Part shown: one piece after another, positions 1 to 64,000 of the stretch
How positions within the stretch are numbered: the stretch's first letter is position 1
Layout of the letters: every line of letters starts with the position of its first letter
DNA from: Glaucostegus cemiculus
Lineage: Eukaryota
NCBI GenBank assembly: GCA_976551045.1
Contig: CDPCPM010000114.1
Location: forward strand, 9,052,001-9,116,000
Direction of reading: 5' to 3'
Length of the DNA: 64,000 bases
Notes under the pieces: model-generated
Databases searched by the model: none
Seen by the model: only the letters and a program-made list of their open reading frames with translations
Told to the model about the DNA's origin: nothing
Made by a program: the position numbers and the translations under genes

Positions 1-349
1 ACTTCCCGTTGATCTGCAGACCTCACCTGGGAGCTGGTGAGCAAGAACTAGAACAAAACATTCACCCTCGTCACTAAGCTGCTGTTTTTCTAAGATTGGA
101 CCCCATTGGAAAGCTAAATGATAATCATGAGTAATAATGCTAAGAGGAGAATTATGTTTAGTTCTGCATAACTTTACGTGAAGCAGATGGCTTAATCAAT
201 TGCTGAACTTCTAGTGTAGCTGTGCATTATTGAATATGATAGAGGCTCATATTTAAAATTATTTTATTTTTAATTATATTCCTATTTTGAGAATTCAGTA
301 AACTCATGGCAAATTAATCTGAGTATCAATCAGATTGCAAAACAAAAGT

Positions 350-600
350 CCTTACACTGATACAACACAACAGCCATTGCCTACAGTCTCTATCACTAAC
401 TGTGTTCCCTACCCACTGAGTCTGTCCTTCTCACTGGCAACCATCTGAAATTGAACCAGTTTTGGGATATGATTTGACCAGAGATGAGCTTCAGATCATA
501 TCTGCGATCCAGCTTGCACCAAATGCCACTCCTCTATCACCTTTCCTAGCTGATCCACACCATTAAAACTATCAACTAAGAAGTTTGACGTGCATTTCTT
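350..600 (+). mobile_element. Highly decayed L2-group LINE fragment
   Basis: Weak resemblance to L2 ORF2 3' region (TTTGACCAGAGATGAGCTTCAG; ATCACCTTTCCTAGCTGATCCACAC); no ORF. Confidence 0.3.
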
Positions 601-1461
601 CCAGTATCTGACACTTTAATTAGCTTTCTCTGTCAGAAATAAAGGTGATGGAGACACTCAGAAGGTCTGGCCACATCTATGAAGAGTGAAACTGAGCTGA
701 TGCAACACCTGAAACATTAGAATTGGTGTTCTAACCTTGTGCCAGGTGAACAGGGCACAGGCTCAGCAGCAGATTTATCAGCCAGACGCTGGGAAATCTG
801 TGCAAGTTTGCACTTCCCCATGGGCTCCATGGTTCAGCATGGTAAATGGGCTGCTGTGAGGAAAGCTGTTGGTTTACACTCTTGCTGAAGCATGTATGAT
901 GGAAAATTCACTGTAAGTTAAACGAGACCAATTTAAGGCAACCCATAATTCCTCAGCAAGAGGGAAACTCAGCACTCAACCAAATTTTGAAGTGCAATCA
1001 AGTTTCAAATGCAGAGTAGGTTATTGAACATGGTTTTGAGAAAAATCTGTATTTCATGCTGAATATGTGGAAATTCAATATATTTCCGCCAACAACATCT
1101 GGATTCTACCTGAAACTGTGCTCTGTTACTTAATGAAATAGGCCTGTAATTGACTGATTTTTTTTTGTCATAATTTTTCTTTGCATGTGGCTAGTAACGG
1201 TGAGGCAACTTACTGTGTGCAGCTTTGATCAACATACAGTGTTGATGAGTTCAACTTTTCCTGCACTCGAGCCTCCAGTAAACTGACTTGCTACTTGGCA
1301 TAAAATGAACCTGTGCTTTGAACCCATTGATGCTCCTGTAGAAATCCTTGATCACATCTGCAAATTGCATAAGTTGCTTATCTAGACATGGATGTGAAGG
1401 ATTCCCACTAAATACATTGTTCCATTTTATTTTTAATCCTTTGAGCCTACCAAACAAAGAG

Positions 1462-1592
1462 CTGTAGATACTGGAAATCTAAAATACAGACAGAAAATAC
1501 TAGAAATGCTCGACAGGTCAGGCTGCATCTGTAGGAAGGGAAACAGCTAACATTTCAAGTCAAAGACCCTTCATCAGACCTGAAATGTCAGC
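1462..1592 (-). mobile_element. Penelope-derived terminal-repeat copy with decayed hammerhead motif
   Basis: Matches the family at 19.3/20.3/31.5/43.3/63.8 kb; minus strand reads CTGATGAAGGGTCTTTGACTTGAAATG. Confidence 0.65.
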
Positions 1593-2505
1593 AACTGTGA
1601 TTGGTTAACTTGCATTTTAACCATTATAAAAGACTACATATACAGTCTGATGTAGGTTTTCAGTATCTTGCCAGAATATGTCTTTGGATGCAGTATTCTT
1701 TTGGTGTTGGCACTTTGTTGACCTCGATTAACCAGTCAGCACATGTATAAGTGTTCATATTGATAAACTCATCATTAATTTTCCCCTCAATTTATAAATC
1801 CCTGCATTTTCATATTGCTGACATTGTTCTGGCTTGGAGTTCTGGGTCAAGCCTTGCTCAGTGAGGATCTGTGTCCTTGCCTTTTACACACAAAACATTT
1901 CGCTGCTTTAACCAGGCATCCCACTGACAGGTGGTCTCCATCACATTTGCAGCTGCTTTTTCCCACCAGCCTTGCCCTTCCAGCCAAGTTCACTGACACG
2001 ATTCAGCATTAATATCAGAACTTTTGGCTTAGTTGCTCCCATTTGCCCCACAGCAGCATTAGCACTGAGATTCTTTAGCATCATTGGAAGTCATTTCCAT
2101 GATTTTACATATATTCCTCAAATGTTTAATCCTTTGCATTTAATAATTTAGATTGAACTAGCCCTGTCAACCTGCACACAAAGATGTCTCAAAGTACTCA
2201 GTTTAGGAAGGTTCTTTAACACAACTGGATAATGATTAATCACCTTAATGACCTTTGGTTTCTGGTCCTGAATTTGAAAAGTGGATGATTTCTGTTTGGA
2301 GATGAAAGTGATTCTGCAATTATTCTAGTAACTCATCAAATAAAACATTGGTTTTCCCTCTTGGATGGTGAAGTATGTACCTGAGCCTCAGTCTGTGTTC
2401 GTTTCTTTTGTTCGATTTTTTTGTATGAGCAGAAGGCAACAGCAGCAGCCAGATTAGTGACACCTTGAATGGCTCGATTGTGCAGCAAGAACATTTGAAG
2501 TGTAG

Positions 2506-3225
2506 TCAAGTCAAAGTCGAGTTTGCTGTCAGATGTACAAGTACATGAATGCACAAGTGCAATGAAAAACTTAGTTGCAGGCACATAAAATCCAATGCAC
2601 AGCACTCACAAGAAAGACATATATTAACAAAAATTATATAAAATTGTACAAGAAACAACACAATTAGAACAAGCAAAAGGAAACAAGGTCCATTGTCGTG
2701 CAAAGTGGTCATAGTATTACTATACTGAGGTGGTGATGAGGAATCACTACTATATTCAAATTCAGTATGCATCGGAGCGAAATAGCGTACTTCACAGATC
2801 AAGATGCTCGTCACATTAAAAAAAAAGCAATGAGAGACACAAAGACAGAAAGACATTAACAACATTGGAACCACAAAATTAAATAGTGACTCGAATAAAC
2901 AATCTTAAAGTGAGCGTACTGAGGCAGCAGACAATGGACATTTAAAGTGCTGGTGAATTTCTGTACACCTAGCATCCTTTGGTGTTGGCAGGAGGGATGG
3001 AGGGATGAGGGAGTTCATGGTTCTGATAGCTTGTGGGAAGAAGCTATTGCACAGTCTGGTAGTCCTTGCCTGGATGCACTGTTAGGGTTGTGCAGGTTGG
3101 TTTAAGAACCAAATGGTTGAAGAGAAGTAGCTGTTCTTGAACCTGGTGGTGTGGGACTTCACACTCCTGTAGCTCTTGCCCGATGGTAGCTGCAAGAGGG
3201 TGGCATGGCCCAGATGGTATGATGG
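2506..3225 (-). mobile_element. Rex1/Babar-like LINE 3' end, split by a nested insertion
   Basis: 2506-2735 and 3080-3225 are collinear with the copy at 48955-49300 (GTCAAAGTC..TGTCAGATG..CAAGTACATG; TTAGGGTTGTG..GAAGTAGCTGTTCTTGAA); minus ORF reads LPSGKSYRSVKSHTTRFKNSYFSSTI. Confidence 0.75.
2750..3078 (-). mobile_element. Older copy of the Rex1 family seen at 26.9 kb and 61.2 kb, nested
   Basis: CATTTAAAGTGCTGGTGAATTTCTGTACACCTAGCATC nearly identical to 27137-27172. Confidence 0.75.
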
Positions 3226-3239
3226 CAAGCAATAGAGAT

Positions 3240-3410
3240 AGGGGCTCAGTAGCCAGGGGCATTGATAGGTTTTTGTGGCCATGAGTGAGATTCCAGGATG
3301 GTGGGTTGCCTTCTGGTGCTGGGATCAAGGATGTCTCTGAGCAGGCACAGGACATTCTGAAAGAGGAGAGTGAGCCACCAGATGTTGTGGTCCACATTGA
3401 TATTAATGAT
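3240..3410 (+). mobile_element. CR1 LINE ORF1 (SGNH esterase) fragment
   Basis: Translates GAGIKDVSEQAQDILKEESEPPDVVVHIDIND, like the CR1 ORF1 PGA..KDV / VVVHIGTND blocks. Confidence 0.75.
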
Positions 3411-3489
3411 GCATTGTGGAAAGCCAATGGTAAGAGGGAAGCATTCAGTAAATGGCAGGATCCCAAGGAGCATTTGCCATTTACTGAAT

Positions 3490-3749
3490 ACAAAGGGATC
3501 TTGGGCTACAAGTATATAGCTCTCTGAAAGTGGGAACACAAGTGGATAGGAGAGCAAAGAAGGCATGCAGTCTGCAATATGCTTGTTTTCATCGTTCGGT
3601 GCATTGAGTATAAAAATTGGCAAGTCATTTTGGCTGTATAAAACTTTGGTTTGGCCACATTTGGAGTAATGTGTACAGTTCTTGGCTCCACACTGTGGGA
3701 AGGATATGGGAGCTTTGGAGAAGGTGCAAAACAGGTTCATCAGGATGTT
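3490..3749 (+). mobile_element. CR1 LINE ORF2 3' fragment
   Basis: Encodes LYKTLVWPHLE*CVQF..PH..KDMGALEKVQNRFIRML, the CR1 post-RT motif. Confidence 0.85.
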
Positions 3750-5159
3750 AAGCCACACACAGAACACTGGAGGAACCATCAGGACAGGCAGCACCTGTGG
3801 AGGAAATCTTCTTGAATGTATCTCTTTGTAAAGCAAATCTAAATTACTTTAATGATAATGAAGGCTAGGTTTTCTTCCCACAACTAATATTTTTAAAACC
3901 TTTGGATGGTTTAAATTTCTGTTCTGGAGATTGAAATCATTTTCATTTATTTGATTATTTTTATGCATTCCTGATGTATGGATATTTGGACTTGGATTAC
4001 CAGTTTATGTGTGACGTAGAGCATAATCCTTATTATTCATCATGCTCAAAGATTAACTTGTCAGCAACTTCAATGTCATAGAATTCACTGAATCCTCATG
4101 GAATTTGACCTCAGAATACATAATCGATTTTCTTAATCTTTCCTTTAAATCAGTATACAGCTCTCAGAGCACGTTTTTTTTTCCAGTTGGTCAGGAATGT
4201 TGAAAATTGAATAAACACTGGGCATGGAGATGTTTAAAATTGTTTTATTTCTTGTTACAGTGCCAATGCTTGCTATATTTTCCACCAGTTCATTAAAATG
4301 TGCAATTGGGTGTGTTATTTATTCTACCATAAAAGTTTATTTGTTAATTGAAGAGCTTTATCTTTACTTTTCTGCTTTTTCAACATTGCTTACAGTTTTT
4401 TTCCTTCATGAGCAAATTCACACATCTGTAATTAAAATGTTACATCTTTATGTCTTTGGGAAGGTTTTAACTGGTGAAAGGGAAGATAATTGTGACAGCT
4501 GAGTTATCAGGCAGAATAATTTGCAACAGTAATAAAAGACTTTTTGACTTGTAGCTTACGTGAAAATCTAGCAATCGAGATGGCAATAGCAGCTAAGCTT
4601 GAATTTGGTTATCTATGAACATTGCAACTTTGAAATCAATTCAGCTTATTAATTCAAGAGGTTTTGAATAACTATTTGAACATATAACTGTTAATCATTT
4701 CATGTATAACATAAGAGTAGACATAATGGTCTCATGACCACATATAATGGGAATCAGTGTTTACTATTGATATTAAATTTTTTCACTGATGCGCTTTCTC
4801 TTCTTTTAATCAAATGTCATTACATCTTTCAAACCCTAAATCATAACTCACATGAACAAAATTATAGTTTCTTTGGTTATCATGAACTACAAATTCATCT
4901 GCACAATGCCCAAAAGATCAGCATGGGGCAGATGTAAATCTCTTTCAAGCAGTGTTAATCAATTTTATGCATTTCTGAATGAGTTATCATCAGCCATTCA
5001 TGTTGTATGTACATGTTGGTGCAAGAATTCTGTGTATCCCAGTGTGGTTTTTTCGCATTTAACTGGCCCAGTGACACGATCAATTCATTCCTGGCGTGAT
5101 TTTCACCCGCATTGGAACAAATCATGATTGGTGCTCCTTACTCATAGGAAAATGAGCTT

Positions 5160-6178
5160 CTTTCTTTTTCAATCTTTTTATTAGTTACAAATCAATACAG
5201 ATTAATATATAGCATCAATGTTTGCATGTGGAGATCAGGATAACAATCATAGCATTGGTAATCATAAGAAACAATGAAGTATAATATATATTAAAAAAAT
5301 AGATCCAACAGTCTCTTGGTTAATGAAGATAGTATAAAAGATAAGAAGGAAAACAATTTATTATATAAATTGGAAAAAAAGAAAGAAAAAAAACCCAAAT
5401 CAATAAGAAACATTGTAACAATATAAACTGAACAGAAAATTTTGGGGAAAAAATGGGCTAAAATTTCTCAATAGAAACAGAGCAATATTATGTTGTCAGC
5501 TCCATTCCTCTAAATTGAAAAGTTATTGAAAGGGAATCTACATCATGTGAAAATATTGAATAAATGGACTCCAAATATCTTCAAATTTAAGCGAAGGATC
5601 AACAGTACCATGCCTAATTTTTTCCAAGTTTAAACATTATATAGTTTGAGAGAACCATTGAAAGATAGTAGGGGGTATTGGATCCTTCCATTTAAGCAGA
5701 ATGGTTTGCTTGGCCATTAATGTAACAAAGGCAATCATACGGTTAGCGGAAGCAGATAAATATCCTTGGTAATCCAAAAATTGCAGGAGTAGGATGGGGT
5801 TGTAAGTCAATCTTCAATACATTTGAAATAATATTAAAAATGTCTTTCCAATATCTTTCAAAAAAAGGACAGGACCAAAACATATGTGCCAAAGAGGCCA
5901 CATTCAATTTACATCTATCACATATAGGATTTATATGGTCATATAAATGAGCTAGCTTATCTTTGGACATATGGGTCCTGTGCACTACTTTAAACTGTAT
6001 CAATGAATGTCTGGCACACACTGAGAATGTATTAACTAAATGAAGAATGTTCTTCCAAGTCTCTGAAGGTATAGATATCTGGAGTTCACTTTCCCAATCA
6101 TTCTTAATTTTGTCCAATGACTCTGGACATATTTTCATGATTAAATCATAGATTATTGCTATCAAGCCCTTCTGATGG
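5160..6178 (-). mobile_element. 5'-truncated L1-clade LINE (ORF2 C-terminal zinc knuckle plus 3' UTR)
   Basis: ORF 5743..6279: WESELQISI..QFKVVHR..CDRCKLNVASLAHMFWSCP (CCHC); AATAAA and A-rich tail on the minus strand near 5160-5182. Confidence 0.9.
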
Positions 6179-9100
6179 AAATGAGCTTCTATGCTGAAGC
6201 TCAAACTGAATGTTACTTCAAGGGTCAGGTACATGTCTTCTGTAGCCAGACGCAGAAATCTCCACCAAACAAACCTCAAGACTTGTTCAAACTGGAATCC
6301 CAGTCACCAAGCCCTTATATAGTTTCTGCAGGTTCCTCCTCAGAATTAAGTGGCCTGAATTGCAGAAGGAAATTCTGCAGAAAGAAGTTATGTTGAATTT
6401 AAATGGATTTACCAAAGTTGGATGGAGACATCTGACAAAGGAGGTGAATTCATGGAAGAAAGCTGCAGTGTGACGTCTGTAAGGACATCTGTACCTTCCA
6501 TGAATGGCCGCACCTTATGAGTCCCTCATTACAACCTTATTCCTCTTGCAGGTGCAAATGCAAAGGTCACATTATGAAAAGTATGTTTGCCATTATGCCA
6601 ATAAGGCTCCTTCTTGATTTCTGCAACTGAGAAGTGAGTAGCAAAATGATATAGGTGGCAAATCTCAACAGAGACAGTTTGCAAGGGATCCAAGGGAAAT
6701 ATTTCCGAAAGTAACTGTAACCCTGGCTTTGACTTTGACAGCAGTGCAGTGTGTTCATTTGCTACTTTAGGTTTGTGCCGTGAAACCTGCAAATCCAGAA
6801 GTTGCTTTCTGTGAGACGCTGCTGCTCCACAGGATGCACTGCCGAAATCCTCGGAGATATAAATCTTTTTGATACAAGTTAATTTAAAAATTTCAGCTTT
6901 TTATGTGCTGTAATTGTTGACTTGAGATGTAACTGTGATTTTTATGGTGTACCGTATAATATTTACTGCTGAACACTGATCTTGCCTTGGAAACATAATT
7001 TGATGTGTGGGGTTTAATTCCCTGAGAATTACTTTAAAATTAAATGCATTTTAAGAAGTATATTTTTCTAAGATGTTTTTGATTTTCAACATCAATCTTA
7101 ATCTCATTGCATAGGTCAATGGTGTCATCAGTTTGAATGAAATTGCGACCAGGCAAAGCAAAATCCACATGAAAAGAATTCAGTAGAGCTCTGATAGCAG
7201 GGAAGGTTAGACACTTGAATGGTGACTGGACAATCCAAAGGGAAAAAATATCTGGCTCAATAGATCTCAGTGTAATTTTAGTGCAGCAGGGGCAAAATCA
7301 GAAAATTTACTTGGTACACTGCATAAAATTTATGCTGCAATTTATCAACCGAATTAGGAGATTGTCTTTCTAGTAGCGGAGTCCACAGGGATCTTATTTC
7401 CCAGTCACAAATAATAATCATTGTAACTACACAAAAGGGGTCCAGAGAGTAAGAAATTACATTGGCTTCTCAATTAGACATTTACAGTTTCAGCATCATC
7501 AGTCTTATTACCGAAACTCAGAACTTAAATCAGGGTAAAAGGGAAGGATCATGAAAACAGCAAAGTTGTTTCCATGAGCAGCCATGGGGAATATATAACA
7601 GCTATTAGTGGGCTCATAAGTCTGCAAATGTTTGCCATTTATTGTAAGGAGCTGAGTTGCCATAAGGTGGAATTGTACATGTTTCATTAGTAACAGTTTC
7701 AACATATTTCCACTCTTGGCTTTTGTAAAACTAATATAGAACAAATCAAATTAGGCAGTCTCTCCCTGTGCATTGGATTTGAGTATGGCTACAGGTAGTT
7801 GTTAACAGTTGATCATTAGTGGGCAGTCACCTTGGGATGAAAATTGATCAGCCTTTGTCAAATCAGGTTTGGGCTTGAGCAGTATTCCGGACTGACCAGT
7901 GGGAGTAGCTTTAAAAACATGGCATGATCTGAGAATTTCCAACCTCCAACAACCACTCACGGGTCAACCATAACAAGAGCTCAGGTGAACAGAAACAGCT
8001 GAGCTATCCCCAAAAGAGTGACAGGGCACTGAAATACTCCAAGTTACCAGTGATGTTGCACTGCATGTGGATAGAATGGAATTCTGCTCTTTTTAAAGGA
8101 AATCTTTACTTTTACCAAGAAAGTCATATCAAGAATCCGAGTCGAAATGATACAGTCAGCAATTGCTGATGATGTGAGTGAATGTTTCTTCTGTGTTCTG
8201 CAAAAGAAAACAGAAACCTGTTTCAAAAGATTTTTTCTCAAATGTGGGTGCACAGACTTCACAAAGAAAATGTTTGTGAATATATTGCTCAACCATGTAG
8301 TTATACAAGCTTGAAGAATTCATTGGTTGTTATGAGATTAAAGAGTTGAATGAACCAAAATAGTGATGACTTGAATTAATCAGCATCTTTAATGATATCA
8401 TCTATGTTGCAAATAGGTGTAACACTGGTTTTGTAATCCTTGACTATTTTAGATGAGTTGATGGCTCATGCCTCAGTATTTTACTAAGTTCAGCTTGTCA
8501 CTTCTGAGGTGCATCTCAGTTATACATTGAACCGATTCCTAACTGGAAGGCTGAACTTTCTCAAAGTTAAGTTCAGATCCAAAATGATGAGGTTCAACAC
8601 ACATGTGGGGCCTCAGCTTCATAACTACTGCAATTTGGGAATACCAAACCATCTTGCCAAAAAAACAATGAAGGAAGCCTTTGCCAACAGTGAAAAACAG
8701 ATTCTTCAATGCTCTTGAATGTCCCTGACTCCAAGACATTCAAGAACTACTAAAATGCAATTAGGCAAATAAATCCAAACTGATTTAAAACTTTATTTAA
8801 AATAAAATATTGGGACAGGTGGATCTGGAGCCATCCCACTGCATGAACTCACTGCTTGCATTAACCTGCTCTTATACAGAGGGCCAAATGAGCTGGCTCT
8901 CCGTACCTGAGAGAAAATATTTCAGCAGTGAAATCACTGTCACATGCCTTACTTTTGTCCTTCTTGCTGCATGGTGAATGCACTTGCAGATTCTGCTCCA
9001 GGTGCCAGAGCAGATTCCCAGTGTGAATATTGGGGAATGCCGGGAAGCTCTTGCTCCACAGTTGCACTCTGTGCAGTGTCGAGCGGTGGAGCAGATTGAC

Positions 9101-9844
9101 AGGTTCACCAGCAAGAATTAGTCTGCAGATTTGTGAATTGCATCTTCACAAACTTATGTGCTGAGGTCCTCAGCATGCAGGCGTTTGTACAGGCAACTGC
9201 CAACATTTGGCTGGCATAGACTGGTGAGTTCCAATCTAATAACCAACAGGGATATCATACTGGAGTCGTGAGACAGCAGCTCTACCACTTGTTCCACTAC
9301 ACTTCTCGACTATGGACAAAGCAGAAGGTTTTGTCCTGATGTCCATACCCAGTTGATGGAACCAAATTTTGGAAGCAGAGAAGTTTGTATGGAAAATATG
9401 GGGTGTAAGGAATAAACGGTTACAATAATACTCAGAGGAAATGTTAGGATTGCATCCAGACTAGTGTGAGGTGATGCACTTTGGGTATTTAGCATTCATC
9501 AGTGAACATGTCCAATAATAACACTTCACTCTCAACTCTTAAGCAGTTATATTTGTCCGTTTCTGAAGAGGGCCAGATGAGCTTTGAATTCTCTCGCAGA
9601 AAGCCAGAGATCCAACTCATACCAACTAAGTTGCTTCTCTTCTGTCAAATGCATATTGATCAATAAGCAAAGTTTTGGAATTCAAACAAACCATAGCTGC
9701 TGACTGACAGTGAACAGACAAATCCACAGTAGCCTCATGGTTTGATATTTGTGTACCCATTAGTTTACACGTACACTGGAAAGAGTTGGCATCATGGGAG
9801 ATTTTAATTTTCCAAATATCAATTGGCATCTTCCTAGAGCAAGG

Positions 9845-10985
9845 AGTTTAGATTGGGTGGAGTTTGTTAAGTGTGTTTAGGAAGGTTTCTTGACATTATA
9901 TGTAGATAAGCCTACAAGAGGAGAGACTGTACTTGGTTCGGTATTGGGAAATGAACCTGATCAGGTGTCAGATCTCTCAATGGGAGAGCATTTTGGAGAT
10001 AGTGATAATAATTCAATCTCCTTTACAATAGCATTAGAGAGAGATAGGAACAGACAAGTTAGAAAAGTGTTTAATTGGAGTAAGGGGAATTATGAGGCTC
10101 TCAGGCAGGAAATTGGAAGCTTAAATTGGGAACAGATGTTCTTAGGGAAAAGTATGGATGAAATGTGGCAAATGTTCATGGGATATTCGTGTGAAGTTCT
10201 GCATAGGTATGTTCCAATGAGAGAGAGGTTGTGAAAGGATACAGGAACCATGGTATACAAAGGTTGTAATAAATCTTGTCAAGAAGAAAGGAAAAGTTTA
10301 CAAAAGATTCAGAGAGCTAGGTAATGTTAGAGATCTGGAAGATTATAAGGCTAACAGGAAGGAGCTTAAAAAGGAAATTAGGACAGCCAGAAGGGGCCAT
10401 GAGAAGGCCTTGGTGGGCAGGATTAAGGAAGACCCCAAGGCATTCTACAAGTATGTGAAGAGCAAGAGGATAAGATGTGAAAGAATAGGACCTATCAAGT
10501 ATAACAGTGGGAAAGTGTGTGTGGATCCGGAGGAAATAGAAGAGGTACTTAATGAATACTTTACTTCAGTATTCACTATGGAGAAGGATCTTAGTGATTG
10601 TAATGATGACTTAAAGCAAAATGAAAAGCTTGAGCGTGTTGATATTCAGAAAGAGGATGTGCTGGAGCTTTTGGAAAGCGTCAAGTTGGATAAGTCACCG
10701 GGACCGGATGAGATGTACCCCAGACTACTGTGAGAGGTGTGGGAGGAGATTGCTGAGCCTCTGCTGATGTTCTTTGCATCATCAGTGGGCACAGGAGAGG
10801 TTCCAGAGGATTAGAGGGTTGCGGATGTTGTTCCTTTATTCAAGAAATGGAGAAAAGATAGCCCAGGAAATTATAGACTGGTGAGTCTTACTTCAGTGGT
10901 TGGTAAGATGATGGAGAAGATCCTGAGAGGCAGGATTTATGAACATTTGGAGAGGTATAATATGATGAGAAATAGTCATCATGGA
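9845..10985 (+). mobile_element. CR1 LINE ORF2 fragment (end of AP endonuclease to start of RT), disrupted
   Basis: PTRGETVL..GEHFGDSDNNSI; IKEDPKAFYKYVKSKR; KSPGPDEMYPRLL; PGNYRLVSLTSVVGKMMEKIL. Confidence 0.95.
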
Positions 10986-11004
10986 TATCATCAGGAAAGA
11001 AGCA

Positions 11005-11345
11005 ACAAAGAGATGGTACAGGAGATTCACCAGGATGTTCCCTGGAATGCAGGTTTGCAGTTATAAGAAGATATTTGGAAAGATTGGGTTTATTCTCTCT
11101 GGAATATAGGAGACTGAGGGATGACCTAACAGAGGTTTGTAATATTATCGGGATCATAGATTGTATTGAGAGTCAGAGTCTTTTCCCTAGGGCAGGGAAA
11201 TCAAGATCTAGATGGCATGGGTTTAAAATGAGAGAGGGAAAATTAAAGGAGATCTGAGAGGATGTTTTTCCACACAAAAGATGGTGGTTATCTGGAATGA
11301 GCTTCCACAGCAGGTGGGAGAGGCAGATAGAAGTACAACCAGTCA
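11005..11345 (+). mobile_element. CR1 LINE 3' ORF2 fragment
   Basis: ERLGLFSLEYRRLRDDLTEV..FFHTKMVVIWNELP. Confidence 0.85.
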
Positions 11346-11489
11346 AAGAGGTAATTGGCATGACAGGCTTATGGAGGAGCTGGATCCCAAGCATTGTCCT
11401 CCTGGTGACTTCTTCCCACTGATGGTTGGGATTATTCTTGGGGGATTTTCATTACCTGGACCAATATCTCTGGCACGCTACCTCTGAAA

Positions 11490-11760
11490 TAAGATAAGAT
11501 CTTTATTAGTCACATGTACATCAAAACACACAATGAAATACATCTTTTGCGTAGTGATTTTGGGGGGCAGCCCGTGAGTGTCACCACGCTTCTGGTGCCA
11601 ACGTAGCATGCCCATAACTTCCTAACCTGTACATCTTTGGAATGTGGGAGGAAACCGGAGCACCCAGAGGAAACCCACCCAGACACGGGGAGAACGTACA
11701 AACTCCTTACAGACAGTGGCCGGATTTGAACCCAGATTGCTGGCACTGTAAAGCATTGTG
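11490..11760 (-). mobile_element. tRNA-derived V-SINE
   Basis: V-domain GGAGGAAACCGGAGCACCCAGAGGAAACCCAC; B-box GGTTCAAATCC on minus strand; (TCTTA)n tail; sister copies at 19.4, 55.3, 57.3 kb. Confidence 0.9.
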
Positions 11761-12754
11761 GGAACTACTATGCACGTGTACATGGGAGAGGTCTCCCCTT
11801 GAAGAGATTTTATTTGTCTTTAAGTAAGGTTGGGGATGCCAAAGTTCCTTCTTTCTACACCCCAATGCTAGTCTGAAGTAAATGAATAGTGCAGGATTGC
11901 CTGGTTCAGCTAATTGGTCATGGTGATTATTGAACCAGTGAACTCAATGTGTTCCTATTTCGTTGCAGCACATTTTTGGTCATGTTTGAATTTCTAGCCA
12001 ATGTTGATTGCTACAGCTCCAGAGGAGAAACCTCTGCCATGTCCACAGTTTGAAGGAGATGTATCCTGTTAAACACACATTTTGGCAGATGCCACCAAGC
12101 AACACATCAAGCAGGTATCAACACAGTAAAGGAAATCCACAGGGGATTTCTTGTTTGCAGGGATTTATATGGTACTATATTAGTCAATAAAGGCACAGAT
12201 TGCTTCTCCAATGTCTGGGTGAAATAAAATGCAGGGTTAATTGCACAAATTCCAGTTAACAGTTTTTATGTGGTATTAATACATGTGTCAAAGTGATAAA
12301 ATTATTGCAATGATTACACATCTCATTGAAGTGTTAGCACCTCAATCTAATTCCAGTTTTCACCCATGTGTAGAAACATATACAGTACAATGGTAGCAAT
12401 GGTATACAAGGGAAGTAACCTCATAATAAAGTTATTGTTACTTCTGCTTAACATCGAATAAACCTTTGATCAAAGAGTGTCATGTTAAATTATTTGCCAT
12501 TTTAAGGGTGATTCACTCTGTAATGCATGCTTGTCCTGATGTATTCTCTTTAGTTGCTGGCCTGTCTCAGCTTCAGCAGTCTTCAGTGCTCCCATTACTC
12601 TCCCAGCACACACAAAACTCTCCTCTTTATGGGAAGGCAGTAGATCTTTTGGATCGTAAATGAAGTTGATTTGAATTGCTTACTTCTGATATTTACTTTA
12701 GAAAAGTTAAATGTAAGTAAAAGCTCTGAAGAAACTTCCGCCTGTGTTTAGACA

Positions 12755-13115
12755 GAAGTGTACAAGATGATAAGAGGCATTGATCAAGTGAACAGTCAGA
12801 GACTGTCCCAGGGCGAAAATAGCTAACATGAGGGGGCATAATTTTAAGGTGATTGGAGGAAGGTATAAGGAGGATGTCTGAGGTAAGTTTTTTACACAGT
12901 AAGTGGTGGGTGTGTGGAACGCACTGCCGGCAGAGGTTGTGGGGGCAGATACATTAGGGACATTCAAGAGACTCTTAGATAGGCCATGAATGATAGTGAA
13001 ATGGAGGGCTATGTAGGGGAGAAGTGTTAGATAGATACTAGAGCAGGATTAAACGTCAGCACAACGTCATGGGCCGAAAGGCCTGTACTGTACTGTCATG
13101 TTCTATATGTTTCTT
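12755..13115 (+). mobile_element. CR1 LINE 3' end
   Basis: EVYKMIRGID..KFFTQ*VVGVWNALP; 3' UTR GGGCCGAAAGGCCTGTACTG..TTCTAT. Confidence 0.9.
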
Positions 13116-13567
13116 ATTTAGTGGCACTAAAATCATGGAATGGGGAAACACAGAATTGAGGCCATTTGGCTTAAAATACCTGAATGAGAACTCCAACTTC
13201 ACTTCCTTCATCTTTTTCTGCAAGTCCTTTCCCTTTTTTCACGAGGATCCAACTCCTTTCTAAAACCTGTCGTTGAATCTGCAGCTCCCTCTCTTTCAGT
13301 CAAAATATTGCAACTCGCTGCATCTTCTGATCTCTCCTTTTCTTATCTTTGGTGAAAGTAAATGAAAATGTATGCAGTCTGTGCTCGGCCACAGTAAAAT
13401 CATAACTGTCTTGTACTGAAAAACTGTAGCTCCTCCTCCTCAAACCGTAAGGACTTTTTCATGTAGAAAGAGGTTTTTGTACCACTACAATGTATTAAGT
13501 GCAGTATTTAAACAATCTCACCGAAAACACCGCTCAAGTTCAATGGATTTTCTAGGCTTTCAAAATA

Positions 13568-13737
13568 TTTATTGGTTTATTATTGTCACTTGTACCAAAG
13601 TACATTGAAAAGCTTGTCTTATAAAACGATCGCACAGGTCAATTCATTACACAGTGTAGTTACATTGAGTTAGTACAGAGTGCATTGATATTGTACAGGT
13701 AAAAAAACAATAACAGTACAGTTAAAGTGTCATACAG
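13568..13737 (-). mobile_element. Rex1-like LINE 3' UTR fragment
   Basis: Reverse-complement match to 51730-51890 and 15430-15545 (ACAATAATAAACCAAT tail). Confidence 0.75.
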
Positions 13738-14119
13738 TTTTATCATTTACTCTCATGATAACCAGAACATACAAAGAAGGAATTAATTGTTCCAAATCCT
13801 TCTCCATTGAATTTCGTAGGAGCATAAATAGTGCACAAGACTTGATCTGTGATCTTCATTCCACATTGTCTCCAAGCCATCATCTTACAAAGTGGTGCAA
13901 CCAACTTTATGCACCATGTAGCTGACTCCTACTGCTTATCTGTTGCATTCTTATTAGGATATTTGGTGCAAAAAACAGTGGTTCTGGCAAGATTTTCCAT
14001 TCTTTAGTTTTGTACCTGGTCTTCTTTTGCAAACAGATCTTGTGGTCTATGAATTCCAAAAATTTGCATTCTGCTGTTGAGTAGGGAAGAGGTATGCCCC
14101 ATGTGGGGGCTATTGGTAA

Positions 14120-14690
14120 GGCCAGTATTCATTCCCCATCCCTATTTTCTCTTGAGAAAGTGGTATTGAGCCATCTTCTTGAACTGATGCAGACCACGTG
14201 GTGAAGGTACTTCCATTGTGTTGTTGCGTTGCGAGTTCCATGATTACAACACAGCAACAATGAAGGAAAGGTGATGTATTTTTTCAGGATGGTGTGTGAC
14301 CTGGTGGGAAAGTGACGGGGGTGGCATTCCCATGTATCTGTTGTTTTTTCATTTCTTGATGGTCGAGGTTGTGCATTTGGAATGATCAAGCCAAGAAACT
14401 ACGTGGCATATTTTTGATAGTACACACTGATACACAGTGAGGTGGTGGGGAAGGGAAAGAAGAGTGGTAGATGAAGCCCGATTCCTTGTCCTGGATGGTA
14501 ATGAACTTGAGTGTTGCTCAGGCTCTTTCAAGCAAGTTAAAAGTATTCCATCACACTTCTGACTTTGGGTTGTCACTCACTCTGTATTACCTAACCACTA
14601 AATTAATCTTGTCGCCACAGTGGTTATGTTGCTGGTCCACTCAAGTTTCTGGTTATTGGTGACCCCCAATGTGTAGACAGCAGAAGATGC
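14120..14690 (-). mobile_element. Old non-LTR retrotransposon 3' part (CR1/L2 group), apparently resuming at ~15600-15955
   Basis: Same family as 56070-56660; minus translation PSRNEKTTDTWECHPRHFPTRSHTIL. Confidence 0.65.
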
Positions 14691-14744
14691 TAATATATTT
14701 TTGATGGTAAGTTCATTGAGTAATATAAAGCCAGTTGTACTACC

Positions 14745-15550
14745 AGCACATCTCCTGTCCCACTGGGGCCTGAACACCCTTGACCATTGCTACACACCCA
14801 TCAAAGATGCCTTCCGAGCCACCGTCTGCCCTCACTTTGGTAAGTCAGACCACCAGGCTGTGCTCCTTTTCCCTGTATATAAACAGAAAATGAAACAGGA
14901 GGATCTAGCTTAGAAAGTTGTACAGTGTTGGTCTGAGGAAATAGATGAGCTTCTATGTGACTGTTTTGAATCAGTGGACTGGTCCATGTTCAAAGACTCA
15001 GCTGCCAGCCTAGATGAGTGTGTCACCACCATCAGGGACTTTATCAGCAAGTGTGTTGAGGACTGTGTATCAAAGAGGACAATCCAGAAGTTCCCAAACT
15101 GGAAGCCATGGATGAACCAGGAGATCCACACCCTACTGAAGTCTAGGACTACATCATTCAAATCAGGTGACCTTAACCTTTACAAAAAATCAAGGTATGA
15201 CTTCCATAAAGCTATCAGAGATGCCAAAAGACAATATGTCCAAAATCAAGTCCCTAAAGGAGGTAACACTGGACTTAAGGACAGCTTCTATCCTGCTGTT
15301 ATAAGACTATTGAACGGTTCCCTGGTACAATAAGCTGGACTCTTGACCTCACAGTCTACCTCATTATGACCTTGCACCTTATTGTCTACCTGCACTGCAC
15401 TGTCTCTGTAGCTGTGACACTTTATTCTGCATTCTGTATTGTTTTACCTTGTACTACCTCAATGCACAATGTAATGAATTTGATCTCTCTGAATGGTATG
15501 CAGGACAAGTTTTTCACTTTACCTCGGTACAAGTGATAATAATATTCCAA
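14745..15550 (+). mobile_element. Internally deleted Rex1/Babar LINE (endonuclease end fused to 3' end)
   Basis: NTLDHCY..PHFGKSDHQAVLL; DWSMFKDSA..FPNWKPWMN; joined near 15260 to LKDSFYPAVIRLLN and the 3' UTR. Confidence 0.85.
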
Positions 15551-15957
15551 TTCCACTGGAAAATGATACTGAGGTAACTGATCATCTTTGAGCTGACTGA
15601 ATGGTGTAATGGCCATGAGGTTCTGAATGGTTTCTCTTGCTTCAATTTCTGATAGTCCTTTGATTCCAGTATAGTTATGCCATGAATGTCATGTGTAGGT
15701 GATGAACCTCTCTCTTGTTGGAGATGGTCATTTACTGGGTACTTCGGTGGCACAAATGATACATAATTTAATGGTTTAGGCCTAAATGTTATCTTGGTCT
15801 TGTGGAACGCAGGCACAGGCTGCTTCATTTGCTGAGGAGTTGTGAATGGATTGAGCATTGTGCAATCATTAACAAACATCATGACTTCTGACATTACAGT
15901 GGAAAGAAGGTCATTGATGAAGCATCCAAGGATGTTTAAGCCTTTGGAACTCCTGTA

Positions 15958-16660
15958 AATTGGTTTGTTATTGTCACGTATAGCGAGGTACAGTGAAAAA
16001 CTTTGTTTTGCATGCCATCCATACAGGTCATTTCATCCCATCAGTATATCGAGGTAGTGCAAGGGAAAAAGAATAACAGAATGCAGAATAAAGTGTTATG
16101 GTTACAGAGAAAGTGCAGTGCAGGCTAACAATAAAGTGCAAGGCCATGATGACGTAGATTGTCTATTAACAGCAGGATAGAGCTGCCCTGAAGTCTGGTG
16201 GTACATGCTTTCAGGCTTTTGTATCTTCTGCCTGATGGGAAGGGGTCGAAGAGAGAATGTCTGGGGGTGGGTGGGGTCTTTGATTATATTGGCTGCTTTA
16301 CAGAGGCTGCAAGAAGTGTAGACTATGGAAGGGAGGCTGGTTTCCTTGATGTGCTGAGCTGTGTCTACAACTCTCTGCAGTTTCTTGTAGTCACGGGCAG
16401 AGCATTTGCCATACTAAGTTGGGATGCATCTGGATAAGATGCTTTCTATGGTACATCTACAAAAATTGGTGAGGGTCAATGGGGACGTGCCAAATTTCTT
16501 TAGCCTCCTGAGGAAGTAGAAGTGCTGGTGCGCTTTCTTGGCTATGGCATCTAAATTGTTGGACCAGGACAGGCCATTGGTGATGTTCACTCCAAGAAAC
16601 ACTGAAGCTCTCAACCCTCTCAACCTCAGCACCATTGATGTAAACAGGAGTACGTGCACC
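15958..16660 (-). mobile_element. 5'-truncated Rex1/Babar LINE
   Basis: INGAEVERVESF..FLGVNITNGLSW..KKAHQHFYFLRRLKKF..TIESILSRCI; tail at 15958. Confidence 0.9.
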
Positions 16661-18399
16661 AGAGCAATGTCCTGAGGCTGGGTCATTTATGTCCAACAAC
16701 CGCAGTCATATTCCTTAGTGCATGTATGATTCAAATTATTGTACATCAACTTGTGTCATTTGCACCTGATGCTCTCTGCCCAATGTCATGATAAAGTTGA
16801 TGCAATTGTAGTCGTATTTGGTTCCGATGGAGCTGCAAATTTCTGAACCACTCATTCTGTTGTTTGGTTATTGCAGCCAGCCTAAAACAGATTCCCGTAA
16901 TGCCATTTGGAGATCACCTTAAGCCCCAATCTAAATTTAATCTGCTCCTGTACACAAGTAATTTGAACTGTTTATAATTATAGCATACAAATTAACTTCT
17001 AAAAAGGTTAATGATATTTCAATGTAATTATATTTAATTGGATATATTCTTAATTACATAAAATTATGTCAATATAATAGATGTAGTTATTAAGCAATTA
17101 GATCCATTTAATTAATTTGGTAGCTTTAATATTGTGCATTTTTTATATAATTAGAAGTCTTCCTCAGTGTGCATAAAATGTAAAGGTTTGGCAGATATCT
17201 GTGCCTTGAAGAGTTGTAAGAAATGAACTGTCAGGCTTTGCAAATGAGGACTTCTGTGAAAGAAACAAGTAACAGGGAAAAGAAATGAATTCAAAAAATA
17301 TGAATTGAAGCAGTTCTTTTGCTCAGTTGATTTTGTCAAAGTAATTCTCACATAATTTGGTACAGAGAATGTAGGAGAGTTTAAAGGCTGGAACAAATGT
17401 GATTGTTCCACAGAGCTGGGTGAAGAAAAATCAAAGCCACTCAGTTGAGTTGGGTTGAGGTAGAAAGGACAGGAGGTTATAGTGAGGGGCGTTGAACAAT
17501 TATAGAGGGTAGACAGTAAGAATGACAAGGATATTTGTCCAGTTAATTCATGGCCAGTATCTGTTGGCTCATACAACACAACAATGTCAATTGATTTATT
17601 TATTTGGTTTGGGTCATTGGTAAGGGTCTCTTTACATGTAGTTAGTTCTCCAACAGGCAGAACTGAAATACATAAAGCATCTTAATATGTGGCATGAATA
17701 TATATACCAATCAATTGGTATTGTATCTGTAATTCATGTAGATTAGCAAAATAAATTGCAGTTGTGTAAGTCAGTAACATTTATTTATTTAACCAGTGCA
17801 GGTGAGCGCTCACGGATTGATTTATTTTGTTATAAATTATGCCTTTTAATTATTTTACCCATGAGTAATCGACTATAAATAATAAAAAGAAACTGTGCAT
17901 CTCAAAGTAAATAACATCTGAAATGTCATGCTGGTGCTTTCTGCTGGGGGAACAAATATAGTATTCAGAGAGTCATACCCTCATTTTCTGTTTGCAGACC
18001 AAAACATTTTTTTCTGTCATATATATTCCTGCTTGGAAATAGGTTCACTGCAGAAAAAAAATCCTTGAGGCAGCTGGTTTTGTTCTTCCCCTTCTGTTTG
18101 GGGATGTTAAAATGAAGAAATTCCCCTTGCTCTTGAATTTCAGCTGTTTTAATATTAATTTCTGTATCCAGCTGCTCAGGACTGATGCAACCCACTTCCA
18201 GCTAGGCCCTTTCCTCCTGCACACCAACCACCACTCTCCAGTATGCATAAATTTTCGACAGAGAGCAGGACCTCCTTACCACAGGCATAGGGCTACCCAT
18301 AAACAAGATCATAACAGCCGAGCTGAATGAAACTTCATTTAAAAACTTGTTACTGGAATTATGCTGTTAACAGGTTAGTGTGATTCTTTTGAGGGCTGG

Positions 18400-18720
18400 A
18401 ACTAAAACCCATTACATCCATGATTTTTAAATCCACAATAACCCCAGGGTTTAAATCAGTGATAACTCCAGTGGTATAAACCATTATTTGCCCTAGTGGT
18501 GGGGAAGGGGAGGGTGGTGTTAAATCCGCAATGACCCAGGGGTTTCAATCCTACAATAGCTTTGAGGATTTAAATCTACATTTACCACAGGGGTTTAATA
18601 CATGATACTTCAAGGCGATTAAATTCTGCAATTCTTCTGGGGGCAGAGTGGGGCTTAGCCTGCGATAACCCAGTGAGTTTAAATCCTGCAATGAACCTTG
18701 ACATTTAAATTCACAATAAT
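18400..18720. repeat. Degenerate ~25-bp minisatellite, about 11 units
   Basis: Recurring TTTAAATCCACAATAACCCCAGGG-like units with two G-rich interruptions. Confidence 0.75.
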
Positions 18721-18959
18721 CTTTGTACACATCTATATCTAATAAATGGTAACTTGATTAATTTTGTTGGTGGGATCGATTAAGCCTTTGTTGCTTTTCA
18801 TAATGCGACCTATATATTTTCAGAAAGAGAGCACAGAATCTTTTATCTTAAACCCCCATCCACTTCAATTAAAGCAAGCTGGTACTACATTTCTTGTGTC
18901 AGGAATGTGGACATAGGGGTTGGTGAGTTGACAGTGTCTGAAATTGGAATCCTTGCAAA

Positions 18960-19070
18960 AAAAAATAGAGGGCTTTGGGAATGCCCAGTAATTTCTAGTG
19001 TAGGGACATGTTTGGCACAGCTTTGTGGGCTGAAGGGCCTGAATTGTGCTGTGGTTTTTTCTATGTTCTA
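18960..19070 (+). mobile_element. CR1 3' UTR fragment
   Basis: Reverse-complement similarity to 42130-42230; GGGCTGAAGGGCCTGAATTGTGCTG..TTCTATGTTCTA. Confidence 0.8.
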
Positions 19071-19259
19071 AAATCTTATTTGATCCTCCTTCCTGCTGCA
19101 ACAGATTTCACATCATATGCGTCAGTGATAATAAACCTGATTCTGATTACTTGACAAAAAGAGCAGCAACCTGCATTGATAAGAAGATGGATCACCTCAG
19201 TATGAAATGGTACTGCAGTTAGTGCACACTGCCAGGATGGACCCAACAGAAAAGTGGAG

Positions 19260-20345
19260 ACGCAAGAGACGCAGATGCTGGAAGCTGGAGCGACACACGA
19301 GATGCTGGAGGAACTCAGTGGATCAGGCAGCATCTATGGAGGGAAATGGACAGTCGACATTTTGGGTCAAGACCCTTCACCTGGATTGAAAGAGGGAGAT
19401 AACCAGTATAAGAAGATAAGATATCTTTATTAGTCACATGTACATCGAAACACACAGTGAAATACATCTTTTTGTGTAGTGTTCTGGGGGCAGCCTGCAA
19501 GTGTCGCCACGCTTCCAGTGCCAACATAGTATGCCCACAACTTCCTAACCTATACATCTTTTGGAATGTGGGAGGAAGCCCACACAGACATGAGGGGAAT
19601 GTACAAACTCCTTACAGACAGCAGCTGGAATTGAACCCGGGTCACTGACTCTGTGTAAAACATTATGCTAACCGCTACACTACCACGTGGAGGGAAGGAG
19701 TAGACCAAGAGGCAGCAAGTGATAAGTGGATCCAGGTGATTGGGGGGCACGGGGGGGGAGGTTGATTGGCAGGTGGAGGAAGGCAGAGTGAGAACAGCGC
19801 CAGAAGCTGGGAGGTGATGTGTGCAGGCTGCAACCTGACAGTATGAACATTGAATTCTCCTACTTCCAGTAACTGCTCTCTCTCTCTCCCACCCTCTATC
19901 CCTTTTCTCTCCTGTCCTGATCTACCTGCCTCCCCACCCCCAATTACCATGCCTCTTTTCCATCCTCCACCCTTTCTATCTTCCTATCACCCACACATTC
20001 CTCCCTCCAGTTCCCCTCCCCATCTCCCTCCCTTTATTCCACACTCTGCCTCCCTCTGCAATCTGATTTTATTATCCTCAGCTCTTTGTCACTTCCTCCA
20101 TTACCTCCCAGCTTCTGACGCTATTCCCACTCTCCCGTCTCCCATCTGCCTTTCAACACCCCCCCCCCCTCACCTGGATGCACCAATCTCCTGCCGGCTC
20201 TTGTTCCACACCTTCCCGCCACCTTTTTATCCTGGCTATCTCCCTGCTATCCTTCAGAATGGATGAAGGGTCTCGGATCAAAATGTCAACTGTCCATTTC
20301 CCTCCATAGATGCTGCCTGACCTGCTGAGTTCTTCCAGCTTACTG
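19260..20345 (+). mobile_element. Truncated Penelope-like element with inverted pseudo-LTR
   Basis: 19825-19872 encodes RLQPDSMNIEFSYFQ* (resembles PLE ORF C-terminus after GIY-YIG), followed by a C/T-rich UTR; 19260-19820 is an inverted copy of ~20090-20345; a hammerhead remnant lies in each arm. Confidence 0.85.
19413..19687 (-). mobile_element. V-SINE inserted in the inverted arm of the Penelope element
   Basis: Near-identical to 11490-11760; minus-strand head GTGGTAGTGTAGCGGTTAGC (A box) and GGTTCAATTCC (B box). Confidence 0.9.
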
Positions 20346-23300
20346 AGTGTGGCCAATTGCCTAATTTCCTGACTGTTGTCCAATGATTGTGAGGCTCTGC
20401 ATCAGCAGCATATTCTCAATAAATGTATTTAGTACAATCTTCATCAGCTGGTTCTCGTTATTTTTATTTTTGCAGACAAATCTCATCATTATTAAAAGCC
20501 AAATCCCTCTGTGAGCTAATGTGCCTGTTCAGAACAGCTGGTAATTTGTTCTGGCTTACTGTGTACTGTAATTTGAGTGTGAAAATGCCTGAATTGAACT
20601 TAGTGAAGCAATCGCACACTGCTTCAACTTCACAGTAGCTGTTTGACTACAAAAATTATAAAATGAAGCTTCAGAAGATTTGCTTTAAAGTTTTTTTAAT
20701 CATTTTGAAATTTGATACTATGTGATTCAACTGCTCCAATGCTTTGCTAATATTTGGAAATTACTAGCTACATAGCCACACTTCAATTTTAAAAGGTCCA
20801 GGTTTAAAATTGGCACCGCTAAAGTAAAGGCTCGAAGGTCAATGTCAAGAGGAAAGGGTTGTGTTTTGTTTGAACAATGCAATAATTCAGTAATCTGTTT
20901 GCCTATCTGCCTACCCAAAATAGCATAAAATTCTATGAGAGTTTTCAGTTTTAAGATATAAATGATTTTGAGAAACCACATAATGTCTGTTTCTCCTGCT
21001 GAAGTGATGCCTCAGATGCTTAAGTGCATTTGTGCAAACAGTATGTTATCTGCTTACTCCCGAAGAAAAATCATTGTAAATGATAATCAATTATCAGATG
21101 GCCGTAAGTTAATTTTCACGTTCCTTTATCCACTCAGTGCACTAAACAAGTTTTGATATTCTTTTACTTAAATTTCAAGTTATTGTTGTATTGACATATT
21201 AAAATTAGACAAATCTGCCCTTACTCAATGGACTCTCTAGTATACAGATTCCAGATAAGTATAACTGGGGTCCTAAGAATGAAAACTTCAAACTCGACTT
21301 TCTGCTTTTAAATTAGTGAGATTCCAGAAAAAGTGCAAATCATGCAATCATCACCAACCGTTATTACTAGCGTTACTTGCCGTTTTGAATAACAGCCCTG
21401 GTATGGGCATTGATGCTCTTCTTAGATGCAAGGTAACATCTTGTTGCCGCTGATTTCTTATCATGCTGTGCCAGTTGCAGATGTTATCTTTTCCAGGAAA
21501 GTGAAGAACATTAACATAATTGGGACGACCAGCTTTGGTACTGGAGGAAACAGATGTGCACCAGATTTCCCATTTCTGCAGCTGGAACTTGATGTGAAAG
21601 TACAAAATACAAGAAAGGAAGTGTATTGCACTGTTTCAGCTCAATAGATTCCAATTTAAGTCATATTTCTTTGGATGAAGCACACTGAAAAGGTTATTTA
21701 TCAGAGATGGTGTTTTCTTCTTGTTGCCCTGTATGAAAAGTATTGTTAGTCAGCAGCACTAGGGCTCATTCTCTTTCCCAAGACATTCGCTGGAGTAAAC
21801 AAACGACACCACCTTAGACACAACTTAGACTGGCATCTACAGCAGCTGTCACAGCTTATTATATCTTTTTCAATTTCAAAGCCAGAGGCTGGACCAAATG
21901 AAATGTAGATGATTAGCAACATTTCCAAGCTGTAACCAAAGATAAATCTACTTCACATAATGGTCTGGATTTTGCAAAGCGATGTAGGGAAAGCAGTTCA
22001 TCTATTTTCAGCCGTCTGTCAGGTGTGGGCTTTGCTTTTCCAGTGTTGTTTGCTGCCAAGTGTCAGTTCAGTGAGACTTCCAAAATCCACTGAAGAGCCA
22101 ATCATACTGAAGAGTTTTCACAGGCAGGAAACTAGGAAGGGAAAAGAAACAGAAGTTTTGCCTGCTGCGTTAGACATTCGCAGGAGCTGCAATACCATAT
22201 ATGTATATATTTTTAAGTCCATTTTGTTTCTAAATTTTACATAAGGGAGCAATAGCACTCAATTAGAGAGGTGGTGCAGAGAATTTGCTGAGTAGTAATT
22301 ATTGCTTTGTATACAATTCAACAATGCACTGATACCTCTAAACTGTAACCTTTCAGGACCAAATGCAGTGAGGTGAGTTCACAAGGGCCTAACATTGTCA
22401 TCATTTTATTTGATTTCCCTTGATTGTAGTGGAGAAATATGATAACCTATGGGGAAGAGTTGAATCACAGACAACAAAATCAAGCCACTCTTCCTGCAGC
22501 ACAAACATCTGAGAGGGCATTCATGGGAAAGAAATTAGGTTCTGGGGCTATTTAAAGAGGGTTGTTGCCACTGTATCCGAAGGAACAAATTCCTTCATTT
22601 TCACAAGTGACCTTATTATTTTATGCTGTAGGAGTATTATGTGAGTAAGATAATTTATGTTTTTTATTGAAAGAATCTTGCTAATCATTTACACTCTACT
22701 GAAGGCAGGCTTTTCATCATCATTGTAAGATTAAAATGCAGAACAGTCGTACAAAATAGGCATTGCCTCAAACCATATCAGATATTAACTGATACATTTA
22801 CCCTCTGTAATTATTGCTGTTACTGTAACAATGTGCAGTGTCAGCCTTGTGACTAAAATCTTATGTTGACAATTTAGAGAGAGCAGTCAGCAGTCTCTTA
22901 AATGTTGGTAGGGGAGGAGTTGGTTGAGAACTGAACATTTTTTTAAATCCCCTCAAAAAAAAAGATTTCTTCTGTGATTCATTGATGGACATTTTGTCAT
23001 TTTATTGATGTTGGCAAAAAAAAAAGGCTCAGCTATTTTAGGAGACAGATGGAGTGGGAATGTTAAGCTGCTGTTTAGTGCTTTTTACTGTGTTTAAATA
23101 TCTAATGTTCAATTGAAATTTTATTTATTCTCATAAAATGACCCTATCTCATTATCTTACTTGCATTGCATCTGTGGAAGGCCTTCATTTCAGGACTATT
23201 AATCAAAGCACATTGCAAGATCTAGGTACATTTGATCATCACATGTTTGGTAGAATTTCAATTTATGATAACATTTCAGATATGACTGCCATGGAATGAC

Positions 23301-25469
23301 TTAAAGTGAAAGCCTCCATATTTTATTGAGAATGTCAAAACAGATGTAAACTAGGTAATGCTAATCTGTTGTTACATCTTAATTTTGCCACGGTACATAA
23401 GCAGAAAATATATGCAATTAACAGCATTTAGCATAATCCAAGGATTGCAAATCAACACTTCCACTCTTCAGATCGAACACACAGCTTGGGCAAACTGACA
23501 TGATGACATGTGAAAAGCATAAATTTTATGTCACATTAATTAACCTCTCTTCAAAGTGAATTCACATTCCAGCAGCATTGTATTCACATTGACTTTTAAG
23601 TATTTTAGGCATGTAATGGGGGCGCCAGCATAACTGAAATGAAAGGTAATATTGTCATAGTTATAATGAAGTAGAAAAAAATAATCTTCCCATTACAGAG
23701 CTTGTCAAGTGCATTGAAGCTCTTCATTTATTACAGAATACTGTATGCGGCGTGTTTCTCCCAGATGTTAAATACCAAAATAGTGTCATTATATAAGCAC
23801 AATTCTTCTGCTGCTTTATTTTAAATTAACATTTATTATAGGATTGTGTTTGGTGAGTTGTCTAAATTGTGAAAACTTAGTTTGTATATAGGCAAAGAGG
23901 TAAAATAACTGCCAAATCTGATTTACAGCAAGTTTTTTAACCATAGGTTCCCTAATTTAAATTTAATATTTTTACTATGCAAGTTTCCTGTTACTTCCAA
24001 TTTCATTTGCACAGTCCTAATTGCTTTTCTCGTAAAATACATTTTCTGTTACCAACCTTTAACCAGTTATCCTAACCTAAATGATCTGTAAAGATATTAA
24101 AATAGCACTATAAAATGTAAGATTGATTGTCATTTTAAGTACTTTGTTATAAATTTTGGAACGATTAGACATTTGCTGTTTGGGAATTCATACACATCTC
24201 AGTCTAGATCATATAGAAAGACATTAGATACTGAGATGAAATATTCCATTCAAAGCCTGAGGCAAGTTACAGTTAATATTGAGGAAGATGTAATATAAAT
24301 CATAATGTTCCAATACCCAAATGTAAAAAGCACACTTGAATGCTTAACCATCTTTCTTTGATCCAATGGAGGTTAATGTAATTATGAAGGACACATAATT
24401 AATTCATACTAATTATGTTCACAACTTTGTAAGGAAGTAATATGTTGTACATTGATGTTAATAGACCAGATTTCATAACTATCAAAAATTTCACAGTCTT
24501 TGACAATTCTCTTTAAAAAAAAATGTGCTTCAGCTAATATTTCCACTCACAGAAAATAATCTTGATGCTGTGAAACAGACAGGCAAATTTTGTTAACTGG
24601 TGTTATTTTCATCTATCTGACTTTCTCACAAACTTGCCATGTTTGGAGTGTTTGCATAATGTATGAAACAACCCAGAATTTAAAACCAAAACTGTTGCTT
24701 TCAGCCTCATCCTATTCAGATTGTTTAATCGACCATGACATTGCTGAGTGTGTCAGAGGATAAGCTGTGTATTAGCTTCTGTCAGAGTCACTTTCCAAAT
24801 AATGACAAGAAGCTCCCTTTTGGAAAAAAAAGTGCAGGCTGGTTTTTGTATGAATTTTCCTCTTCTCTTACATGGGAGGGTTGAATCACCATTTCCCTCT
24901 GCCTTGACTTAGGGCTGCATGTGATTTTGTAATGCTCTGGAACAGCATGCTCACCAGCTTTGTTGTGGATGTTAGCTGATGTAATGGTGGAACTGAAGTG
25001 AAAATTGTTTAGCACAATGAAGAGAAAGGAATATTCACAAATATAATACCTCTCCTAGTCTCAGGTCATCTTGAATGCTTATAAACAATGAAATACTTTG
25101 GGGTGTTCACTGTGTCCATGAACAACATTGTGTCAACTAGTATGGTAAAGACTTGGGCAAGATTTACAGTAGTTTACCATTTCTAGCAATGTGTTGTTGA
25201 CAAAAGTTGATTTATTAACCAAGTTTAGTTTAAACGGTGCGCCACAGAAAACAGTCCACAAAATCTAATTAAAAGTAGACTACAAAGTACAAAACTGTAC
25301 TCCCAAAACTGTAGTAATATCTCCTGATGAAAGAAGGATGATTTCTCTGTCACAGTAGAGTCCAGTGAGTAGAGGATGTTTGGATAGTACAAGTAATCTG
25401 CTTGAAATGTTCCCCATGCATCAACGGAAGTGTAGTTGATGAGTGTTTTTGACTGTGGAATTAGCAACT

Positions 25470-25660
25470 CATCTCCATAATGAAGGGCGTTAGTGATGCC
25501 ATCAAGTGCAGACAACATGTAATCAGCGCTGTGAAGCTGGGAGTACATTATCCAATGTGTGCATAGCAAGATCCCATCAACAGCAAGATGATAATATGTT
25601 TTAATGATATTACTTAAGGACGAAATCATGGCTCAGACATCTTAGTGAACTTTGACTGCT
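25470..25660 (-). mobile_element. Ancient Deu-domain SINE fragment (SacSINE1/AmnSINE1-like)
   Basis: Minus strand ATTATCATCTTGCTGTTGATGGGATCTTGCTATGCAC resembles the Deu-SINE 3' part. Confidence 0.55.
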
Positions 25661-26915
25661 CTGTTTAGAAGTAGTGACGACAGCAGGGTAGTGTGGTGAC
25701 AGCTGAGTGAAGAAAGGAATTGAGATAATTGCACTTCTGTATTGATCTCCTGTAGGCTGAAACATAGTACAGCAACCTTAATTGGCATGGATAAGTTGGG
25801 CCAAAGGGCCTGTTTCCATGCTGTATAACTCTAATCTTGTAGTGCAGCTGTTGTAAATCCAAGGTTTCTACCAAAGATATGCAGCTGTAAGTTTACTTAG
25901 CTGAGGTGCATTTCCTTCAGTCTTAAACCCATATAAACTCACTGAGCACACATTAGGACAGCCTCGGGCAGAGGTGCCATATTGTGGGTGTGCTGAATGC
26001 CATCCAATAAAACCCTAAACCAGCATTCATGTTGTAACTTAAGATGCTGTAGCACGTCCAACACCCCAGTTACAGTATCCTTCACCTTGGGATTTTTTCC
26101 CCAAGTGTTTCTGGTTTGGACACATTCACCAATTCAGGAAAAAGTTACCCTCAAAATTGCACTAATTTTAATGAGTTTCTATTTCGTTCAAATTTATGCT
26201 GAGACTTCTTTTACATATTGGCAAATACAATGAATCTGTGCAGCAAGGATATCACAACACAGAAGAAATTAAATTCAACAAAAAAACCTTCATACATTTA
26301 GGAATACTAACCTGGTACAATTTTATGAATGCAGCTGAAAATGCAATCATCAGAAAAAGATTTTAAAGGTAGCATTTGTACTACCCATTTACCAAATGTG
26401 GATTAATGCCCAGCAACAACGTGAAAAATGAAATCTGTGCGAATGACTTCAGTCTTCATTACATTTTAAAGATCACTTGTTCAAGAGCATTAAACAATCA
26501 TTATCCTTTAATTGTTCCTATTCAGCTATTGCTTGTTTGAAACATTTTTCTTCTATCTGTCCTGATTCTTAAATGTCTTCTCATTAGTTTACTTGATATG
26601 TTGGCTCTAATACGTAGATTCTTCATGTTGACATCTATAATTTCAAAACTTTTTGAGTCCCCTTTTATAATAACTATAATGTGGCAATGATTACTAAATA
26701 ATAAAATATTACTCAGTTCTATGATCACACTGCTGTCTATAGATCTCCTCCCTCCTTAACTGAGAGCGCTCATCATTACCAACCCAATCTCAACTGTCTC
26801 CCTAACATTTCTTCTTTTACTTCAGTAAGGGCTTAGAAAGTGTTATTTCCAGTTAAATATTGTGACACTTTTTCTACTCCATTCCAACATTACCATCCTT
26901 AAATCAAGACTATAA

Positions 26916-28076
26916 TCAGAATCAGAATCAGAATCAGTTTTATTGTCACAACCATATACATACATGGTACGCATAGGAGCGAGATACCGTCCTCCACAGG
27001 TGCTCGTCTCATAAAAAAAGAATAACATAACAACCAACAGAGAGACACATGCACACTTGGCAGAATACACAGTACAAAACATTACACATTAGTTCTTAAA
27101 TAAATAGATCTTAAAGTGAACGTGCTGGTGTCGGGCATTTAAAGTGCTGGTGCATTTCTGTACACCTAGCATCTCTTAGTGTTAACAAAGGAAGATGGAG
27201 GGATGAGAGAGTTTGCAGTTCTGATGGCTTGCGGAAAGAAGCTATTGTTCAGCCTGGACGTTCTTGCCCTGATACATTTAAGCCTCCTCCCTGATGGCAA
27301 AATTGTGAAGAGGTGGTGAGAGGGGTCGGCCATTATGCTTTTGGTCTTCCTCACACAACGGTCTTTGTATATGTCTGCGAGGGATGGGAGCGAGACACCT
27401 ATGATCCACTCCGCAGCCTTAACTATCTTCTGGAGGGACTTCCGCCCAGCAGCTGAGCAGCTTCCAAACCAAACAGTGATACATTGAGTTAGGATGCTCT
27501 CAATGGTCCCCCTGTAGAAGGATTTCATGACTGAGGGGTGTGGGTACGCTTTCCTCAGTCTCCGCAGGAAGTAGAGGCGTTTCTGAGCCTTCTTCGTGAG
27601 GGCCGTAATTTTAGTGGACCAGGTCAGGTCGTCGGTGATGTGCACCCCCAGGAACTTGGTGCTGCGTACTTGTTCCACAGCAGACCCGTTGATGGTCAGG
27701 GGGGCGTGCACACGATGACCCCTCCTAAAATCCACTATCATCTCCTTGGTTTTATCCACATTCAAGGAGAGGTTGTTGTCATGGCACCACACGGCTAGTT
27801 GGTTCACCTCCTCTCTATAGTCCGACTCATCGTCATTCGTGACAAGACCCACCACTGTCGTGTCATCGGCAAATTTAACAATGCGGTTGGAGCTGAATCT
27901 AGCCTCACAGTCGTGGGTCAACAAGATGAACAGGAGCGGACTGAGCACACAACCCTGAGGGGAGCCAGTGCTCAGTGTGATGGTGCTTGAGGTGTTTTCA
28001 CCAATTTTGACTGACTGCGGCCTGCAAGTTAGAAAATCCAGTATCCAGTTGCAGAGAGGAGTGTTGATGCCCAGAG
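26916..28076 (-). mobile_element. Young 5'-truncated Rex1/Babar LINE with open RT frame
   Basis: Frame open from the truncation to stop at 27166: [36 protein letters not shown]; (TTCTGA)n tail; CTATAA at 26910-26915 and 28077-28082 as candidate TSD. Confidence 0.95.
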
Positions 28077-28159
28077 CTATAAGAATAATATCAGTGTTTT
28101 AATCAAAAGTGGTCACTGTGTTTAACCCGTTATGATTTCACCACAACGTTCCTGTCCAT

Positions 28160-28312
28160 ACTGACCTTCTCCCCTTTCCTCCCAATCCTGATTCAGGCTG
28201 TCAGCCTGAGACATCAACTTTCCCTTTGCCTCCACAGATACTACCTGACCCACTGAGCTCCTTCAGCAGTTTCTTTTTGTTCCAGATTCCAGCATCTGCA
28301 GTCCCTTGTGGC
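28160..28312 (+). mobile_element. Penelope-derived terminal-repeat copy, decayed
   Basis: CTCCACAGATACTACCTGACCCACTGAGCTCCTTCAGC..CCAGATTCCAGCATCTGCAG. Confidence 0.7.
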
Positions 28313-29924
28313 TCCCACTTTCACTTGGCTCTGTGATGTCTCCTTGTTGTTCATCTTAATCAACCTTCTCGGTAATCTTACTGAATGATGGAACAGGTTC
28401 AAGCGGTCATGTGGCCATCTCCTGTTTCCTTGACATGTTGTTATGTCTTAATGGAGCCTGTAATGGCAGAGAGATGAACATCAAGAAGTAATGACATTAA
28501 ACATTGTGAGAGCTCAGAATCCAGCAGAAATAGCAGAGGTCTACCTGCTTCTTTATTATAGGTTGCTCAGAGGCTATGTTGGCACTCTCTTAGTTACACA
28601 CTCCTCCTTTGTGGAGATACTTAATGTGTTACAAAAGGATGTTTTATTAGCTGTTGCAGCACAGAAAATTCCAATGAATTTCAAGGCTTAACTTAGGACT
28701 GTTTGTAGTCTTTCTACCCTGACGCATCAGAGCTGTGTTGACTATTTAGTGCCCATGATTGGATATTAATAAATTTGGGCTGATATTTATAACATATGAA
28801 GATGACCTTGAATGGAACTCAGTAGGGAAAATACAGAAAGCATGTGCATCCCTTGCCATTACCAATGAAATACAGAGAAAGAAAAGAAAAACAGAAGCTG
28901 AAAAATTAGTACAAAACCGAGCACAGACAGTATGTGTATCATGGCTGATGAACTGTCTTGTAGCAATATGAATCTATTTCCATAAAGTAAAAGATGAGTT
29001 TTCAGTGTAGATTTGTTAAGGTTCTGTTTCATGGTTATTCAATTGATATTAGATCATCAGTTTGATAAAATGGCAAAAATACAAGATGTTTGTTCCAAAT
29101 TACATAATCTTAAATGCTTCCCCCCTCTTTGGCATTTCTGTAAAAGTTATTATTTACTGAGGAAGAAAATGGATATGCAAGCTCCATGAACAACTCTGCC
29201 AAACAACAGGAGGTACCCAAATATCCTCTGGCAATTCTCCCTCTTCCCAAAAGAGAACAGAGATCAGTTACAGAATCATTCTGCTCTGTTATTTATAATA
29301 GAATTAAACCAACATTTCAATTCATGTGCATGTATTTGTACATCTTCGCCATGCTTGTAATTTCAGAGCTAAGAGTTCTATTTTCCATCACAGTGTTTCC
29401 CAGGAAACGAGCTCTGCTTCACCCCTTCTGTCTGCACAAGCCTTATTATGAACAGTCTTCCCCAACACTCCAATTACTCGGACCAAAATGCAAGCAACCA
29501 GACTGAGTTTGCCTCCACTGATCCCTCCCATCAATTATCCCTCCTTGACATCCTGCAGGGAGATTGGGAACTTCCTGTGTGATGGACAAATGAATCCTTA
29601 AATAATTAACAATGTGTTCAGGGCTGAATTGAAAGTAAGGGTTTTACGAAGAGATACCAATTTGAATCTGATACTTGGAATATTTTTGATAAAATAATAC
29701 ACATAATTTTATCACTGTGCCATTGCTTTAAACAAAACTTTAGTCAAGATCGTACTGATATTCTACTCAAATATGTCAGTACATGTCTGAGAAATATTGG
29801 TAATTATTTTGGATGTAGTGCAATCACTGAAAATAAGCAATATTGCAGATAGAGCAGAAGGACTGTATAATGACAATGAAACCATGCGATTGGTCCATTT
29901 GTTGTAGAACAATAACAACGTACT

Positions 29925-30250
29925 CAGACAGCAACCTCAATGTCACAAAATGTCACATTACTTAAAAGAGGATTGTCAACAAAACTTTCAAACTGATCCA
30001 CATTAGGAGCTACTGAGACAGATGACCAAAAACTTGCTCAAAGAGGTACATCTTTAAAATGTGGTTTTCAAGGGTGGGAGAAGAGAGCCCGAGAGAAATG
30101 GGGTGGGAGTTTCAGCTTTCGGGGATTTACCAGTTGAGTGTTCAGCCACGAGTCATGGAGCAATGTCAGAATGGGAGAGGCACACAGATTTTGAAGGTTT
30201 GGATGGCTGGAGGAGTTCACAGAGATGAGGGGAGGCAAGGCTGCAAAGAG
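29925..30250 (-). mobile_element. Old L2-group LINE 3' end
   Basis: CAGATGACCAAAAACTTGCTCAAAGAGG..GGGAGTTTCAG pattern resembles L2 3' ends; no ORF. Confidence 0.5.
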
Positions 30251-31444
30251 TTAGGAAAACTGATAATTCTAATACAGTCATTATTGCTTCAGGAGCTATA
30301 ATTCTGATAATGCCTTTTTTTTTGCTTGATTCTGGCAATGCTAACTGCCGCATTCAAACTCTCACCTGTTCTGATCAATCTAGGTGCAGTAATTAATCCA
30401 GTATAATGCAGGTTATTTCTGCATTTTGCACTTAATTTTGACAAAGTTGTTGGGTCTTTCAGGCCTCTAAAAGTTGAAATAATCAGCATACTTCATCAAG
30501 ATCAATTCACAAGATCTTTATGCAGCCCCTCAAAAAGAACTAAGTGTGAGGATGCAAATTCAACTGTTCATGTAATTAGGTTTAGTCTTCAGATGCAATG
30601 GAAGCTTTTACAAGATAAATTAGACATATATTAAGTGTCTCAGAGAGGAACCAAAATCTATTCCAGGTTGCTGATTTAACTGCATGCCTAGCTTAGCACA
30701 CAGCAAAAATTATTAAGGTTCCTGGGTTTGACCCAGCTTGTTTTGGCTCTGGAATGAGGCTGGTGCTATTGTGATTCTGCTGCAGGTATTATCTTCGTCA
30801 GCCTCCAACTGTGTAAACGCAGTAATTTACAGTGCGCTCTTTCAGAGTGTAATCAGCTTTAGTTTGAGCACTAAAGTAAATTCAAGATCATGGGGCTCTA
30901 TTGAGAAGGACATGCACCAAACTATCTTGAGAGTTAAACTGAAGTATTTTGCCAACTTTTTTTAATTTAACTTAAATGGATGAATAATAAGAATATGGCT
31001 GTGTGATTTCACCTCTGAAACTTGGAACCTATGTAGCATGTGTATTATTTATTGGTACCACATTAAAATCTGTTACGTAGTATGATAACTTCTGGGGAGT
31101 GTGTTTGTCTCTGTGGAAGACAGACACAGTGAGAAAGCTGTCCTGACAGTATTATCTTCCATCTGATAAAGCACCCTTGTTTGTTTGAAGTACTGACTGT
31201 TTCCCAGTTAGACTGAGATACTGAGCAGAATTGCACTGTTGCACTGCCTGGCTGGAGAGTGCCCGTCAATTTGTCAGCACAGAACTGGAGGTCAAGTGTG
31301 TCTACAGCTGACCTCTCACTTGGCCAGCATGGTCTGGGGTCGTTATAGAACTTGTTGAGTTGCATCCAACTTCCTATCTTTGCACCAGCCACAGATGGCA
31401 CATTAGCCCTGGACCATTCATTTGAAAGGAATTGGCGACTTTCA

Positions 31445-31570
31445 TTCCGGCTTCTGCCCTCCTCCTTTCCAGCCCCGATGAAGGGTCTCAACCTGAAGCG
31501 TCAACTGTTTATTTCCCTCCACAGAATCTGCCTGACGTGCTGAGTTCCTCCAGCATTTTGTCTTTTGTTT
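31445..31570 (+). mobile_element. Penelope-derived terminal-repeat copy with hammerhead remnant at 31471-31506
   Basis: AGCC CCGATGA A GGGT CTCA ACCT GAA GCGT C AACT. Confidence 0.8.
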
Positions 31571-31699
31571 CCCTTTGTTATGTGTTTAATCAGTGCACAT
31601 TGCTTCAGTGTTGTAAGTGAATTTTATAATTTAAAAAAAAAATTCTTTTGAATAACGCTTACATTTTGTTCACTTGTTACAAAATGTCTCTGACTCTCA

Positions 31700-32120
31700 G
31701 CAGAAGGCCGACAGGGCGGAGTGAAGGTGGGGCCTTTGTTTCTGCCGCCTGTAACCTCATCACCACTTGCAGATTGCTCCACCTTAAAGAATGGTTTCTG
31801 CAGCAATGGCAGCAGTTCATTAGCTGTTGCAGTGTTGTGAAAGGTTAGCATGGGAGCCCCAGGCCAGATCCTGCTCAATTGGCCTGCAGTCAGAAGTGAC
31901 AGATAATGAAACTCTGAAATTTAGATGCTGTCTTCCTTTTCAATGGCAACCTAAAATGGACAAATTTTTGTTTTTGGTTATGATCATGGACGTGTTGTTG
32001 CTGCACCTCCCACGCCCGCCCACCCCAGATTTAGAGGGTCTGGATCAGGGTGGTGAGGCTCGGCCTCGGGTGACGTGCTGCTGACGTCCCACCCCGGGAG
32101 ACTTTGTTCGGGGGAGAAGC
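31700..32120. promoter_or_regulatory. Candidate promoter/enhancer (GC boxes, CRE-like sites, retained CpGs)
   Basis: GGGCGGAG 31714; CCACGCCCGCCCACCCC 32010-32026; TGACGT at 32071 and 32082; CpGs retained in a CpG-poor window. Confidence 0.4.
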
Positions 32121-32589
32121 TGTTGAACAGCATTGCCTGTGGACAAAGCTGAGACTGTAATTTAGAAGCTTCTGTCTCATAAATGGCATAAACAATGTTT
32201 AGAAAACTATTTTTACATGAAAGTGCCTTTAAAAATGCCAACACACTTAGAAGTAATGGAAACATTCAAATAATAAAAGTTAAAAATATAACAATTTACC
32301 ATCCATTCTCCAGGCCAGGAATAACACGTTATAATGAATGGGAACTTTCACCTGCCATTGGAGAAAGAAACTCTGTTAATGCCTCAGTTCTCCTCTTTTC
32401 CTGCATCTTATGTTGGAGCATAATGACAAATGCTCCAGTATCTGTCACTCAGTGAGTCTCCGAGTTCTGCATTCAACTACACAGGCATGGAACTGCAAGA
32501 CTTGGTGAGATGTTAACGGCTGAAAGCCATCAATCCCGTGCAGAAGCGCCAACTGCAGTCAGCAAGATTTGTCCCAGAGAATCATTACC

Positions 32590-33430
32590 ACACAGAAGGA
32601 GACTATTTGATATATCAGCTCTTTGTCCGACAAATCCATTTAGTCCCATTCCCCAGCTCTTTTTCCTAAAGCCTGCAATTTTGATTTCCTTCAAGCACTT
32701 ATCGAATTCTTTTTTAAAAGCCATGATTGACTGTTTCCAGCAACCTTTCAGACTTTGAACTCCAGATCATAACCACTCACCACTTGAGAAAGTTTTACCT
32801 CCTGTCACCTTTGCTTCTTTCGACAATCCCCTTAAATCTATGTCCTCTGGTTCTCAATAGAAACAGTTCATTCACTCTGTGTAGATGCCTTGTGATTTTG
32901 AATGCTTCAATCAAATCACATTTCAGCCTTCTCTGCTAAAAGGAGAGCAGCTGAAGTTCTTTGGACTCTGAATGTAATTGGTCTTTCATCTCTGGGGCCA
33001 TTCCAGCACATTTTTTCTGCACCCTCTTCAGGCCCTGCACATTTTTTTCTCTGGTTTGATACCCAGAATTGGATACGTAGCTTCACTGTGGCTTTCTCAC
33101 TGTTTTATTGAAGTTCATTGTAACTTCCCTGCTTTTCCCTTCATTGCCTCTATTTGTAAAAATCCAACACCCCCTTCAAGTTTTCTTCAAAAACAGCTTT
33201 TTCAACTTGCACTGACACCTTCAAGCCTTTCAGGACTGTATAGTTTATAATATATGGCCACCTTTGCTTTTTCTGACAAGATCTAGCACACCTAAATTTG
33301 CATTGGTAAGTACATCTGCTGGATATCCTACTCCTCTCACCAGACTTTCCCTAGTAGTCCATCACAAACTACTCACCACTCTTCCAAAGTTTTATGTCAA
33401 GCGCAAATTTTGAAATTGTCCCCTGTACAC
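32590..33430 (-). mobile_element. Old CR1 LINE 3' fragment
   Basis: AFKKEFDKCLK; minus strand has RVVMIWSS and IQFW-like motifs. Confidence 0.7.
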
Positions 33431-35323
33431 ACCTAAAGCTGCCAGGGTGTTCCATCATTATGTCATGAAACTGACAACAACCTCTGAAAAGAATTAATGC
33501 ATATTGTTAAGTGTAGATATCCATAAGCTGCTGTCAGTGATTCAGTGTGCCCCTCTAAGTGTGCTGTTTTGGTGGCTTCACCACCATATCTGTAGAATTT
33601 CAGTGACATGGTGAAAGCATGGGTATTTCTGAGCCATCCTTTCTGTGATATAACCTGAAAGTTTTACATTTGTTATGTAAGGTATAATTGAAATTTAATG
33701 GCATACCAAGCCAAATTTATGCTCAGCGGTCTCTCTGGTACAAAATAATTCTTTGTAGTGTGGACTGTAATTTTCTCATGTATTTCAAAACAAAAGGGTT
33801 TTAAAATATTTATTTGTAAGCTCTTATTCAGTTTCTTGCTCTTATTCAGACATTGAGATTAAGTTCTAATTTTTATTTTGTGCCCAGCCAAGCATCGAAA
33901 ATAGTTGTTAATAGTTTTTGTTTTCACTTCCTATTTTTGCGGTGAGTGAGAATTCTTTAATTTAATTGGCTGCTCAACCAACTCGATCACTTCCTGTTGC
34001 TGGACCCCTTGAACTAATGCCAGACAGCAATTGGCATCAGAAGTGGAAAAGCACGCCACAGACTGCTGGAATTGTGTCAGAGCCTTTCTTGAGGTCGGCG
34101 ATGAGATGAACCGCTTTGGCCCAACTGCTGAACCCAGAAGCCAAGTGCCAAAAGCTTTATTTGACATCAATTTACCAGTCTCACTCGCTGGGAACAGAAG
34201 TGTTATAGTTACATAACTGGAGGCATTTAATTGAAGTAATGCAAAAAGAGCTGTAAATAACTCAAGTTACACCAACCTTGAGATTACAGAGACCCAGAGC
34301 AAAGATGGAAGATGCTATATTTGCAACACTGAATACAACAACTTAATTAGAATTTTATACAGAGACATTAAAAAGTGGCAGAGGTAGTTATGAAGGGGTT
34401 GACAGTCAGTTGAAGATTATTTATACCACATAGATTTATATGCTTATTAAGTTCTGCTTGTGCTCTTTGACCTTGCACATTGAGATACATTGAAAGGATT
34501 AATACAAGGATTTAACAAAAACATGGTAACTACTGTGCTAAATTATTACTCAATGTAGACTATTGAAGAAACTATCAGTGTAGTTTCTTTTTGAAACTAC
34601 ACTTGAAGATACTGTCAGAGTATTTTTATTAATTTGGTTCTTTAGGCAGAAACAGGAGCTTACTTCTGATGGCTTTAATCATATGCTTGATTTTTTAAAA
34701 TATTTGTACGGAAAATATTTTACTCTGACTGTTTTGAAATCAGGTCTTCTCCCCATGTGACAAAGGAGTATCTCAAATGTTCTTTATTTTTGTTTGCAGA
34801 GTATTTTTTCAGGGGAGAAAACTCGTTCATAAAAAATAATCACAGGCTTTAAATTTTATTTTGTTTGTGCATGAATAAGAAAATGTTGGTGATGTACTGC
34901 CAAATAGGGCAAACTAAATTGCAATTACATTTATGCTCAATTAACATAGTAGAATTCAGAGAAGTAACTGATTTGTAAAATCACTTTTCCAAAGTCCCCA
35001 AGTACAATCATTGCACACTGAAGAAGATATATTTATATCAAAGTATGACAAGTGAGAATTATTCGAGAAATTTTTTCCTGATGGTTATTTTGCTGGGTTT
35101 AATTATTTCATGTGTTAATTTTAAAAGTATAAACAATTCTCTTTTCTCCCATGTCTTTCCTGTCAACCATTCAGCATAAATAGTATCACATTTAACCGTT
35201 GTTTTAAATCTGGAACAATTGTGCCTGTGAGCTGTGTATGAAGGGGGTGAGATGGGAGGGTGAGGGGGTGGGGAAAATTATACAATAACACAATTACGGT
35301 GGCAGCTCTGAACAGACTATGCA

Positions 35324-35337
35324 GTTACTATGGCAAC
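35324..35337. promoter_or_regulatory. RFX X-box motif
   Basis: GTTACTATGGCAAC matches GTTNCCATGGNAAC with one deviation; unique sequence. Confidence 0.45.
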
Positions 35338-35988
35338 AGGGTCTGCAAAGCGCCATCCTGAGTGTCAAGTTGGAGAGCTCTGCGAAATCAAGGATAGCAG
35401 AAAATAAGAGTCTGTGACCTTTTCTGTTAATAATAGATACATTTGGCAGTGTTAAATTGCATTCCTTGAACAAAATCTTCCATATAAAAATTGCATTCCC
35501 TAAAGTTGGCCCAAAGCATCTCCCACCTCTTTATGTACTTATTATTCTGACCTACTTTAAATTTCCATGCATGTTTCATCATTTTCTACCTATGATGGGG
35601 TCAAAGGATCTGCTTCCAGGCCTAAAGTGGCAGGGAGGGATGGCTTGGAGCGGCTGAGGTTGAGATTTACCCTCCCTGCTGTGCATTGGCTGGATTGTAG
35701 ATTTGGAACCTGGCACAGGATCATCACAGGCAAGAACGAATCCATCAACCATGCATCAACACATTGAAAATCAGAGGGCAGCCTTTTGATAAAGCCCCTG
35801 GCCATTGCATTGATAAGAGATGCGAGAGCAAAGTATGATGTTTTGTCCATGGGTGCAGATGGCACTGGCTTCTTCCCCATCCGATACCATCACCAGACCC
35901 CACCCTCCACCTGCTAACATTGCCAGAATGACCTCCCCAAGATACCATCAACAGAAACTTCCCCTCCACCTTCTGTCATCACTTGATT

Positions 35989-36164
35989 NNNNNNNNNNNN
36001 NNNNNNNNNNNNNNNNNNNNNNNNNNNNNNNNNNNNNNNNNNNNNNNNNNNNNNNNNNNNNNNNNNNNNNNNNNNNNNNNNNNNNNNNNNNNNNNNNNNN
36101 NNNNNNNNNNNNNNNNNNNNNNNNNNNNNNNNNNNNNNNNNNNNNNNNNNNNNNNNNNNNNNNN
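35989..36164. other. Assembly gap (176 N)
   Basis: Run of N. Confidence 1.
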
Positions 36165-38198
36165 CACACAGCAGCATATAATGGACATATGATAACTACT
36201 ATCACACAGAAGCTGACAGTACAAAAAAAAATCTTTCCAGGTATCCAGCATGGAAAGAAAGAAGATGGGATCTGGAAAGTACTCTTGCAAAGGAATGTTT
36301 CCAACTCTGCAGAAATACAATGCAATGGTTGTAATTCATGAAATGTGTTGATTGAGGGAGCATCTTGGTGATAATTTTGATGATACCTGCACAAGCCAGA
36401 GTCAAGCATTGTTATTACCTGGATAAGTGTTGCAGCACCTCCTTGCATACTTCGTGACTGCATGATGGGTGAAGCCAATCAACGATGCTCCCTTCTAGTT
36501 GATGCATCATGCTTTATTTCATTGTTTATTGCTTGAAGCAAGAAATAGTATGTCTAGACTATCCCAAGCACCTCATCATTAAATAATAAAATACATTTGC
36601 TTGCCCAAAATGAGCATTTTCAGTTAAAGTAGTTTTCAGATGGAAGCAGAGGAATGCATAAAGAATAACGAAGCATTTCTTTGCACGAGTAATCGACAGG
36701 TCCCATCTTTCTCTTTGTACAGAATTCTTGGAAAGACTCTCTGTTCAGTCAGCTTCTCTGTGATAGGTTAACATATTGCTCGGTTGGACTTTTGTTGATA
36801 TTTTAAATTGGGCTATATCAATCGAGCCACCCATTACATATTTCTCTTTCTATTTTTTAAATAGAAAATAAGTTGCTAGAGATTTTATTACTAGAAGATA
36901 AATCAATATTGCTCCTTTCAGACTATTACCCAAAGTCAAAAATTATCCTGGTAATAACTACTGCAAAAATACAGCAGCACATTTAACACAGAGATGCAAC
37001 CCTCAGTCAAGCCTTCAGAAACAGAAGAGCTAGGGATGGTTAGCCATGACAAGTTGAGCAATTTGGAGAGAGATTTAAAGACAGGAAGAGAAAAGGAGAA
37101 GTATTTTAACAATGGCATCCTGGAGTCCAGATCAAGATGGTTAAAATCTCTGCAATAGAAGTGAGTGGACAAATACATAATAGATGCAGTATGAGGCAGA
37201 TAAACATTAAGTTATGCACTTTGCTGCGTTCAAGACTGCAGAAGTACATGCTCAGGGATGCACTCTAGTTGGTGCAGCCAATGCAAAGGCTCTGTGGGCA
37301 AGGACCACAGTCTAGGATCCTACCACTGCTGGTCATTGAGTGGTTGAGTCCAGCAGGGAAATGCCTCAAACAACAGAAGGGTGTATCACGCCAGGGAGCC
37401 ACATGAGTAGTAATGGCACATTGTAGAAAAAAGATGAGCTCACACTTCTATGTATGAAACCAGCAACACTGAATGTATTGATAAAACATGAGGAACGTAA
37501 AGAGTTTTGCAACGTGTTCTTCTTTTGTATGTATATTTTTATTATGAATGCAGTTTATTTTTGAAATTAATTTTGAAACCTAGATTACTGGAGCTATGAA
37601 GTAGTAACACTAGCTGCTGCACTGCCATTATATGTAAGAAACTTAATGATCTTTTTAAAATCTCATTCATAAGCTCATTCCTTACAAGTGCCTCTGTGCT
37701 CAAAGCACCCACTTTACTTGTTGGGGCCAATTTGGTAACCCCCAATCAAAAATGATCAATATGTGGGTGGGGCCTTCTTGCACAATGTTTTCCAAACCAG
37801 CACAAAACATTGCAGCAGTTTGATTTGCGCTGAACAATTCACAGCTCAAATTTACTGAATCCTTTGCAAGTTAGGCTCAAACCAGTGAATTACATATTTC
37901 TCTTCAAAAAAGCACTATCAGTGAGTGACTACCAGACCTGGAGGGGAAAAAGGGAAGAATGAATACAATATATCATTGTTACTCTGTAGTAAATTTGTCT
38001 TTTAAATATTTAGGTTTGGCGTTTAAATAGTTGTATTGTAAAATACGTGTATGTTTTAGTGTTAACATTTCAGAGACATCTAATAACATAACTAAACCAT
38101 CATTTTGCAGATCTACTGGTGCTGTAAGGGTTACAGTGAACGGATGCATTCAAGGAAATACATTGTGCTTACACAATTTTTTTATGGATGGTGTCTCT

Positions 38199-38212
38199 AT
38201 TGCTATGGCAAC
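38199..38212. promoter_or_regulatory. RFX X-box motif
   Basis: ATTGCTATGGCAAC (reverse complement GTTGCCATAGCAAT). Confidence 0.4.
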
Positions 38213-39289
38213 CAAAAGATTGGCAGAAACCCAGAATCAGTGTCATGCAGTGAGAGCGTTTATTCCAACATGACTCCAGTGTGAAAACAATATGAAACTC
38301 TCAAAATTTTAGGTGAGTTGCCATGCTGTTTTCACACCATTAAATTTATTTGGCAGGGCTTGTGCGACCAGCTTTTATCTTGGCATGGAAAAGAATGACG
38401 TAGATTGATGATATAACCTCTTTGCATTTGAAAGCAATACATGGTGTGCACTACATCTTACATGGGAAATAATTTTTCACCCTTGTTCCAAAAGGCATTC
38501 AATTTGGCCTCCCACACAAACACAGTGAAGGTTTGAAGGTACTGAGGGCAAGTTTGGTGCCTCCCCACAAAAGGGAACAAAAATGAAACGGAATTATTGT
38601 CTCTGTTTATATTTTCATTTACTTACAGCTGGACTCAAAAACTATTTATTAGTGAGAAAATGTGTTTCAGAGAAGAGTTTGCCAATGTAAAGGCATCATA
38701 ATGCATGCATCAGCATGGCCAGAGAGGTAGCACAAATATTGATTGAGTGAGACACTGGAGTTGAGACACGTGATTTGAAGTCTGAATTGTTTATTTAAAG
38801 TCATACTCAGTTTTCTTACTACTTAGATGAGAAGCTCTCAAACAGCTCATTCCCAGCTAAAATATGCCTTCTCTTCATCATCTTTATATGCTCATGACTC
38901 TGAAGCTTGTAACGATAGATGAGTTAATCTAACGTCAGTTGCAAGAAAACTCAAACTATCTATCTCAAACAGCCCATTTGGTTTGCCTTTAAATTGAAGG
39001 AAGTTGGAAAGCAAGTCAAGCAGTTCATATAATGATCCACTAACTCCTGCTACTTGTTTCATTATCATATCAAAGTTCACTTGGTTCAAATCCATTATTC
39101 AGAACCAAATTAGTGAGTATTTAGAGATGCATGGGATAATGAAGTACAGATGGTATAGATATGTTATCAGTCATAATTTTTGACAGATTTAATCTAATTT
39201 TTTTCAAGAAATAGCTGATTGCACAAATGAATGTAATCCAGTAGATATGCACCGCTATGGTTCACACCTCTGACGGGCATAGTGTGGAG

Positions 39290-39640
39290 CCATTCTCACC
39301 AAAAATGAGTGCATAAGCTAGGCTGATATTCAGTGCAGCACTGAGGGAGTACTGCATTATTGGAGGGGAGTCTGTCGGGTGAGATGTTAAGCTGTGGATG
39401 TAATAGATTTCTAAGTGTTGTTCGAAGTAGTGCAGTTATCCTGATCAATACTTGTACCATAATGCACATCACTGAAACAGTTTAACTGACCACTTATCTT
39501 AAGGCTGTTTGTTATATCTTTCTACGTGGAAAATAAACCATAATATTTAACTTTATCACAAGAGTGAGTGCTCAACGAAATTTCATTGTGAAATATATTG
39601 TGAGGTTCTAAAGATATGAGAAGTTTAAATAATTGGAGGT
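39290..39640 (+). mobile_element. Ancient Deu-domain SINE (SacSINE1/AmnSINE1-like)
   Basis: CTAGGCTGATATTCAGTGCAGCACTGAGGGAGTACTGCATTATTGGAGG..GAGATGTTAA and ACATCACTGAAACAG. Confidence 0.7.
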
Positions 39641-39659
39641 ATTCTTTACTTTCTTCATT

Positions 39660-40740
39660 GTGTGTGAATTACCAGAGGATATCTGACAAAATATATCAAA
39701 CAAAGATTATTGCAAATAAATTGAAACTTGGACTGAAAGGAACTGCAGCAACATGACAGATAGTTGGTTGGAAGAGAGGAAACAAATGTTAGGGTTAAGA
39801 GCTCTTTGGACTGAAGAAGGATTGGAAGTGGTGTACTGCAGGCATGAGTGCCAAGTGTGTGAGTGTCTGTGATTTGACTGGAGACAAGGAGCATGAGGAA
39901 TACTTCTGCAGATGGCACAAAAGTAGATTTGGCAAGCAACAGGCAAGGTTTGTGAAGTCTGCAGAAGGACATGGACAGGTTAACAGAATGAATAGACAGG
40001 TGGTCTGTACAAATAAATACTGAGAAAGGCAAAGCAATGTGTTCCAAGAGAAAAATACAAGGTCAATTTCTACATTCATTGGAAGGGTATTGAATGTTGC
40101 GGATGAATAGAGTTCAAGTTTGTAAGTCTTTTAAAATGTGTGCAGTCAATAAATGCATAAAAAGGAGCCAATAGCATTGTGGGTTTTCTGTAAAGCAGCC
40201 TGAGGGACAAATAAAAGGGGCAAATGGAATTAATTTGAATGGTGGAATCAGGCCACTGTTCAAAAACAGTCACCAAAAAAACATTTTGTGGGTGTGTCCA
40301 AGACAAAGATTAGGCAAGCTTTTGGACATGAAAGCCCAAGAGACCAGTCAGTAAAGATTTGGGTAATTACATTTATGAAGAAAGTCTAGATATACTGGAA
40401 CTTTTCCAATGATCTGAGTTTATAAACTTATTAAAGATTTTCTAGTAAATAAATAGGGAAAGCCTACTTTCAATTGCTTTGGAAGTCAGAGGTAGGTAGG
40501 CATTAATGATGAGGAGTGGAATTAGGAATTACTTAATTAGGCAGAGTGGTGAGAGCACAGATTGTTTTCCCCATCGGGAAATTCATTGTATCTTTCAACT
40601 AAAAAGTGGGTAAGAAGGTGATATGGAGAGAGCTGCACAACCAGAGAGTTTGTGCAAAGCAGCAGATTGTGGTCTGCTTAAGCAAACAGCCAGTGGGATC
40701 ACAGTGAACCAGGCAATGCCAGCCAGTGCTGAAAACTTAC
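39660..40740 (+). mobile_element. Very old CR1 LINE, RT to 3' end
   Basis: FADD-region remnant (GCAGATGGCACAAAAGTA), LQKDMDRLTE, AGAGTGGTGAGAGC; many lesions. Confidence 0.7.
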
Positions 40741-40844
40741 TTAATTCTACATGATTATGTCATTATTATCCACATCATCATGGGTAAACTAGTTAAATCA
40801 ATGACTCTGGATCGAGTCCAAGACTAACTTCAACTGCCGAACTG

Positions 40845-41282
40845 AGGAAAGACTGGATCAGCTGGGTTTGTTTTCTTTGGGGCATAGGAGGAGGCTGAGA
40901 GGGAACCTGACAGAGGTACATAAAATTATGAGATGCACGGTGAGCATAGATAGTAAGAAGCTTTTCCCCATGGCAGAGGCTTCTAAGACATCTTCTAAGA
41001 TGGGGGTGTGGATTTAAGGTGGGGAGTAAGATGTTCAAAAGGGATCTGAGTAAGATTTTTTCACCCAGAGATTGGTTGCAAACTGGAAGACGTTGGATCG
41101 GAAGGTGGTGGAGACAGGTACTCTCACAGCATTTAAGAAACACCTGGACGAGCACTTAAGTCGTCACTTGGCTTCGGACCAAGTGCTGGTAGATAGAATA
41201 AGTATGGATAGGTCTCGATGGCTGGCATGAACGTGGTAGGCTGTGGGACATATTTCTGTGCTGGTTGTCTCTATGACTCTAA
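40845..41282 (+). mobile_element. CR1 LINE 3' end
   Basis: ERLDQLGLFSL..RRLRGNLTEVHKIM..FFTQRLVANW; CTCTATGACTCTA tail. Confidence 0.9.
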
Positions 41283-42128
41283 TTCATTGGTGTTCCATAT
41301 CAATTTGGTATCAGCTTCTGATTGACAAAAACAAACAAAACTTGAGCCGGCATTATCCTTTCACAATTACGGGCTTGTACAGTCTTCAGATATATTGCTG
41401 CATGGTATTTACTTAATACTCAAAATAGAGAAGCATTAAAATCACTAATTATTTATGACAAAGGGAAATTCAGTGAAGAAACAAATGTAAACAAACAGGA
41501 GAGCAGTTTTTTCCCCACTGAAATAAACAGTAGAGAACTAAGTATGCTCACTAAAGAATATTAGACTTTATGAAAGAATATTAAGTCTTTTTTTAATAAA
41601 ATTTTAAGAAATTCTGATGCAGGAGCTGCAAATGAAAGTTGAGTCATTTTCTTACATTCAACCTTTAAAATAGTTGTTCAGAGAAGACATGAGTTTTGGT
41701 ATTGGAACATATTGCAAAATCACTTTGGAAAATTAATTAGGTATTTCATCAAAAAAATTGTCCTCTCAAGTGAAAATGTAAGGAGCTCTCTAATAACATG
41801 ATGGGGAAATTCCAAGTTACCTGGGTGTAAAAAGAATGATATAGAATTGGCTACCAGTTATTCAATCCAGCCGGTTTTCCTTTTAATTGGTTTTAATGCA
41901 GCATACAGTGTACAGGCAAAATGCCAAAAGTGAATGCCTCAGCAGTGGTAACTTGTTATGGATTCATGTATTTATTTTTGATTTCAAGTCATTCAGCAGA
42001 ATATTAATAACTGCGATGTTCAACTGAAGTATACCATAAACCTGCTGGCATTTAGCCATCTTCGAGAGCAACTTCTGGGAATTAAGTTGTCTTGGAATAA
42101 ATGGTCCTACTCCATCATGGACCAAGTT

Positions 42129-42641
42129 ACATAGACATAGATACCTACAGCACAATTCAGCCCCTTCGGCCCACAGAGCTGTGCCGAACATGTCCCCACA
42201 CTATTAGTCTTACCCATAGCCTTCTATCTTATTTACCTCCATGTACCTATCCAACAGTCTCATGAAAGGCCCTATCGTATCCGCCTCCACCGGCAGCCCA
42301 TTCCACGCACTCACCACTGTCTGAGTAAAAAACTTACCCCTAACATCTCCCCTATATCTTCCCCCCAGCACCTTAAACCTATGTCCTCTTGTGGCCACCA
42401 TTTCAGCCCTGGGGAAAAGCCTCCGACTATCTACCCTATCCATACCTCTCATCATCTTATACACCTCAATCAGATCCCCCCTCATCCTCCTTCTCTCCAA
42501 GGAGAAAAGGCCGATTTCCCGCAACCTGCTCTCATAAGGCATGCTCCTCATTCCAGGCAGCATCCTCGTAAACCTCCTCTGCACCCTCTCCATAGCTTCC
42601 ACATCCTTCCTGTAGTGAGGTGACCAGAACTGAACACAATA
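42129..42641 (-). mobile_element. Young 5'-truncated CR1 LINE
   Basis: Open ORF YCVQFWSPHYRKDVEAMERVQRRFTRMLPG..FFTQTVVSAWNGLP; tail TCTATGTCTATG; CAAGTT on both flanks as possible TSD. Confidence 0.95.
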
Positions 42642-43257
42642 CAAGTTGGTTAGTGGATACAAATTGGGCAGAGTGGAGGAAAAGCCAACCTCACCCCTAC
42701 ATCAGGTGCAGCATGCCAGTGGCAGCATTGTTTAATAGCAACAATTACTGAAGCAGTTTAACCAGTAAACTATCTTTACGTCCACACATATTTCTATGCT
42801 TAACAAAAGTAATCTGAAAAACGATATTTTGAAGTGAGGGAAGGCAAGGTGAAATTCAATTCCAGCAAAGCATTCAGAGTTGAAGAATAGCAGATCAGCC
42901 AAATAAAAGTGCTCTTTGTCCAGTTTTCCTCATTTAAATAAACATTTTTATTTAAATGTTTAAATATTATTTCATTAAATATTATTTAAATATTATTCAT
43001 TAAATAAATATTTGGACAAGGTGGATAATGATAACAATACACAACAGCTCATTTTGTATCTAAATGTTCAGTCTCTGTTAGCTCTTCCTTTGCCACAATG
43101 TTTAAGTCTTACGGCTAAACTTGGAATGTTCGATACTTGTGTGTCACCTTTCTGCCCACACTTTGCACTCCTGGTCCAGAGAGCTTTTTGCTATTGTGGT
43201 TGATTATAAGGCAATTGAGCTGCTAGAGAAGTGCAGAAGGAGCAAGGACATAAGTTA

Positions 43258-43391
43258 GACACAAGAGATTCTGCAGATGTTGGAATCTGGAGCAACACAC
43301 ATAAAATGCTGGAGGAAATCAGTAGGTCAGGCAGCATCTATGGAGGGAAATAAACTGTCAGTGTTTCGGGTTGAGACCCTTCATCAGGACA
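43258..43391 (-). mobile_element. Penelope-derived terminal-repeat copy
   Basis: Collinear with 19260-19387 and the reverse complement of 63753-63887. Confidence 0.85.
43356..43391 (-). ncRNA. Minimal type I hammerhead ribozyme motif with mutated cleavage site
   Basis: Minus strand TGTC-CTGATGA-A-GGGT(CTCA)ACCC-GAA-ACAC-T-GACA: intact core boxes, 4-bp stems I and II; stem III/NUH degenerate. Confidence 0.7.
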
Positions 43392-43889
43392 TAAATTACT
43401 TAAGTTTCTTACTGGTACAGTTACATTGCAAACAGTATGTCACCACATGCTTACTGGTACACCGTAACTAGCATTGTTTTGCCTCTGGAAAGGAACATTG
43501 TTGCAAGTCCCTTTGAATCTATCTTTTTGAATCCATTCACTTCCTGCATTTGCATTGCCCACAGACAAGCAGAGGAAAACCCTGTGTGCAGCCCAAGTTT
43601 CCATTTGGGGCTTATATTATTAAAATAAGCCAATCGATCAAAATTATTTAATGTATGGCCACAGGAACACAGGGTATACCAGCAGTCGTAAATGATTACA
43701 CTCAAAACAATATATGAAGCCCTTCGGCACTTATTTCATCAAAGACATCAACATTGGTTTAGCAAAATAAAGCTGTATTTTTAAGATATAACTGCATTAT
43801 TTTCCCAGCTTCACTTAAAAGTATAGCTGAATGAAGCCAATCCCTAATTTTCCATGTAAGCAACATTGGAACACAGAACCCCTCGAACA

Positions 43890-44030
43890 ATCAGTCTGCC
43901 CGCCCACCCAGTCAAGCACCACCGGCAGAGTCTCTGGACCCCAATTTGACCTCATCAACCGCCTCAGGACCCACAGAACCGTGGCAGACGTAATTCATAC
44001 ATAACCCCAAGAGACATCCTTGAAGAAGGA
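43890..44030 (+). mobile_element. RTE-clade LINE 3' end fragment
   Basis: GRVSGPQFDLINRLRTHR resembles the RTE terminal CGR.C.SRIGLISHLRTH motif. Confidence 0.55.
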
Positions 44031-46599
44031 CATTATTATTCATTCCACTCTTTACTCAGAAAATGAGAACCCGCAAAATGTGAAGAAATAACTATTATTA
44101 TGTAGACTGAATTGGATTGTCACTGAAAATGGGTGTGAGGGTTGCTATGCAAGAATAAACTCTGCGAGTTCATCCAGATGCAGGCAGAATATTTAATGTG
44201 ATTATTAGATGCAAATCTTAAGTTATTGTAGCTTAATAAAACATTCTTTGAGCACGAGAAAAAAATGGTAAAGAACATGGAAGGTGCATTCATCTGTGGC
44301 TTGATGGAAAGGCATGAGATTTTTTTCAACAGTTAAGTTTCACTATTGGCAGAGAAAAGTAGCTATCCGCATCAAAAGTTGCTTGCTTATTAGTCTAATT
44401 TCAACTCACAGCCAGCACTTATCATGCTGATCATTGGCTTATTACCTCACCAGGGGACCAGATAATGAATGCTTGCATCAGTTTAAGCTTCTTAGATGGG
44501 AGGTGCTTTGTAGCTGCAGCAGGTGGTGGAAGCCATCAGGCTGGTATTTGTGGGGAAATACCAGCTGTTCCACGCTAAACTCTCAGCACTTCCACGTCCA
44601 CTCCTACAGATCACAAATGCAAGAAGGCTCCATCCCAGGAAACTGGAAGTGATGACAACTCCTCCTCCAGCAACATGTTCTACACTCCATACCCTCTATT
44701 CAATGTTCCATTAATGTTCCATTCCCAGGGGAAGGCCCACTGATACACTCATCTTTGGGAGCATCTTGTTATTGCAAGCCAACCTCCTCCAGCACCTGGT
44801 GCATCATCTCCTATAGACTTTGGCAATTTTAAAAAAGTTAAGAAATTCCAAACCATTATTCAATGAAGTGACAGACAGTAGAAATGGATCAGCAACCAAA
44901 CTGTAAGCAATTGATAATTCATGTTTATTGCACTGATGTTGGGTCATTGCTAAACACTGAATTCTTATGTAAAATTAACACGTGTCATTGGCTGAAGGGT
45001 TGAGCTCTCGTTCGACAGCATTGATGCCATGATCTGCACACTTCCACTGCACCTTAGTGTCACATGCACTAATGCCCACTAAACACAGCAGCTGGCAACA
45101 CTTGCACCATGACTGCCCTGGGTGTATTTGACCCCATATTGAAACCAATGCAACTTCAGTAGGAACCAAACTGCTGAATTTCAAGACCCTTTTTTTCCCT
45201 AATTTTAGGCTATCAATCTATCTGTAATCTGTGAATTTCGTGCTTGGTATTCCACCTCTGAAGTGCTTGACTGTTATTCGCTGAAGAGCTTTTTCTGAGG
45301 CAGAATGTCAATGGTTGTTTTGTTTCATGGAGACCTGCAGCCGTCTTGTGATAACAATTGCTGCAATCACCTTGTTTCAATCAATGGATGTTAGCTGGAG
45401 TCACTCATTTAGCAAACTGGGCCACTATGGTCCGACATTCATTCCTGTATATAAAGCTACCTTTTTCTGCACTGCTAAGCTAATCAGACTCTTAAGGTAT
45501 TAGGAAAAGATTAAGGCGGTATCGCCCTGTTGGCTAAACGTGTGGTTCTTGTCGGTTCCTTTATGAACAGCAGGATTGGCATGTAGGTGGGAAGTGTGGA
45601 GCAGAAATGATAAGAGCATTTATTGACTGAAGGAACAGCTTCGAGTGTGTGAGAAGACTGCGTCTGTTGAAAAAAACAGAACCATCTCTGTGTTCAGAGT
45701 TTCAATCTATGGAAACAGGGAAGGCAATGTACTAATCTGCAAACAGACTAAATAATTCCTGCAAGAATATTTCTCATTATAAGTTCATACAGCCCCAATA
45801 CAAAATCTAAACTTTTCTATGTTGTGCAGTAAAGAAAGCTTTTATAAAGCAGTAGGCTACCAAGTTTTAGTGAGGCAAGTACAATATTTTCCACTTGTTT
45901 AGTAAAAGGTGAAGAATTCAAGCCAAACTTCTTTCAAGGGAGTGCCCTCTAATACTACTGTTCCTTGCTCCAAGTATGAAATCAGCTGTTCACATTAACA
46001 TTTCACTCCTTTAGTGTTTGTGGAGTACACGAATGAGATGAATTTTTAGCCAGCTATTGGAAAAATCAACCTCAGTTGCAATGAATAATCCACATAAACA
46101 TGATTTATTTTGTTGTTTGGTTTCTGATGGTTGGCTGATCCTTTTGACAACTTTAGAACAGAGAACTGGTTGTGCATTCCATGCTTAGGAAGTAGGATAT
46201 CAAGTGGCACACTTCTTCCTACCTGTTTACTTCATCTGCACAATGATTGAGAAGTAACTGAAAATGAATATTATTAGTTTGCTATTATTAAACTTAATTT
46301 ACCTTCACTTGCATACTCATCTGGAATTTAAAAAAAGACGAGGTTATTGCATGGATTCAGTCCATTTTCTTGCTGCTTTACATGTCTTTTCCCAAAAATT
46401 ATCACTCATAAAATTTGCATATCTATAAATTTATATATATAAGCCGTCTTTCACAGTATAATGTATAATTGCATTTGCTTACAAGAATTACATTTATCAC
46501 CTTTCTTTTACATACATCCCACGAGTGATAAGTGTGAGAGGTATTTACCTGGGTTCCAGATCCTCACTGTGCAATAGAGGGATCCCTTAAATTGAGTCC

Positions 46600-46797
46600 T
46601 TTCCCCATGGAGTCTTGTGGTTACAAGATTCAGTGTGTCCGTCAGCACAGTTCACACCTTGAAGGTGTCAGCCTCATTGCTAAGTGGGCAAGCAATGCTC
46701 ACAAGGGCATAATTCAAAACCTGAAGATTGTAGAGAGGTTTTGTCTGAGGACAGGACTACAAATTAATGTTAAAAAGACAGAAGGATTTTATATGAG
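46600..46797 (+). mobile_element. R2-like RT fragment
   Basis: SNAHKGIIQNLKIVERFCLRTGLQINVKKTEGFY; inverted homologue of 47595-47702. Confidence 0.7.
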
Positions 46798-47544
46798 TGT
46801 CTCAACCATCTTGAAGGCCCATGTAAGTGACCTTGAGGTTCCAACTACGCAAGAAGAATTCGACAAGGAAGTGATTCATCACCAGCTTAGCAAGGTGTTG
46901 GTGCTGCTTTGATGAAGCATTCTGTCAAATGATCTTAATAGTTTGCTTAGGGAACTATCTGACAGAATCCACCATCTTCTTTTCCTAGAGGGCCTTGAGA
47001 ACATTCCATGCAAACCATAACCTGATTAACTTGTGATCAAAGGTCTCCTTCTCCACCAACATTTCTATGTGGAACAGGGAGCATTGGGTGGCCCAGCTAA
47101 ATGGAATGTTCCATAGCCACATGGTCAGACTCATGCTTTCTAACAATGGGGCAGGTGGAACTTTCACATCGTAACACATGGTGTTTGTATACCGACTATC
47201 AAAGCACAATTTGATGCAGCTACAGACAAAAGTAGCAATTAAGCCGAGGGCCACTTCAGATAGGTTTTTCCCTCTCTCTCTATAGACGTACATCATGCCT
47301 CTGTGGAATGATCTGCTCAGCATTTCTTGATGAAATGAAATTCAGCTCGGTTGACTGTTGCAGTGCAAGAGCAGGCTTATGGGTCATACCTGTGCCATAT
47401 AGAGCAGCATCGAAAACGCAGTGCACTGGATCGCTAGATTATTTCCTGAGGTCATAATATTGAGCTGCTCCTACAATTTCAGTTTCTGCTCTGTTTTGGC
47501 TGCACATTCCCGCTGGTTCTTGGTGTATGGCATTCACCTCCAAT

Positions 47545-47915
47545 GATCCTCCATCAACCTAGATTATTAAAGATATAGGTCTCAGATTTGGAGGTCAGGT
47601 AAAGTCCTGCTGTCTTTCTGATATTAATTTGTAGCCCTGCAAATTAAGACAAAACCTCTCTACAATCTTCAGGTTTCGACTCATGTCCTTGTGAGAGTTG
47701 CTAATGACCGCAACCTTGTCAGCAAAGGTAAGGGCCAATCATGTGATATTAACATCCCTGAAGTGAAAGCCACAACCGTCCCTCTCTAGCAGTCACATTT
47801 AGAATGTCCGTGATGCAATTAAATGCAATTGAAGAGAGTGGGTCCCCTCGTTTGACACCCCCTCCCCTTAATAGGGATGGGAGTTGTCTTCCTGGAGCAG
47901 TCCCTATATTCCCGA
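47545..47915 (-). mobile_element. Internal R2-like RT fragment inserted in Tx1 ORF2
   Basis: GVKRGDPLSSIAFN..LERDGCGF..LTFADKVAVISNSHKDMSRNLKIVERFC..SETYIFNN (frameshifted); motifs of R2/restriction-like-endonuclease clade RTs. Confidence 0.75.
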
Positions 47916-48954
47916 CAGTCAGGTTAGTTGCCAAAGAGTATAAGCTCATTTTTGTTTCAATTTTCTGTCGCTGAGGCCAATTCAAAATGGTTGCAGGTGT
48001 CAATTAATCTCCGGAGCAGCAGTGTGTCTGAGCAGAGTATGACAACTTCACCATTTTGCCAGGAGGCTTTGATCTGAGCACTTGAGAGTGTTACCCCTCT
48101 TGTGCCCACATCCTCCCTGACAGATTCAGCAAAAGGCTCAGTACAGTATACACACAGGGCAGAGAGACAGTAGCCTTGTCTTTGGCCAGATTATTTTGGG
48201 AAAGTTTCTGTTTCCTCTCCGTTAATGTGAACTGTGCTTTTGATCTTTTGTTTGCGACAATTGAATACAATCATGAATTTTCTCCCCAAATCCTATTTTT
48301 GAGAGGGTGTCCGTCATGTACCTGTGTAACATTCTGCTGAAAACTTTCTCCTCCAAGCTGATGGATCAGGTGTTCACTTCCCTGTTCCCACATCAATGAT
48401 CGCATCCTTGAGTAACACAAGTGTGTCAAAGATCTTCCTGCTGAATACAGCACAGGTCTGTTCCAGGTAATTTACCAGCCCCACAGCAAACTGGACTCAG
48501 CTGGTGATAAGCCAGGGTAGAATATTGTACTCCACATTTTCAACTTTCTGATGTCTTCCCTCTCACCTTCTACTTGCAGATGAGAATGATGATATCCTTA
48601 CTCATCTGCAAGGTAGAAGCACACAATTGTACAATACCATTCTATCAGCTTTCTGCAAGTCCAGTGACGTAGAGAAAGATACAAGGCAGCCAGCAAGCCA
48701 TTGCTCCCTCCAGTTTTATCTGTCTCAAAGGAATGGATGGAATTTGTCATCTTGTCCAGATTTAATGGGTGGTCCAGACACTCTCAGTTGGTGCAATTTA
48801 GAACACCCCAGAGAGAGCACAGGAAATTCCAGGAGCCTGTGGCCTTCAAGTTGTACCGGCTGGCATAGAAGGATTTTAAGATCCTTAATATTTCTAGTTG
48901 TGAGGATGTTACTGAGTTATAACGGAGTTCTCTCTCTGAATCTTTTGGAAGAAA

Positions 48955-49612
48955 GTCAAAGTCAAGTTTATTGTCAGATGCACAAGTACATGTGTGAACA
49001 GGTGCAGTGGAAAAACTTACTTCCAGCAGCTTCATAGGCACATAGCATCAGATAAGCAGCATTCACAAGAAAAACATAAACAGAAATTATACGCAACTTA
49101 CACAAGAAAGAACACGATTATAACAAAAAGACCATTTTAGTGCAAGATGATCAAAGTGGTCATAGTGTTGTCAAACTAGAGTGATTAGGGTTGTGTCGGT
49201 TGGTTCAAGAACCGAATGGTTGAGGGGAAGTAGCTGTTCTTGAATCTGGTGGTGTCAGGCTTCTATACCTCCTGCTCAATGGTAGCTGTGAGAAGATGGC
49301 ATGGCCTAGATGATGGGGATCTTTGATGAGGGATGTTGCCTTCTTGAGGCAGTGCCTCCTGTAGAAACTACCGATGGTGGGGAGGAATGTGCCTGTGATG
49401 CATTGGAGTCCACTACTCTGCAGCTTCTAGCATTCCTGTGCCTTCAAATTGTTGTACCAGACCATGATGCAACCAGTCAGGATACTTTCAACAGTACACC
49501 TGCAGAAGTTTGTTAGAGTGTTCAGTGACAAGCCAAACCTCCTTCACCTCCTCAGAAAGTAAAGACGCTGGCACGCCTTCCTTGTGATTGCATCTATGTG
49601 CTGGGCCCGGGA
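48955..49612 (-). mobile_element. 5'-truncated Rex1-like LINE nested in Tx1
   Basis: AQHIDAITRKACQRLYFLRR; same 3' UTR as 2506-2735. Confidence 0.85.
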
Positions 49613-50151
49613 CAGCTCGCAAGAAGCACAAGCATGTTTTGTACTGCTCCATTGGATTGGAAGAAACTCTTGGAGGACTTCAGTACAAAGATCTAGGCTT
49701 ACTGGTTCTATACCTTTTGAATATCCTCCGCGATATCTGCCTTCCTTCACTTCACTGCAGCAGCAGCTACTGCATACTTCCCTGCATTTCTCTCAGACTC
49801 TCTCCCTCTCACTTCCTCAGCATGTTTGAGAATGAAGGGCCTCTTGTTGTTTGCTTGGATTGCTTTCCACCTGTGCATGGGAGACTGCACTGATCTGCCT
49901 GGCCTCAACCAGGTGTTTAGTGACAGTGCCGTACAGGGCCGCTGAAGGCATCTCACAGCTTGGCATCTTTTACCATTTCAATCAGAAGTTTAGAGGTGGA
50001 GTCCAGCTTGCTGTCAGCTCTGCTGAATCACAGAGCCTAATTGATGGTGTAGTTGATTCCACTGCCCCGAGCGACAGGCTGGGTCATCACCAGCTGCGGT
50101 GGGAGCTGATGGAGGATGGCCAGCTGTTCATTCTACAGAGCCTGATGATGA

Positions 50152-50572
50152 GGCATAGTGTCTTATGAGGATAGGTTGAGTGAGCTAGGGCTTTTCTCTT
50201 TGGAGAGAAGGAGGATGAGAGGTGACTTGATAGAGGTGTACGAGATGATAAGTGGACAGTCCGAGACTTTTCCCCAGGGTGACAATGGTTAACACAAGGG
50301 AACATAATTTTAAGGTTATTAGAGGAAGGTATAAGGGGATGTCAGGGGTAAGTTTTTTACACAGAGAATAGTGGATGCGTGGAACGCACTGCCTGCAGAG
50401 GTTGCGGGGACATAGATTAGGGACGTTTAAGACAATCTTAGATAGACACATGAATGATAGTAAAATAGGGGGCTATGTGGGAGGGAAGGGTTAGATAGAT
50501 CTTAGGGCAAGATAAAATGTCAGCACAACATTGTGGGCCAAAGGGCCTGTACTGTGCTATAGTGTTCTATGT
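50152..50572 (+). mobile_element. CR1 LINE 3' end nested in Tx1
   Basis: [41 protein letters not shown]; CR1 tail. Confidence 0.92.
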
Positions 50573-51609
50573 TTTTGTAAATCACATCACGTCCAAGGAG
50601 ATGATTGCCAACCAGCCCTTTCATTCCCACGAAGAGGAAGTTGCTCTTTCGGCAGCAGACCAATTTAGGTCAAGGAAGTGGCAGTCTTTGTCTCCTGAGC
50701 AAACCGATTGCTCGTGGACCACCATTGCCACCACTGTCAGTTGTTGTTGAAACACAGTTTTCCACGCTCTTGCAAAAGCAGGAGGCCAACCTTGACTTTG
50801 ACATGGAATCCCACACAGATTTGTGGATGTAATCTTTAAAGCCACAGTCATGTTAACACAAGGTCACATCACAGCAGTCATTTGCTTTGTCCCAGCCTGC
50901 CAAGCTGAGCAGCCTCAGGCTCTTTGTTTCCAGTGCAGGTTCTTGGTTGGGATGTCTTTCCTCACCTTACATGGTGCAGCACTGACTTCCCTGTGTCACT
51001 TTGCCATCAGATGGGGGGCAGTGGTGGCATCTGACTGGGACATTTGCTGCTTATTGCTAATTTGGCTTGAAGTTGTTGGCAGCATTTTAGCATTTCATAG
51101 TCATGTTTATCATTTTCTTTCTTTTCGCTGCCTGCCAGTCCCTTGCTTGTCACCTGCTACCTCCTCTTCTGTTGATGTTGAGGAAGAGACTGGGGTTTGA
51201 CAACTTCCCTCAACCGGATTCTCTTTCCTTTCGTTCCTGATGTTCCCAGCTGGAGCTTTGTTTGGAGGAGGGGAGCTCTTCTCCTTTGTGGAAGATTCTT
51301 TGCCAGCTTCTTCTCCAGTGTGCGTAGATGGAGGAGGGTTTGGGGCATGCTCAGTAGAGGTGCCTCCTCACTCAGGTTTTAACATGTGCTCCCCTTGCGG
51401 TGTCCGGTCTGGTGACCTTCTAGTTTCAATTTCGCCAGCTGAAGGGAGTGTGAGTGGGCGGCACCTGTCCAGATTTATCACTGGTGTGGCACATTCTGAA
51501 TTGTCCTGAGTAAACCATGTAACCGTGACTCCCACCATATGCCAATCTGGAGGATGGGTGTTATGGCTTCCTTTCTATCCACTTCAAGTTTCACCTTGTT
51601 CTATTGTTT

Positions 51610-51890
51610 GCCTTCTATCCCACGGTGATAAGAGTATCGAACAGTTCCCTGATACGATGAGATGGACTCTTGATCTCACTTTCTGCCTTTTTTGACCTTG
51701 AAATGCACTTCACTGTAGTTGTGACACTTTAATCTGTATTCTGTTACTGTTTTTAGCCCTGTACTACCTCAATGCACTCTGTACTAACTCAATGCATCTG
51801 CACTGTGTAATGACTTGATCTGTACGAACGGTATGCAAAGCAATTTTTTCACTGTACCTCGGTGAAAGTGACAATAATAAACCAATGCCA
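51610..51890 (+). mobile_element. Rex1-like LINE 3' end nested in Tx1 ORF1
   Basis: Matches 15285-15545; ends in ACAATAATAAACCAATGCCAAT. Confidence 0.8.
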
Positions 51891-54129
51891 ATACCTCGTC
51901 CAGATCCTGTTTTCCCCATCGGGAAATTCATTGTATCTTTCAACTAAAAAGCAGGTAAGAAGGTGATATGCATTAATTTCAATGCACTTTCCCGTTTCCT
52001 TAATATATCTAGCAAAGAAGATAAAAACATCCACAGCTGGAATGTGAGGGTGTGCGTCTGTTATGTCATAGTCCAGTCTAGTGAGAGCAGATTCTTGGTG
52101 TACCCTTCTGTCAGAAAGGTACACCAAGACTCTGCCTTCAGAGCTGACAGTGGCACTAAACTCCTCTTTTCTCTGAAGGTATGCAGAAACTTTGAGCCTC
52201 CAGCGATGCTTCTGAAGGTCATGTCAAAATCACCATGACCTGGGAAATGCTGCAGCCAGATGATATCCATGGCCTTGAGTCCACAACACTCAAACAACAC
52301 ATTTTCACTGTTCTGACTCCACCCACATTCCTCACTGTCACCTTCACAGTGTTGCAAACACCCTGGCCATCTGCTTGATTAGCTGCTATGGCTGATTCAA
52401 GAAGCAAGCTGCCGTTGCCAGAGTCTGTTCTTCTTACATGTAATATGTCACTCTGAGTTAGTTTTAGCTTTGAAGCAGAAATAAACTCACTAGTAACTTG
52501 CTCACACTTTACAATCAGGCTGCTCTGTCATGTGTGATCCATGCTGAACTGAATCCTGTGTAATCGGGTTTGTGCCTTTTCCCTAACAAATGGTCATATA
52601 AGTATGTTGTTACATCAGAATAGAAGGTGAAAGTACTGCTGTGTATTACATAGAACTGATTTGATTTCTGTGATCATTTATTTTCAGATCCTCCCCAGTT
52701 GGCAATGCCTGATGTGTGTACAGCCTGTACATACAAACAAGCGTGTGGGAGACTGGTGGGATGGATTTGCCAGCTGCTGCAAGCATCTTCTGCCATGTGG
52801 GAACTCAGCCTGTGGCCGTATTTCCAACTTGCGAACTGTTCAGGTTACGAACAGTTCACAGGAATGGAACCCTTCTGTAACCTGGGGAGGACCTATGTTA
52901 CTTCGAATGCCAAAAGTCCAACTAATTTTGTCTTCATCCCTAAACTGTATATCCTGTTTGGTGTCACTAGCAAGATTATCTAATGTTTTAATTTACTGAC
53001 TTCAGTTATGTCTGTGAACCTAAACTAATCTGAACAATGTAAATGTACCCAAACTTGACCAACCTAGTTTGGCCTCTTGGCTTTGAGAATACATATGGTT
53101 TCCACCATCTGTGACATCCGAGTAAGATCCATTAATCCTGTCACTTTTAATGACATTTGTATAATTATTTTGCTCAATTATTATTTTACTTCTTATTTTT
53201 CCCTGCTTCAATCCCTCCATGATTGCTTGCTTTGACAAAACTCACTTATTCAGTGCATCCAGTAAATTTGTCTCAGTATCAGACTTGGCTAGAGTTATGG
53301 AAATGTATTTTCAGTCATTTGTAAACATAGAATTAAATCAATAATGTACCACTGCAAAAAAGATCACATATAATTATTACTACCTGTGCACTGTATAAAA
53401 AGATCAACAAAGTCATTTATGATGCATGTGAAAAACAAAATGACACGACAATACAATTCAGAAAAACAATCACTTTATAAACTGATTCATGCCATTTGTC
53501 AATAATGCAGCCAATGGCTGTGCATCACACTGATTTGTGCAATGACATAAATTAATAAAAATAAATATATTGGTATTTTCAGCTTAATGTGTTCCAAAGC
53601 TCAACATTTACAATTTACATTTGAAACATGAATTGTAAGTTTTTCTATCTGGTGTTCTCTGGCAATGTAAAGCTGCAGCAACCAGATACTTTACAAAATT
53701 GTACATAAAGTGCAAAGTAATTTGTAGGTCAAGCATGGATCTGATAAAGGAAGAGCAATAGGGTATAGCAAATTTGTTGTGGTGGATGAGGAAATACAAT
53801 TTTTAAGAGTTAATGACCAGTACAGGCTGATAACAGTTGAGGGGATCCATTAAATTGAATCATTCTCAGTAATTCCTCCAATCATATTTGGACTTTGGAG
53901 GTCACATCTGCCTCTGTCTGGCACCCATGACATCTGGAGTGATACACAACAATGCTTTGCACTCTTGTAGTGTGTGTTACTTAATGTATGTTGTGACAAT
54001 GGCTCTGGAGCTGTCATTAGGATATTGCAAAATTGGTTTGATCGTTATCACTTGGAATGAATCTGTTCTTTATTGAGCCTGGCAAATGACCCAAGCCCAA
54101 AAGGCTGTAGCCATTTGTAATTGAAACTG

Positions 54130-54220
54130 ATAATTCTGGGGACACTCAGCAGGTCAGGCAGCATCTGGGGAGAGAGAAACAGAGTTAATGTATCTTGTGA
54201 CCTTGCATCAGAACTAGTCA
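54130..54220 (-). mobile_element. Penelope-derived repeat fragment
   Basis: ACTCAGCAGGTCAGGCAGCATCTG..GACCTTGCATCAGAACT. Confidence 0.65.
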
Positions 54221-54902
54221 GATCAGGTACCGATAAAAGTTAAAAGTCCTCAGGGTGAAGGCAGGCTCTGACTGACCCTGATAACATGGGTTTTTGCTGG
54301 GTTTTAATTGAGTGCTCACCACCTCTTTCCCTTCAGCCCTATCTCTGCCTCTTTGCTTTCAACCCCGTCATTTAATTCATGATTGCAAATGTTATACTGT
54401 TACTTTTTGGACTCTCACAAAATCATTGGAAATGGTTGATAGCCAAAATGCTGAAGTCACATACCCAGGCAGAGAGAAACAGATTGCACATACTACACAT
54501 ACATGAAATGTTGCTGTTTCTGCCAGGCCCAATCTGCCTTGCAGTACAAAAGGATGAGTTTGAAGCACAGGAAGCTGTTTCATACTGCAGAGAGATTTTT
54601 GAGAGATGTTTATGCAGCAGGCAGAAATGACTGCAGGTGGGTGGAAAAGATGTAGCAGGACACAAAGATAAATGCTGTGGGCAGAAGAAAGAAATCACGA
54701 TCGACAGAATAAAGCCAATGCTGCCACAATTATCATTACTGTTTCCATACTGATGAGATCGGATGCTTTTCACAACCTGATGACCCAAAACACTGCACAG
54801 CCAATGAAGAAAGCAGCAGCCTATATGTGCACAGCAAGGTTCCACAAACCATAATAATTACCACCTTTGTGAACCTCTCTCCCCTGCATTCCATCCGTTC
54901 AG

Positions 54903-55175
54903 TCATAGTGTCATGCAGCACAGAAACAGGCCCTTTGGCCCACATGTCTATTTTAACTGCCAGGTACCTCTGGAGACTTGTCCCATTTGCCAGCACTTGG
55001 TCCATCGTCTTCCATTCCTTGGTGGTCCAAGTACTCACCAAGAGACTTACTAACTGTTGTATGAGTACCTGTCTCCACCAGCTCGTTGGAGAGCATATTC
55101 CAGGTTCCAACCACCCACTAGGTGAAGAAGGGTCTCCCTCAGGTCCTTATTAAACCTCTTAGCTATGATCCTGAA
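54903..55175 (-). mobile_element. CR1 LINE 3' end
   Basis: GTGGGCCAAAGGGCCTGTTTCTGTGCTG on minus strand; VVGTWNML. Confidence 0.8.
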
Positions 55176-55303
55176 CCTACGTCATCCAGTATTTTCCCTA
55201 TTGTTCTTCCCTGCACCTCTCACTTTCCCTGTAATGTAAAACTTATTTTTATCTCGTACATCTCACAGTTCCAGTGAAAATCCAATAACCTGTAATATTA
55301 TTG

Positions 55304-55550
55304 ACCTGGGTTCAATTCCTGCCACTGTGCGTTAGGAGTTTGTACATTCTCCCTTTGACTGCATGGGTTACCTTCGGGTGCTCCGGTTTCCTCCCACGTT
55401 CCAAAGACGTACGAGTTAGGAAGTTGTAGGCATGCTATGTTGGCGCCAAAAAAGTGGTGACTCTTGCGGGCTGCCCCCAGAACACTCTATGCAAAAGATG
55501 CATTTCACTGTGTGTTTCGATGTATATGTGACCAATAAAGTTATCTTATC
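55304..55550 (+). mobile_element. V-SINE
   Basis: B-box GGTTCAATTCC; GGTGCTCCGGTTTCCTCCCAC; AATAAAG..ATCTTATC tail. Confidence 0.9.
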
Positions 55551-56069
55551 AACTTTTTCTTCTCTCTCCACGGATCCAGGCGGACCTCTAGATTATTTTC
55601 CAGCAATTTTTATTTTATTTCAGATTTGCAGCATGTGAAGTATTTTGCTTCCAGAAAACTCTTCTTTTTTTATAGCCACCCCCATGCCTGAGCAGCAGCC
55701 CCTCGGTACCACACTGAGGAGTTAGGTTGGACTTTGTGCTTAGGTTACTGGAGCAGAACTCATGATCGAGAGATTTGCCACCTATCTGAAGCTGACATCC
55801 AATGCAACCCAGTGTAAGGATGACTTTTTTTTATAATTATGAGGACTAAAGCAGACTAAAGCATAAACTCATTGAGTTTATGCGAAACAGAATAAAAATG
55901 TTGGTATTACTAACAGTTATGAGAGCTCCAAATCTAGAAATAGGGATAAAGGATGAAGCTGTTTTATTGCAGAATACTATGGATTTGCATTTTTCAGAAC
56001 TTCACAGCATTGCAAAGAAAATTACAGTCAGCTATATGTGAAGTTTGGTCTTTGTTGTAATGTTGAACC

Positions 56070-57315
56070 ATCGTAATGCTGCTGGTGAAGTTTCTGCCAC
56101 AGTGTTGTTGAGCATGTAGATCCAGGATTTAGAACCATGCGAAGTGTTGTACAACTTGGAAGGGAACTTGCAGGCAGTAATGATTCGATGCAGTCTCTGC
56201 TCCTACTCTTGGTGTTTGAGGTTGAGTGTTCGGGAGGTGATGTTGAAGTAGTCTGGGTAAGTAATTGTGTGTGGTATATACTGTGCATCAGTGGAAGGAA
56301 GAAATATTTTGGGTGGTGAATGGGTGGCAATCAAGTGGCTTGCTTTGTTCACGATGGTGTTGAGTTTCTTGTGTATTGTTGGAGCTACACTCATCCAGGT
56401 AAGTGGAGAGTGGTCCATCACACTGCGACTTGGTGAGAAAGCCGGAGTAAGGCCTGGAGCCAAGTGATCCTGACAAATCCCAAACATTAGTGGGCACATG
56501 ATTGGTGAATAAGTGCCACCTGATACCACTGATATCTTTTATCACTTTGCTGATGGTTAAAGGTGGACTGAAGAGGAGGCGATTAAGCAAATTGGATGTT
56601 TGTGGACAGAACACACCTGGGTAATTTTCCACATGGTGAGGTCGATGACGTTGTTGTAATTGATCACAAGATAAGAGAGCAGAAGTAGGCCATTCAGCCC
56701 ATGAAGTCTGCTCCAAAGAGAAGGGGAAAAGAAAAAGAAATGAGAAATGTGGCGGGGGGGGAGGGAGTCTGCTCCATGAGCAAAAAAAACCTGTTCTAAC
56801 CCCAATTTCCGGCCTTATCCCCATACCCCTTGATACCTTGATGAATTAGATATCTATCTATCTTCTCTTTAAACGCCCCCCAATGATCGGGCCTCCACTG
56901 CTGTACGTGGTAAGGAATTCCATAAATTCACTACCCTCTGGCTAAAGAAATTTCTCCTCATCTCTGTTTTAAACCTGTACCCTCTAATTCTAAGATTGCG
57001 CCCTGTGGTCCTGGACTCACCCACCAAAGGAACCAGCTTGCACTGAAATGGTTTGTCTCGAGACACAGCTGGTTCTGGAGCACAAGTCTTCAATGTCACA
57101 GGCCAAGTTGTTGCTTGGTCCCACACCCATTGCTCTTTCTTTGGTGCTTTTCTTTTAATTTTGCCTCTGTGATTCTACTCCCAGCTATTTCTTTGTATTG
57201 CATGGAGTGAATCTAACTGGCTGAAGCCTGTCTTCTCTGAGGCTGGGGACCACAGGAGGAATCAAATGGGTTCATCTACTTCACGCTTTTGGCTGAAAAT
57301 GGTTGTGAAACCATT
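56070..57315 (-). mobile_element. Old CR1/L2-group LINE split by a younger CR1
   Basis: SVMDHSPLTWMSVAPTIHKKLNTIVNKASHLI; LKTCAPEPA segment at 57040-57120; same family as 14120-14690. Confidence 0.7.
56668..57036 (-). mobile_element. CR1 LINE 3' end (distinct subfamily)
   Basis: PLVGESRTTGRNLRIRGYRFKTEMRRNFFSQRVVNLWNSLP; tail GGGCTGAATGGCCTACTTCTGCTC. Confidence 0.92.
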
Positions 57316-57324
57316 AGATAAGGA

Positions 57325-57445
57325 TGAGATGAGATTTCTTTATTAGTTACATATACATTGAAATGCACAGTGAAATGCATCTTTTGCGTAGAGTGTTCTG
57401 GGAGCAGCTCGCAAGTGTCACCACGCTTCCGGCACCAACGTAGCC
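57325..57445 (-). mobile_element. V-SINE 3' half
   Basis: Matches 11495-11605. Confidence 0.85.
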
Positions 57446-59557
57446 TTGTCTTTGGCTGTTGGGCCACACTGAAAGTTGTTATGCTTATATGTCTATATGT
57501 TTGTTATGCCAATCATAATTCTCTCTTGGTGTGGTACAAGTACTACTCTACAGTGCAACTTAAATTATGATCCTAACAGGGTAGACCTTCTCACAAATCA
57601 CAGAAGAGTTTAAATTGTTATTAATGTTCTTTGTTTTTTATTTCATTCAGTGAAAGTGCCCAACTGATACCAACACCTGCAAAGATGTAGTAACTTAGCA
57701 AATTTGACCCTGTCAAAAATTCTCATGTGTACCTAATGATCAAATTCAACATGTGTAAGTATAGGCAGAGATGATCAAATACTTTATGGAGCATGATGGC
57801 TCCTGTGCTGCTGGGAGTGTGGAAATGTCATCTGTAGAATCCAGCTGGTCAGGGTTGAATAACGCAGGTTGTCATGTTAAATTGATATCCTGGAGTTTTG
57901 CTAAATTACCTTGGAGGTTTAGGAAGAAATTTGATCAAGCTTTATCATCTGCCAAGTGACATCTGTGGGCAGTTGACACCTACCAAGTATATATAAAAAA
58001 AAGGATTAAATTCATAGTAGGACAGATTATACAGGGTCACCTGAAATTGTAGGATTAACTGGACACACGCCATTTTTTCCATTCCTTTCAGTATTTCTGG
58101 ATTTATACACTTTTAGCATTTGCAGGGCTTATTTCATTCGATTGCGCCTATCCTATATAAGTTCTGGAACAATGATTAAATAATACTTCCGTGTATATCA
58201 ATCTTTTTCACATGGATATATCTCAGACTGTTTCATGCAATCTACTACTTTATGTTGCAGACTTTTGTTCAGCAAGATCTTGAAATAATTAGCTCACAAA
58301 TATTACTCTCTTAATTCCAGCAAATGTTTAACCCATCTCCTGTGAGTGGTTGATTTTGACCTTGCCTGAGAAAGTAAATTGATAATAACAAATCAGTAGC
58401 ATATTTTACACCTTTCCTGATTTTTATATCCATTGAACTCAAGGAGTAAATTAATGAGGAAAATTCCTTGCAAATGATCAGAGATGTCACCAGCTCTACT
58501 TTAGCAGTCTGCTTTTATCTAAGCAAGGTCCTGACATTATGAAGGTATTGAATTCACAATACCCTTTGAAAAGTAATGCATGGAAGCAAAATGAGCTTGA
58601 GAGATGATGGGATGTGCTTTTAATGTGCTTTCTTCTCAGTGAAGTAGTTTCATACTGCAAGGCTCATGTAACTTTTGGCCAAAGTAATCGACTTAGAAAC
58701 AGAATTGATAGAATCATTAGCTATTCAGTAGGGTGAACAATAACACTCACAGAATATAAAGTGAAGCGAAAGTTGTATTTTCAGAATTAGTAAGGGCATA
58801 TTTATTGACTTTGAACCGACTGCCTTCTCAGTCGGAGATGCTTTTTGCTGCCAATGTCTAAATGCCCACAACTAATAACCAATATACAGGAACTCTGACC
58901 TACAAAACTGAAATAGTTGCCAATTTAGTAATAGCAAGACATTTTATCTTGCATAGCTTTAAGTCCATGAATTTGCGATGTCTGTTAAATCCTCTTCAAA
59001 ACTACTGTACGGTGGATGAGGCAGAGATTGGCTCTCCTGTTGGTTTATTTTGACAGATGCTCTTCCAGTGATAAAGAAAAGCTTACTTGGAGTTTACATG
59101 GGAAGTAATTGTCATCCTAACTTTCTTCATTGATGTTTCAAGTAGCTTTTGAAATTGATAATTTCCATTATCGGTACTCTGGGAGAGCAGTACTAGGTGG
59201 AAAAAATGTTTAAAAATGCTTAACATTACTTACTAAATAGTTTTCCTTAATGTATAGCGTATTAACATATAGCGTGGTACCATTTTGAGAACTATAGCAT
59301 ATGACCTGTGTATGGGTATACTTTTGGTAACTTGCTCAAAAGTCTGTATCTCTATGTGAAATGCTGTTTGCATAATGTAATTTCTTTTCTAAATAAAGCA
59401 ACATTGCTAGTTCAAGTTATAGGCCAGTATCTTGGAATGAATGTGAACAGATGCTGATATGCTCTGCAATATAAGCAACTGCCTCTGTTACTCCACCAAA
59501 TGCTGAATTTGAGACTGGCAGTCTTGGGGAGGCTGTTCTTGAAAAGTAAGCAATAAA

Positions 59558-59925
59558 ATTGCAGATGCTGGAAATCTGTAATAGTGCTGGAAGTACTCAG
59601 CAGGTCAGGCAGTATCTAAGGTGAGAAACGGGTGGTGTTTCAGGTCTGTGGTTCATCATTACAACAAGAACTAATTGTTCCTCTGTAATTCCATCATGAG
59701 ACAGAAGAAAATTCAAAGAATTCCAGATGCTGGAAGTTTGAAACAAAAACAGAAAATGATGGAAATGCTCAGCTAACCAGGTAGTGTTTGTAGAAAGAAA
59801 AAGAGTAGTAATGTTTCATGTGAAAGAAATTCCCTTTGAAGATTCTTTGACCTGAAATGTTAACACTATTTTCTCTGCCCACAGATGCTCCCTGATCTAC
59901 TGACTATTTCCAGCATTTTGTGTTT
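59558..59925. mobile_element. Cluster of old Penelope-derived repeats, including an inverted pair
   Basis: Two GATGCTGGAA..CTCAG units, then the reverse unit TGACCTGAAATGTTAAC..CACAGATGCT..TTTCCAGCATTTT. Confidence 0.65.
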
Positions 59926-61218
59926 TGTGTGGGACACAATGGGTCTCGATACTTGTCTGGTACTTGTTATGTACTACTTTGGTCTCATGAGGCTCAGACC
60001 GATACATATATTGACTCTCAGTCTTCTATACATTGGCTCCCACTGGATAAAAGACCTGTACGGGACAGGTGTGTATCTTCAGAAAGGCCTGGGAACACCA
60101 ACATCAATACTGCCACCGGAAATTAAATGAAGATGGACAAAAGAAGCATCACAAAAATCCCCCTTCCCCCAACCCCTCCTCCCCACCCAGGCATAATGAA
60201 ATTAGCTCACCATTTGAAGTGAGGTGTTCCTTGAAGTATCTGAATCCCACTTAATTTTCCTCCTTGGAAATACAGGAAAATGTGGGTGAAAATGCTGATA
60301 ATTTTCCACACTGAGATTTCCTGAATTCTGGTAAAGAATATATGATACTGTTGAGTAAAAACCCAAAATTATGTTCAATCCTGCTGGCAGAATTGTGCCA
60401 TGCTGTCAACAAAGGTACTCCACATTCTTCTGATCACTGTTTAAGTTCTGGTAGATTCCTGTGGTAACACCTTAACTCAGCTGACCACGTACACACAAGT
60501 TTAATGAGTAGCATGGATCAACTGAGGACAGGATAGCATCAGTATGTTTCATAAACTGATTTGATTGCATCATCTGTTTTGGAACTAAGTTGCAACATTT
60601 CGAAGTGATGCAGCTCCTGTCCAGTGCTATCTAAATAAGACGTACTCGAGATAGTTTCTCCTCTAATTTCAAATATGGCAGTGTTCCATTAAGAATTTTC
60701 ATCAGTTTGACCACAGATTAGCACCATCATCAAGGCCTGAGAACAGATTAAATTAGTTTTCATTGGGGAAAACAAAACTCTCAAAAAGGAGAAGGCATAC
60801 ATTTTTAATTATTATGTGAGCAATTGCTAACAGTATGATACCAGAATGTAATGGCTTCATCAAGAAGCCCAGGCATTCTCATTGTGGCTAAATTTAATTG
60901 GAAAATTAACAAACTTGAAGTGGAAGCCAATTATTCAAGAACTGGGAAGGACAGTGCATTGTAATCTGAAGAAGGGACAGAAATAGGCAGAAGAGTCCCA
61001 ACTGTCATTGGTGGATCAGAGTATGGATCACTTACATCAAGTAAAATGAAGTATCCTGAGCTGTTCTTTACTGAGAATGCTTAGAATGTAAAACTCACTT
61101 TGACAAAGAGTGCTCGAGATTAATTTAAGTGAACACCAGATGGGGAGGGGTGAAACCGCAGGAGGATATTCTATTCGTTAACGGAGGGTGGGAAAAGTTG
61201 CATGTGGTATGTAAATGT

Positions 61219-61759
61219 GGTGTCTCGCTTCCATCCGGCGCAGACATATACAAAGACCGTTGTGTGAGGAAGGCCAAAAGCATAATGGCCGACCCTTCTC
61301 ACCCCTCCCACCACCTCTTCACAATTTTGCCATCAGGGAGGAGGCTTAAATGTATCAGGGCAAGAACGACCAAGCTGAACAATAGCTTCTTTCCACAAGC
61401 CATCAGAACTGCAAACTCTCTCATCCCTTCATCTTCCTTTGTTAACACTAAGAGATGCTAGGTGCACAGAAATACACCAGCACTTTAAATGCCCGACACC
61501 AGCCCGCTCACTTTGATAACTATTTGTTTGTTTGCCAGCCATTTTTAATTTAATCTGCGTACTTTAATTTAATTTTAACTTCCGTAGCTTTTAATGTCTA
61601 ATGTTTTGTAATGTTTATTCTGTCAAGTGTGTATGTGTGTCTCTGTTGGTTGTTATGTTATTTTATGGGACGAGCACCTGAGGAGGACGGTATCTCGCTC
61701 CTATGCATACTATGTATGTATATGGTTGTGACAATAAAAACTGATTCTGATTCTGATTC
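61219..61759 (+). mobile_element. Young 5'-truncated Rex1/Babar LINE, same family as 26916-28076
   Basis: [50 protein letters not shown]; (CTGATT)n tail; TAAATGT TSD at 61212-61218 and 61760-61766. Confidence 0.95.
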
Positions 61760-63424
61760 TAAATGTTGGTGCGGACTAGATCAGTTGAATGACCTTTTAT
61801 GATACCATACATTCTTTGTAACACTTCATAACTGAACCACTTATTTTAACTTATTTGGAAATAATCCTTTGCAAGTAAATTTTAGGACATAACTGAGCAA
61901 GCCCTGGGATCTGTCATTTGAGGGATTTGACAAACCTCACAAAATGCAATCCTCTCTTGCTCACTTATGTTACTTCCCTCTGTTTGTGGATGTTTTATGT
62001 GTTGAGGGCTAAAACATATTTTCTTCAAGCTTTCACTGAACAATTGTCAGGAAAAGGATTATAGGACTGAAGTATAACTTAGTTCATGTCAGTACTGGTG
62101 ATGAATGCCAAGCATTGTATGGGATAGTTCTAGTACCTCTTGCTCTTCTTAAGAAGAAAAGAAGGAAGCTCTGAACCCATCCCTGCCAAATCCAAACTTT
62201 TCAATGCATGTGTCATCACCACCATTTGTAGCAACAGGTTTGATAGTACTTGTGCGAAAGTTGAATTTTATTCAAACAGCATGTGGTGTTAGAACTGAAT
62301 ACATTAACTGGAAGAGGGGTGGGTAGTGGAAAAAAAGGAACTTGTTAAACAGTACAAAATCTCCAACTTCCATGAAACAAGTGTTAATTAACATTAATTT
62401 AGGACCTGCTGCTCAGAGACAGTCACACAGTAGAATTTGACATACGTTGATCAGAGCATAATAAGATTAATAATTCACAACATGAATGTAGAATCTACTG
62501 CCATTGAATCATGCACAATTTGCCAATAAAAACAAGATGCAGTAAAATTTGCTGCTTATTTTGCATCAACCATCATCATATGTGAAATTAGCGGTAAGAA
62601 GGCAAGTAACCATTCCTGCAAGTTGGAAAAAATAATTGCTAGCTAGGCCTTATGAAATAATAACCAAAACCATAGGGCAGAAGTCCAGTGATCATCAATC
62701 AGCCAAACTGCCTCTCTGATCCTTTTGGTGAGATTTGCCTGTCTGTGTAGCTATAGGTACAGGGGATTTTCTAGACAAACAACTGTGTTCTCGAACTTAT
62801 GGATCCATATTGGTACTGTCTGACATTTACTTTCAACTCATTGGGCGCATATATAACATGGTTTCTGCACCGTACCTGTGGCATACAAGAAACATGCCAC
62901 ACCCCACTTCCACCAACTCTCATGAGAAATTCCCTGAGGCCAAAAACAGAACACATTCCCCCTCTCTCTGGTAATTAATCTGACAATGATTATGGGGGAA
63001 ATCAAGTGAAGATGTGCTTTGTCACAAATTTTAGTCCTTCCATTCCCAAGACACCTACCATTCACCCAAAAAGAATGGAAGTCAGAGACGAATACACCTA
63101 ACAAAAATTGTAATACAACACAATAGTCAACCACAGACTTGAACCATCAGGGAAGCAATTTCATGAAAATTTGTTCAGCAAACAATTTTTTTTGATTGCA
63201 CATACAAGATGCAGTGGTGTGAATTATATCAAGATGTTGCATGATTCACACACAGCATCATCAATTCTCTTGGCTCATTTCCCTTGCACAAGAAAAAAAA
63301 GCTTGTCAAACATTTTCATGAAATCATTGACACTTTGCTTTTGTACAGTTGGAGGAAGAAGAATCTTAAAGCAAGGTAGAAAAGTGATGTTGCTACAGTA
63401 ACACTGGCACCATAGCAACAATAT

Positions 63425-63890
63425 TATGCTCACAAAATTGTGGAGGAACTCAGCAAGTCAGGCAGCATCTATGGAGAGAAACAAAACAGTCGACCTTTCA
63501 AGTCCAGACCCTCCATCAAAATTCTTCCAGCCAAATTCCTCCAGCATTTTGCATGTGTTGCTCCAGATTCCAGTATCTGCAGGGTCTCTTGTGTCTCCGT
63601 CTTGCTGCTCCACTGCAAAGTCTCTTTGAGGTATGCCTACCCTGAAGAAGGTTTCCTCCGAAGGCAGTTCTGTGAGGCCTTCTCTCACTGCCGCCCCCCC
63701 CCCCATGATATCTGCTGCTCTCCAGCTCTTTGACCATGTGCTCATCCAGACTAGTCCTGAGGAAGGGCCTCAACCTGAAAGGTCAACTGTTTATTTCTCT
63801 CCTTAGATGCTGCCTAACCTGCTGAGTTCCTCCAGCATTTTGTGTGTGTTGCTCCAGATTCCAGCACCTGCAGAATCTCTTGTGTCAACA
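63425..63890. mobile_element. Penelope-derived repeats: inverted mini-pair (63425-63600) and a direct copy with hammerhead remnant (63753-63788)
   Basis: AGTC CTGAGGA A GGGC CTCA ACCT GAA AGGT C AACT followed by GATGCTGCCTAACCTGCTGAGTTCCTCCAGC. Confidence 0.8.
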
Positions 63891-64000
63891 ATATTCTGCT
63901 GCCTCTTTATGTAAGAGATGCAAAGCGGTAACATCAGATCAGTTCCCTGTACCAGATGTTCCCTGCAAATCAAAGAGCTTCTGCTTCTCATTGAAAGTTA

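What the first reader, a model, noticed from the sequence alone, without database searches (positions are those of the whole stretch)
47545..47915. Internal R2-type RT fragment embedded in a Tx1 LINE at a near-equivalent position, outside rDNA
Seen: the Tx1 RT runs to FELAS..ILFGN (~47915). About 370 bp of a different RT follows in the same orientation (GVKRGDPLS, LTFADK, NLKIVERFC, TYIFNN), then Tx1 resumes at its KN.RE..KTEQKL block, apparently missing some 15-20 codons. Established: R2 elements normally target 28S rDNA, and TPRT copies keep their 3' end. This piece has no 3' end and no rDNA flank. Inference: RT template switching between two LINE RNAs, capture during break repair, or a remnant of an undescribed non-site-specific R2 relative or Tx1/R2 chimeric family.
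Basis: partly seen in the sequence, partly recalled or inferred. Interest (0 to 1): 0.7.

Follow-up and report, generated by a model that had tools for sequence, protein, structure and literature searches.

The report
Extinct R2 scraps patched into LINE
Two short scraps of an extinct ribosomal-DNA jumping gene (R2) sit inside one dead copy of an unrelated jumping gene (Tx1), where they likely filled DNA breaks once, long ago; the structure is real and shared with related species, but it looks like a one-off accident and not a new mobile family.

Summary
A ~385-bp internal R2 RT piece (47915-47532, minus strand) interrupts a dead Tx1 LINE and replaces ~70 bp of it. It has no 3' end and no rDNA flank. 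The position is not equivalent: RT motifs are duplicated, not swapped. No second copy of either junction of the long piece was found. Contigs of another organism bridge all four junctions, so the structure is old and no assembly error. The piece belongs to an extinct chondrichthyan R2 lineage with 17 other dispersed relics in my tree; 2 of its 4 relics with a readable 3' end keep 28S sequence at the exact junction. Intact 28S-inserted R2s of three other lineages exist in this genome. Best reading: one-off break-repair capture (0.45). Rivals: off-target insertion then deletion (0.25), Tx1 template switch (0.22). A chimeric family is unlikely. The scan earlier noted another R2 fossil in this genome (e1-9594502).

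The parts
47532..47915 (-). R2 piece 1: internal RT fragment (about aa 705-837 of the intact R2a ORF), frameshifted, with stops; no 3' UTR, no 28S
   Evidence: ends read by eye from alignments, +/- about 10 bp
46691..46797 (+). R2 piece 2: inverted ~105-bp fragment (R2a aa 782-816), overlapping piece 1 in R2 coordinates; replaces ~190 bp of Tx1; 4-nt overlaps with Tx1 at both ends (by eye)
47916..48950 (-). Tx1 ORF2, RT core up to aa 405 of the young relative P0004; degraded, ~65% DNA identity to younger copies
46798..47531 (-). Tx1 ORF2 after the RT core (aa 14-240 of P0005), between the two R2 pieces
46387..46690 (-). Tx1 3' end (end of ORF2 and 3' UTR)
   Evidence: DNA matches to L006, L008, L014, L021
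48950..49620 (.). later nested high-copy repeat(s) inside the Tx1; not identified
   Evidence: (very high depth from 48928)
49653..50137 (-). Tx1 ORF2 upstream part (endonuclease/linker side), with a ~200-bp internal deletion near 49885
50158..50580 (+). nested CR1/L2-like LINE tail inside the Tx1
50570..50808 (-). furthest upstream Tx1 piece detected
   Evidence: 61% matches to L027, L040

Best explanation
This is a dead patchwork, found once, in which two overlapping scraps of an extinct 28S-type R2 retrotransposon replace short stretches of one Tx1 LINE copy, likely laid down as filler during one DNA break-repair event. Shown: both scraps are R2, both lack R2 ends, both sit where Tx1 sequence is missing (~70 and ~190 bp), they are in opposite orientations, and the junctions are shared with related organisms. 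Inferred: while this R2 lineage was active, its RNA or cDNA was captured at a break in the Tx1 copy (piece 1). A polymerase then switched template at 4-nt microhomologies and copied ~105 nt of the same R2 sequence backwards across a second break 735 bp away (piece 2). It encodes nothing and likely has no function.
For: Both-end truncation plus target deletion match endonuclease-independent L1 insertions, where 18 of 21 loci had target deletions (PMC1920257, passages). Piece 2 is antisense to the Tx1 RNA strand, so first-strand copying of R2 RNA cannot make it; it needs a DNA template (sequence logic). Pieces 1 and 2 are each other's best match, 81 of 98 sites. Short overlaps at both ends of piece 2 (GTCA, TTGC) are read by eye. 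Only the locus itself spans a junction. In the two runs laid at >=80% identity, the 4 and 5 contigs that map to piece 1 all belong to this locus. Relic L140 of the same subfamily is also a short internal fragment, with no Tx1 beside it.
Against: No pre-insertion allele was seen: organisms B and C both carry the pieces. Piece 1 is in sense orientation in a LINE that is rare here (Tx1 ORF hits in 0 of 20 arbitrarily placed 10-kb loci), and a second Tx1/R2/Tx1 sense sandwich exists (L092); both favour an RNA-level switch. Piece 1-piece 2 identity (81/98) is hardly above piece 2-L140 (78/98), so local copying is not proven. No microhomology could be fixed at the junctions of piece 1, and the 4-nt overlaps were not tested against chance.
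Confidence: 0.45

Rival explanations
1. An ordinary 5'-truncated R2 inserted off target into the Tx1 by its own target-primed reverse transcription; a later deletion removed the R2 3' half with some Tx1, and piece 2 arose in that repair.
For: Off-target, 3'-intact R2 copies occur in this genome: L090 sits in a CR1/L2-like LINE with its full 3' UTR joined to TAGAC; L129, L125, L141 and L092 end in non-28S DNA. The lost Tx1 stretch reads GAAGG-TG in relatives, loosely like the target core (recalled). Old relics often carry internal deletions.
Against: It needs a ~2-kb deletion ending within ~70 bp of the old junction, completed before organisms B and C split from this species. No trace of the R2 3' half was found in the window.
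Confidence: 0.25
2. During Tx1 integration the Tx1 reverse transcriptase jumped from Tx1 RNA to an internal point of an R2 RNA and back (double template switch); piece 2 is a fold-back made in second-strand synthesis.
For: Sense orientation of piece 1. Tx1 copy and R2 piece are similarly far from their nearest relatives (65-70% and 66-71%), so both RNAs may have coexisted. A second sense sandwich, L092. Tripartite LINE chimeras exist (PMC2104539, abstract); R2/R1 hybrids exist (PMC3414825, passages).
Against: Tx1 near R2 relics is not significantly enriched: 4 of 28 relic loci against 0 of 20 control loci, Fisher p=0.105. The junctions are not at homologous RT positions. Piece 2 still needs a DNA-level step.
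Confidence: 0.22
3. The piece is a remnant of a non-site-specific R2 family, or of a replicating Tx1/R2 chimeric family.
For: 17 dispersed relics of this lineage lie outside rDNA, and its member closest to the piece with a 3' end (L129) ends in non-28S DNA. Non-specific R2 families are known in flatworms (PMC5035012, passages) and cockroach (PMC7650587, abstract). The DNA search misses relatives near 69% identity (L129 was absent).
Against: L131 keeps 234 bp of 28S from the first base of the target, and L130 keeps an 11-of-12 match in the same register (0 such 12-mers in 395,600 control positions). Copy number is low (3 matches to the L129 3' end). No second copy spans a junction. Of 28 relic loci read, only L092 has Tx1 on both sides, with another R2 lineage and other junctions.
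Confidence: 0.08

Closest known systems
Non-classical (endonuclease-independent) L1 insertions, Sen et al. 2007, PMC1920257 (passages read)
   Same: Internal LINE fragment without 3' end, with target-site deletion; proposed capture at double-strand breaks with microhomology.
   Different: Donor is an rDNA-specific R2, host is another LINE, there are two fillers in opposite orientation, and no pre-insertion allele could be shown.
Chondrichthyan lineage-A R2 elements, PMC13188248 (passages read); R2Sqj in PMC5035012
   Same: The piece groups inside shark and ray R2 RTs; intact relatives in this genome have three N-terminal zinc-finger-like motifs (read by eye) and sit at the 28S site.
   Different: The piece belongs to a separate, extinct sub-lineage (AU test rejects grouping with the living R2a/R2b clade, p=0.0001), seen only as dispersed relics.
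R2 and R1 copies outside rDNA in Drosophila, PMC2718515 (passages read)
   Same: Incomplete non-rDNA R2 copies; off-target R1 sites with short target likeness or up to 14 nt of downstream 28S, as with L130 here.
   Different: Those R2 copies are 1-2% diverged; these are ~30% diverged and record lineages that no longer live in the rDNA.
Tripartite LINE chimeras (PMC2104539, abstract) and R2/R1 hybrid SIDEs (PMC3414825, passages)
   Same: Fusion of sequences from different retroelements in one orientation.
   Different: Those join element ends and some replicate; this is an internal piece, found once, with an extra inverted piece.

Membership tests
R2 clade (source of the pieces) | RT groups with R2 and not with Tx1/L1 or CR1 | tested here: met
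   Tree: starred clade with relics L129 and L140 (96/90) inside R2; scores 162-198 vs 52; PDB hits only R2. The AU test of forcing it with Tx1 did not reject (p=0.09, 146 columns). No NeSL, HERO or R4 rows were knowingly included.
R2 clade (source of the pieces) | Insertion at the 28S site | tested here: not met
   No 28S in the window. For the lineage, 2 of 4 relics with readable 3' ends keep 28S at the junction.
R2 clade (source of the pieces) | Full element: zinc fingers, Myb, RT, RLE endonuclease, 3' UTR | tested here: not met
   Only part of the RT is present. Longer relics of the lineage match from the zinc-finger region to near the C terminus (L129 aa 201-1244, L130 aa 208-1215).
Tx1 clade (host copy) | L1-group ORF2 with APE endonuclease, RT and zf-RVT, closest to Tx1 proteins | tested here: met
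   Tested on young relatives: RVT_1 and a sub-threshold zf-RVT hit; L1 ORF2p best in PDB; homologs carry PF03372+PF00078+PF13966 and 1 of 120 listed is named TX1. No tree against L1 proper was built.
Non-classical (endonuclease-independent) insertion | 3' truncation, no tail, no TSD, target deletion | tested here: met
   Both pieces lack the R2 3' end and replace ~70 and ~190 bp of Tx1.
Non-classical (endonuclease-independent) insertion | Pre-insertion allele shows that the 3' end was never there | tested here: inconclusive
   Organisms B and C both carry the same structure; no deeper outgroup was reachable.
Chimeric Tx1/R2 family | Several copies with the same junctions | tested here: not met
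   1 of 5 matches spans a junction, the locus itself; the search loses relatives near 69% identity.
Non-site-specific R2 (R2NS) | 3'-intact copies consistently lack 28S flanks | tested here: inconclusive
   2 of 4 in this lineage lack 28S and 2 keep it; rDNA turnover would leave only off-target copies in either case (inference).

The most novel reading that the evidence does not exclude
An extinct chondrichthyan R2 lineage had partly lost 28S specificity, and its RNA was repeatedly taken up by Tx1 integration complexes, so Tx1/R2/Tx1 sandwiches (this locus, L092) are a recurrent cross-clade template-switch product. The dispersed relics would then give a germline record of vertebrate R2 off-target sites.
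Probability: 0.12. Interest if true: 0.6.

Novelty: new member of a known kind. Interest (0 to 1): 0.27.

Why it matters
The locus itself is a dead accident. Its use is as a pointer: this genome keeps dozens of R2 relics outside rDNA, from lineages that rDNA turnover has erased. Their 3' junctions (28S tails of 12-604 bp, TAG-core sites, unrelated sites) could give a natural off-target spectrum of vertebrate lineage-A R2, the group used for RNA-mediated transgene insertion (PMC11371274, passages). My searches listed no paper on dispersed R2 relics in sharks or rays or on Tx1/R2 chimeras. The library lacks most subscription papers, and I read no supplements; those of PMC13188248 and PMC5035012 may list such sequences.

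Tried and rejected
Assembly artefact: rejected; contigs of organism B bridge all four junctions and of organism C three. Homologous swap of RT regions: rejected; the Tx1 keeps its own RT core. Derivation from a living R2 of this genome: rejected (no DNA match of the window's lineage to R2a/b/c beyond 43 bp in L004; AU p=0.0001). An 11-nt match of 46814-46824 to relic L129 suggested a longer piece 2; the orthologs differ at three of those sites, so I treat it as chance. Tx1 enrichment near R2 relics: not significant (p=0.105). Pfam was uninformative for the piece (RVT_1 E=0.14). Rfam scans of the intact-R2 loci gave no answer, so their flanks are called 28S from the target motif (TAGCCAA is quoted in PMC11371274; the longer motif is recalled). 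The 54-row careful tree did not finish; one search is the quick tree, and a finished 26-row tree without the mixture model. Piece 2 and L138 were left out of the trees as too short. No RNA holder listed. Organism A contigs did not cover the pieces. L168 and L169 gave no readable 3' junction. I did not look for a TSD around the Tx1 copy.

Full report
Observation. The window is G000:C114:9052001-9116000 of a 2.85-Gb genome. The quoted motifs lie on the minus strand in three frames. The middle frame hits only R2 proteins in the PDB, 3 hits at E 0.001-0.007. A frameshift-aware alignment scores the piece 162-198 against R2 RTs and 52 against a Tx1 RT. Neither Rfam nor blastn with this genome's own R2 flanks finds 28S in the window.

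Anatomy. The host is a degraded Tx1-type LINE on the minus strand, from at least 50808 to ~46387, with later nested repeats. Its young relatives are L1-group ORF2s whose homologs carry APE, RT and zf-RVT domains; 1 of 120 listed homologs is named TX1. Tx1 runs to 47916 (aa 405 of P0004). R2 homology runs from 47915 to ~47532, as fixed by relic L129 and by orthologs, which hold 21 bp missing here and lack a 2-bp insertion. Tx1 resumes at ~47531, about 70 bp or 23-24 codons on. The Tx1 keeps its own RT core, so the piece duplicates ~110 codons and does not replace the equivalent region. A second R2 piece lies at 46691-46797 on the plus strand. Tx1 continues on both sides of it, and ~190 bp of Tx1 is missing there by comparison with L008 (by eye). 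It overlaps piece 1 in R2 coordinates. The two match at 81 of 98 sites; piece 2 matches L140 at 78 of 98 and L139 at 70 of 88. Both ends of piece 2 show 4-nt overlaps between Tx1 relatives and antisense piece 1, read by eye and not tested against chance.

Copy number and age. A DNA search with piece 1 gave 4 matches of 4 candidates: itself, piece 2, and two relics at 70-71%. A query spanning both junctions of piece 1 gave 5 of 5, and only the locus itself spans a junction. The search is not exhaustive: L129, at 69%, was found only by protein. Eleven public runs hold part of the stretch; I laid 4 of them. Contigs of organism B bridge all four junctions and those of organism C three, at roughly 6-12% difference. 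At >=80% identity only 4 and 5 contigs map to piece 1 in the two runs laid, all from this locus. The structure is therefore older than the split of these organisms and is no assembly error.

Source lineage. A protein search gave 150 scored matches of 285 candidates, many with open frames of 300-1300 aa. I fetched 12 loci of these intact families. They fall in three lineages at 62-72% amino-acid identity; 10 of 12 end at the exact downstream target motif, L079 by alignment, and L081 has lost its 3' end. The piece is only ~40-45% identical to them. I read 28 ten-kb loci holding degraded R2 outside rDNA arrays, chosen. In the 54-row quick tree, piece 1 and 17 relics form one clade (SH-aLRT 94) inside chondrichthyan R2 (87). 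In the finished 26-row tree the piece joins L129 and L140 (96/90) within a starred group of six (97/94). The AU test rejects grouping with the living R2a/R2b clade (p=0.0001). It does not reject grouping with Tx1 (p=0.09; 146 columns, long branches), so the case against Tx1 rests on the free trees, the scores and 66-71% DNA identity to R2 relics.

Was that lineage site-specific? Nine of the 28 loci have a readable R2 3' end (L141 and L092 judged by eye). Three keep 166-604 bp of decayed 28S starting at or within a few bases of the target (L131, L142, L091). L130 keeps 11 of 12 nt in register, a match seen 0 times in 395,600 control positions. Five keep none: L090, L092, L125, L129, L141; L090 and L141 begin with TAG. 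Within the piece's own lineage the count is 2 of 4 (L131, L130 with; L125, L129 without). My inference: a 28S-type R2 whose rDNA copies were purged by turnover, leaving only strays. Partial loss of specificity is not excluded. An earlier, unchecked note on another R2 fossil in this genome reads the same way (e1-9594502); I did not see that locus.

Mechanism. Both pieces are truncated at both ends and sit in Tx1 deletions, the pattern of endonuclease-independent L1 insertions (PMC1920257, passages). Piece 2 is antisense to the Tx1 RNA, so it needs a DNA template; insertions templated from nearby DNA are reported at L1 integration sites (PMC11702581, passages), and R2 cDNA snap-back is reported (PMC11371274, passages). 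One repair event that used one R2 molecule twice is the simplest single account (0.45). Off-target insertion with later deletion is a real rival (0.25), because 3'-intact strays exist here, one inside a CR1/L2-like LINE (L090). A Tx1 template switch (0.22) is favoured by the sense orientation and by L092, a second Tx1/R2/Tx1 sandwich with another R2 lineage, but Tx1 is not significantly enriched near relics (4 of 28 against 0 of 20, p=0.105). A replicating chimera or a non-specific family is least likely (0.08). None of these steps is shown; an outgroup allele would decide.

Comparison and verdict. It works like a non-classical insertion; strict membership is open because no empty allele was seen. 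R2 in sharks and rays (PMC13188248, PMC5035012, passages), non-rDNA R2 copies (PMC2718515, passages), non-specific R2 families (PMC5035012; PMC7650587, abstract) and LINE chimeras (PMC3414825, passages; PMC2104539, abstract) are all in print. Searches listed nothing on Tx1/R2 chimeras or dispersed chondrichthyan R2 relics; supplements were not read. Real, old, found once, dead: interest 0.27. The relic population is the part worth following.

Noticed in passing
L092 (G000:C55:4987500-4997400), 2320-6978: Second Tx1/R2/Tx1 sandwich, all on one strand: Tx1 RT stops, R2 aa 358-1253 with an apparent 3' terminus follows, Tx1 resumes with ~1.2 kb lost. The R2 is sister to the living R2b.
   Followed up: partly
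L090 (G000:C398:75500-85400), 4131-6285: 5'-truncated R2 with full 3' UTR inserted in a CR1/L2-like LINE; the host reads GATAAG before and TAGAC after it, like the 28S target core: a likely natural off-target insertion.
   Followed up: partly
L077 (G000:C148:9173500-9183400), 1237-7467: Two different R2 lineages in tandem at one 28S site: a full R2a followed directly by a 5'-truncated R2c.
   Followed up: no
many contigs, e.g. C1, C24, C88, C148, C170, C342, C528: Very many R2-inserted rDNA units with long open frames, spaced ~20-80 kb apart, from three coexisting lineages.
   Followed up: partly
L139 (G000:C132:1128500-1138400), 4523-6346: Relic of the piece's subfamily in rearranged order: aa 816-963, then back to ~aa 745-970, then 1089-1256.
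   Followed up: no
L131 6411-6640, L142 3125-3287, L091 3127-3697: Dispersed R2 relics with short 28S tails (234, 166, 604 bp at 88-91% identity) in non-rDNA context; moved rDNA fragments or read-through transcripts.
   Followed up: partly
G000:C37, 18.1-30.3 Mb: At least six old R2 relics on one contig, three within 80 kb at 24.84-24.92 Mb; perhaps a decayed former rDNA neighbourhood.
   Followed up: no
L079 9195-9899 and L158 1898-2458: Weak (21-25%) matches to R2 proteins, perhaps another restriction-like-endonuclease LINE clade.
   Followed up: no
window 52087-52135: 49-bp imperfect palindrome in the self-comparison.
   Followed up: no
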